Shown here: positions 1 through 64,000 of the stretch, piece after piece | Layout of the letters: the number at the start of each line of letters is the position of its first letter | Position numbering within the stretch: position 1 is the stretch's first letter | NCBI RefSeq assembly: GCF_028641065.1 | Contig: NC_073392.1 | Coordinates: forward strand, 15,314,001 to 15,378,000 | Direction: 5' to 3' | Source: Leucoraja erinacea | Lineage: Eukaryota | Length of the DNA: 64,000 nucleotides | Notes under the pieces: generated by a model | Databases searched by the model: none | Told to the model about the DNA's origin: nothing | Seen by the model: the letters and a program-made list of their open reading frames with translations, nothing else | Translations under genes and position numbers: made by a program

Positions 1-56
1 ACAAGTGTTGTTTTTAAATGTGCTATAGAAATAAAATTGACTTGACTTGACTTGAC
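1..56 (+). mobile_element. LINE (L2-like) 3' end with (TTGAC)n tail
   Basis: tgctatagaaataaa followed by 4x ttgac, typical of a LINE 3' terminus. Confidence 0.5.
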
Positions 57-107
57 TAGATAGAGCCACAAACAGTCCAAAGGATTCAAATGCCAAAAGA
101 TAAATGC

Positions 108-358
108 GGCCTCATCTACGTCTTATACAACTGCAACATGACCTCCCAACTTCTATACTTAATTCTCTGACTGATGAAGGCCAATGTGCCAAACGGCTTT
201 TTGACCACCCTATCTACCTGCGACTCCACCTTCAAGGAACCATGCACCTGCACGCTTAGATCCCTCTGCTCTGCAACTCTCCCCAGAACTGTACCATTCA
301 CTGTGTAGGTCCTGCCCATGTTAGCCTTCCCAAAATGCCACACCTCACATTTCTCTGT
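108..358 (-). mobile_element. CR1 LINE ORF2 fragment
   Basis: ORF 116-343: HFGKAN...RDLSVQVHGSLKVESQVDRVVKK...YRSWEVMLQLYKT, the CR1 post-RT region. Confidence 0.9.
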
Positions 359-364
359 TATGAG

Positions 365-1500
365 ACAATAATGTACAAGGCTGTGTTACCCACTCTCTGC
401 AGGTCCAGCCAGTCAAAAGCAGTGCAGTTGCCATACCAGGCTGAGATACATCCAGCCAGAATCCTTTCTATGTAGATTTCAAGAGAATCATCATAGATAT
501 GAAATTTCTTCTCATACATATAAGAAAGTAAATATATTGATTGCTTTCTTGATCACCACATCAGTGTGAAGGGACTAGGTAACGTTTCTGGTTATATTAA
601 TGCCTCGGAACTTGAAGCTGATGACCAGCTCTAATGCAGCTCTGTAGATGAGGACTGGGCGCTATATATTCTCTTGTTTCATTAGTTCATGTAGTGATGT
701 ATTCAAGAGAGAGTTTGATAGAGCTCTGAGGGCTAATGAAATCAAGGGATATGGGGGGAAAGCAGGAACGGGGCACTGATTTTGGATGATCAGTCATGAT
801 CATATTGAATAATGGGGCTGGCTTGAAAAGCCGAATGGCCTACTCCTGCATCTATTTTCTGTGTTTCCTTAGTTCAACAACCAACTCTTTTGTCATGCTG
901 ATGTTAAGGGCTAAGTTATTGTTCTGACATCATGATACTAGTTTCTCGATCTTTTTCCTGTATTTGGTCTCATTGCTGCTGTAGATCCAGCTGACAACAG
1001 TGGTATCAACAAACGTAAAGGCTGAGTTGGCATGGTATTGGGCCACACAGACATGGATGTACAAGGAGCAGAGAGTCAAGGGTAGAGCAAGGTACTGAGC
1101 ACACAGTCATGAGGGGCACCTTTGCTAGGGGTCTGGGTGGAGGAAATGTTGTGACCATTTCCAACCAACTGAGCTCTGATGGTCAAGACATCCAGAAGCC
1201 AGTTGTAGATGGAGGCCCCAAAGCCAAGGCGTCAAAGTTTAGTGATGTTTATTTAGTATTCTGGTGTTGAAAGTTGAGCTGTCCTCCATGAATAGCATTT
1301 GGATGCAGGTGTTCATACTGTCTAGGCATCCAGGGCTGAATGTCGTACAAGAGAGATAGAATCCTCCATTGACCTATTTTCCTGCGTAAGAATTGCACGT
1401 GGGCCCAATTTGTTTGAAGGCTGACGCAAATGTGGGCCATTACCAATGTTTCAAGGCACGTCAATATGTTTGATGTTAGAGCAACTTGGCAGACCTCCAC
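365..1500 (-). mobile_element. Decayed Rex1/Babar-like LINE RT fragment, interrupted by a CR1 3' end
   Basis: Minus strand gives degenerate CVLS..L.Y, FVDTTV (KFADDTTV-like), LALNISMTKELVV and FRGINI motifs. Confidence 0.7.
695..868 (+). mobile_element. CR1 3' UTR fragment
   Basis: gatatggggggaaagcaggaacggg...gatcagtcatgatcatattgaat...ccgaatggcctactcctgc matches the 29400-29530 tail. Confidence 0.85.
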
Positions 1501-1555
1501 CTCATGTAGGACCTGCTACTGATGGGTCCATGTTTTACCGTTGTCTATCAAAGAT

Positions 1556-1838
1556 ACGGTGGCGCAGCGGTAGAGCTGCTGCCTTACAGTGCCGGAGATC
1601 CGGGTTCGATCCTGACTCCGGGTGCTCTCTGTATGGAGTTTGTACGTTCTCCCGCAACGACGTAGACTTTCCCCGGGGGCTCCGATTCCTGCGCACACTC
1701 CAAACATGCACAAGGTTGTAGGGTAATTTGACCGGTAAAAATTGTAAATTGTCCCTTGTCTGCAGGATAATGCCAGTGTACGGGGTGATCGCTGGTCGGC
1801 ATGGACTTGGTGGGCTAAATGGCCTACAAAACTAAACA
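1556..1838 (+). mobile_element. tRNA-derived V-SINE (HE1-like)
   Basis: A box tggcgcagcgg, B box ggttcgatcc, central V-type domain, CR1-like tail ending in ctaaa. Confidence 0.85.
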
Positions 1839-3869
1839 CATCAGAGTGAATCTGAGGGTGATACCAACAGTAAATTAAAAAATGTTTGTAGCTGGGAAAA
1901 GAAGCCATTCACAATGATGCCTGGTCACCATACATCTTTTATTTTGAAATAAAAATCTACACACAGCTCTTTTAATAAATTCTGTATGTACACAGTGTTG
2001 TACACAGAGGAGATACAATCCTACAGAGTAAGTGTATAATTTTATGCTTAAATGCTTTCGATGTCAGAGAATATAATTTTGCCTCATATACCCATAGAAA
2101 CATTGCCATTAGCTTGTGAATAAGGAAGTAGGACATTGTTTTTGGTAATAGTAAAGACAGCAGGAGGCAGATCAAATGCCTTCCTTGTACATATTTGGAA
2201 GAAGAATGTACTAATAACCGCATTTTGAGATACGGTTATTGCAAATCACAGCTGGCTCAGTATGCCTAGGACTATTTTACTTCGGAGTCACGTGAGTGAC
2301 TACGTGAAGAACCCTGCCAGGACGCATGCGTGTCATATCGCTACACGCATTGCAACGAGTCACAGCAGGGGGAACAACGTTCCCTTAGCGGCAAAATTTG
2401 AAAGCCGGGAACAGCAGGTAAGGAGACTTTGCGTTCCAGAATTTGAAAGTCAGGAACAGCAGGTAAGAAGACTCTGCGTTCCTTCCACTTACCTTTTAGG
2501 TGGAGACATGGACCGGATCCACGAAGGCTGCGGGAAAGCTGGCGGGGGAGAACCGCGGAGTTGCGGGCAGCCGGCAGCAGCAGCCAAAGGCACGCTAATC
2601 TCCCGTAATGGGAACAGCTGTGCCCGACTTCGCTCCCGACTTCGCTCCCGCGCCGGCCCCGACCGGTCGGGAGAAGTAGGCAACTAACAGAGTCGTTGAT
2701 TTCGAGGAGTCCGACTGAATAGCCGCGAGCGGCCAGTGCCCGTGAGCACGGGAGCCGGTTGGAGCGGCTGCAGGATGGGTCAACAGCAGCCGGGAGTGGC
2801 CTATGCCCGAGAGCATAAGAGCCAGTTGGAACGGCTGCTGGAGGGAATACCCCAAAGTGGCAGGCTCTGGGAGATGGCGCTAGCCACAGTGGGCAGTTAG
2901 TAAGCCCCACAGCAGTACCTCTTGTAGGGCTGCACAGTGATTCTCCCTCATCAGAGGGGAGTATAGGGGGTCCATTCTGGGCTGAACCTGAACAGGGGTG
3001 CAGAACATACCCCTAGTGCACATGGGGTGCAGAAAACCTATTGGAAGACACTTACCATCAGGGAACTGCAATACACTGAATGTTCCCAGTATCAACCAGT
3101 GTATTTGAAACATGGCAGTGCAGGGACTTGAAACGAAAGAAAGTTACAAAAGTCCTAACAGCGGGTATTACGGGTTTCGCCCGCACAATATACAAAAAAG
3201 ACATGACACTAGATCACCAGGATGCACTGGCCTTATTTTGCTAACTACCAATACGAGTAAACAGCATTAGGAAGAAGTACCATCCAACCGGCTTTAGACC
3301 CTAATTTGCAGGCCTATGCAAACCTGGAACCTCCATACCACCAATATTAAAATTTTGAGGCAACTTATCTAAACAGGTAAAGACCTTGACATAGAGGGAA
3401 ACCCTGGGGCTCATTAAGCAACGTCTAAAATCTACTTCCTGGGGAATGCGCTAACCCTCAGCACACACCCAACTACAGATCCAGACACCGGCACCTCAAC
3501 GTCCACGGAGGATGCTGAAAAAGTAACACATCTACTTATAGTAACCATGGAGGAAGAAGTATAGGGTTATACCATAGAATTATTCAAAACATAATCCTCC
3601 AGTTCAGCATGTACCGAACTGAATGTTCATGCTTACAGGCAAAGAAATAATCAAAAGCACATACTGAACTACAGTGCCCAAATAAAAAAGGAGTAATCGA
3701 GGACATCCAACACGAATCACAGGAATTCGTGTCCAAAAATCTTTATCATAAAATAGATGGTGGTTGCCACGTCATCATAGATTTGACTAATTCGAATACT
3801 TTCGTACTTTATATTCATTACTAGATGGGAACTTAGTGGCAGACAACAGGTCACGCTAAGTCTATGAAA

Positions 3870-4270
3870 ACACTGTATGGATGTTGGATAAAAAGTGTAT
3901 TGCTGGAATTACAGCACGGTATGGAACACCAGATAACGACCTATTCACATCCATGCTCTCACCAGTTATCGAATTAGGTTCTTGGGAACCAGAACCTGGG
4001 GCAGTGGTAACAGATGCTTTTCGCTGCATTGGGGGATTATTTATGCATTCCCTCCTTCTGCCTCATCAGTCGGGTATTTAGGAATAAACAGTAGACTCCG
4101 CGTCTGGTATTCTGATAGTACCCGATTGGTCTACTCAACCATCGGTCCCGGTGATATCGACATGGTTTTAGAACCATGCATCACCATCCATCTTAGACCT
4201 AATTTACTGGTTCTTCCCGCAACAAGGGGGGTTACCCATGTCATAATTATATAAACCTATTAATTTATAG
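3870..4270 (+). pseudogene. DIRS DAM-methyltransferase-like domain remnant
   Basis: WMLDK...YGTPDNDLFTS...SWEPEPGAVVTDAF..HWG..YAFPP across frameshifted ORFs 3881 and 3982. Confidence 0.8.
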
Positions 4271-4378
4271 AGTTGAAAGCACCTCTACTACACCTGGGAC
4301 TGACGGACCGAACAGTGGAATTATTTCAGCGGGCCACAGACAGTCCACCAAAAAATCAGTACTTGGTGTCAGCAAGAA

Positions 4379-5245
4379 ATGGGAAGTACTGTCACAACAA
4401 TAAACATCACCCACAGATCTATGGACATCCCGTCTGTTCTGGAATTCCTGGCAAGCCTCCATTACGATGAGAGGCTCAGTCATAGTGCCATCAACTGCGC
4501 CAGAAGTGCTCTGTCAACATACCTGGCGCAAGGAACAGAGCGGCATTCTGTTGGGACACACACCCTGGTAACTAAACTCATGAGGGGGCATTTTAATATT
4601 AATCCCCCAAGAACCAGGTACTCCCAAATATGGGATGTGAGCATTGTACTGACCATGTTAAGAAACTGGTCTCCAGCTACAGCTCTGTCCCTACAGAAAC
4701 TGACTATGAAAACAGTCATGCTGATGGCCTTGGTTACGGCACAAAGGGTCCAGTCACTACAGAAACTAAGGTTGGACAACATGATTATTTCATCTGGAAA
4801 TTTAACTTTTCACATCAATGAAATAGTCAAACAGAACAGACAGGGGTCAGCAGGCCTAAAAACAGAATTCAGGGCCTACCCGACAGATGGTCGTCTCTGT
4901 ATTGTAACACACTTACTATTATATATGGAGTATACTAAGATCATCAGAGGGAAGAAATGTCACTTTAATCAGCTACAAACAGCCACTCAAAACAGTGACA
5001 GTCCCGACCATCTCTAGATGGCTAAAACAGGTCCTAATAAAGGCTGGAGTAGACACTAGCATTTTAAAAAATCTCACTCCACCAGGGCTACAGCTACTTC
5101 CGCAGCTATGAAGTTGGACGTTCCTATGGACCAAATCCTCAAGACAGCAGGATGGTCAACGGAGGAAACTTTCCAACGACTTTATAACAATCCAGTCATT
5201 GAACCTGGAACATTTGCAGAAACAAATTTAAGTTCTGTAATATAA
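4379..5245 (+). pseudogene. DIRS tyrosine recombinase, frameshifted
   Basis: ARSALS, PRYSQIWDV, catalytic TAQRVQSL. Shifted frames continue with TISRWLK, SHSTRA, ILKTAGW and FQRLY. Confidence 0.92.
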
Positions 5246-5405
5246 TTTACCCCATAAATAGGGGCAATAATTGGTGTTAATATTTTTACCGTTGGGTTTC
5301 AATATCGTATTGATGTCTAATGATGTTAACTCTATTCTCCCCAAAATCAAGGCAGATGTGATGCATGGACTCGTTCCACGGCATGAAATCACAGAGCTTT
5401 AAAAT

Positions 5406-5517
5406 CTTCACATAGTCACTCACGTGACTCTGAAGTAAAATAGTAAGCTTAAACGAGAACTTACCAGTTTGAAGTTTGATCTTTATTTTATGAGGAGTAA
5501 CGTTGAGGGAATACGTG
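5406..5517 (+). repeat. DIRS internal complementary region (ICR), copy A
   Basis: 5406-5440 is the reverse complement of 2275-2309, and 5441-5517 of 5654-5730, with few mismatches. Confidence 0.95.
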
Positions 5518-6199
5518 CCCTCCGCTCCCACCCTTGATCATATCCTGAACTGGTATCTCTTCTCTAATCTTACTATGTTTAGACATTACAGTTATCTGTG
5601 ATTTCACACCGCTGCTTTGAAGAATGACACGCATGCGTCCTGGCGGGGTTCTTCACGTATTCCCTCAACGTTACTCCTCATAAAATAAAGATCAAACTTC
5701 AAACTGGTAAGTTCTCGTTTAATCTTACTATTTTAATTGATATTAAATTAGGCCTATCTCCTGTGGTATTGGTTAGGGTGGACTAGAAAATTATCTGGGC
5801 TTTAACAATGAGGATGTCTGTACCATGCAGGGGTGAGTGCTTTACAGCAAATAAAGTAACCTAAATTGATTTGAGATGGTACTGTACTCTGGTTAATTAA
5901 TTTGTGCTCTGGGATCTAGTTCCACAACTTTGCCTTTTATTCCACAAATTGCATTTATTTTATATGGATCTTTTTATCCATGAATTACATCAATATAATT
6001 TTTCATCCATTTGTTTTCTAAATGCTCTTGGCTAACAGGAAAGTGCACAACATCCCAGATCCCAAAGATTCTGCAAGAGCTTCTGTGATCAGCTGTCATC
6101 TGTGTATGTCATATGGTAGTTTCCCACGGACATTCCGGCTCCTCCACATCAGTTAAACCACAGTACTGGGTCCAAGGACCAGTTCCATCCCTTCATTGT

Positions 6200-6800
6200 C
6201 ACATACAAGGAATCAACGCCATTTTTAATAGCTGTAGTGGACTGTCTCAGCAACGCCACCAACATAATCAAGGACCAGTCTCATCTCGGTCATTCCCCCT
6301 TCTCCGCTCTTCCATCAGGCAAGATTTACAGAAGTGTGAAACTACATACCTCCAGATTCAGGGAGTCTTCCTAGCTGTTATCAGGCAAATAAACCATCCT
6401 ACCAACAACTAGAGAGCAGGTCTGAGCAGTGGCGGACTGGGTCTAAAAATATTGGTTGCCAGGAGACAAAGGGGGCCACCCACAACTACAATGCTATCAT
6501 TTAACAGTGGCCCACTTGCCATCACTTGCTATCACTTCATCAGGGGCCACTTGCCATCGGGCAAGCTGACACCCTGGCCAGTCCGCCACTGGGTCTGAGC
6601 TACTATTGATCTCATTGAAGACCCCTGGAATTTCTTTAATCAGACTTTACTGGATTTTATATTGCACTAAATGTTAGTTCCTTTATCATGTATCTGTGCA
6701 CTGTGGAGGGCTCAATTGGAATCAGTAGAATTTACTGCTGACAGGTTAGCAAGCGACAAAAGGCTTTTCACATACGCTCGGTATAAATAAACTAAACTAT
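6200..6800 (+). mobile_element. Rex/Babar-like LINE 3' end, split by a hAT MITE
   Basis: NIIKDQSHLGH..S.LPSGKIYRSVK..TSRFR..F.AVIRQINH, then a 3' UTR ending aataaactaaact. Confidence 0.8.
6427..6591. mobile_element. hAT-type MITE (165 bp)
   Basis: 14-bp TIR CAGTGGCGGACTGG and perfect 8-bp TSD GGTCTGAG (6419-6426 and 6592-6599). Confidence 0.93.
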
Positions 6801-6894
6801 AAGGGGACAGGCATTTTTGAAACATTCTTGGGGCATGGGACACAACTCCAGAAAAATCGATCCCTTCCCTTTACATTTTTTGGGCACTAAGCAG

Positions 6895-7215
6895 GCACAA
6901 CAGTATAGTACCCCAGTAAATAGAACTCCTGGCTTACAGCTCCAGCTACCTAGATTCAAACCCATCTTCCAATTCTGTCCACGCAGTGCTTGGCTGCATG
7001 AGATTACTCATAGTGCTCCCAGTTTTCTTGTTCATCCCAAAGATAGATTTATGTTAATCATTGTAAATTGCCTGTAATCTGTCAGCGAATGACAGAATAT
7101 GGGAGGAATTGATAGAAATGTGGGGATTAAAATGGGATTGGTGTAAATCGATACCTGATGGTCAGCATGGGCTCGGTGGGCTAAAGGACCTGTTTGTGTG
7201 CAGTGGCTCAATAAC
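6895..7215 (+). mobile_element. Old degenerate V-SINE
   Basis: Weak similarity to the other SINE copies (catcccaaaga, gtaaattgcc, tcggtgggctaaaggacctgttt). Confidence 0.55.
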
Positions 7216-7343
7216 TATGTCAACTGTGTTCAATCTTTCCCAATGAATTTTTCTGTAAAATAAATATTTCAAAATCTAATTTGAAAAAAGATGATTCTGA
7301 CAAATGATTACTTTGAACTTATTTTTAAACAATGACTTTGAAT

Positions 7344-7371
7344 CTGACGAAAGGTCCTGACCTGAAACGTC
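7344..7371 (+). ncRNA. Minimal hammerhead-ribozyme-like motif (Penelope pLTR fragment)
   Basis: CTGACGA-aaggtcctgacct-GAAAC-GTC. Confidence 0.5.
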
Positions 7372-7392
7372 ACCTATCGATTTTCTCCGGAG

Positions 7393-7882
7393 GGCACAGG
7401 GAAGATTTATGAGGATGTTGCCAGGACTAGAGGGTCTGTGCTACCGGGAGAGGTTGAGTAGACTGGGACTCTATTCCCTGGAGCGCAGGAGGATGAGGGG
7501 TGATCGTATAGAGGTGTATAAAATCATCAGAGGAATAGATCAGGTAGATGCACAGAGTCTCTTTCCGAGAGTAGGTGAATCGAAGACGAGAGGACATAGG
7601 TTTAAGATGAAGGGGAAAAGATTGAATAGGAATCTGAGGGGTAACCTTTTTCACACAAAGGGTAGTGGGTGTATGGAACAAGCTGCCAGAGGAGGTAGTT
7701 GAGGCTGAGACTATCCCAACGTTTAAGAAGCAGACAGACAGGTACATGAATAGGACAGGTTTGGAGGAATATGGTCCAAATGCAGGCAAGTGGAACGTGT
7801 AGCTGGGACATGTTGGCCGGTGTGGGCAAGTTGGGCCGAAGGGCCTATTTCCATGCTGTATCTATGACTCCATGACTCTATG
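7393..7882 (+). mobile_element. CR1 3' fragment
   Basis: RMLPGLEGLCYRERLSRLGLYSLERRRMRGDRIEVYKI...TRGHRFK, tail (ctatgact)n. Confidence 0.93.
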
Positions 7883-8609
7883 AGATGCTGCCGATATATG
7901 TTGAGTCCTTTGCCTTCTTAAAGCTTTTCTTAATTTGATGAATGGATCGAACACTACATCTAATAAAGTCAACTTAAATTTTAACGATAAAATAGAATGT
8001 TTCGCAGAACCTAAATAATAAAGTATATGCATATACAAGTAATAGTTTTGTAATTATAGAAATTCATTCTATAATTTAATTTACAGGAAAATAACAGAAG
8101 GATACAAGCGGCATGTTATAAGTTGATGTATAACTGTTATATTCTACATGTTCTTACATTTCTCACTGCCAGTGGATATACTAATCTAAATGGTCTTAAT
8201 GTTAATATATTTCAAGGCTATCATCATCATTTTTTTCTTCCTCTAACACTGTTTTCATCTCTCATATTTCAAACTAACCAATTCCAACCTTGGACTGTGA
8301 TTACTTGAATTGTGTATATCGAGTGATTCAAATTTAAAGAAGAAAATGTCAATTGTGTGCAAATTGAACCACCCACGCAGCAATGTTAAAGTTTAAATTA
8401 TTCCTCTCTCAAGGCAGTAACCAACAAAGCAGGCAACGTTTTATTGAGTTAAGCTCAAATAACTTGTAGGCGATGTTATTGTTTCATGCAAATTATAATA
8501 ACCAAACCAAACAGACAAAATATTCATTTTTGTTAGTCGTGAACTTCATAGCTGTGACACCTGAGGAAGAATGAGTTAGTTCAGGAGACAGAGCAATAAT
8601 TGATTAGTT

Positions 8610-8750
8610 TGGGTGTCAGAGGTTATGGGGAGAAGGCAGGAGAATGGGGTTAGGAGGGGGAGATAGATCAGCCATAATTGAATGGCGGAGTAGACTTGAT
8701 GGGCCGAATGGCCTAATTCTACTCCTATCACTTATGATCATGATCTTATG
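8610..8750 (+). mobile_element. CR1 3' UTR fragment
   Basis: ggttatggggagaaggcaggagaatgggg...gggccgaatggcctaattct. Confidence 0.8.
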
Positions 8751-9221
8751 AATAAAACTTGCATTCAACTCAGCGAGGAAGTGGGTGGAAATGGGTGTGA
8801 GGATTTCACATTTGGAGGAGAGAGAAAACAACATAGGGCACTGGAAAAGTAATGTCAGCTATATTGCCAGTACTGACTGAAAACCCCTGACAGAGATTAG
8901 AGGCGAAATGAAATACTACACAATTGATAAGATTTCTTTGGCTTTGCATGATGTATTTCAATTCTTGACAAACTAAGAAACTTGAAAGCTTGCAAGTTAC
9001 AGGGAGTTCAGCTTATATTAAAAAAGTATTCTATGGTATCTTATTCGTGATGCTTTATATTGTAATTGAACGAGATGTGGTAAATGTGGATTGGAAACAT
9101 CAACAAACATTCAACATCAATATCAACAAAAGGGGGAGCTCACTGATCTGAAGAGGAAATGAGGAACGAAGACAGTACACTGGAAAACATTTGCGTTAAT
9201 GGCAAAAGGGTTGAAGCCTAA

Positions 9222-9840
9222 GAATTTTGAGTATAGAAGTTGGTAGGTCATGTTGCAGTTGTATAAGACGTTGGTGAGACCACATTTAGAGTATTATGTT
9301 TTCAGTTCTGGGAACCATGTTATAGGAAAGATGTTGTCAAGCTGGAAAGGATACAGAGAAGATTTACAAGGAGGTTGGCAGAAGTTGACTAGAGGGTGCG
9401 AGCTATAGGCAGAGGTTCAGTAGGATGGGACTATTCATTGGAGCACAGGAGGATGAGGGGTGATCTTATAGAGGTGTATAAGATCATGAAAGGAATAGAT
9501 CAGGTAGATGCACAGAGTCTCTTGCCCAGAGTAGGTGAATCGAGGACCAGAGAACATAGGTTTAAGGTGAAGGGGAAAAAATGTAATAGAAATCTAAGGG
9601 ACAACCTTTTCACACAAAGGGTGGTGGATGTATGCAACGAGCTGCCAGAGGAGGTAGTTGAGGCAGGGACTTTCCCAACATTTCAGGAACGGCTACACAG
9701 GCACGTGGATAGGACAGATTTGGAGGGATATGGACCAAATGCTGGAAGGTGAGACTAGTGCAGCTGGGACATGTTGGCCGGTATGGACAAGTTGGGCCAA
9801 AGGGCCAGTTTCCTCACTATCACTCTATGACTCTCTGACT
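9222..9840 (+). mobile_element. CR1 3' fragment
   Basis: LVRPHLEY...SLEHRRMRGDLIEVYKIMKG...TREHRFK, same subfamily as 7393. Confidence 0.92.
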
Positions 9841-10432
9841 TCAAATAAGATGATGGAAGTGTTTTAACTTTGGGAATTTTAATCACAGATCAATTATACA
9901 TTTGAAAGCAGTACGGTGAGTTGAGATGTTAACAGTCATGTATTCTTCCACATGTGAATGTGTTAAAAACATTATATATCAGTTACAACTTTACAGAAGC
10001 TTGGGGAATGGATGTCTTCTTCTGTGAAGCAAGAAGTTGCTGACTGCAAAAACATGATATTTTTACTAAATAGCGATATCAATTTTGGAAGGAAGGACAC
10101 AATTGCAAAGGGGAAAAAAATGCGCTGAGTTTTGCTCTCAATGGGGAAGGAATGACACGATCTATTCACCTTTCTGAGTTTTGCTCATCCAGTTTTCCCA
10201 AACTTTAGGGAAATTTAGGAAGCTGTTAGTCCAGCCTCTGCTGCAATTTGGTCCCTCTCTACGGTGGGTCCATGCCATCTGTGAGTGGACAAGAAAAAGT
10301 GAAGGTTGTCAACTAACCTTACTAAAGAATCCTTATGAGAGAGAAAGATCAAAAATCAAAATTAAATTTGATAAATATTGGTAGGGAGGCAGTAAGATTG
10401 AAAGAAAAACATATAATATTCTGTGGAAATAA

Positions 10433-10660
10433 AGGGGCTGTCCCACTTGAGCGACCTAATTGGCGAGTTTAGAAGAGTTTAGGAGAGTTTGAAAAATGTC
10501 ATGTTGAAGACCTTCTTGGACTATGTAGAAGACTAGCTTCAACTAGCTTCAGGAAAATTGGACACCGAATAGTGGAGAGTGAAGATACCTCCATCGATCT
10601 CCTTCGACCTCCCTTCGACTATGATGAAGGCTATCTACGACCAACTTCGAATACCTACGG
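10433..10660. mobile_element. Truncated PIF/Harbinger-type MITE
   Basis: TAA plus TIR aggggctgtcccact. Its start is the reverse complement of the 45934-46488 right end. Confidence 0.75.
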
Positions 10661-10964
10661 TCTGACTTCTTACGAAGGCTTCATGACCTGAAATATTAAC
10701 AGTTTCTCTTTCCATAGGTGCTGTCGGATCGGCTGACTGTTTCCAGAATTTTCTGTTTATATTTCTTATTTACAGCATCTGATGAATTTTTCACTCACTC
10801 GGGATGTTGTTTTGCAATTTCTTTCAGTTTTGTTCGATGAAACAATGCATTGGCCAAAATCCAAATATAATAATGAATTCAACATGTAACAGTCCCTTTG
10901 GTCCAATATGTCCATGTTGAAAAACAAGCGCCCATTTTATTCTCTACACATTCCCCACAGATTT

Positions 10965-11160
10965 TAATTCATTAGAGACCCTTGGACTATTTTTCATCAG
11001 AGTATTCTAGCTTTAACTTGCACTAAACTTTATTCCCTTTATCATGTATCTGTACGCTGTGGATGGCTCGATTGCAATCATGTATTTCCGCTGACTGCTT
11101 AGCACGCAAAAAAAGCTTTTCACTGTACCACGATACACGTGACAATAAACTAAACTCAAA
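10965..11160 (+). mobile_element. Rex/Babar-like 3' UTR
   Basis: Matches the 6610-6800 UTR, ends gtgacaataaactaaactcaaa. Confidence 0.75.
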
Positions 11161-11721
11161 CACAAATGCTGTGAAGACCTTCCGCCAAATATTATGATGT
11201 GCCTTCAACCTTTTTCTAACCTGATCCACGAGTGCTGTGCTTAGATTAGAAATTGAAGTAAGCCAGGTAGTTACAGCCAGAATAAAGATGAATTGAAACA
11301 TAATAACTGTCAGCCTTGGCTCATTTGGTTGCAACCATCTAAGACCGATAGGAGACCCCTTCAGAAATGCAAGTGGAAAATCCAGGTTGACAAAATACTG
11401 CAGTCGAAAACACCAAAAACTGGAGATGCTGTAAACTTAGGGAAATCAAGGATGGTTACAGCATCTCATTAATATGTTTGCCACATCAATAGCCATTCAT
11501 ACTTCAGTCCATTCCTAACATCAGACAACACAAAAGCAAGCCAACATTTGGTCAGTTAATACAGTATATACTAGACCAGAGGCTAGATTAAGAAAGTCTC
11601 TGCTTCTGTTCATCGGGTCATTTTAGTTGACATTGGGCCTAACTTTGCAAGTGGCCATGTATCGAATTTTACCCAAGTCAAATCAAGGCAGAAAATGTGA
11701 TTGCTGGCCTTCCACCACTTT

Positions 11722-12145
11722 AGATAGACACAAAAAGCTGGAGTAACTCAGCGGAACAGGCAGCATCTCTCAAGAGAAGGAATGGATGACATTTCGGGTG
11801 TAGACCCTTCTTCAGACTGGTTAGGGATAAAGGAAATGAGAAATATAGACAATGATGTCTGAATCTGAATCTGAATCTGAATCTGAATCTGAATCGGATG
11901 ATGTAGAGAGATAAAGAACAATGAATGAAAGATATCCAAACAAGTAACGATGATAAAGGAAACGGGTCATTGTTAGCTGATTGTTGGGTGAAAACGAGAA
12001 GCTAGTGCGACTTGGGTGGGGGAGGGATAGAGAGAGAGGGAATGCCGGGGCTACCTGAAGTTAGAGAAATGAATATTTATACAGTTACTCCAGTTTTTTG
12101 TGTCTATCTTCGGTTTAAACCAGCATCTGCAGTTCCTTCCTACAC
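11722..12145 (-). mobile_element. Penelope-like element 3' end/pLTR with inverted arm and (TCTGAA)6 microsatellite
   Basis: Reverse complement matches 62675-63035. Hammerhead-like motif at 11788-11815 (-), microsatellite at 11858-11895. Confidence 0.8.
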
Positions 12146-12831
12146 CTTCCACCACTTGAACTGTGCTCCGAGACTCTCGATAATCCCGTTGCCGGTGAAC
12201 GGAATGAGCAGCAAAGGGGAATGAGCTCTTAGTACTTTTCAAGTTAGGAAAGTAGACTTCCTTCCCTGAAGAGCATTAATGATTCATATGGGGTTTTACA
12301 GCGATCAGGTAGTTTTCCAATCATCATTACTGAGAGCTCCATAACCACTTAAATTGCAGAAGGGCTGTGGTGGGATTTGAATTTTCTTCTCTACATTATA
12401 AATCCAGGCATCTGAATTATCAGTCTCTTAATTGGACCACTGCACCATTGTCATACCTTGCACTCGGAATTTCATGTTCTTCTTTATGATATGAGCACTA
12501 GATAATTGGCCCACAGGCTCTTTAAAATACATTTTAATGTTTTGACTTGGTAATCTGCAGAAAACATACAAAAACCTGCAAAGCCAGCAAATGATGAATT
12601 CCTCAGGAGGTATTCAACATGAAATGGACAGAGTGCTGCACTGATGTCAGTGTCCTCAAAAGGTCAGCATCTTCACTGTCCTGAGTGGCCAGTATTAATG
12701 GAGGACAAGCAGACACCGTACTGCATGCCAAAACAATTGGTGTGCACCCATGTTGTCAATGGAAAATGAAAACATAAGAGCAGATAAAATAATTTAAAGA
12801 CACTCTCAAGAAAACCATCAAGAGATTGATC

Positions 12832-12957
12832 CATAGAAACATAGAAAATTGGTGCAGGAGTAGGCCATTTGGCCCTTCCAGCCAGTACCGCCATTCAATA
12901 TGATCATGGCTGATCATCGAGAATTAGTACCCAGTTCCTGCTTTCTCCCCATATCCC
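12832..12957 (-). mobile_element. CR1 3' end
   Basis: catagaaacatagaaaattggtgcaggagtaggcc is the reverse complement of the (ctatgttt)n-tailed CR1. Confidence 0.85.
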
Positions 12958-13064
12958 AGATGTGACGGCAACATTACACACTGGAATCCAACAGGCTCAA
13001 ATAGGGCGATATAGCAAAATGAGCCACTGCTTTGGGGAAAAATCATCTTGCTCTGGTCTCAAAA

Positions 13065-13363
13065 AGCCCCTGTCCCACTTTCCCGAGTTACTCACCAATT
13101 CTCCCGAACTTTCCCCTTGATTCAAACTCAGAGAATGTCTGTAGCGAGTCCGTAGGAGTTCTGTGATATTTCGTAGCGGCTCGTAATGTCAGCCGTAGGT
13201 ACTCGAGGCATCAGGTAAGTCGGGACGTTTTTTCAGCATGTTGAAAAATGTCCTTGAGTAAAATAAAATAGCCCCGAGTACCTACGGCTGGCATCTCCGA
13301 GTTTGAATCAAGGGGGAAACTCGAGAGAATTCGTGAGTAACTTGGAAAATGGAACAGGACACT
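13065..13363. mobile_element. PIF/Harbinger-type MITE
   Basis: TIR agcccctgtcccact with long subterminal inverted arms (ttccccttgattcaaactc / gagtttgaatcaagggggaa) and TAA on the right flank. Confidence 0.8.
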
Positions 13364-13677
13364 TAAGTGCAATTACAATCCACCTCTGCATTCTTAAACC
13401 ATTGATTGCATGTGACATGTCAGAGTGTAATTATTTGTTTTGCATACCATAAGAAGGTATACAAAGAGCCGCCAAGTATAGGTCACTGATCTACCACTTC
13501 TGCCAAAGTGTGTAGGAGTGAACTTCAGAGTTACCCGAATACACATTAAAAAAATTGAGATATCATTCAAAGGGATCAAGCTAGTAAAATAGCAACAACA
13601 ACAAAAATTGCTGGTATGGTTTCGGGTCGAGACCCTTCTTCAGACTGCTCAAATAAATCCGAATCAGTCTGAACAAC

Positions 13678-13868
13678 CTCACTGGAGATCATTGGACAAT
13701 CTTTAATCGGACTTTACTGGACTTTATCTTGTGCTTAACGTTATACCCTTTATCTTGTATCTGTATAGTGTGGATGGTCGATTGTAATTATGTATGGTCT
13801 CTCCGCTGACTGGTTAGCAATCAACAATAGCTTTTTCACTTTTCACACACAATAAATTAAACTAAACT
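13678..13868 (+). mobile_element. Rex/Babar-like 3' UTR
   Basis: Same UTR as 10965-11160. Confidence 0.7.
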
Positions 13869-13934
13869 CTACCCAAATGCTATCTGACTTGGTGAGTCTT
13901 CTCCGCAATGTTTGCTTGCATTTCAGATATTAAT

Positions 13935-14100
13935 CGATAATGTTTTATCATTAATGTTTTATGTGCCATTCCTAACTTTCACTGTATGTCATGTTGTCAC
14001 TTGCGGGTGGAGCACCAAGGCAAATTCCTTGTATGTGAATACTTGCCAATAAACTTATTCATTCATTCATTCATTCATTCATTCATTCATTCATTCATTC
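13935..14100 (+). repeat. LINE-type 3' end with (TTCA)n tail
   Basis: gcaaattccttgtatgtgaatacttgccaataaa followed by about 11 ttca units (14057-14100). Confidence 0.65.
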
Positions 14101-14861
14101 AATCATATCCATTCAAATTTAGATTTCAAACTAAATCTTCAGGTTTTGTTTTAGATTTTATCAATATAGATACAATATACTGACCTTGATGGCATGGGTG
14201 GGATAGTGAGACTGGACATTGTGGTTTTAGGCTGATAGCTTTGGTTTGAATCTAGATAAGGCAACCTGAGATAGTAGATTTTTATCAAATAAATGTTATG
14301 GGTGATACAGTGATCTCAATGGATGCAAGTTCTACGAAAGCACTTTTTTTTTAAGCAGTAGTGTGTTTGAAAGGTTATATATAGAGTTTAGTCCTTGTGG
14401 GGGGGTTGACATTTTACACAATTTACTTATTCACCTGCAGGAGATGAAACATCCAGGTAGGGAGAGCTCTAACATTACCATCTGATCCACAAAGACAACC
14501 CAACAAATCTCCTGGAGGTTAATCTAACCAAATTTGTTCAACCGGCTGGGTTCTTTCTGGTGTTTGGACTGAGCCCAGAGTTAGCACTGGGTGCCCGATC
14601 CAAGAAAGCATGGGGAGGTTGTGATCTAAGTGCCCCCATTGCCTGTCAACATCACCCCTCTTATCCTTTCGTCCTCCCTGATGGATTTGGCTATTTGTCT
14701 ATACAGCACACAAAGAAGACAGCGAAGAGTGTACAATTCTGCCCGACTCTAGACCTGAGGAGGAAGCTATCCGATTGCCACCCATTGATTTTCACTGCGC
14801 TACAGATATATGTGTAGAGAAGTTAGGTCCAGTTTCTGATTTCCTCAGCAAAGGTCATTTT

Positions 14862-15071
14862 NNNNNNNNNNNNNNNNNNNNNNNNNNNNNNNNNNNNNNN
14901 NNNNNNNNNNNNNNNNNNNNNNNNNNNNNNNNNNNNNNNNNNNNNNNNNNNNNNNNNNNNNNNNNNNNNNNNNNNNNNNNNNNNNNNNNNNNNNNNNNNN
15001 NNNNNNNNNNNNNNNNNNNNNNNNNNNNNNNNNNNNNNNNNNNNNNNNNNNNNNNNNNNNNNNNNNNNNNN
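14862..15071. other. Assembly gap (210 N)
   Basis: Run of n. Confidence 1.
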
Positions 15072-15839
15072 TCTTCTGGTCCAGGCTGACCAGGCATACG
15101 TCCATCCCGCTGTCCTGTTATGGAGGCAATGGTATCCCTGAGCAGAGCCAGGCTGCACGAGAATGATAACGGTGTATCCTCAATCCTCAGCAGCGTACCG
15201 TGATTGTGTTGATAGTGGGATGTGGCTCCTCATGAAGTTCCAGCCACATTATGCACAGTGTGATTTATCCGTGCTGTATCTCTACACTAAACTAAAAAGG
15301 GAGTGACCAGGGTGTGACTCGTCCTTGATTATTCTGCTGGCCTTGCTGAGGCAGCATGAGGTATAAATGTCAGACGTGTATGAAGGCCATAAATCTGTTC
15401 ATAACTCTTCAGTGCTTATTACTTCATAACTTTCAGAAATAGTAAGAACAAATTAACATAATTATTAGCTTTTGAGGGTACTTAATATTCTGTTCTGATG
15501 TTCTGTGAAAATTTAAGCCTTAGAATAATTGTCTGATCCTGGTTGTTAAGCTGACTGGTATTGTTAGCTTTCAGGTAATTCACAATGGCTCATTGATAGA
15601 TCTTTAATATGTAAGTCAGAATATTATAAATTCCAAAAACATAAGAGCGTAATCTAGGCTGAGGCTTGAATACAGCACGGACAACATTCTCAAATAAAGC
15701 ATCCTCCCAATGAGGGGTAATACTCTCACTGCCCTCTCAAGTAGGTGTAGATAATTCCATAGCGTACTATGAAAATAGGCAAGTTACTTGTCCTGGTGTC
15801 AGTGCTTATATTTACCCCTCAACCTATCAGGTCATTTAT

Positions 15840-16000
15840 CAAAGATGGACATAAAATGCTGGAGCAACTCAGCAGGTCAGGCAGCATCTTTGGAGAAAAG
15901 GAACAGATGAAGTTTCGTGTCAAGACCCTTCTTCAGATTGAGAGTCAGGGGAGAGGGAGAACTAGAGTTATAAAAAGGTACAAAAGAACAAATGAGAGAA
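15840..16000 (-). mobile_element. Penelope pLTR fragment
   Basis: aaaatgctggagcaactcagc...agacccttcttcaga, includes a degenerate hammerhead motif. Confidence 0.7.
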
Positions 16001-16659
16001 AGGTCTCATTGTCGTTGTCATAGCTATCCCTCGAGGTCGAGGTCATTCTGTTATTTTTATGGACTCTCAGGTGGCTTATAGTCCAATCCTGGCTTTGAAA
16101 GTTCTTCTGCGTTCAGGACAGGTAATTCCAGATGGCAGATCAGGTTTTGGTTGTTGCTGCCTCTCTTTCCGTTTTCTTCTCTTTTCTCAGACATGAACAC
16201 TGCCTCCGAACAACCTTCCTGCTTCTGTCAAAACTGAGCGATTGAATCAAGTATTTACCGCTTCCATGCCAGTTCTTGACTAGGAGCTTCCAGCCATCAC
16301 GTGGCCTGCTCCCGTTACCCTTGCCCGACCGCTGAAAGTCTTGAGAAGTTTTGTGCTCGTCACAGAACTAAGACGCCTGTGCTTGTGTTTGTTTAACGTG
16401 TAGATGTTGCACTCCAAGAAGCACACGGTCCTTCACAAATCCAGACTGAGAACGAATATGTGTTTGCATTGTAAACAGTCAAAGAAGATATAATTGACCT
16501 GAGCAGTAAAAATTACAATGTGAATGTAAATGAACTTCTCCCATACTCTCACATACATACAGAAATAAATGGAAAATAAGAAAGCCCATGAAACTAAATA
16601 TGTGACACACAATAAACACATACACAAGAATGTATTCTCATAAGCACGTATTCTGTGTA

Positions 16660-17342
16660 TTCTCATATGCCGCTTGGGCATCTTATAACCCAAAGGTATG
16701 AATAATGAATTGTACAATTTTAGGTAATCCCCCCCCTGCCTCCACACTTTTCTCCCCTATATTTCCTCCCCTCCCCTCCCCCACCCCGTCCATGTTACAC
16801 ACTAATTTCTTCCACTATCCCCATCTCCCTCTCTCACCCTTTGGCTTTACATTTCACTCCACCCCTCTCCTTATCTGACACCCTTTAGTCTCTTTGTCTC
16901 CTTTTTGTCTCCTTTTGTCACCATTTTATCACATTTACCTCGCAAGCTTTTGACTTCCCATATGCCAATCAAAGTCCCCTCACCGATATCCACCTATCAC
17001 TTGCCTATAGAAACACGGGACTTCAGATGCTGGTTTACAAAAATGCTGGAGTAACTAAGCGGGCCAGGCAGCATCTCTGGAGAACATGGATAGGTGACGT
17101 TTCGGGTTGGGACCCTTCAGATGATGAACAGGAGTTTGCAGAAGGGTCTCGATCCGAAACGTTAGTCAGTGAAGGGTCTTGGCCCAAAACGTGCCCTATC
17201 CATGTTCTCCAGGAATGCTACCAGAGATGCTGCCTGTTCCGCTGAGTTAATCCAGCATTTTGTGTCTATCCTCGATGTAAACCAGCATCTGCACCTCCTT
17301 CCTACACATGTTCCCTGACCTGCTGATTTTTACTCCAGCACT
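16660..17342. mobile_element. Rearranged Penelope fragments with inverted pLTR arms
   Basis: Inverted arms at about 17014-17120 and 17170-17310, pyrimidine-rich UTR, three hammerhead-like remnants. Confidence 0.7.
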
Positions 17343-18911
17343 CAATTCAATTCAACTTTAATGTCATCGCACAAATACAAGTATCAGTACAACGAAATGC
17401 AGTTTTGCGTCAGTCCGTAGTAGTTGTACATAAAGAAAAACAAAAAAAAAATAGAAAGAGGGAAGATACAGAATAATCAGGAAATACAGAATGATTAAAC
17501 AAAGGGGACGGAGGGACCAGAATCTGTCCTTTTGTGCAGTTCTTTGTTTCTACAATGAACAGGTGTTATTTGGCAGATGGATATTGGTCAGAGACACCAG
17601 CGAGAACCACCCCTGGTCTTCTTCAAAACGGTGCCGTGAATCTCATATATACATCTCCGAGAATGGACATGTCCTCACCTTAACATTTAATGTGAATCTC
17701 CTCTTCTAACAGTGCAGCCCTGGATGCTGTACTCAAATCCCCTTGTTGGGGCTGGAACGCATAAAACTCTGGCTCAGAAGCTAGAAAGCTATTAAGCAGA
17801 AGGTACTACAGTGGCAAGCAAATCACAATATGGTACTTCTAAAATTCTACAGGTTTGATCAACGGGAAGCCGTACAGAGATCATTTGATTTAATTTACTT
17901 CATTCTGGTTTGTACCTGTCCTAATATTTGAAGAAAAAGTAGTATTTTTCCATGCTTCACTAATCAAATAAAGGATTAGTGGTGAAATACAATAATGCCC
18001 TGTGATTAATCAGCTGAATCTGTTGCTTAGGCACCCGCACACGTTAGAAATGACTTCATCACAGAGATAGATGGGACCGGTAGATTGCCCTTAACAATTA
18101 TTGATACCGAATACATTTTGAAGCTTTGTACCAACTTGGAGCTGAATTGAAACCATTTATCCTGTGATTAAATTGTGCACACAGATACAATTTATTGTTG
18201 TGCCTGGGCTGGAGAGATATGCGAGGCATGCATGTGTGACTAAGAGACACTATCGTAAGCTGCTGCAGCTCTCTTCCTGCAATGCTGGGATTTTAGGATA
18301 AGGGTTTCTATGCATCACATCGAACGATGACAACACTGAAGAAATGTAATAAAAGAGAAGTGATGGGTTAGACAGTACTTCATATAGGGAGGAAATCCAG
18401 TTGCTATCTCACTGTCCCATTTTAACTCAATTAGATAATGTCAATAGACACCTCCAAAAAATATTTATCTCCTAAAATTCATATAAGAATATTGCAGTGC
18501 GGTGATTACATTACTTGGAATAGTACACCATAGGCTTCACTGATAATCCAGGGAACTGTGTCAGTTTGAGCAAATAGCATCAGTAAATACATCATGATCT
18601 TGCTGGTAAGATCAACCTGGTTCACTGATGCCCTTTAAAGAGAGAAACTTGGTCTGGATAATAAGTGACTCCCATGGGTTTGTTAAATTGTTTTCTTAAC
18701 AGATTAAATAGCAACAATACCAGATAGGCAATTACAAATAGGCAATAAATGCTGGCTCTGCATGCAATGCTCATATCTCAAAAATAAATAATTAACCTGT
18801 ACCTGCACAGTGCACAATTGGTGTTTTTTTCAACTTCATGATATGCGAGGCATGCATGTGTGACTAAGAGACACTATCCTAAGCTGCTGGAGCTCTCTTC
18901 CTGCAATGCTG

Positions 18912-18971
18912 TGAGTCGAGGGCAAACTCGTCTAAACTCCCAGATTAGGTTGCCGCAGTGGGACAGCCCCT
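18912..18971. mobile_element. Right end of a truncated Harbinger-type MITE
   Basis: attaggttgccgcagtgggacagcccct followed by TAA. Confidence 0.7.
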
Positions 18972-19004
18972 TAACCCTACCACAGCAACGGAACACTATG
19001 GACT

Positions 19005-19307
19005 ATGGTGGCACAGCGATAGAGTTGTTGCCTTACAGCACTTTCAGTGCAGGAGAGGCAGGTTCGATCCCGACTATGGGTGCTGTCTGTACGTAGTTTG
19101 TACCTTCTTCCCGTGACCATGTGAGTTTTCTCAGAGATCTCCAGTTTCCTCCCACACTGCAGTACAGGTATGTAGTTAATTGGCTTGGTGTATGTGTGTA
19201 AAACAAAAATTGTCCCTGGTGAGTGTAGTGTTAATGTGCGGGGATTGCTGGTCAGTGCGGACTCGGTGGGCCAAAGGGCCTGTTTCTCTAAACTCAACTA
19301 AACTAAA
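19005..19307 (+). mobile_element. V-SINE (HE1-like)
   Basis: A and B boxes, V domain, (ctaaa)n tail. Confidence 0.88.
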
Positions 19308-20080
19308 CGTCTTTCACCATCTTTATTTTCGCTGCCTTGTGCAATTGATGTACAATTTATGCTTTGTGTTTTGCCTGAGTCAATGTGCCTGTAATGCTGC
19401 TGCTCCTGTACATTTGACAATAAATTCGACGTGATTCTTTGAAAGAACTGCCCAACTAAATCTATTTCCCCTCAAGGATAATTAAACAATAGGTTTAGGT
19501 TCATTATTGACATATGTACTGAGGTTCAGTGAAAAGCTTTGTTTTGCTTGCTATCCAAACAGATCAGATATACCAGACATAAATACAATTAAGTCAAACT
19601 AAAATACAACAGATAGAGTAACGGGAAAGATACAGAGTGCAGAATGTAATTCTCATTGTAACTCTTCAGTCCCATTAAAAGTCTAATGTCCTCAATAGTG
19701 CAGTGGTAATCAGGCAATTCTTAGCTCGTCGCAAGACGATTTTGAAGCTTAAAACAGATGGAAAGAAGCTGATTTTCCTACGATGCTGCGTAATTCTATA
19801 AAATCAACTAATATTGGACTGTCAGGTCCTGAACTTGATCCAGAATAAAAAAGAATGATGAGAGGATATGCAATCTCCGATTGATGCTATGCATTGCTTA
19901 TTGCACCACAACACCTCGACTTGGTTAAAGGGCATGTGAACGAGGGGAGGGGGCGGAAACATCGTATATAGTATGTACTCATTTTATGTGCTCAACCCCA
20001 TTACATAAAACAAGCATAGACCCCTCCCAACAGTAACAGTTCCAGTAATGCTTGAATGTATAAAACACCATCAAGCAGCA

Positions 20081-20250
20081 GGGTGGCGCAGTGGTAGAGT
20101 TGTTGCCTTACAGAGTTTGCAGCGCCAGAAACCTGGGTTTGATCCCGACAATGCTGTCTGTATGGAGTTTGTGTGGGGATCACTGGTCGGTGCAGACTCG
20201 GTGGGCCGAAGGGACTGTTTCCACGCTATACCTCTAAACAAATCTAAACT
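20081..20250 (+). mobile_element. V-SINE, internally deleted
   Basis: tRNA head joined directly to the tail. Confidence 0.8.
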
Positions 20251-21121
20251 ACAACAATCTGTTAAATATTGTTTCATCACAAAGTCATCCAACACTACAG
20301 AGTATGACATTATTGAATGTATAGACACTGAGAATGTATGAAGAGCTTTTTTTTTGCAGTTTTTGCTTTGTATATGCTTTTTATTCTGAATAAAATTTAT
20401 ATTTGGAAAAAAAAAGCAACCATTCAAAATTGGGCCATTAATTGTCCACTTGTTATTTTAATCATGTAGGTAATCAGAATTGTTTTTGCTCATGTAAAAT
20501 GATGCAGGAGAAAACATTGTCAAACTGAAAAAAAATGTTGATCCATTTTCAACCTCATGCTTCTGCTAGTGTTCCATTTGATGGTGAGGTATTTTATAGA
20601 TGTGATGCTTTTTCTATGCAGGATTAAGCACAAGGATAATGGGTTATCATGACTCTGAATGTTACCCTAATAGTTTCCAGAAATATCTTCAATGTTTTAT
20701 TTCCCATTTGATATGATTATGTGAGAGGGTTTAAGAGTGCAAGATATCATTCTCTATCACGGCAATCCAATCAGATTGTTTCTTTATCTTTGGAGCAATA
20801 TGTGACAATAACAACCATGATTACATTATTTGATAATGTGTGCTGAAAGAATATCACACTGTGTGCCATTTTAGTGTTGCTGTGTGAAGGAAGTATTATA
20901 TAAAACACAACAAATGTCTTGCCATACGTACATTAAAGAACAGGAAACTTTGAAAGTATAGTTACTGTAAGACCATTCTATATGCATCACATCTATAAAA
21001 TACCTCACCATCAAATGGAACACTAGCAATACATGAAGAATTAATGTCATTTTGTACTTTGTACGATTACTTATTGGCTTTTACTTTTAAGTAAGTGAGA
21101 CAGACTCCAAGGATTTGAGTT

Positions 21122-21585
21122 CATAAGATCATGTGATAGGAGTATAATTAGCCCATTCAGCCCATCAAACCTACTCTGCTATTCATTCTGATTTATCTCT
21201 CCCTCCTAATCCCATTCTCCTGCCTCCCTATAAACTCCGACACCTGTACTAATCAAGAATCTATCTATCTCTGCCTTAAATATATCCACTGACTTTGCCT
21301 CCACAGCCTTCTATGGCAAATAATTCCACAGATTCGCCACCCTCTGACTAAATAAATTCCTCCTCAGCTTCTTCTTAAACGAACGTCCTTTAATTCTGAG
21401 ACTATGACTTCTTGTCCTAAACGCTCCCACTCGTGGAAAAATCCTCTCCACATCCACTCTATCCAAGCCTTTCACTATTCTGTACATTTCAATGAGGTCC
21501 CTCCTTATTCTTCTGAACTCCAACAAATATAGGCCCAATGCCGTCAAACGCTCATCATATGTTAACCTACTCATTCCTGGGATCT
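21122..21585 (-). mobile_element. CR1 3' fragment
   Basis: ORF 21311-21574: YDERLTALGLYLLEFRRIRRDLIEMYRIVKGLD...NLWNYLP. Confidence 0.92.
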
Positions 21586-21633
21586 TTCAAATCACATCAT
21601 ACAGAAGGGAAGTATGATAGAAGAATGGACTAA

Positions 21634-22099
21634 AGGGCCTGTCCCACTTGGCCTTCATTTGCGCCTCATTTACGCGTTATATGTAAATTAGGTCGACTCG
21701 TCGTGACCCATGGGGTGCGCATGGTGAGGCGTGAAATAGTATGCAGTGGCCCGTGGTATCGAGCGACGCTCCAGGATTATGTACAGGAACAAAATCCTCA
21801 CGCGCCACCTGCGTGACATATCGCGTACGCACGCTGACGCATTGGCGTTGTACGCTGGTGTCCCAATGTCTCACGTGTATCGCGTGGTGACGCATGGTTA
21901 CGTCACCGTGCGTCAACGTCCTTACGCCCTTGCGTCAACGTCCTGTCGCGCACCGCAGGGTATTCTAATTACCTCACTCGCACCAGACGGCTGTGCTGAC
22001 GCGTGATTTGCGCGCGACGTCGCGCGTCACGATGCGTCAACCTATTTTACATATGACGCGTAAATGAGGCGCAAATGACGGCCAAGTGGGACAGGCCCT
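21634..22099. mobile_element. PIF/Harbinger-type MITE, CpG-rich
   Basis: About 43-bp TIR agggcctgtcccacttggcc(t/g)tcatttgcgcctcatttacgcgt and TAA TSD (21631-21633 and 22100-22102). Confidence 0.92.
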
Positions 22100-22789
22100 T
22101 AAGCCCGTTAACAATGAGACAGCAATAAGTTATTTGCAACAAAGTAGCGATGTACAAATAATTTTCCTGAGAAATAAAAAAAATCAATGCAACTCAAGAT
22201 ATGGCAGAGTTTGGCAGATGTTTCTGTCAGAACACAAACAGGAGACAAAGCATAACATTGTTCTAATTAAGAATAAAGCAGCCAAAAGTGGAGTAGTTCA
22301 GAAGGAGAAAATTAAGGTAGCCTGATACCAAGGTGGAAATCAATACAGACAAGAAGTCTAATCCCATTCAATATCTGTCATGTACTCTCTGCCCAGGAGC
22401 ATCACAGATATCGTATCTGCTTAATGTGGTAACCATCATTTGATTGTCGAATTGCAAGAGTGTACAACAGGTAAAACAAAATCACTTTTCATACAAATGC
22501 AAGATCGAATTTCATATCAATTGATAAACATACTCCTTTCTAGAATTGGGAGCTTCTTTTTCACTATTTCTTCATTCCTACAAAGGCACAATGTGTCATT
22601 GCATTAGATCACACATCCCAACAGTATTTCTCTCCTGCACTCCATATTCATAATTGCACAATTACCCATTTTCTTGATTAAACTCTTACCTGCCATACTT
22701 TCACAAACAAATATTTTGTTCTCCATCTCATTTTTTTTTAACCTTCAACTGAAATCTTGGTTTATTCGAATATAAAGCATGGATGAGTG

Positions 22790-23430
22790 CAGTATAGGAG
22801 CAGCCCTTTGCCTCACTGTGTCTGCAGGACCATGATGTCAATCTAACCTAATCCTATCTGCCTGCACGTGGTCTGTGTCACTCTATTGCTTGTTTATCCG
22901 CGTGTCTGTCCAAATATATCTTAAATGTCATTGTTGTAATTGCTTTTATAACCTACCCTGGCAGTGTATTCCAAGCACTTACCACTCTGTGTGAAACAAA
23001 AAACTTGCCTCGCATACCTCCTTTAAACTTTTTCCTCTCATCTTTCACCAATTCCCTGTAGTATTTGGAATTTCCACCTTGGGGAAAACATCCTGGCCAT
23101 ATCTGTGCCTCTCATAATTTTTAGATACTTCTATCAGGTTGTCCCTCGAAATCCAACACTCCAGAGAAAATAATCAGTTTATCCAACCTCTCCAGATAGT
23201 TTGTACACACCAATACAGGCAATACCTAGTGAAGCTCTTGTGCACCCCCTCAAAAGCCTCCACTTCTTTTCTAACCAGAACAGCATGTAAATACTCTAAG
23301 TGTGGCCTAAATAACATTTTATACAGTGGTGACATGACTTCCGGACTTTTATACTCAGTGCCCCCACTACTAATGCAAACATGTTGTATTCCTTCTTTAC
23401 CATCCTGATTACTTGTGTTGCCACTTTTTA
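22790..23430 (-). mobile_element. Decayed CR1 3' fragment
   Basis: EYKSPEVMSPLYKMLFRPHLEY. Confidence 0.85.
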
Positions 23431-23479
23431 TATCTATTCTTGCCAACAGATCATTGACCTAAAATGCATAATCAATGTA

Positions 23480-23740
23480 TTTCTCGCTTCACAATTTGCA
23501 ATCGCCCACACCTTCTGTCTTTTCATCTCTGGCCTTTGTCCTCCATCTGCCCATTAACAAACCCCATCACTCGTACCAACCTATTACCGGCCAGGTTTTG
23601 TCCTACCCCTCCTCTCTTCCAGTTTTCTTCTCTCCTCCACCCCCCACAATCAGACTGAAAAAGGATCCCGACTCAAAACAACCCATTCATGTTCTCCAGA
23701 GATGCTGCCTGACCCACTGAGTTGCTCCAGCACTTTGTAT
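23480..23740 (+). mobile_element. Penelope 3' UTR/pLTR fragment
   Basis: ctccagagatgctgcctgacccactgagttgctccagcac. Confidence 0.7.
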
Positions 23741-25569
23741 ATTTCTTCATATATGTTGCCTTGCATGATGTGTATGCCTTTTATTTTCTGTCTTTGTTTC
23801 AAATTCCCAGAAATCATTTGTATTTGATAGTATGCCTTTATTCCTTGATATCATTATAGTATAGGGAGCAAGATACATTTTTTCTACTTTTCTGATATTG
23901 TATTCTTTGTCTCCAAGGCAATTTTCATCTGATTGCATTCCAATAATGTTCCATGGGATGATTCATTCTATTAAAGGGGGTATATCTGTTCAAGTTGTTA
24001 TTGCAGACACCAACTATTCATTGGATTTCTATCCACCACTGGTTAACTTTTACAAGAAAAATTCAGACCAGAATCCAAAATAAGTATTTTAGTCACCAGT
24101 AATAACCAAGAAGTAAAATTCTTTGAAAACATATAAAAACAACTGAGGGAAACATTAACTCAAATAGTCATTGGAGATCAATTCCTAGGTGGGACTTGCA
24201 AGAGTAAACCAATCGTCCATTAACTTGTCCATATCATATTGAACATTGGGAAGGAAATATGATTTGCAGGAAATGATTTACTCTAATTCCTTCTGTGATT
24301 CTGTGGTTCTTATGATTATAAGTTGACAAGTTGAGCCTAAGGGCCACGTTTCAATGCTGTACGACTCTATGACTTTGGTACAAAAACAAAGACACTTTTA
24401 TTGTTCAATAAAGGCAATTTAAATGAGAAATGTGATGCACAAAGAATGCTTCGATACAGTCAAGCACACGTCACCTTGTCAAATGTAATTAGATATGGCG
24501 GGATTGAGCAGTTTAACAATTGTCCTCATTTTCACATACAGTAAACTTTGTGTGGGTTATTGCTCATCTCATTTTATTGCACCAAAGTACACTGCCCGCT
24601 GTCTAGCCAGCAACCCACACTCAGTGAATCAGGGTGCTTGGATATTGCTATCAGAGCACAACATTTTCTTCCTCAGTTATATGATATTTTTTCATGCGGT
24701 GAATGCCATACATTTCCTACATTCAATTCAGTGTAGATGAGAAAAAATAAAGGAATTGTGTATGGGTGTGCTCCTTTGTCAGCAATAAAAGGTATACTGC
24801 TCCTTACTGTGGTGATGAATATTGCTTTCTACCATGTTGCAATGATAATCGAGGGACGTGAAGTTTATTTAGCTGGTCTAGGAACAAGTACTTGACATTT
24901 TGACATTGCCTACATTTCAGTTTGTAAGCAAGGAAATAGATAATATACTGCAGAGAAGCTCTTACATCTGTCAGAACATTTTGTCCCCATTGTGACTCAA
25001 TGGCCCAGGAAAAAGAGAATAAAAATAGCCTTGATTTGAAATTAGAAAATGGTTTAAACACATTCTCTTCATCAGGATAAACTGGTTCTAAGGCTTTCTG
25101 CATCACAATAACTTATACTGGGAATATGCCAACATCACATTTTCTATTGCAGATAGCTCAAGTTTGTTCAAAGAATTTGGAATCTGCAAATTATGCAGTA
25201 GTTTGTTGGGTATTAAAGATACATGTGTCAATGAAGGTTTGCCAAAGTGGGTTTGGGGAATGAAACTGAAAGCTCAGCAGTTTTACGTGTTCATTGAATA
25301 TGGGCATTGCAGAAAAGACCTGCATTCATTGCAAATCCCTAGCCGAATCACTTGCTGGATTAATGAGGAGGGCAGGTGAGAGTCAAGTACATTGCCGCTT
25401 GCCTGGAGTCATGTCTAGGCCAGACCCAATATGATTTCTTCCCTGAAGAAGATTTAATAAACCAAATACATTTTTTATCACAATCCATTAGTTTCATTGT
25501 CACTACAGCTGGTACAAGCAATTTAATTCTGGTTTGATTTAAGGATTTAAAATTTAAACTTCATGACTG

Positions 25570-25768
25570 TCCTTTGGCACAGTCCCTCATGGTAGGGTGG
25601 TCAAGAAGATTGTTACAATGGGGTCCATGGTGAGTTGGTAAATTGGATATAAAATCGGCTTGGTTACAGAACACAGAGAGCGTGGTGGTGAAGTGGGTTA
25701 CTCTGACAGGAGGTCTGTAAACAGTGTCGTTCCACCAGGATTAGTGTCATAACTGTGTGTTGTGTAGG

Positions 25769-25802
<34 letters not shown>

Positions 25803-26725
25803 AACATATATATATATAGCAAATAGTTGGACACTTAGAAGCATGGATGTACTGAGGGATCTTGGGGTTCAAGCCCATAGCTCCCTGAAATAGATAGGAC
25901 GATAAAGAATACATATGAGTACTAGCCTTCATCGGCTGAGGTACCGAATAGTAAAGCTAGAAAGTTATGAAGCAGCTATATAAAATCTTGGTTGGACTGC
26001 GAGTGGAGTATTATGAACAGCATCATCGCTACATAATAGGAAATATGTGAAGGCATTGGTGAGAATGTAAAATAGGCTCACATGGATGTTGCCTGAATTG
26101 TAGGTTATAAGATCATAAGTGATAGAGGTAGAAAGAGGCTATCCGGCCAATCAAGTCAACTCCGCCTTTCAATCAGGCTGATCTATCTCTCCCTCCTATC
26201 CAATGACTTGGCCTCAACAGCCTCTGTGGCAGAGAATTCCACAGATTCACCATCCTCTGACTAAAGACATTTCCCCACATCTCCTTCCTAAAATAACGTC
26301 CTTTAATCTGACCTCTAGTCCTAGACTCTCCCACTAATGGAAACATCATCTTCACATCCAAGCTATCCAAGCCTTTCACTATTCTGTATTAGCTACAATA
26401 CAGGTTATTAGCTATACGGAGAGGTTGGACAAAGTTGAAGTATTTTTGCTATAGTGTTGGACTCTGAGGGGCAACCTAGGACAGAAGCATATAAAATTAT
26501 GAGAGCATAGAAAGGATAGTCAGCACCTTTTTCCCAGGATGTAAATGTCAAAAACCATATGGCATAGGTCTAAGGTGAGAAGGGGCAAGTTCAAAGGGGA
26601 TGTGCGAGACAAGATTTTTATGACACAGAGAGGTGCCTGTAATGCTCAGTCAGAAGTGATGAAGGAAGCACATATGATAGACACATTTAACAAGCGTTTA
26701 GATAGACACATGAAGATTTAGGGAA
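25570..26725 (+). mobile_element. Old CR1 fragment with a nested minus-strand CR1 3' end (about 26105-26387) and a (TC)n(TA)n microsatellite
   Basis: Degenerate WI.N.L...SVPPGLV and RGNL motifs. ORF 26173-26379 (-) reads KGLDSLDV..FPLVGESRTRG..NLWNSLPQR. Confidence 0.75.
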
Positions 26726-27264
26726 AAAGGGAATATTTCTCTTTAACTGGCATTCCTTCACTGATTGTTCCTTCCAATGTTCCCTCGGTTCCCTTTTCTG
26801 CACAATTGCTTTGGACTAGTCAGAATATCTAAGATAATCCACCCGTCCACCCATTGCATCCCCAGTCCAGATGCTCCCAGCATCCAGCATTTCGAAAATT
26901 TACTGGATAAAAAAAACAGAAGTGGATAGGCAGACAAGCAGGATAGCATTAATCTCATCCTTACAATTCTAAGCTTGTCGCATGTTTTTTGAGTATTGGT
27001 TGACACTGCTATTTTGTTTCCTATGAATATTTTGCCCCTAAGGAATGACCTGAATTATTAATACAAAAACGAATTCATGAATGCATGTACAACAGAAGTC
27101 ACAATGAGTCTCTCAATGTCCTAAAGAAGTTCTGTAAATACTACTCATCCTGTACTCCCACATGTCATGATATGCAAGTGAGTTCTAAAGTTTGTTTTGA
27201 AGAAGTTTCCAAAATTCTCTTTTGCATCTCCTTGCTCTGATTTTAAAGTAAGGATCTCTCACTT

Positions 27265-27813
27265 ACATAGAAACATAGAAAATAGGTGCAGGAGTAGGCC
27301 ATTTGGCCCTTCGAGCCTGCACTGCCATTCAATATGATCATGGCTGATCATCCAACTCAGTATCCTGTACCTGCCTTCTCTCCATACATAGAAACATAGA
27401 AACATAGAAATTAGGTGCAGGAGTAGGCCATTCGGCCCTTCGAGCCTGCACCGCCATTCAATATGATCATGGCTGATCATCCAACTCAGTATCCTGTACC
27501 TGCCTTCTCTCCATACCCTCTGATCCCTTTAGCCACAAGGGCCACATCTAACTCCCTCTTAAATATAGCCAATGAACTGGCCTCAACTACCTTCTGTGGC
27601 AGAGAATTCTAGAGATTTACCACTCTCTGTGTGAAAAATGTTTTCCTCATCTCGGTCCTAAAAGATTTCCCCCTTATCCTTAAACTGTGACCCCTTGTTC
27701 TGGACTTCACCAACATCGGGAACAATCTTCCTGCATCTAGCCTGTCCAACCCCTTAAGAAGTTTGTAAGTTTCTATAAGATCCCCCCTCAATCTTCTAAA
27801 TTCTAGCGAGTAC
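27265..27813 (-). mobile_element. Young CR1 3' fragment with the last ~120 bp duplicated in tandem
   Basis: YSLEFRRLRGDLIETYKLLKGLDRLD. The 3' UTR plus tail occurs twice (27265-27385 and 27387-27515). Confidence 0.95.
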
Positions 27814-28321
27814 ACTTAATTCACCCCATTACTGGATCTGAGAACAATTATTTTTTGCAGCATTAGGATAGCAACTATGATCACTGCATCATATCTCTAA
27901 AACAAAATTCTACCAACATCAGATTTAAAAAAATTAATAATTGATTAGCAGAGTTATTGATCGTGCAGAAGAGTTCCAACTGCAGAAGCTTTGATTATGT
28001 AATCTGTTCTGATAACCTTGGAATACTGAAAACATTCTGCTCAATCTACTTTCACTACTTCCATGGTGATCCATCCTCCTGATGACCAGGTCTGTTCACA
28101 ATACCTGGAACAGGGCTTTGTTGTGTTAAACGCTGCCCCTCTTTATATTTTACTCTCCCAGTCATTACCATGAATCCTACTGATTTATTTCTGTGCCTGT
28201 GCCAGAGAGATGACGACACAGAAAATCTCCATCCCTTTCAGTTTCTAAAGTAGAAAGAACACTATGCATCAGGTCCTTGAGCATGAATTGAACAGCTAGC
28301 TTAAGGGGGGCTGAACTTGAT

Positions 28322-29534
28322 GAGATGTAACTAGTAGAGTGGATAAGGGAGAACCAGTGGATGCGTTATATCTGGACTTTCAGAAGGCATTCGACAAGGT
28401 CCCACATAAGAGATTAGTATACAAACTTAAAGCACACGGTATTGGGGGTTCAGTATTGATGTGGATAGAGAACTGGTTGGCAGACAGGAAGCAAAGAGTA
28501 GGAGTGAACGGGTCCTTTTCACAATGGCAGGCAGTGAGGACCCCAGCTATTTACGATATATATTTATGATTTGGACGAGGGAATTGAATGCAACATCTCC
28601 AAGTTTGCGGATGACACGAAGCTGGGGGGCAGTGTTAGCTGTGAGGAGGATGCTAGGAGGCTGCAAGGTGACTTGGATAGGCTGGGTGAGTGGGCAAATG
28701 CATGGCAAGTGCAGTATAATGTGGATAAATGTGAGGTTATCCACTTTGGTGGCAAAAACAGGAAAGTAGATTATTATCTGAATGGTGGCCGATTAGGAAA
28801 GGGGGAGATGCAACGAGACCTGGGTGTCATGGTACACCAGTCATTAAAAGTAGGCATGCAGGTGCAGCAGGCAGTGAAGAAGGTGAATGGTATGTTAGCA
28901 TTCATAGCAAAAGGATTTGAGTATAGGATCAAGGAGGTTCTACTGCAGTTGTACAGAGTCTTGGTGAGACCACACCTGGAGTATTGCGTACAGTTCTGGT
29001 CTCCTAATCTGAGGTAAGACATTCTTGCCATAGAGGGAGTACAGAGAAAGTTCACCAGACTGATTCATGGGATGTCAGGACTTTCATATGAAGAAAGACT
29101 GGATAGACTCGGTTTGTACTCACTAGAATTTAGAAGATTGAGGGGGCATCTTATAGAAACTTACAAAATTCTTAAGGGGTTGGACAGGCTAGATGCAGGA
29201 AGATTGTTCCCGATGTTGGGGAAGTCCAGAACAAGGGATCATAGTTTAAGGATAAGGGGGAAATCTTTTAGGACCGAGATGAGGAAAACTGTTTTCATAC
29301 AGAGAGTGGTGAATCTCTGGAATTCTCTGCTGCAGAAGGTAGTTGAGGCCAGTTCATTGGCTATATTTAAGACGGAGTTAGATGTGGCCCTTGTGGCTAA
29401 AGGGATCAGGGGGTATGGAGAGAAGGCAGGAACAGGATGCTGAGTTGGATGATCAGCCATGATCATATTGAATGGCGGTTCAGGCTCGAAGGGCCGAATG
29501 GCCTACTCCGGCACCTATTTTCTATGTTTCTATG
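28322..29534 (+). mobile_element. Young 5'-truncated CR1 (RT domain to 3' end)
   Basis: YLDFQKAFDKVPH, SKFADDTKLGG, LVRPHLEYCVQFWSP, TRDHSL. The PQGSVLG motif is deleted at about 28537. Tail ctatgtttctatg. Confidence 0.97.
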
Positions 29535-31299
29535 AGCTGGTGAGGTGATCATAATGTGCGATTAACTCAAGTCTGTTCGTCCTGATGCAAGCTGCCCCTA
29601 GGAGTAAAGCTGCCTGCTTATCATTATGATTTTGTTGCCCACCCAACACTAATTGCACTGATGATTTGGTTAACTTCTTTATGGGGATCCTTTTTTAATG
29701 ACTGGCTAGCTACTTCTTGCATATGGCGTGCACAGCCTAAAGGTGTAGGACAACTTGTTCTATTTGATTGTGCACTCCGGGTTGATTGCAATCTTCCACC
29801 CCACTGGCTAGCTTCAATTTACATTAACCTACTCTATTTAAAGGGGAAAGATGGCCTGTGGCTCCAACAGGTGCTTGAAGCCATTGTGGCTATATGTGAC
29901 AACACATGCCTCCTCCTCTATATGAGACACAGAATGAACCCAGGCTCCTAGGCTATGAACTGCTCAAGGTCATCCTCCCAGGTCATGTTCCATGTCCCCA
30001 CTGATACACAATACCCTTCTACCAACTATGTTGCAGTAACATCAGTATCACCACACGAAGATTATTATTGGCAAAGGCAATTCTGTGATATTAGTTCAGT
30101 TTATAGAGAAAAGTTAATATTGCAGATCTTCCATTGGCATATTTCCAGTAAGTGCCGCAAAGCCTCAACTTCACATTTTCTCTGGCACCACGCAGGTTAA
30201 TGCCCTCCACAAGATGATCACTAGTACAATTGTGCATACAAAACATGGCCCACTGTACTGAAAACAAATCTATACTGTAAGATACAAACTGTTGGCAATG
30301 TGCAGTCAAATTTTACATCCAATATCTGTCGAGAGTATTTTCAATTCCACACTACACCAATTCTGACAAATGTACTAATAATCATTTCTGCTCATTGCAT
30401 CTTCCAGGTCATTTCATCACTACTTTGTTGTAGCAATCTTTTCAGTCTCCTTCCACATCTGGCAAGAACATTGTCATAGTACTTCCGCCTTACACTTTAC
30501 TGTTCTTTGTAATATAATGCAAACCTAACTTGTGGCCATAAATTTACTCGGGAGATTGTTCACTGTCCTTCCTGTCCTAATATTATTCCATTCAGAAATT
30601 CTCCTCTACGCCTCGGCGGTTTTAAGGGCTGTTTCTGATTTTGTTAAGATGTTAAATGCGGCATTCATAATTGCTGGTGTCAGCGATCTTCATTTTAGTT
30701 GCAGTTCTGACCGAGAAAGCAAAGATTGGCACCCATCATCTGGAGTGTGGAAGATGCAGGGGTAATTAAATGCAGATCCTGTGTATCATCAGCAAATTCA
30801 AAACCGTTAGAATCTGGTTCAGTTCGTTACCACATCACATTATATGCTCAATTAGCCAACATAAGAAAGTGGATTGTACTTTAAAAAACGGCCGGCATAT
30901 GCCTACCTCCAGCAATCCAGTTATAAAAGAGATTGAAATAAAAAAGCAGCAACTTGTGGGTGGGAATGGATCAGTGTTGTAACTTTTCCTCGCCTGCAAG
31001 TACAAAAATCTGACAGCAATATGAAAACATGTCAGAAAGAAAATAGCCTGCCTATTTATGGTTCACCAGCAGTGGCTCTTGACTGTGATGCTGTAGCTGC
31101 AGTATAGCAAGATGAATCGTTACCAGAGGTTCTTGAGACCACCCTTCTCAGTCAAACAACATATCTTCCTCGTGTATACAGAGATAATGGTTCAATGTGT
31201 GTGCTGAAGATCAGCAGCGACTTGACATTCAGCTGCAGGAAGCAGAGGCTTGTCTGAGCAATCTCGTGTGAGTGTGACCTTCATTACTGCTTGTGTATT

Positions 31300-31610
31300 C
31301 TGAAGAAGGTTCCTGACCCACCACCTATCCACACCCTCCAGAGATTCTACCTGACCCGCTGACTTACTCCAGCACTTTGTTTTATTTTGGTAAAACCAGC
31401 ATCTGCTGTTCCGTGTGCCTCCATTATTGCTTTAGTTACAGATAGAAGATAGACACAAACTACTGGAGTAACCCTTCTTCTAGGTCTCAACCATAAACAT
31501 CACCAATTCCTTTTCTCCAGAGATGCTGCCTGACCCGCTGAGTTACTCCAGCATTTTGTGTCTCTATATTTGGTGTAAATATAGAGTTCTGTAGTTCCTC
31601 CCTACACGTG
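31300..31610. mobile_element. Penelope pLTR fragments (two, one with an inverted arm)
   Basis: ctgaagaagg...ccagagatgctgcctgacccgctgagttactccagcattttgtg. Confidence 0.7.
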
Positions 31611-31637
31611 ACAGATTAGAATTGGAGTGAGACGCTG

Positions 31638-31960
31638 CATAGAAACAGGCCCTCGGTCCACAGTCCATGAAGATCATCAACCACCCATCTTTACACTATT
31701 CCTACCCTACCCATTTTACTCTCTCCACACCCTCATCAACCACCATTCCTCTGCACACTCGGAGCAATTTACCATGGCTGTTTAATCCACCTATATGCAC
31801 GCCTTTGCAATGCAGAAGGAAAATAAAGCACCTGGAGGAAACTCATGTGGTCACAGGAAGAATGTGCAAACTCCACGCTAACAGCACCTGAGGTCTGGTT
31901 GAACTCGAGTCACTGGAAGTATGAGGCAGCACCCCGACTAGCTTTGCCACAATGCCACCC
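31638..31960 (-). mobile_element. Old V-SINE
   Basis: Reverse-complement similarity to the SINE consensus (tgcaaactccac, gaaacaggccctcgg). Confidence 0.7.
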
Positions 31961-32064
31961 TAAAATAAACTGTTAATTTGTTTTATTTTTTAAAAAGTCC
32001 ATTAAATACTTCCTGCTTAATTCTATTACACATGTCTAACTTTCCTGGGAAGTATTTTAGGGCA

Positions 32065-32365
32065 CACAGTGGCACAACGGTAGATTTACTGCCACAGTGC
32101 CATAGATCCAGGTTCGATCCTGACTACAGGCACTGCCTGTACAAGGTTTGTACCTTCTCCCTGTGACTGCATGGGTTTTCTCTGAGGACTCCGATTTCCA
32201 CTCATACTCCAACAACGGAGAGGTTTGTAAATCAATTGGCTTCAGTAAATTGTAAAATGTCCCTAATGTGTAGGATAGTGCTGGTGTACGGGGATCATTG
32301 GTCAGACCCGGTAGGCCAAAAAGCCTGTTCCCACAATGTATCTCTGAAGTCTAAAGTAAAGTCCA
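32065..32365 (+). mobile_element. V-SINE (HE1-like)
   Basis: B box ggttcgatcc, V domain, tail. Confidence 0.85.
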
Positions 32366-32806
32366 AAGCCAAGAGAAGAAAAATCATCTCCCTTGCACAA
32401 ATAGTTTTCACTCATCTATTCTAATAATCACTTATCCTAAATGCCAAAATCCAGACTTTAGTTAATGGCGACATAAGGAATGGGTCAGCTAAACCTTGGT
32501 ACAAATTTATATTTCACATTTCCTCAAGGAAACTTAGAAATAAATTGTGATCCTAGTGATCTACTAAGCAGAGAAGTTACGGCATGGCAATTAATAAGTG
32601 TTGTATTCTTAGTTAAGAATAATTAATCCCTCATCCAGCTCGCAGGAATTCCTCAGCCTAGTAATAATGAATTGGGATCTGCCTACGTCGACAGCAATTC
32701 TTGCTTCCTGCTCTATTTTAGCCGATGAAAAGGAATGTTGGAATGAATGTCATAGTCATAGAGTCATAGAGTGTGGAAACCCGCCCTTCGGCCTAACTTG
32801 TCCACC

Positions 32807-33549
32807 CAGGGCCGGATTTACGTATAAACTAGACAAGCTTAAGCTTAGGGCCTCGAGATCTAGGGGGGGCCTACTCACCTCGCTGCCTCATCGGACCCGT
32901 CGAACCTCGCCGCCCCACCGAGGAGGCCAATTCACTGGATGTGTTCAAGAGAGTTAAATATAGTTCTTAGCACTAATGGAATTGAGGCATATGGGAAGAA
33001 AGCAGCTTCTCCAGCGATGCTGCCTGACCCGTTGAGTTACTCCAGCACTTTGAGTTTTTTTCCCTGTTGAATTACACTCTGCTGACTCATGGTTGACTAT
33101 CAACAGGGAATATCTTTCTGCCCCCGATCCTCACAATTGCTCCAGGTCCCAAATCTGGAATTTTCAATCCCACTTCCCCTCCCCCAAGTCCCCAATCCCT
33201 GGACTTCCCCATCACAGGTGTATAATCCCCTCTGCTCCATATCCCAGGGATTAGGCATGGCCATGTTGCTCGCATGGGTGAGTTGGGCTGAGGGGCGAAT
33301 TTCCATGCTGCATGACTCTATGACTTGACCGGTGCAGAGAGGTATAGGTTAGTGGAAGAAAAACTAACGGATGCTATTACCAGCATTCACAAGGATAAGA
33401 TCTGGACTGGATGAGATAATGGATGTGACGTGGAGATTCCAGTGGTGCCGTGGTAGAGTTGCTGCCTTAAAACGCTTCACAAGTCGGGGCTGTCAGGGGC
33501 CTCACAAGTGAAATAGCTTAGGGCCTCTCTTCATCTAAATCCGGCCCTG
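32807..33549. mobile_element. Non-autonomous hAT-type element inserted in a CR1 3' end
   Basis: 14-bp TIR CAGGGCCGGATTTA and 8-bp TSD tgtccacc / cgtccacc (7/8, CpG change). Confidence 0.88.
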
Positions 33550-33624
33550 CGTCCACCCTGCCTGTACTTGGTCCATATCCCTCCAAACCAGTCCTATCCA
33601 TGTATCTGTCTGTTTCTTAAAATG

Positions 33625-33998
33625 ATATGAATATTGACTTCTCTAACTTCAAGTAATGCTCGTTTTCCCTTTCTCTCCATCACTCATCTTCCAAGTTCTT
33701 TGACCAGTCTGACAGTTCCCAATTAAATGTTATCTCTGATTGCTTTGTTGCCACCTTCTCCGAGGTAACAATGATCTATTCGACATTTACCTTGAATTTC
33801 ATCTCTCTTGATGTATTGTTTTCCACCTTACCCTTCCTTATCTCTGTAGCTCCCTCTCCCCTGACTCTCAGTCTGAAGAAAGGTTTTGACCCAAAATGTC
33901 ACCCATTCATTCTATCCAGAGATGCTGCCTAGCTCGCTGAGTCACTCCAGCATTTTGAGTCTATCTTTGGTGTAAACCAGCATCTGCAGTTCCTTCCT
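33625..33998 (+). mobile_element. Penelope 3' end/pLTR
   Basis: End of ORF (MNIDFSNFK*), UTR, and hammerhead-like ctgaagaaaggttttgacccaaaatgtc at 33873-33900. Confidence 0.85.
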
Positions 33999-34989
33999 GC
34001 AGGAAAAGGAAAGGTGGACAAAACTATCCCCCCCAACCCTCTGTCTGTACCATAGGATTATGATTGAATGAGCATCCGTAAGGTTATTGCTGAGATCTAA
34101 ACCAATGGTGTTAACATTTTGGGAGGTTCGATCTCCATTGTCAGATAATGGCACTTGTTGCTTGACAAAACCACGAGTGTAAGATTAACAATTAGGTCCA
34201 TCCGTCTTGCTCTTTGCTGACTTATCAGTGTAGAGCACGGCCTCTGTTAGTAATGGGGCCATTTATTTTCTATCTATTTGGGGATCCTCTTGTCATGCCA
34301 CCATTCACACAGAACAGGTTGACGATGTATTTTTTCCAAATAAAATTGCTTTCAAATGTTGGGCCGATGACAGTGAAATATGGCAGGTCTTTCATGAATG
34401 GAACACAGCCATAACTTGCAGCCGCAGTGAACCAAGTGAGTTATGGCCACCTTTCGCACTAAATGAGAGAACAGCTAGTTCCCTATTGTTAAGAAGATCC
34501 GCTCTTCATTATAGATGTGCGCAGGTCCTGATGCAATCAAAAGCAAACTGTGAGCACGTCACTGGAATTAATAATAAGTCACAGTGTTGTTCCAGGCCAA
34601 TTGGAAATTAGTTTAGCTCTGTGATTAAACTTCAGAGAGTCTGCAAACTCATCTCCTAGTCTGCAGGCAGAAATATTATATCAGCAAGATTCAGTAGATG
34701 CATCAGGAAAGCAGGGACTAATCAGTTTTATGTCATTCAATATCAGTCTTTGAAATTGTTCTCAAGGACTGGTAAAATATGACTTCGGGAAGTGTCACCA
34801 GCATTGAGTTAGGGAAGGATGGTCACATCTGCTGAATTTGTAATGGGCAAATCAACATGGAAGAAATGAGAAACACAATCATTACAAATGATGTGTGGGG
34901 TATGTTTTATTACACAGAGAGTGATGGGTGGCTGGAATACACTGGTAGGGGTGATAGTGCAGGCAGATATGATGGTGGCATTTAGGAAG

Positions 34990-35310
34990 GGCCAGAGACC
35001 TAGTTTCACTCCTGATCATGGGTGCTAAGTTTATATGACATAAGGTCTGACATAAATTTATAAGGTTCGTACAAAGTTTCTGCGTTCTCCCTGTGAGCGC
35101 ATAGATTTTTTCTCAGGGTGCTCCGGGTTTCCTCCCACGTTCCAAAGACATGTAAGCTTGTAGGTTCATTTTCTTCTGCCAATTGTCCCTAGTATATATG
35201 ATGCGAAAGTGGGTCAAGATGGAACTAGTGTGCGGGTTATCGATGGACGGCATGCTCTCATTAAGCTGAAAGGCATGTTACCACGCTGTATCTCTAAACT
35301 AATCTAAACT
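34990..35310 (+). mobile_element. V-SINE, degenerate
   Basis: gttctccctgtga...tttcctcccac..ccaaaga...gtatctctaaact. Confidence 0.7.
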
Positions 35311-35773
35311 GTTTGAAATGTCTTAACCCTCTATGAAAGGCCCACAGGACTTTCGAATAGCATTAGTTATAGAATAACGAGAGTACTCTGACAGTGCATG
35401 GAAAACTGACATAAGAATGCTGGTTCAATCCTAATGAGGATGCTTGCTGATGATTGCACAATGTTCATTTCTGCGAATAACAGCTCGATGCTGCAAGCTG
35501 AAATATCTGGACAATTTCAAGCATGAGTTGTAAGCCAGAAGATATGTACTAAACAAGTGCCAGAATTGATTATCTAGAATGAGAGACTCTTGTTGATGCC
35601 CCACCAACAATATCTTGGTGGGTAACTGGTGTCAGATTTAACTATAGTAGACATGTGGCAATATGAACAGGTCAGACAGTGAATATCCCATGATGACTGT
35701 CTCCCCTCCTGACACCCATTCCTTCCATCCATAGAGCATTATGGGATATCTTTCATTTATTTGGAAGAGTGCT

Positions 35774-36088
35774 GTTTAGTTTAGTTTAGAGATAAAGCAC
35801 GGGAACAGGCCCTTCGGCCCACCGAGTCCACACCGACCAGTGTTCCCCGCACATTAACACTATCCTACACATACTAGAGACAATTTACATTTATACCAAA
35901 TTACATTATACCAAGCTAATTAGCCTACGTCTTTGGAGTGCTGTTGGAGGAAACAAAAGATCTCAGAGAAAACCATGCAGGTCACGGAGAGAACGTAAAA
36001 ACTCCGTACAGTCAAGCACCCGTAGTCACGATCGAACCCGTGTCTCTGGCGCTCTAAGGCACCAACTCTACTGATGTGCCACTGTGCT
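35774..36088 (-). mobile_element. V-SINE (HE1-like)
   Basis: (tttag)n tail, reverse B box gatcgaaccc. Confidence 0.88.
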
Positions 36089-38029
36089 GCTTCAATACAT
36101 TTGGCTCTATCCAGGGCAGAAGAGCCCATTTGATCAGTATTCATTCATTCACACCCTCTGTCATGTTCCAATGTGACTGTAATCATAGTATTAACAAAGT
36201 ACAGCAATTGAACAAGGTTTCCTCAACTGTGTGACTTTTGCACATTAGAAAAATAAAAGCTACAACTGTGCTGGATTGCAAGTTCCCTTTCAACTTTACT
36301 TCGGAGTCACGTGAGTGACTACGTGAAGAAGGGCCGTCCGTCTGCGTGCGCGTCATTACGTCTGAATGCAACGCGCACGACGGGCTGGCAGGCACTGTGT
36401 CCTCCCAGCCGTCGGGATGGGCAGGTAAGGAAAGTTGAACTACTTACCTGCGTTCTTTCGGGCTTGAAGCTTTTTTGTAGTTTCAGAGCCCAGATGTCGA
36501 GGAGACGGCCCGCGGGGATGTCGGCTGCCGAAGACCGCAGCATTCCAGGTAGCGGGCGACGGTCTTGTTCCTGACATTAGCGCCGACAGCAGAATCGGCA
36601 GGAGACTTTGTGCGGGAGGAGGAGCTCCATGGTTGTCCTGCGGGACGTAATACCACCCGCAAGTCTAACAAACCCGTTGACTCGGATGAGTCCGGGGAAG
36701 AGGGATACCCTCCCTCAACGAGAAGTTGCTCCAACAATGATCTGCTCCGAATGAGGGAGCAGTATCAGCACGGCTTACAGCAGTGCCGGTGCCGGGAGTC
36801 TCGCACATGGGGCAGCCCAATGTCTTCCCCATTGGAGGGGGAAGTACATATGGAAGAAACCACTCTGAATCAGAGTACAAAAGAAGAGGGGGGGAAACCT
36901 TCCCAGGGACAAGCAGAAGAAAGGAAGTAAGTAAGTAAGTTTTACTTATATTGCACTGTTTAAGTCAACACCAAAATGCTTTACATAAAAGGAATAATAA
37001 GCTTCCATACAAACAACAGAAAATAAGTACTTCTGCAATCATCCAGGTTCCACTGGGTGCTTCCCTGGATGGAATCTAGCTATTGACAGGCCGGGTATTA
37101 TGGAGAACCCGCAGGCAGCAGCACCTGTTTTCAGGGCTGCACAAATGTCTCCTGCTCTGAGGAGAGGAGCATTCATGGTCCGTTTCAGTCTGACCCAAAG
37201 CTAGAACCTCATTAAGGTCCACTGGAAGGGCCATGTCGGCACAGGTATCCTCAGGGGCCTGCGGCAGCACCTGTTTTCAGGGCTGCCTACGAATCTCACT
37301 CTCAGTGGAGGGGAGTGTGAGTGATCAGTAGGTAACTGATCTCGAATTTAAAGTATGAACATACTGAAGCATCAGTAGGCGACAACACACCCCACACCTC
37401 CATAGGGGGTAAGCGGTTCACTGAATCTGGTGGTAGCTTGAAAGCTGGGCACGGAAATAGGATCAGAGTCGTCTTTCAAGGCAGACTCAAAATAATGGCC
37501 AGAATTGTCCTACAAGGCAGGCTCAGTATGATGAGGTTTTCAGACCAGACCCAAGCAGAGGTCAGGAGAAACATGGAATCCACACTCCCTACCAGTCCAA
37601 CTCCCAATCAAGGAGAGAAAAGGAATCCGCATCAGGGGCCTTTGGGCTTACCACAAGACCACCGGTAGCCATGGAGGTAGGTGGGTCTGGGTTTACTGAA
37701 ACAAGGGATTGTGGACCAGTTACATGTTGGTAATTTACTCTTTTGTTCTTGTTCAAAATGACAATAACATGCATTTTCAGAACAGGTTTAAAAAAACAGA
37801 TAATAACATGTGATTATTTTTTACTGCAGAACATACATAGGTTCCAAGCAGACTTGGAACTTGGACTGGAGTTGTCATCGAGGCAGGCCCAGTATTTTTG
37901 GGCAGGATTGACATTCTGGACATGTGACAGATGGAGGATGTCACTTCATCCAGGTTTAACTCATTTGTGCAGTATAGACTTTCAGTACAGTAAATTTTTG
38001 TTACAATCTAACTACTGTTTTATAGGAGC

Positions 38030-39060
38030 TTCCTATAAAATGGTCACATGGCATGCATCAACCTCAAAGATGCATACTATTTGGTGTCTATTCACTAAGA
38101 ACAGGAGATATTTGAAGTTTAACTGTATGGCATGGATCTGCCAAATGGGTTGACATCAGCTCCTAGACTATTGACAAAACTACGGAAACCAATTCTGGGT
38201 CTACAAAGGTCTCAGAACCACATAGTAATGGCATATTTGGACAATTTCATTTTGGAGTCACCAAGAATTGGCAGAAGCATCAGTCAAAGCAAACCAAAAC
38301 CCTGTTTGATAGAATTGGTTACCTCATCCATCCAGTTAAATCAAAATTGACACCTACAAGGGTAATTGATTACCTAGAATTTACTATCAAAAACAGTAAA
38401 TATGTTGGTGACTTTGCCTAGGGGCAAACGATTATATTAATCAAGCCTGCTATGACCTGATAGTCAAATACTAGCCATCTATCAGGCAAACAGCGAGTGT
38501 AATTGGCAAATAGTAGCTGCATTTCCAGCAGTACGTACGGGCCTTTGCATTACCAGAATTTACAGCGAGCAAAGGAACGAACACTCAGATTCCATGCAGG
38601 CCAAATTGGCAAAACTATGGATTGCCAGCAGAGGCCATTGTTGAATAACTATGGTGGATAACGAACGTGAGAAAGCTCAAGGTAAATTTTGCTTGAAAGC
38701 CATCGAGGGTTCTTCAGACCTATGCAAGCGGCTAAGGATGGGGAGCCACTAACACAGTCTAGAGCTGTGGGGGCAGATGGAATGAGCAGGAGTCTGTAAT
38801 TCCCCAACACATGGAATCAATTACCCAGAATTGTTGGGGGCACAATTTGGACTCAAGGGTTTCTGTAGCAATATGCAACCGGTGCTTGTTCAAATTCAGA
38901 TTGATAACACCACTGCGGTGGCACATATCCATTAACAAGGGTGGTGTAAAATCTGTATCTTACGACAGATTGTCGAACCTCATTTGGCACTGGTGTATCA
39001 AGAGGAATATTTGGGAAATCTACGAGGTAGATATAACACGGTGACAGATGCTGGATCACG
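38030..39060 (+). pseudogene. DIRS reverse transcriptase and RNase H remnant
   Basis: INLKDAYY, RRYLKF, LPNGLTSAPRLLTK, MAYLDN. RNase H TYASG*GWGA and IDNTTAVA. Confidence 0.9.
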
Positions 39061-39074
39061 AATGTTTAATAACA

Positions 39075-39495
39075 ACACAGAATGGATGTTGAATCAGGCA
39101 GTATTTAACAAAATAACTACACGATTTGGCATACCAGATATTGATCTGTTTGCATCTAGACTAAACCATCAGTTACCCAGATATGTGTCCTGCAAGCAGG
39201 ATCCAGGAGCAAAGGCAGTGGATGCTTTCTCCCTCAATTGGGGAGGATTGTTTATGTATGATTTCCGCAAATTTGTCTCACAAACCGATGCTTGACCAAA
39301 ATCAAGTAAGACTAAGCCACAGGCATATTGGTAGTGCCAAATTGGCCTACTCAAGCCTGGTTCCCAAAATTTTTGGGAACTATAGTCCAGCCAGTTATGG
39401 CTGTACCCAAGAGCAGGGACCTCCTAGTGAACCCAGTTACAGGGAGTAATCATCCACTACACGAACATATTAATTTGTTGGTCTGCAGATTCTGA
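39075..39495 (+). pseudogene. DIRS DAM-methyltransferase-like domain remnant
   Basis: TEWMLNQAVF..FGIPDIDLFASRLNHQLPRYVS...DAFSLNW, LVVPNWPTQAWFP. Confidence 0.88.
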
Positions 39496-39549
39496 GGAGG
39501 CCTTTGTAAGGCATAGGACTGTCCGAACAAATACGACACAGTTTGGATA

Positions 39550-40335
39550 ACAGATGTCTTGGAGTTTCCTATCAACTCTGTACTATAACTATAAACAAAG
39601 TTATAGTGCAATCTATAGTGCCAGAGGCACACTCTCCTCCTATCTGATGCTGGAAGCAGGGCACGGGTCGATAGGAACGCACCCCTTTACAACAAAATTC
39701 ATGAACGGAATTTACAATTTAATACCTCTAAGACCAAGGTACACGGACACATGGGATGTGAGCGTGGTACTAACCCTACTTTGACAGTGGGGACCGCCTA
39801 TAACTAACCCTGAAGGTGGTATGCTGACAAAGAGTCCAGACACTGCAAAAGCTATGGTTGGACCACATGATCACCAATATGAACAACATAACATTCGTAA
39901 TCAGGAACCTGATAAAACATAGCAGGCCAGGAATGCCAGGGATGGAGATCCAGTTCTTGGCATATCCAGAGGACCTACGGTTATGTGTGTGGCAACATAT
40001 TAACGCCACTATCTGAGAGTTACAGAGAACCTCAGAGGCTCAGAACAATCGGTCCTCATCAGCCATAAAAAAATAAAAATAAAAAAATAAAAAAAACCAC
40101 ACCAGAAGGTGTCAACTCAAACCATCTCCAGATGGTCAAAGGGGGTAATGGCGGTAACAGAGTGAACATTTATATGGTTAAATCTCACTCCACCAGGGCT
40201 GCATCTACGTCGGCAGCAAGAGCATTGGATGTGCCTCTTGACGACATCCTAGTGGCTGCAGGATGGACGAATGAAATATGGTCCACCGGTTTTATAACAA
40301 ACCTATGACCGGACTGGGGGTGTTTGCACATACCA
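39550..40335 (+). pseudogene. DIRS tyrosine recombinase remnant
   Basis: SYSAIYSARGTLS, RPRYTDTWDV, TISRW, SHSTRAASTSAA, ILVAAGW, RFY. Confidence 0.9.
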
Positions 40336-40538
40336 TTTTTAGTTCTGTCCCTTAGTTTACCCCCAAGGTTGGGAGGGGTAACTAGTTTTTAAAAACTTTT
40401 CTTTCATTTAAAGCATCAGTGTCTTTACTTAATTACGTAGTGTCTGAATGCTTTAATGATGACACGCATCCATGGTCAATCCATTCAGTGTGTGACGCCT
40501 GGATTCATAACCGGCGTAAAATCACAGAGCTTTGAAAT

Positions 40539-40650
40539 CTTCACGTAGTCACTCACGTGACTCCGAAGTAAAATAGTAAGATTAAATGAGAACTTACCAG
40601 TTTGAAGTTTGATCTTGATTTTATGAGGAGTTACGATGAGCGATTACGTG
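40539..40650 (+). repeat. DIRS ICR, copy B
   Basis: Reverse complement of 36295-36328 and of 40794-40869. Confidence 0.95.
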
Positions 40651-41534
40651 CCCACCGCCCCCACCCTCATACTATCAAGGTCACATGTAAGTTCTAGTTT
40701 CTTCAATCTTACTATTCTCAGGTCTTCTTTTTATCTGTGATTTAACACCGCTGCTTTGAAGATTGACGCGCACGCAGACGGACGGTCCTTCTTCACGTAA
40801 TCGCTCATCGTAACTCCTCATAAAATCAAGATCAAATTCAAACTGGTAAGTTCTCGTTTAATCTTACTATTACATCCCATACATTTTGAAACAGTTTGTT
40901 CTCCTCTTTCGCATTGCTGATTATAAATATTGGACTTGACTAGAAGCCATTGTACCTTCAATATACAGGTCACAACATGGACTATCTTGGTTGCGCTAAG
41001 GATGAGGATTTTAGCAATAGCACGCCAGTGATACCACTTTTCAAACCCAACACATGCAAACATGACTATATCTCACACCATCCTGCACTATAAATACATT
41101 GCAGTTCCTGGAGCATCTTGCCTATCAGCATTCGGGGAATATCTTCATCAGCTGTTCATGCGACATGATCACTACCACTTTCTTGATGGCAATTGGAGAT
41201 GGCTATTAAATGCTGACCTTGTTTGTGATCTCCACATCCCAGTTCAGAATACAATGAACACTTTTCTTAACTTAATCCAGAGAGAACTGAGAAATCCGTC
41301 CACAAACACAGCTGTACTCAGATGACACAAGTGCAAGTTTCAATACCCTTTGGTATTTCATCAATTCTTCCTGCATTGAACTGATCAGAATTTCAAACTC
41401 TGGAAACCCATTCTAGTCAGACTAAACACCGATCTTGTTAAAATGCAATAGAAAATTACCTTATTAACATCTACGCTTTTTTAAAATTTTCCAATAATTA
41501 GCCACCCACCTGTACTAATCAAAGGTCTTATTGT

Positions 41535-41730
41535 GTATGCAGGAACTGCAGATGCTGGTTTGAACCAAGGATAGACACAAAATGCTGGAGTAACTCAGCG
41601 GGACATGCAGCATCTCTGGAGAGAAAGAATGGGTGACGTTTCAGTCTGAAGAAGGGTCTTGACCTGAAACGTCACCCATTCCTACTCTCCAGAGATGCTT
41701 CCCGTCCCACTGAGTTACTCCAGCATTTTG
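41535..41730. mobile_element. Fold-back Penelope pLTR derivative
   Basis: About 66-bp inverted arms 41579-41644 and 41664-41729 around a hammerhead-like core. Confidence 0.85.
41646..41673 (+). ncRNA. Minimal hammerhead-ribozyme-like motif
   Basis: CTGAAGA-agggtcttgacct-GAAAC-GTC. Confidence 0.55.
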
Positions 41731-42314
41731 CTCGCTGGCATTCAAATATATTTTAGTTAAATGTGAAAGTGGTGACTGATTGGGACTGCCATTTAATTGC
41801 CCTTCATCCCCATTCTTGACGCCTCCTCAGTAATTCAATGCGTCGTCCACCTTAAAATAATCGCATCTTCATGCAAAACAAAAATGTTTGCATCTGCTAA
41901 GTAGATAATTTTACAATGGGACACAATACGTTGCAAATGGAAGTTACATAAACAACTGAAAAAAATGGTTGAAAGCATCACTCATTAAGGCTTTTCCTCA
42001 TTTCTGCTTATGGCTATTTGTACATGTCACAAAAAAATTGTGTCTATTATGGACTTTATATGTCTTCAGTATGTAATAGCAATTTTTTAGTCGAGCAGTA
42101 ATAAATGGTGGAAAACCAATTGGGACCAATAAGATATTACTCATACAGATCCAAAGAATTGATGTTTAGTTTCAACCAGTCCTGATAGGAGGGAGAATTC
42201 ATTTCTGGTGATAGGAAAAGATGAGAGTAATTGCTTTGGATTGGACTTAACCATGTTGCTACGGAGATCAAATTGCAGCATAATATTTCCTTCAACACAG
42301 CATCCACTGGCATA

Positions 42315-42490
42315 GCTTTGACAGTGGTTGAGGCATATATGACAGTAGTACTTAAGAGACCTTTGGATAGGCAGATGTAACTGCAAGGAATGGAAGGATA
42401 TGGATTATGTGCAGGCAGATAAGAATTAATCTTGGCATCATGTTCGGCACAGACGTTGTGGGCAAAAGGGCCTGTTCTTGTGCTCTGCAA
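42315..42490 (+). mobile_element. CR1 3' UTR fragment
   Basis: gtggttgaggca...ggatatggattatgtgcaggcag...gggcctgttcttgtgct. Confidence 0.75.
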
Positions 42491-44286
42491 TTCCATGAAA
42501 CTTGTCAAACAGCAAATTCACACAACAAAAATACTGTTCCAAAATGATGACATTAGTATTTGTTCCAATACTTTGAAATGATTCCTACTTACTAAATCCC
42601 TATAAACCCTTTCAACAGATCCCGGACATTCTTGTTTGGCTCAGTAATAGTTCAAAATGAAAACCAGCAGACAAAATGACGAAGTGGGCTTAAATTCTGA
42701 TGAAAGGTTATCAATCTGAAATGTCAAAGCTATATTGCTCGCTCCACAGACCCACTGAGGATCTGCAGATTGGATATTTCATGAAAGAATTGATGCAAGG
42801 GTATGAAGGAGGAGCGAACCTCATTGTGCTTCACACCCATTTGTTCTACTCTACTTACTCAACACCCATTTGTTCTACTCTATTTACTCATTCTAATTTG
42901 GTCATCACAAAATCAGAGTAAATGTCCACTGTTACAGAAAATATAATGTAAATGTAGGCTGATATATTTGGAACTGCAGAGTGTTGCAAAATCCAAAGGG
43001 TAGGAATTGGAAATTGCAGTGCTTATATCAATTTGAGAGCTAATACAATAATTCTACTTTACTTGCTTTTAAATGCGTGCTTTGAAGCTGGCAGATGGAG
43101 ATTGTGATGTTCCCTGAATAACCATGTCATTTTGAAGAGTGGAAGAAAGCTTGCCAGAAATCTCCAGTTTAAAATTGTGACAATCTGTCTTCCAGCTGCC
43201 TCCCTAGTGCATGGCAGAGACTTTCTGACATGGTGACATTAATTTTCTTTCCAACGCTTTTAAACTATTCCAATTTAATCAGCTCCAAGCAGTCTTTTCA
43301 ACAGATCCCTGACTCCGCTGTAGCTCGGTAAAAGCTGAAAGTGAAGGCAAGGGAACTGTGGCACCAGACTGATCAAATGGACTTGATGACAAATTAGCAT
43401 TGGACATTTGCACAACAGCTAGAGTTAAGACCGTGACAAAACAGCTTTGTGTGAACATTGTGGTACAGAGAAAAGAATGTCAGGAATGGGCTGTCATTTT
43501 GAAATATGCCAGCTATTTTTATAAACTTTAGTTCCCTACTGGGCATCCTGAAAATCCTTTTCGTTCTACAGCCCCTCTTTCTTTTGAATCTTAATGATAT
43601 ATCCATAAACACATGTATCGAGAACCCGCTATGTAATTCATAAAGCCTGCACCTTTAACAGGCCACATGGACACCATTCCTATTAGGGCATTGCTCAACA
43701 TTGGGTCTGGGTTGTCATTTCCATTTGTATCATGCCACATACAAGAAGTGACACAAAAAAAGTTCCATCACATTTTTAATAATCCACCTCCTCTACAGTG
43801 GATCAAAATACTGAATGGGAAATTAGTTTTGAGTTCATGAAGTATGTAAAGTAGAAAAAAACGGCAATTCTCAAAGACAAATTAAACAAAACGCTAAAAT
43901 ATCTGATGCTACATCCTGATCAAACAATCCGAAGATAATCTTTACCTAGAAAGATAATTGGCACTTTCCCACTTAGTTCACATTCATGCACTAATTTCCT
44001 AGTCACTGGTCTTGTGTCAATTGAATAAACTAAGGTCTAGAATAAAAACTGAATATGCTGGAAATAATCGTCAGACCAGGCAGTATATGTGGCAGGAGAA
44101 CCGAGAGTTAATGTTTCATGTCAATGATCTTTCATCTGCAATTCGCTCTCTGAACATCTTCACCCTCTACCTTTCCTCCCTCCCCAGCCACTTTTTAAGA
44201 CCTATGACCCTGCCAAATCCTTTATTCCCAATACTAATCTCTCTGTCCAAACTATGTTCTTATTAAATTCGTATTAAGACCCCTGG

Positions 44287-44570
44287 ATGGCATAGTGACA
44301 CAGCGGTAGAGTTGATGCCTTACCGTGCCAAGGACCCCGGGTTCAATCCTGATTATGGGTGGTGTTCGTGCGGCGTTTGCACGTTCTCCCTGTGACTGCG
44401 TGGGATTCCTCCCACATTAGAAAGATGCACAGGTTTGTAGGTTAATTGGCTTCTGCAAATTGTCTCTAGTGCGTAGGATAGCGTTAGTATATGAGGTGAT
44501 CGCTGGTCGGCGCAGACTCTGTGGGCTAAAGAAGGACCTGTTTCTGTGCTGTATCTCTAAAGACTAAAAC
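44287..44570 (+). mobile_element. V-SINE (HE1-like)
   Basis: A and B boxes, V domain, tail. Confidence 0.85.
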
Positions 44571-45114
44571 CTTAAAACATTTTAGAGGAGCCGTACAAAT
44601 GCAAACTGTTATTGGTCATCCAAAACACTGGCCCTTATTTTCTTTTGAGAGTTGGAGAAGTATTTTGTACTTATGACTTTCACCTATCGAGTCAAATTCT
44701 GAGCATTTGCAGCCTTCTCTCCCAGTTTTTATTGCAATTTTTGCTCTTCCCATACACTAACTGTGTTATTCAGATTCAATTTCCTGCCAGTAATGGAAAG
44801 GGCAAAGAGAAATGGAATTGGAAAACAACTAATGCAGTAGGCAAGCATATTTTTTAATAAAAACCAGTGTTCAGCAAGTCAACTTTCCGAAACCTTTCAA
44901 CTCAGTACAAACAATTCACAGTAATGACAAATGAATAGTTACAATTGGTCATTAAATGGAGAGTCCAGTAAAACAAAAAGAGAATAGTAAAAAAATAAGA
45001 ACAGTCAAAACCAATTCTAAACTAGATAACCAACAGCGACTGTCCCAATGACAAATAAATGAAAGACTGATTTAGACAAATGGCAAAAACGTAATGCAGT
45101 GGTCAGAGACACAG

Positions 45115-45155
45115 GTTGCCAGGACAACGGAAGTAAAATGTCAAACCTACCAATC
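45115..45155 (+). promoter_or_regulatory. Possible RFX X-box + ETS + CCAAT cluster
   Basis: GTTGCCAGGACAAC overlapping CGGAAGT, with CCAATC about 15 bp downstream, in non-repeat DNA. Motif match only. Confidence 0.25.
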
Positions 45156-45933
45156 GTTGACCAAAATGTTTCCATGAAGAAAAACATGGCAAAACTATTA
45201 GATCTCAAACATTGATGAAAACACAATTCCAATGTTTTGATCATTTTATATATTAGATTTTGAAACAAAATTGAAGTAAATTATGTTTCTAGCTGTACAA
45301 ATGGCAGATGGGTAAGAGTTACCAAAAAGAAAACTACAGTGACAGTTTACTGTTCTGGAGGCAGATATCAAGTGGAGCTCTCTCTAGTTCAGTCCTAAGA
45401 CTGCTGTTTTTTGATAGTTCAGGATTTCTGTGGTCAAACACACTTCTGTAAAGCATGAATTGTTTAACACCTAATGCTGTAATGAGTAAAGCTGGCAGTT
45501 CCCAACCAACTGCCTAGGTTTCTTGTGAAATTTCAGCTTGATATATAAATAATTGGAAGTTTAGTAAATAGTGAGGATTATTGTCATAGACCTCATTTAT
45601 TAGAGGTAGGTGGTAAGCAAAAGCATGGCTGATGAAGTTCAATACAGAAACTTGTGAAGAGATTTCTTTTGATCAATAGAGTAGGAAAAGTAGTCGAACT
45701 AAACAGTCAGTCTGAAGAGGGTCTCCATTCCTTCTCTTCGGAGATGCTGCCTGTCCCGCTGAGTTACTCCAGCATTTTGTGCCTACCTAGTCAAACTAAA
45801 CGGTATTATGTTAAAATGTATATGAGCAGGAACAGAACAGCCCGCCCTTGCTTCAAATCATTGAAGCAAAGATGACAGGAGAACCATTTGGTTGATTAAG
45901 TGGTTCAAAGCCTAATACAAAAGCAAAGAGTTA

Positions 45934-46488
45934 AGCCCCTGTCCCACTTTCATGACCTAATTGGCGACCTCTGCCAAGTTTGCCCTTGACTCATACTTGC
46001 AGCATGGTCGCCAAAAGTTTGTAGGAGGTCTTGGTAACTCTTCCTCAAGCTCGTGAGTGGTCTCCACGTACTCGTGGCCTCAAGTAGGTTGCGGCATTTT
46101 TTCCAGCCTGATAAAAAATGTCCATGAGTTAAAAAAAGGTCAGCATGGAAAAAATTGATACTTTTTACTCGTAGGTAGGTCGTAGTAGGTCGTGATGGTA
46201 GTCGTAGGTAGTCGTAGATAGTCGGAGGTTGGCGTAGGTCGGTAACTGGGCCGAGAAAAAACATGCAAACTTGACATCATTTTATCATGTGATCACTTTC
46301 CACTTGTAGCTAGTCGTAGTTGGTCTTAGGTGTGGAAGACTGAGGTCGAGAGGGGGCGTCGTAGGAGGTCCTAGACATAGTCGTAGGAGGTCTTTTACTT
46401 CAGCGAGTCACACGACCTTGCCATTTTTTTCAACTTGTCTAGGGTCTTCTAAACTCGTGCATTAGGTCGCCCAAGTGGGACAGCCCCT
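45934..46488. mobile_element. PIF/Harbinger-type MITE with (gtcgtag)n-rich interior
   Basis: TIR ag(c/g)..ctgtcccactt and TTA TSD (45931-45933 and 46489-46491). Confidence 0.88.
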
Positions 46489-47230
46489 TTATGATAAACC
46501 TGTGCAAAATAATTGTGTGCTATTGCGGAAATTGGGAAGGATATAAGGTTTGGAGATATTTACTCGAATGATTGATGGATGAAGGATAACTGTTATGTGA
46601 ATAGACTGGTAGATAGATAGATCTACCATACTGGTAGATGGATAAGATTCCTCTTCCTATGGCAGAGGAAACAAGGAGAAGAGTGGAAATGTTTGAATGA
46701 AGTTTTAAGTGGCCCCACTGGCCATAGGGTCAATAACCAGGGGTAATATGTCGAATAACATCTAATTTATAAGTGGCTAGAATTTGCAATGGGTGAGCCA
46801 GATTAAATCATAGCTTCCAAGAATGAAATGGAAAAGTAACTGAAGCAGAATACAATTGCTGGGATATACAGAAGTTGTGGAGAAATGGGAGTTAACTAGT
46901 CTGCCCCATGAAAATAACTGGCAGAGGCTCAGTGACTTTAGGTACTGCTCCACTTCATAATTCTATGAGTCGCTTTTGGACAGTTCAATGCTCTACACCT
47001 CCATTTTAAAAATATGCCACTGAGAAGTTGCAAACGTGTATAATTCAGACCTTAAAAAGTTGTCATTTTTCAGTGTAAGCCATGTCATTCTATTTACATT
47101 GTTATCAGCATGATGTAAATTTTATATTACATACAGTCTTTGAGCAAGCTGTCCAGAGGTTTTACACAGGTTCCAGTCTCAGTGGCAGGAAAGCTCTAAG
47201 CTGTGGCCTTTCCTCATGGTTATACCACAG

Positions 47231-47520
47231 GCGGCACAGTGGCACAGCGGTAGATTTGTTACAGTGCCAGAGACCCGGGTTCAATACTGACTATAGGTGC
47301 TGTCGGCATGTAGGCTCTCCTGATGACCACGTGGGTTTTCTCCGGGTGCTCTGGTTTCCTTCCACACTCCAAAGACGTACAGGTTTGTAGGTTGATTGGC
47401 TTTGGTAAAAATTGTAAATTGTCCCTAGTGTGCAGGATAGTGTTAGTGTATGGGGATCGCTGGTCAGTGCGGACTTGGTAGGCCGAAGGGCCTGTTTCTG
47501 CGCTGTATCTCTAAACTAAC
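47231..47520 (+). mobile_element. V-SINE (HE1-like)
   Basis: Matches the SINE consensus along its full length. Confidence 0.88.
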
Positions 47521-48384
47521 ATAAAATTGGATCAAGTTTCAGTGCATCTCCCTGCACGTAACCCTGTACCTTGGAATGTAACAGTCTGAGACATTTAGTA
47601 ATGGCCAGCCCCTTGTTATGAAAGACCGATAAGTTTCAGTGAGCTCAAAGGACAACTTTCACCAAGTTGATGACTTTAACGAAGCAGTTTGTATTTGTCT
47701 CAGCATGTGTCCATGGGAACAGCCCATAAAGCAGATTCCTGTGTTACACAGCTGCTCGGGATGAACCTCAACAAAGACCACAGCATTGCTTTCCAGAGCT
47801 TGTTGGCAAAGCATGTATTCCACAAGGAATTGGATGGTAGTCTCATTTCCAGTACAGCCACTTGCTATATTTAAAGGGTCAGACTGGGAAAGGCCTACTT
47901 ACCACCAAGCAAACAAGGCCTTGATCGCCAGTTTGGTCAAACACAACAACCATCCAATAATATTCATTACTTTCTTCTCTTACATAACTTAGAGAACAGT
48001 CGATGCAGCCCACTGATTGATTGAAGCTCAATAGTCTTGTTCTGTACCCAATGTTCTACAATGACAAGTGGAAAATAATGTTTTGTAACAATATGGTTAG
48101 ACCACGCCTTTTCAACACCAAAGGCAGATAGATGACATCTCAGCAAGTTATGACATGAGTTCCCACCTTAAAGAAAGAATCTATTTAAGAAAGGAAATAA
48201 GTGCTCACTTTAGCAGTGTGACTCCTGTCAGTGTTTAAAAAAAAGAAACATCAAGAATTTTTTTCTCAGCCAGTTATTTTGTCAGTTTTCTTCATTTTTA
48301 ACTGTTTCCTCTTTTTCTAAAAGAACAATTACAGGAGTTGCACAAAAGTATATAAATGAACAGAATACTATGCTAATCAACACA

Positions 48385-48683
48385 TGTGGTGCAGCAGTAG
48401 AGATGCTGCCTAACAGCTAATACAGCACCGGAGACCCGGGTTGGATCCTGAGTCCTGACTGCGGGTGCTGTCTGTACGGAGTTTGTACGTTCTCCCCGTG
48501 ACCTGCGTGGGTTTTCTCCGAGATCTATGGTTTTCTCCCACACTCCAAAGACGTACAGGTATGTAGGTTAATTGGCTTGGTAAATGTAAAAATTGTCCCT
48601 AGTGGGTATAGGATCGCTGGTCGGCGTGGACTCGGTGGGCCGAAAGGGTCTGTTTATGCGCTGTGTCTCTAAACTAAACTAAA
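48385..48683 (+). mobile_element. V-SINE (HE1-like)
   Basis: Matches the SINE consensus, (ctaaa)n tail. Confidence 0.88.
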
Positions 48684-49939
48684 GATCCCTAAATGTATTT
48701 TCTCTCTAAATGGAAATTTAATGACTGATTAATGCAGGATGTCATTCATATCACTCTGTGGTAATGTTCGGTGAATGTATGTTAATTATGATGGGCTTTC
48801 TCACAAAACAGTAGTAAAGCCCTGACAATGTGCCTGCTAATAAAATTCAGAACTGTCAGCACTAAAACCATTGCTCCATGCACGTCTCTAATTAATATTT
48901 TATGACTTTCTATGTAACTCAATAGGGAGTAGGTCTTAAGTGCCCACGGACTCATGTAAATGAAGGAACATGATAATTATTGTTAACTAAAGCAGGAAAA
49001 AGGTGTAATTAACATTTTAATTGTATTTTACCGTGGAAACTTTAAAAAGCAAGCCGGTTTAAAAATGCCTTTAAGAGATGCAGGATGTGGCAGTTATCTA
49101 AAGCATTAGAATCCATTTAATTGTGTAAGGAGTGAAATCACAGTGGCCAAATTACATTTCATTTAGCTTCATTTAATAAACTTCCAGCTGTCCAGGCTTT
49201 TACGACACTTCCCTTACATCCCCTTTCAGTAGAATCTCAGTAAGTTAACAATATTCCTATTAATTTTCACCAATACATTTTCAATACACCTACACCTTTC
49301 TTACCCAATTCTATTGAACAGAATAAAAAATGTCCAACTTCTATCAGTTTCCACTCGTAAATTGCAAATGGAATTAAAATCTGCCCCCTTTCCCCAGTTA
49401 GAATGCAGATCCTATATATAGGGTCTTCAAACAGAGCATATTATATTTTACAATAAAGATCGTGGCCCAGTTTAAGAATAAAGTTTTAGATCTACTGCTG
49501 TCAGACTAAACTTGAATATTCTTAATGATTCATGATATTGTAGATGTTTTCTATGCTTGAGTGGAGAGCTTCAAATGCTATCTATCCTACACCCATAACC
49601 AGTCATTCTCCAATTAACCATCATGTGGAGACAATGTGCTTCAGTTAGCTGGAAAAGCAAGCAGCCAATTAAATGATATTTAAGAGTTGAAAGTTTGCCG
49701 AAACTGCTGAATAGTGACTAATACTTGTTAGTAAATGGAGCTGAAAAAGCAACCCTTTTCAATGCAGTTGACTATTCACAGACTCCCTGGTGTGTTGAGT
49801 AGACTGGCAAAGTTTGAAGACAGTGGAGGGGATTTCAACTTATTTTGGGTGTTCAGATGGGTGCAGTGGGTAGGGGTGTCCTCAACCGTTGAAACTTCTA
49901 AATTTTAAACTTCTAAATTTGTGGCAATTTTAACTACCG

Positions 49940-50170
49940 GTCAGAGGGAGATGAATCTGTGGAATTCATTGCCACAGAGGGCTGTGGAGGCCAGGTTAAT
50001 TGATATGTTTAAAGCTGAGATCGATAGATTACTGATTGATAAGTGTGACAGGGGTTATGGGGAGAAGGCAGGGTAGTGGGGTTGAGAGGGAAAGATAGAT
50101 CAACCATGATTGAATGGCAGAGCAGACTTCATGGGCCAAATGGCCTAATTCTGCTCCCATCACTTATGGA
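49940..50170 (+). mobile_element. CR1 3' fragment
   Basis: NLWNSLPQRAVEA..FKAEIDR plus UTR. Confidence 0.85.
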
Positions 50171-52724
50171 CTTGTAAACCAGAAAATGTTACCAGTTGAT
50201 GGTGATGCCAGTAGGGTCATGTGGGTTGGAAGTGGAAATAGTATGGAAGCCAAAATTCCGACTTTGCACATTGAGGTCAGAGGAGCATCCAAGCTCTTCC
50301 TAGAATATTGTTGCAACATTTTGAGAGTTGTGCTTCTTACCTATAGAGGTATCAGGGTATCAAGCACAAGTCTCATAAGGTTGCAGATTGATCAGATGGT
50401 TGAATTACCATTGGGATTTCGAATCACTTCATAAGATTATTACTGAACTGGGGAGGAAGGGCGTCAGATCGAATACCTGAAAAAAAATAGGCCCAGCTTA
50501 TATAGTGGTGGGAGAAAATGGTGGAAGGAGAGTGTAGCACACAAATGGTGGCACAAGTTTTGCAGCAGGATTTGGAGAAGGGTAAGGGTTTAAAGATGGA
50601 GATCCCAAGACTTGGCAGTTAAAGGTTGTTACCTTGTCAAAGTCAACACTTTAGTACTTCCATATATTTTTGACAGAAAGTTTGCATTTTGTTAAGATCT
50701 CGTAAGTTGAACATTAATGAACAAAACAATTCAGACATAGCTAATGAAACCAACTATTTAACGATCTTTAACCTGCGTGTCACAATATTATTTGCTCATA
50801 CTGCCAGGATTCAATGGAGGAATGTTAAAACAAAGCTGCAGATGCTGGAAATGAACACAGAAAATGCTGGAAACACTCAGCAGATCAGGTAGCATATGTG
50901 GGAAGAGAAATCAGAGTTAATGATTCAGTTTGAAGACATTTTGTCAGTTCTGCTTTTCTTTCCACACATGCTGCCTGAGCTGTTGGATGTTCTGTGCATT
51001 TCCTGTTTTATTTAGCCACTGGAGTTCTGATCTTCCTGACTATGCTATCTCCATGGTTCTTATGCAGACAGTCAGTTTTGAGAGAAAAACCTACAGCGCG
51101 CAAACTGTACAAAACAAAATCAGTGTGCATTTCTATGTAAAGTAACAATGACAAGCTGTCCAGATTTCCTCACAGGTATTCGATGCTCATTCCAAGGTTT
51201 GAATAATCTACAGTATGGAGAAACAGGGAAGAGAGCCAGCAGCAGATTCACAACGAGGTATCTCAGTGTTCCAGTGATACATTGCTCTCTATATCTCTCC
51301 TCTCAGTTTTAATTGCTAAGCAGTCTTGCCACAGCTTTGCTGAGTCGCCACTTATGGATGACTGCCCTTCCAGAGAATTACTGCTGCAGTCTCTGGCAGA
51401 ATGAAAAGCTTATGCCGCAGTAATATAGGGCCACTCTCAATATGGGAATGGATGTTCATAGGGGGAGTAATAGTTAGGCACACGGATGGTACATGTGCCC
51501 ATACCTCAGATACTTCCCTCCCCTGCGCAACAGCCTATTTCACAACTGATCCATGATTGCAATGGAGGGAATCTTTTTAGGTGGTCCGTCGGGATCACCT
51601 TTGTCCATTCTTTGTCCATTCTGTTTTGCAGGTTTACTGAGGCCAGTGTGGGTACTGCAGACTCATCCACGGTTAGGGCTGGAAACATACATAGAAAATA
51701 GGTGCAGGAGTAGGCCATTCGGCCCTTCGAGCCAGCACCTCCATTCTATATGATCATGATGGATCATCCAAAATCTGGAGATGGCTGGGGAGGCAGTTTG
51801 TGAGGCGGTCCATTCCGCTCACTGCTCGACAAGTCCATATGTGTTCACAATGCATGGACTCACGTTTCTCAATACGATCCAAAATGCAGTGTCTGCATTT
51901 TGAGCATTCATGGACTTGATATTCCCAGGAGACAGTGGGAATTTTGTATTTCTCCAATATTTTGAGTGTACAATTGAATATTCTCCTCAGCCTGTAAGGA
52001 GTACCTTTAAGATTTTTTTTGTTTTTACATTTTTATTTATTAGAAGCAGTGTACAAAAATATAACCAGCGGCATATGACATAATACAGTTATTGTAGCTT
52101 CAATTTTAATTTTTAGCTAAAGTCAAGAGAAAAGAAGAGAGAGAAAGCATGAGGGAGAACAAGTGGATGTGCAAGGATAGAACCCCTAGACTAGACTACC
52201 AAATTGGTGTAGCCAAAGAGTGAGTAAGTAAAAGTAAGTTTAAGAATTGAAACACTGAATTCATAGCTACTATTGGAAGCAAGCAGATTTCATTTCAACA
52301 AAGAAATCTGATTGAAAAACAATTTGGTTTCTTTCTGCATTAGCTATCCACAAAATCAGTACTTTTTTTTTGCAAGTTACCGAATTAACATTAGCACTAC
52401 CCATGACACCTGTTTCAGGCTCTAAATAAGAGCAAAACCACATTTTGCTTCCAAACCAACATTTGAGTCACCAGCAACGTATACAAATGCAACAAAACTC
52501 CAAGCCCTTTGCAGTAAACGGCAGAGAGCCATTGCCTTTCTTAACATCTGAGCGCAGGTATATGGGACTAGGGGAGATTATGTTCTGAGCGCAGGTATAT
52601 GGGACTAGGGGAGATTATGTGTTCGGCACGGACTAGAAGGGTCGAGATGGCCTGTTTCCATGCTGTAATTGTTATATGGTTATATGGTTATTTTGCCCTG
52701 CAACTGCAGGAGAGGTAACACCGA

Positions 52725-53103
52725 GAGTCATGGAGTGATACAGTGTGAAAACAGGCCCTTCAGCCCAACTTGTCCACACCAACCAACATGTCCCAGCTAC
52801 ACTAGTCCAACCTGCCCACGTTTGGTCCATATCCCTCCAAACCTGTCCTATCCATGTACCTGTCTAACTGCTTCTTAAACGTTGGGGTAGTCCCAGCCTC
52901 AACTACCTTCTCTGGCAGCTTGTTTCAATACACCCACCGCCCTTTGTGTGAAAATGTTACCCCTCAGATTTATATTCATTCTTTTTCCCCTTCACATTAA
53001 ACCTATGTCCTCTGGTCCTCTAGGTCCTCTATTCACCTACTCTATAGATTGGGTAGATGCACAGTATCTCTTGCACAAAGACACTGTGCATCTACCCAAT
53101 CTA
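52725..53103 (-). mobile_element. CR1 3' fragment
   Basis: Reverse complement of the 7530-7880 type sequence. Confidence 0.88.
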
Positions 53104-53124
53104 CAGTATTCCATCTATCTCCTC

Positions 53125-53375
53125 CTTCACACCCATCCAAGGACCCCAGCAGTCCTTCCAGCTGAGCAAAGGTTCACATGCAATTTCTCCAACCTCATCT
53201 ATTTCATTTGGTGCTTCTGTTGTGGCCCCCTCTACATTCCTCCTCTCTCCCTCCCTTTCCACCTTCTATCCACTTTCCTTCCTCTGGCTTTACAATTCAC
53301 AACTCTCCTATCCTTGTTTCACACCTTCTGTCTTTTCATCACTGGCCTTTGTCCAACCATCTGCCTATGTAACAG
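53125..53375 (+). mobile_element. Penelope GIY-YIG and UTR fragment
   Basis: IQGPQQSFQ..QRFTCNFSNLIYFIWCFCCGPLYI. Confidence 0.8.
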
Positions 53376-53491
53376 ACGTCCCCGAGCTCTGGCAGACCCG
53401 CTATGTTCATTCTCCGTCCTTACCACGAGTTTCATTTTTTTAAAACTCGGGAGAGCTCTTGGAATGAACTCGTACAGTGGGACAGGGCTTT

Positions 53492-53632
53492 AACTGGGAC
53501 ATCAGGTAGGTGCAGGCGGACTGAGCGAAGGTGTTCAGCGAAACAATCGCCGAGCCTGCGCTTGGACTCACCGATATATAGGAGTCCACACCTGGAACAA
53601 TGGATACAGTAGATGAGATTGGAGGAAGTGCT
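53492..53632 (-). mobile_element. Penelope GIY-YIG endonuclease fragment
   Basis: SSNLIYCIHCSRCGLLYIGESKRRLGDCFAEHLRSVR. Confidence 0.92.
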
Positions 53633-54307
53633 CATCCAACTTGTTTAGAAAGGCCATTATAAGAACAAAAATGCATGTAGGAGCAGGCCATTCAGCCCTT
53701 TATAACTGCTGTGCTATTCAATAAGATCATGTCCGATTTGTCACCACAGTGCCACATTCCTGCACTCATTTACCTTGATTCTGTTAATATCTACAATATA
53801 GCAGTCCCTTTCTTGAATTTATATTTGATAACTGGGTTTTCATAGCTTTCTTGGGCAAGGAAACGCAAAGATTCACTATCCAATTAATTTTTAAAAGATT
53901 CATCTCTATCTTGAAAATGGACACCCCAACAACAGAAAACATTAATTTCCTATCTGCCCTGTCTAACACCAAAAAACTTAATTAATCTCATTCTTTTAAA
54001 CTCTTGAGAATATTGGCTTCAAGTTTCCCCATGTAATAAACCCAGCATCCCAGGAATTTGGTGCATCTTTGCTGCACTCCGTCTATCACAAGGACATCTT
54101 TCCTTACATACTGATTATCAGACCCCCACAGTATCTTGATGTTGTCCATTGGGAACATGGAATAATTTACAGAAGAAATTCCATCTTTGCATCAATAATG
54201 TTTTCTTTAAACAATCTTTTCATCTTATCCACTGCTGAGGATCAAATAAAAATATGAAGTGGGTGAATTCTCCTCGATAAATTAGTGGCACGGTGGCGCG
54301 GTGTTGG

Positions 54308-54622
54308 AGTTTAGTTAAGTTTATTTTAGAGATACAGCGCGGAAACAGGCCCTTCGGCCCACCGGGTCCGCGCCGACCAGCGATCCCCGCACATTAACAC
54401 TATCCTACACACACACACACACACTAGGGACAATTTTTACATTTACTAAGCCAATTAACCTACAAACCTTGAATTCTTTGGAGCGTGGGAGGAAACCGAA
54501 GATCTCAGAGAAAAGGCAGGTCACGGGGTGAACGTACAAACTCCGTACAGACAGCACCCGTAGTCTGGATCGAACTCGGGTCTCCGGCGCTGCAAGGCAG
54601 CAACTCTACCTCTGTGCCACCT
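54308..54622 (-). mobile_element. Young V-SINE nested in an oppositely oriented SINE
   Basis: CpG-intact full copy. The host SINE head is at 54285-54310 and it resumes at about 54634. Confidence 0.9.
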
Positions 54623-54633
54623 TGATTGCCCAG

Positions 54634-54847
54634 GCTGCCTTACAGCGTTAACAGCACCAGAGACCAAAGTTCGATCCTGACTACGGGTGCAATCTGTATG
54701 GAGCTGATATGCTCTCCATGTGACCGAGATCTTCTGCTTCTTCCCACACTCCAAAGACGTACAGGTTTGTAGGTTAATTGGTTTGGCATGAATGTAAAAT
54801 TCTCCCTAGTGTGTGTAGGATAGTGTTAATATGCGGGGATCGCTGGT
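54634..54847 (+). mobile_element. V-SINE remainder
   Basis: gctgccttacagc...gttcgatcctgactacggg...gcggggatcgctgg. Confidence 0.85.
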
Positions 54848-55286
54848 AACTATAATTGAGCGTAAAAGAGTTTTTGAGGGAACTCTTGTTGGTCTTGCAT
54901 TTCATAAAAGCTCCATGCTGGTAGAGGATTTGGAACCAACAGTAGAAACAGATGCCCAAAAGCTCGCTGAGGGGGTAATGGTCATGTTAAATATCCACAG
55001 GAGCTCGTTTAAGAGGCTGCAAAGCATTTTGCTGGCTGCAGTCTTATCCGAGCAAACTTGCCCAACAGCAACCAGCAGGTTGGAAGCAAGTGCTATACCG
55101 TGGATGATTTTAAGCATTTTTGAAAGTAATCCTCATCTTTTCAAACTCACGCTGCTAGATGAGAAGAGAACTGAAACACTGAAAACGATTTGGCCATGGC
55201 ATTATTTTAGAAACTCTTTAAGCCCTGATAAAATGCTCAGCTATTCCAATGTTTAGTATCGTCAAGAGAAAGAGAGCTTTAGGTCA

Positions 55287-55376
55287 AGGATAGACACAAA
55301 GTGCTGAAGTAACTCAGCGGGTCTGGCAGCATCTCTGGAATAGGTGACATTTCGGGTTCGAACCCTTCTTCAGATT
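55287..55376 (-). mobile_element. Penelope pLTR fragment with hammerhead-like motif
   Basis: Reverse complement ctgaagaagggttcgaacccgaaatgtc at 55346-55373. Confidence 0.75.
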
Positions 55377-55584
55377 GGGCGGTCAAGAATTCAGACTAGC
55401 TTTTAGAAATTTTAGAAATTAGGTGCAGGAGTAGGCCCTTCGGCCCTTCGAGCCAGTGAGGGTCTCGGTGGACCCTCACTGGGTCCCCTATCAATCTCCA
55501 CGGCCCCCGGCGTGTCCCTCTTCGCTCTTGTCAGACGCCCAACCGTTCCCCATTCAATCTTGGCGGCTCCCCCACCGAGAGATG

Positions 55585-56130
55585 TGCAAGGCCTGCCACA
55601 TGTGGCAAACATCTGTCCAAGTCTCCAGTTTAATCCAGAAGTGTCTCTTTGCATTCTCAATGGCCTTCTGGAGGTCATGGTTGGATTCACGTATGACGTG
55701 AAAGCCACATGTCTGAACCTCAGTAGATTCCCAATCTCCTAGCTCATCCAAGGCTTGTATTTGGGGAATACCCAGTAGGTTTTAGTAGGAGCACTCCTAC
55801 ACACAGGTCCTTATGAAGATGCTAACAACCGTGGCATAGTCTTTCTGATCCATTCCCCAATCTACTGGTTCAGAGCAGTCACAAAGTTGATCCTCTGCCC
55901 CCTCTGACCAGCTCTGTCCAACCCTCTTCACTGGAGCTGTGCTCTTCAGTCGCTGTCTGTACAGAAGAAGAAGGGGCCCAGCCAAGTCATACGATTTTTC
56001 AAAGTGCAGGTGAGGATTGGAGCTTTGATGGTGGAGTAGCAACGGACGACAGTTTGATCCTCTAATGCTGCAGGAGACACGCTGATGCAAAATTTGAAGT
56101 CATTTTCTTCAAATTAGCGTTGAAGTCCTC
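55585..56130 (-). mobile_element. Rex/Babar-like LINE linker/endonuclease fragment
   Basis: HDLQKAIENAKRHFWIKLE..MWQAL, WSEGAEDQLCDC.E.VDW. Confidence 0.75.
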
Positions 56131-56139
56131 AAGGCAGCA

Positions 56140-56426
56140 AGGTGGTGTAGCGGTCGAGCTACTGCCTTATAGTGCCAGAGACCCGGGTTCGATCCTGACT
56201 ATGGGTGTTTGTCTGTACGTAGTTTGTAGGTTCTCCCTATGACTTGCTTGTGTTTTCTTTTGGATCTCCAGTTTCCTCCCACACTCCAAAGATGTACAGG
56301 TTTGAAGGTTAATTGGCTTGGTAAAACTGTAAATTGTCCCTAGTGTGTGCAGATAGCGTTAATATACGGGATCGCTGGTTGGGGCAGAATTGGTGGGCCG
56401 AAAGGCCTGTTTCCGCGCTGTATCTC
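56140..56426 (+). mobile_element. V-SINE (HE1-like)
   Basis: A and B boxes, V domain, tail followed by an A run. Confidence 0.88.
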
Positions 56427-57849
56427 AAAAAAAAAAAACAATGATGGAGAATGGCTGGTGTTTGTTCACTGCGGTGTATAATTCCTCAAGCGTAGCCATA
56501 CATCTGTCTGGGACAGGATGTAGACTGGAGGAGAATTGCCCAGGGAGGTAGAAGGGATGGTACTTCACTGCTACTTGGGTGTGAGCAGGGGTTGGACAAG
56601 ACCACCAACAAAAAAACATGTACAGAAAATAAAAGAAAAGAGCCTTGACAATATGGACACACGGATGATGTTTGCTTTTGAGGGAGAATCTCGACATAGG
56701 GTTTACTGTTTAAAACAGGGTAGGAGAAACAAAAAAAAATCTTTGTAATATTTTTCTTCAATGCAGTGCAAGCAAAATTGCGAGCAACTTTATTTGCAGA
56801 GGGAAATAGGTTTTTGCTAAAGAAGATTACAGTGATTGTACAGGGATTACAAGAGAGTTGAGATTACAATAAGATTACCCAGGATCTTTCCAAATGGCAG
56901 AGCAGGTTTGAAAGGCCTTTTAATTTAGTTTAGTTTAGTTTAGTTTTTTGCCATGTGAACCGAGGTACAGTGAGGGGTGGGAGATTGCAACCTTCACGTG
57001 GTCCGCCCTGTTTCAACTAATGCTGTCAAGGCTACTTTCTTTCCCTTTGTCAGGGTATGGAATGACAGCAGGACAGGATGGGAGGCAGGATGGGACCAGC
57101 TAATACGTGAGAATGGGACAGAAGAGTGAGATGGAATAGATAGACTCCTGCTGAAGGGCCAATCAGCCTTGCTGAGTCCAAGAACCTTCTCCCTTCCTGA
57201 ACCAACCTGCAACATGCTCTTGTGCGCCAAAAGCTTCCTCTATAACATCAGGTCAAGTGGGTGAGAGGAGCCCATTTAATGCCGTTTCATAAAACCATGT
57301 CTAATTGATCACTGATTGTTAAACCTGCAGGATTCTGGTTAGCATCTTCAGAAAAAAATCAAATTACAGTGATCAGACCAAAATGATGAGCTAAGTCTAG
57401 AATTTCAAACACTCCAGACTGATTAGCACAGCGCCAGTCTAATGACTGTGTTCAACCTTTGTCTAAAATAACTCCTGATGAATGCTCGCAATCTATTCCC
57501 GTAAAGACAAATACGGGATTATTCTCCAAGATATGTTCATCGCTGGTTGCATTTTCTACTTGTGTAATAGATAGAACACGAGTGCCAAGTTTGGAAAAAC
57601 AAATTAATTGAACAACATCAGTAATGTTATTTGAGTCATAACTATTTATTTAATGACTCATTTCAGCACATCCAGGGCTTTTGACTTAATAGCACTTTGA
57701 CCAAAATATTTCTTAATATAACTGTTTGCCTTCTATCCCAAGGTTTGGTTGGCTGCCTGCTGTGATTTTTCGACAAATATGTGAGCCTGGAAATGGAAGA
57801 ATGGAGTATAAGAATGTGCTTCCTTATTAATAATGGCACATGATTTAAG

Positions 57850-57985
57850 ATCATAAAATCATGAGAAGTAAGAGTAGAATTAGGCCATTCAGCCCATCAA
57901 GTTTACACCGCCATTCAATCATAGCTGATCTATCTCTCCTTCCTAACCACATTCTCCTGCCTTCTCCCCATAACTGACACCCGTA
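57850..57985 (-). mobile_element. CR1 3' UTR fragment
   Basis: Reverse complement of the 8610-8750 type sequence. Confidence 0.8.
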
Positions 57986-58464
57986 TAAGAAGCAGTTGTC
58001 AATGCAGCCTTTGAAATCAAGTTAAAAAACCCATAACCGATAGCTTAGTTGCAGACAGAGATATATTTAAAACAGGATTGAGCATGACAGATTAGGGCCA
58101 ACCTTGGTTCCATTTGAGTTAACCACACTCTGTCAGGATACTACTGGGACTTGGATCACACAAATGCCGAAAGAGATTGTGCGAATAAAGTGCATATCTA
58201 GATAACAACTGTACTTACAATCTATATTAGTTAGATTTCTATACTCAGAGATTCAGCAGTGAAGAGAGAGGGACAAGCATAAACCATAATCATTGAACTG
58301 GGCCATTGAACTGGAACTTCTTCGTTTCCAATAAACTTTTTATACATGGAAAGATATTCACCTCAGCTTCCTGCTGAACTACTCAAGTTTAAATTACAAA
58401 TGGAGTGGCTCTAAACCAATTTGCTTTTTGTAATTGCCCATACTCAGAGTGTGAATGAATCCTA

Positions 58465-58800
58465 GAGAGATATACACAGAAACAAGACTTTTGGCCCAAT
58501 GAATCCAATCTGATTATCAGCCTCTCATTAACACTAATCCTACATTAATCCCATTTTTTATTTGTTCTCCCGCTTTCTCATCATCCAGATTCAACCACTC
58601 ACCTCGCTTAACACACTAGGGGCAATTTACAGTGGGCAATTAACCTACCAACCCACATGTCTTTGGGATATAGGAGGAAACCAGGGTACACAGAGGAAGC
58701 TGATGCAGTCATGGTATAAACTCCACACAGACTGTACTCCAGGTCAGGATTGAACCCAGGTCTCCGGCACATTGAGACAATGGCAGTGCCAGCTATGTCA
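58465..58800 (-). mobile_element. Old V-SINE
   Basis: aaactccacacagac, caggattgaacccag (reverse B box). Confidence 0.75.
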
Positions 58801-58961
58801 CTGCAGATAAACAGGTTAAAATCAATCCAAATATGTTTCCTCAAAAACTTACAATAATCATTTCAAAGGGCTAAAATAGTTCTTCATTTTTGAATGTTCT
58901 TAAATTGCATCTGGTCTCTTTCTACACAAACTGCTGCATTTCAAATGATTGTGAGCCATTA

Positions 58962-59216
58962 AGAGCCTGGCCCACTTGACGATTTTTTTGGCGGCTGCTG
59001 GCGTCATATCAGTGTCGCCAAAAGATTTTGAACATTTCAAAATCCAGCAACGACAAAAAAATGTTGCGACACTTTGAGAAAACACCGCGCGCCATACGTC
59101 ATCACGGTGCGTCATATGTCATCACTCCACATCACGCCGCTAATTTTTTGGTGACCTGATACGTCAGTTAATGATGCCGGCAGTCGCCGAAAAAATTACC
59201 ATGTGGGATAGGCTCT
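58962..59216. mobile_element. PIF/Harbinger-type MITE
   Basis: TIR agagcctggcccact / tgtgggataggctct with subterminal arms atttttttggcggctgctggc / gccggcagtcgccgaaaaaat. Confidence 0.8.
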
Positions 59217-60044
59217 TTTGGGACAGATTTACACAAGGCAAATATCTATCAAAGAACTTCAGGTGGACTGATTCATTGAAACATGAGACTGCAACCATCA
59301 CTGTGTCCCAGCAATAATATTCAGCCTGAATAATCAAAAAACATAAAGGAGCTGACTGCACATCAGACTTATGTGTCATATCAACACCCTTGTTAATTAT
59401 CGTTACAAACTGAACAAAGAGGTTGCCTGCTGTGGACATCATTAGGGCCATCTGATGTGACTAATCAACAGGTCAGAACATATATAGAAGAATAATTGGT
59501 GATAAGCGCATCCTTTGATTTCACTCGAAAGGTATCTGTGGCTAAATGTGCATTTATACAGGCAGTTGCTCAGTACAATCAAGAAATGACCCCATTAATT
59601 ATCATCCCATAGTTTTGGTCTTCTGGGCTTGCTTTTCAGAACAGAGCAAGTCAGGTTTCCCAGTTATCTTGTTACTCATACTAATGTAATACATATATTG
59701 ATACGTGGATTAACAAACATTTATGGAGAAGGATTGTAACCACTGATGATACTTTGTGTTATCGTTACGATTAGTTTAACTCATTAGAGACAATATACCT
59801 ATTTATAGTTCATCCAGATAGTTAATCATTGCTGTCTGTTAGAGTGAAACTCTCTCTCTCTTCACTGAAACACCCCAGTATGATTATCCAATTTCCAAAC
59901 CCACTATTCTTATGGACTGCTTGAAAGAGACAGAAGAGCAGTCAAATACAGTGTGCCTATGTTATAATGTTCTGCTTCCACCCATCAAGTTGCACACTAA
60001 TGTATCGAAAGGCAAGAAAAACTCTCAATACATTAAATGCATGT

Positions 60045-60482
60045 TGATAGAATGGAGCGGCTGGGTTTGTATACTCTGGACATTAGAAGGATGAGAAGGA
60101 TCTTATTCAAACCTATAAGATTATTAAGGGTTTGGACACACGAGAGGCAGGAAACGTGTTCCCGATGTTGGGGGAGTCCAGAACCAGGGGCCACAGTTTA
60201 AAATAAGGGGTAAGCCATTTAGACCGGAGGAAATACTTTTTCACACAAGGAGTTGTGAATCTGTGGAATTCTCTGCCTCTTTCTACTAAGTCTAGAATTT
60301 CAAACACTCCAGAGGGCGATGGAGGCCAGTTCTCTGGATGCTTTCAGGAGAGAGTTAGAGCTCCTAAAAATAGCGGAGTCAAGGGATTTGGGGAGAAGGC
60401 AGGAACGGGATATTTATTGTGGATGATCAGCCACTAGGTGCTGGCTCGAAGGGACAAATGGCCTACTCCTGCACCTATTGTC
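60045..60482 (+). mobile_element. CR1 3' fragment
   Basis: YKIIKGLDT.EAGNVFPMLGESRTRGHSLK, NLWNSLP, UTR. Confidence 0.9.
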
Positions 60483-60825
60483 CATTATCTATCTATACCA
60501 TTACTGTGACACAATTTCTCCTGAATTTTTAACGTGGGGGAGAAAAGGCGAGCACACCTTAAGATGTAATCACAATGATTCCTTGATACTTCAATGGGTA
60601 AGTCTGTTACAGAGAGAGCAAATATGTTGTAGACATGTATATTTGAGCACAAGAGATCAGTAGGATTTAGATTCAACCGATGTTCAATCTGGAGTTAACC
60701 ACTCTCAACCAGGAAGCTATAAAGATAACAGCTACAGAAACAGATTCTCTCCCACTGCCCTCGTCTTGTTGAAAGCTCTTGGATCTGTTTCATTTTCCAC
60801 AGATGCTTCCAGAGCAGTTGAATTC

Positions 60826-61125
60826 AGTTTAGTTTAGAGGTACAGCACAGGTTCAAGCCCTTTGGCCCACCGAGTCCGCGCCGACCAGCAATCACCCCGT
60901 ACATTAGCGTTATCCTACACACTAGGGACAATTTACAATTGTACCAAGCCAATTAACCAACAAACCTGGACGACTTTGGAGTGTGGGAGGAAACTAGAGA
61001 TCTCGACGAAAACCCACGCAGGTCACAGGGAGAAGGTACAAACTCCGTACAGACAGCACCTGTAGTCAGGTTCAAGCCAGGGTCTCTGGTGCTGGTAACA
61101 ACGCTACCACTCTGCCACTCTGCCG
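60826..61125 (-). mobile_element. V-SINE (HE1-like)
   Basis: Reverse complement of the SINE consensus. Confidence 0.85.
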
Positions 61126-62349
61126 CTATTAGTGTTTCCAACATTTTTTAAATTTTAATTCAGATTTCCAGCATATTTGTCACTTTGATTTCCATCTCCT
61201 CCCTCTCTCATCTCCACTCTTTCTCCACTCTACTATGCCCTTTATTTTCCTTTCTTCCAACTTTCCATCTTGCTCCCAACCTGCTCCCTCATTTCCATCC
61301 TCTATATTATTAGCAGAGCCTGTTTCTGCTCTACAACTCCAAGCAACAAAGGAATAGCAAGACTATTTGGTTCCTTAAGAGTTTAAAAGTGATTAAAGGC
61401 AGAGTTTTTAAAATCTCAAGTGATTGGTATGACTGGCCTGCTTGCAATCCAGAAATCCTGCTGGTAATGTTAGACTGGGATCTAACTGGACAATGTGTAA
61501 GAACACAATGTATATGCCTCTCCAACCTCTGCATTCAATTACCCTGCCAATATTGATTGCCTAAACAATTTGGGTGATATTGCCAAAGGTCTGTGGAGCA
61601 AGCCTTCAAAAATAGAAACAGTACAGATATATTCAAGTACACACATGTGAACATTGTGCCTTTAAATCCATACATTTTTCTTTGTCTTGTATGTGTTTAA
61701 ATTTAACATCTTACTTGACCCAGTTTGATATCTACTTTCATTGCACCGGTGTGTATTAACACTCTGGAGAGTTAATGCAAATGTCACTTTCAATGCTTTT
61801 TGTGTCATACAAATGACTGTCTGTGGAAAGCCTGCTGGCTGTGTGAGTTCCTCGTTCAGACTCTGTTCTGGACTTTTATATATTGTGGCTCCCATCAAAT
61901 ACACATCAAGTTTAATGACTAGTCATACCAAGATCATCATTCATTCTCAATGCCAGACACACTGCATTTTTCATGAACCACCTTTAACATAACTCCTTCC
62001 CTATCAAGAAATCGTGAAAGAAATATTATTTTTATATTAGATATGTCAAGTCCTTTTCAAAATGAAAATATATTCTGTCACTGGATTGAATTTTCAGTGC
62101 AGGTGCATCTCGTATTATTCAGTCTGCACATTGGCACAATAACCTGTCTGAACTAGGATGGGGATGATGAGATATTTCAAAGAACATTCTAATGTGCCAC
62201 AAAATCAATTTTGAAGAAAAGAAAAAAAGAGGAAGGTGTGTTAAAATCAGTAGATGTCTACAAGGAAAGTAGTGACAATGATATTTTTTGTCAGCAAAAC
62301 ATCTAAAACCTGGCAGAACAGGAAATCAATCATAAATTCACAACCTTTT

Positions 62350-62465
62350 CCTAACTTCTGGGAAGAAGCGGACATGCTAGGAGTTCTCTGAGATGCTGTA
62401 ATGGTGACTATCTTCATGAAAAAAGACAAATCACATTGCAATCGTTACTGAGGGTTCTCTCAGCT
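62350..62465 (+). mobile_element. Ancient LINE (RTE-like) RT N-terminal fragment
   Basis: WEEADMLGVL*DAVMVTIFMKKDKSHCNRY*GFS resembles the DA.IVTIFKKGD...C.NYRGISL motif. Confidence 0.6.
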
Positions 62466-62489
62466 AGCTCCCACAGAGAAAGAGCTCAC

Positions 62490-63037
62490 CAACACCTCTG
62501 CTCAGTCTGCCTAAACCTATCTGATCTCCCGGTTGTTAAATACTTTATCTCCCCCTCCCGTTCCCACACTGACCTATCTGTCCTGGGCCTCTTCCATTGT
62601 CAGAGTGAAGCCTAATGCAAATTGGAGGAACAGCACCTCATTTTTCGCTCGGGCAGCTTACACCCCAGCGGTATGAATATTGACTTCTCTAATCTCAAGT
62701 AACCCTTGCTTTCCCTCTCTCTCCATCCCTCCCCCTTCAGTTCCCCGACCAGGCTGACTGTCTACGGTTACATTTTATCTGTTTGCTGTTTGCTTTTCAC
62801 AGCTAACAATGATCTATTCTACATGTTCCTTGATCTCCATCCCCTTTGTCTCATTTTCACACCTTACATTTCCTTGTCTCTGTACCTCCCTCTCTCCTGA
62901 TTTCAGTCTGGAGAAGGGTCTTATCCAGAAATGTCACCCATTCCTCCTATAGAGGGATGCTGCCTGTCCCGCTGAGTGACTTCAGCATTTTGTGTTTATC
63001 TTCAGTTTAAACCAGCATTTGCAGTTCCTTCCTACAC
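62490..63037 (+). mobile_element. Penelope 3' end (GIY-YIG C-terminus and pLTR)
   Basis: PDLPV..YF....HTDLSVLGL....KLEEQHLIFR.GSL.PSGMNIDFSN, mutated hammerhead motif at 62908-62935. Confidence 0.9.
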
Positions 63038-63199
63038 CCTCCTCAATCACTTCCTTCTAATGGATCAAGCGGCTCTCTCCAAATTGATTCCATCCATTTC
63101 AAGACACAAAGGCCTGAAGACAATATCATCATGCATCAGGTTCAAGAGAGGTGCAAAGAGCAGCATCAAAAATGGCATATCGTCTTTTTATCAACAGAC

Positions 63200-63512
63200 A
63201 GATAGACAGAGTCTTTTTCCCAGGGTGGATATATTAAATACTCTAGGGCTTAAGGTGAGAGGGGAAAGTTTAAAGGTGATTTGCGAGGCAAGCTTTTGTC
63301 ATCAGACCGTGGTAGGTGCCTGAAACACCTTGCCTGGGGAGGTGGTATGATATGATACAAGCATTGGAGAAGCATTTAAACAGACACAAGAACAAGCAGA
63401 GAATTAAGGGACATAAACTATGTGCTGGCAGATGTGATTAGATGGATTAGCATCATGGTCATCATAGACGTGGTGGGTCAAGGGATTTGTCACTCCACTG
63501 TATGTTCTATGC
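63200..63512 (+). mobile_element. Old CR1 3' fragment
   Basis: SLFPRV..KVRGESLK, UTR ending tatgttctatg. Confidence 0.75.
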
Positions 63513-64000
63513 ACTTATGTACCAAGAAGATAGAGGCAATGATTGTGGACATTCTCAAAGCCTGCTGGTTTAAACTGAAGATAAACACAAAAGTGCAATA
63601 ACACATTATTGACTGTTCACATTGCAGAAGAAACATTTGGCATGGCATTGGGAACTTTAAGTCTGGTCACTCAGATCACCGAGACTTCCAGCATAAATGG
63701 CACAAGGTAACGTTATCTCTCAAACCACCACAACCCTGCCCCTTCATCTATCTCCTGTCCCTGCTGTGGCTGAATCTGTGGTTCTTTATTAACCCCAGAA
63801 TCCACAAAACGGAAGTAAAGGCTAGTCCTCCTCAATCTCACAGGGCTGTCTAAAAACTGATGTGTGAAAAATCAGCATCTGTCTATAAAATGAATTATAG
63901 AATATTGATACATTTAGTTCACTTGATTACTCAGGAATGATAAGTGTTTTGGATAGAAGCACAGTTCATCTTTAAATTTCAGAGCCCTGTGCTAGATTCC

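Follow-up and report, generated by a model that had tools for sequence, protein, structure and literature searches.

A covarying stem around the ICR of DIRS1-like retrotransposons, with a predicted G-quadruplex at the ICR boundary and a competing local fold

The window analyzed here is a stretch of 64,000 nucleotides of the Leucoraja erinacea genome (NC_073392.1, positions 15,314,001 to 15,378,000 of the forward strand). It contains a full-length yet decayed DIRS1-like retrotransposon, copy B, and the 3' end of another, copy A. The features are as follows, in window coordinates.

36293..40871, plus strand: whole decayed DIRS1-like retrotransposon (copy B), recognized by its termini, its ICR matches and broken frames collinear with the distant relatives L132 and L144
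36295..36355, plus strand: left terminus and left ITR, from the pairings with the left ICR and the right ITR
38045..39498, plus strand: RT-RNase H-methyltransferase region with stops and frameshifts (tblastx to L132/L144)
39575..40310, plus strand: tyrosine recombinase region, broken (tblastx; SHSTRAA motif)
40512..40528, plus strand: 5' arm of P1, the outer stem and putative clamp
40530..40536, plus strand: CTTTGAA motif between P1 and the left ICR (by eye, unscored)
40538..40572, plus strand: left ICR, complement of the left terminus, opening with the 10-nt box common to the ITRs
40572..40650, plus strand: right ICR, with three possible partners, namely the 3' terminus, the spacer (P2-P5), and itself together with the left ICR
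40651..40666, minus strand: four C-runs on the plus strand (G-quadruplex-like on the minus strand), one of them bulged in the family, from the first base after the ICR onward
40665..40714, plus strand: spacer blocks that pair with right-ICR bases and form the 3' arms of P5, P4, P3 and P2
40734..40750, plus strand: 3' arm of P1
40754..40760, plus strand: second CTTTGAA motif, ahead of the right ITR
40764..40799, plus strand: conserved right ITR, with the shared box (40790-40799) at its end
40794..40871, plus strand: right terminus (divergent ITR and extension), complement of the right ICR
5340..5738, plus strand: 3' end of copy A, of a different subfamily and with an identical layout

Copy B carries a two-part ICR complementary to both termini, with a 3-nt overlap at the junction. 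The left terminus (36295-36329) is the exact complement of the left ICR, with no mismatches, and the right terminus is complementary to the right ICR over a perfect 43-bp run and a 35-nt run that contains one mismatch and is offset by one base. The short ITRs pair between 36312-36355 and 40764-40807 with three mismatches. RT, RNase H and methyltransferase, followed by the tyrosine recombinase, were identified through collinear tblastx matches to L132 and L144 across 38045-40275. PF00589 was matched by related copies, L059 and the better-preserved L081 of another subfamily; the coding fragments of copy B themselves gave only a Dam match at E=0.015, below the cut-off. The element ends in ATT and starts with ACT (one change), its flanks differ, and 30 loci share its end point. 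End-to-start junctions found in the genome (L250, L251 and L014) are tandem insertions rather than circles. Copy B itself is an ordinary decayed member of an abundant family, one 27-mer of which has 10,821 exact matches in the same genome; all 40 scored family matches there were 97-100% identical. Of 30 loci retrieved with PF00589 in a search of this genome for other DIRS designs, 29 had this one, and viral contigs yielded one unrelated pattern match and no recombinase relative.

Layout and sizes are like those of AcaDIRS1/2 of Aplysia and LgDIRS1/3 of Lottia, which also have a short conserved ITR (PMC3266345, Table 3). The shared features are an ATT end, a divergent ITR of ~30-36, a conserved ITR of ~31-36, an extension of ~48 and an ICR of ~40 + 86 nt, a shared box of at least 10 nt and a spacer separating the ICR from the right ITR; the 10-nt box common to the ICR and the ITRs is described in section 10 of that paper. 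Complementarity of the ICR to both ends is also a feature of Dictyostelium DIRS-1 (PMC7192593), whose single-stranded minus cDNA is assumed for copy B as well; unlike copy B, DIRS-1 lacks a spacer (PMC3266345, supplement S3), and its ITRs are long.

Between 40512 and 40869, the initial annotation had described five nested helices that would hide the ICR. All five are present: P1 (40512-40528/40734-40750; 15 Watson-Crick pairs plus a C.A and an A.A mismatch), P2 (40574-40583/40705-40714), P3 (40589-40597/40687-40695), P4 (40610-40619/40674-40683, one G.U) and P5 (40623-40628/40665-40670). Folding of 40505-40756 without the terminus produced the nested five-helix fold, with a z of -7.46 for RNA and of -7.13 for minus-strand DNA, and none of 200 shuffles folded as well. 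The local fold is thus real and competes with the duplex between the right ICR and the 3' end, as had been proposed, but its reach is narrower. The inner helices cover only the right ICR, and the left ICR (40538-40572) stays outside them. P2-P5 use the same bases as the ICR:terminus duplex, whereas P1 has no bases in that duplex and crosses it as a pseudoknot, so that P1 and the 79-bp terminal duplex would be hard to form simultaneously. As a 9-bp helix, P3 holds for copy B but not for its family: the T at 40688 is found in copy B alone, the other subfamily copies having G (30 of 30), and P3 is therefore shorter, 7+1 bp, in the family.

When the terminus was included, the ICR:terminus duplex reached -156.0 kcal/mol versus -98.4 for the local fold as RNA, and -98.3 versus -58.0 as minus DNA, differences of ~58 and 40 kcal/mol. 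Being far weaker than the terminal duplex, the local fold can only be a kinetic state or the state without the terminus, in which it is the minimum free energy (MFE) structure. A riboswitch-like device, as initially suggested, was not supported: the two folds lie far apart in energy, nothing suggests a ligand, and Rfam gave no match to a known aptamer family near the gathering score within 38500-41500.

Conservation was analyzed at two distances. From the L. erinacea genome, 110 3' ends were extracted, and the 107 with a parsable spacer formed 11 subfamilies, each represented by one natural medoid copy, in a sample biased towards the two subfamilies of the window and the start of one contig (C1). 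Spacer identity in these subfamilies was 0.66-0.89, with the right ICR nearly fixed. Distant relatives were collected by recombinase alignment at 79 metagenome and 7 genome-contig loci, the named homologues being from sea urchins and abalone. We chose 25 loci with a visibly complete 3' end, of which 24 gave a long inverted repeat (L138 was set by hand); dropping L209 (same family as L181) and L214 and L183 (long spacers) left 21 distant elements. Those compared are 40-50% identical to L081 in the recombinase, and in the five elements compared, four-fold sites are at chance level (17-21 of 53-61). DIRS recombinases also occur on seven contigs assigned to bacterial genome bins (L211-L217), whose termini are of animal type wherever the end is included; these contigs are probably host DNA inside bacterial bins.

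P1 is the most conserved part of the structure, and it is kept by pairing rather than by sequence. The arm sequences of distant elements are unrelated to one another. When all 5' arms were tried against all 3' arms in fixed windows, which had been picked after the stem was noticed by eye in these sequences, an element's own arms paired best in 18 of 22 cases (21 distant elements and the copy-B medoid; chance, ~1/22), with a mean energy of -21.8 kcal/mol for own arms versus -10.8 +/- 4.0 for mismatched partners. In 20 of the 21 distant elements, P1 stops 11-17 nt (13 +/- 2) short of the ICR box, and it lies 37-49 nt before the right terminus. Using an alignment of 15 rows (11 own-genome and 4 distant elements; the rows are related, so the counts do not amount to a probability), we found two-sided changes at 12 of 17 P1 pairs versus 1 of 11 P2 pairs. 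The P1 covariation score was reached by none of 500 shuffles and collapsed in slid controls. The stem was in place in four of eight further loci with enough sequence, some of which had previously been viewed by eye; of the others, two (L192 and L215) seem to be rearranged, the spacer of L183 is long, and no P1 was seen in L163. In L181 and L164 the stem is weak, and a search of the long-ITR element L214 did not find it. P1 pairing is thus maintained by two-sided changes across distant relatives.

Several short motifs accompany this layout. CTTTGAA, a near-palindrome, lies 3' of both P1 arms (40530-40536 and 40754-40760) in most elements, and a motif resembling it was also seen, by eye and unscored, after the P1 arm in distant elements; the pair would give P1 a two-fold symmetry and is a possible protein site. 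All 11 own-genome subfamilies retain a 5' splice-site-like motif in the right terminus (40845-40851, ~25 nt short of the end of the element), and so, at most slightly altered, do 19 of 21 distant elements (L185 lacks it, and L187 is truncated). The read tables gave no sign that it serves as a donor, and neither a pile of RNA ends nor one of loose read ends was found at the motif among the rows listed for two read sets of mostly passive-looking transcripts. Another splice-donor-like motif lies in the 5' leader of copy B (36421-36451), inside a 9-bp stem (GCAGGTAAG with CTTACCTGC). Within the left ICR, 40547-40562 form a separate 6-bp hairpin around a 4-nt loop, and most spacer-pairing elements are predicted to have a small hairpin in the left ICR.

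The mismatches within P1 carry information about the strand that pairs. Across the 21 distant elements, scored without regard to wobbles, internal mismatches on the plus strand were A.C in 13 cases, G.T in 2 and other in 17 (p = 0.007 for A.C versus G.T against even odds; composition expects 40% A.C). A.C on the plus strand is G.T on the minus strand, and the minus-strand P1 duplex was the more stable one in 16 of 22 elements and the less stable one in 4 (p = 0.002). This bias favors the minus-strand cDNA as the paired molecule. C-to-T deamination of single-stranded minus DNA could also cause an A.C excess; silent sites of distant elements show no excess of A over T (T 907, A 822), and those of own-genome elements are A-rich (A 243 versus T 130). 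The inner helices lean the opposite way, with G.U 25 versus A.C 13 on the plus strand, in counts that are not independent.

A motif that the initial annotation had missed marks the end of the ICR. At least two C-runs start at or within 1-2 bases of the ICR end in all 21 distant elements; the motif opens with CCC in 18 of them and has four full runs in 11. Complementarity between ICR and terminus ends at the base immediately preceding the first C-run. A bulge-tolerant pattern, written after seeing these sequences, starts no more than 2 nt from the ICR end in 15 of 21 elements and misses 6, against a background of ~4 starts in the 55 kb upstream in the same elements. Read on the minus strand, the runs make up a G-quadruplex motif whose outer loops are short and whose middle loop varies, four G-runs being present in 11 of 21 elements in full form and in 15 if a bulge is allowed. 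In general, G-run motifs of this type are stable, and polymerases stop at the 3' edge of the motif. Copy B's family has a bulged form; C40659 of copy B is T in 30 of 30 other copies. ViennaRNA predicted a quadruplex in five of seven elements tried, including a weak two-tier one in subfamily 9, and none for the copy-B subfamily medoid or L147.

The inner hairpin, in contrast to P1, is not the conserved part that it had been taken for. All 11 own-genome subfamilies have a spacer complementary to the right ICR (z 5-13; z = 8.8 for the copy-B subfamily medoid), with differing blocks. Among distant elements, complementarity was significant in 5 of 21 (L132, L134, L137, L144 and, over an 11-nt block, L187), borderline in L133 and absent in 15, and the blocks cannot be aligned. 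The RNAalifold consensus of the 15-row alignment, a check that had been proposed for the 3' ends, consists of P1 and an ICR self-hairpin, and lacks the spacer helices. Partition folding gave two designs, in which the right ICR pairs either with the spacer or with itself and the left ICR. It predicted 43-57 spacer-paired bases of the right ICR in the 11 own subfamilies, one of which shows such pairing on the minus strand only, and in L132, L134, L137 and L144. By these predictions, the right ICR has a local cover throughout, of which the spacer version is lineage-limited. The spacer-pairing elements cluster in the recombinase tree, with a support of only 41, and the two groups are not resolved. 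When the spacer was shuffled, 16 bases of the ICR self-hairpin were paired in RNA versus 1 with the real spacer; in minus DNA, shuffling made no difference. Freeing of the ICR priming box by the spacer on minus cDNA was not supported (0.36 versus 0.35 in silico).

Reads from the terminus bear on its state in cells. Nine T>C changes in the terminus (L242:2494-2549) are present in 3-31% of minus-lying single-cell RNA reads, and in 0.04-0.95% of the reads of a DNA run with the same species label, from a different individual. Among the rows listed, T>C occurred at at least 9 of 15 eligible sites versus 0 of 10 sites preceded by a G on the read strand (p = 0.003). Avoidance of a 5' G is the pattern expected of A-to-I editing, so the terminus/ICR region is likely double-stranded in cells. 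The data come from two single-cell runs of one study, a third RNA run showing changes at few sites only; the reads cannot be divided between sense ICR and antisense terminus and may derive from passive antisense transcripts. In the same element, reads bearing what we take to be a template-switch adapter start at L242:2523 on the plus strand (24 and 30 reads in two runs) and at 2504 on the minus strand (15 reads), possibly marking RNA 5' ends or RT stops inside the terminus/ICR.

The explanation that we prefer, tentatively and with a little less than even confidence, is that P1 acts as a clamp that keeps the ICR next to the right ITR for a template switch, that a quadruplex ends the copy, and that the terminus displaces an imperfect cover. 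It is position that suggests the template-switch and stop roles. The explanation borrows from Dictyostelium DIRS-1, whose transcript lacks its ends, whose cDNA is single-stranded and mostly linear, and whose ICR is required after first-strand synthesis; its primer is not known, and it tolerates a marker between ICR and right LTR (PMC7192593). On the minus cDNA, P1 at its fixed spacing would keep the ICR looped out next to the right ITR. The cDNA 3' end would anneal to the right ITR and extend to the shared box, and P1 would bring the ICR copy of that box near enough for a template switch. The polymerase would then copy the left and then the right ICR and halt at the predicted quadruplex, which would account for complementarity ending at the base just ahead of the first C-run. 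Within the loop, the right ICR is predicted to be always covered by an imperfect hairpin, formed with the spacer in one group of elements (including copy B) and by self-complementarity in the other. This cover would be a metastable state displaced by the perfect terminus, with no ligand switch, and its spacer version an optional, lineage-specific add-on that may matter more in RNA. The wobble lean of the inner helices, the crossing of P1 and the duplex, and the bulged run in the L. erinacea genome count against this explanation. So do the six distant elements that miss the G-run pattern, the elements in which P1 is weak or was not found, deamination as another possible cause of the A.C excess, the failure of the spacer to free the ICR box in silico, and, in DIRS-1, the missing spacer and the tolerated marker.

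A fold acting at the RNA level, which amounts to the initially proposed idea minus its ligand, seems somewhat unlikely. P1 and the inner hairpin would form co-transcriptionally before the terminus exists and delay the 79-bp duplex, which would draw Dicer or ADAR and block RT, or else they would constitute a packaging or priming signal; the C-runs would be sites for a poly(C)-binding protein. That the local fold is the MFE structure until the terminus appears, that the inner helices lean to G.U on the plus strand, and that the spacer displaces the ICR self-hairpin in RNA while being indifferent in minus DNA would all agree with this. So would the repression of DIRS-1 by RNAi (PMC7192593). However, the working molecule indicated by the P1 wobbles and the G-run motif is the minus strand rather than RNA, the terminal duplex is ahead by 58 kcal/mol, and the editing-like changes suggest that the region is double-stranded in cells, though these reads are perhaps passive antisense. 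To our knowledge, four runs with short outer loops also fit a quadruplex better than a protein site.

We consider it unlikely that the inner helices are a by-product, with only P1 and the C-runs functional; this account would be compatible with the clamp-and-stop explanation. Pieces of the terminus would be repeatedly written into the spacer by fold-back copying and then erode, as might be expected from the absence or borderline state of the helices in 16 distant elements, the different, unalignable blocks kept by subfamilies, the two-sided change in just one of 11 P2 pairs and the helix base that is a private mutation of copy B. Spacer identity between own-genome subfamilies (0.72) is also little above that of the upstream UTR (0.66; shuffled, 0.57), a weak test of constraint. 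Against this, the 11 own subfamilies and L132, L134, L137 and L144 keep spacer pairing despite saturated silent sites, none of the copies seen had a long perfect match in its spacer, and the spacer-pairing elements group, if weakly, in the recombinase tree. The persistence of complementarity in those four elements makes the decay of one old terminus duplicate, which had been named as a possible refutation of the hairpin, unlikely; repeated fold-back copying may still be the source of the spacer. In own-genome subfamilies (e.g., L083, L081 and L032), the terminus copy in the spacer runs across the circle junction, where it usually has an extra or changed base, and the splice-site-like motif is broken in the spacer copies of the own-genome medoids.

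The ICR appears usable as an insertion site: a new element, L249, is joined at another element's ICR junction, and L101 has two ICRs head to head. By analogy with integron attC sites, which recombine as a folded single strand (PMC3458562), the recombinase might bind a folded single-stranded circle junction, whose minus-strand sequence is that of the plus-strand ICR, with P1 stopping the internal ICR from acting as a second site; the ICR self-hairpin, a consensus structure with many two-sided changes that is stabler in the plus-ICR sequence in most self-folding elements, and the L249 junction would fit, but this is quite improbable, as left:right ICR pairing follows automatically from divergent ITRs (PMC3266345), the G-run motif is left unexplained and the standard model has a double-stranded circle.

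Returning to the clamp-and-stop explanation, its likeness to known systems is partial. Strand-displacement switches share the competing pairings of one strand, and integron attC the use of a tyrosine recombinase with a single-stranded intermediate; both are analogies only, there being no ligand here. In the open literature searched, we found no stem around the ICR, no quadruplex at its edge and no alternative hairpin. Other DIRS papers (Cappello 1985; Goodwin and Poulter 2001; Poulter and Goodwin 2005; Poulter and Butler 2015) could mention such features. The portions consulted of PMC9210276, PMC5633606 and PMC6681497 describe none of them. For AcaDIRS and LgDIRS, the sections of PMC3266345 considered here give spacer coordinates and, unlike the present analysis, no structure or role for the spacer, no enclosing stem, no C-run motif and no alternative hairpin, and a motif search in the part of its supplements covered gave nothing. 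The hairpin that PMC7192593 describes for DIRS-1 is 14 nt long, lies at the RNA 3' end and is a proposed primer; the text considered has no clamp around the ICR. The conserved novelty is the putative clamp and the putative stop motif, the initially annotated hairpin being one of two ICR covers.

More broadly, DIRS elements might contain a three-part cDNA folding machine made up of a sequence-free clamp passing the 3' end on from the ITR to the ICR, a metastable ICR cover achieved in two ways and displaced by the terminus, and a quadruplex stop, a generalization that we regard as possible but on balance doubtful. Of DIRS priming, template switch and circle closure, the parts of PMC7192593 considered here show only the need for the ICR and the single-stranded cDNA. 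The covarying stem, the strand bias pointing to cDNA and the boundary stop motif are three separately mutable parts with clear predictions. The repair of DIRS ends has been a paper model for decades, and the three-part machine, if true, would explain how the limits of the ICR are set.
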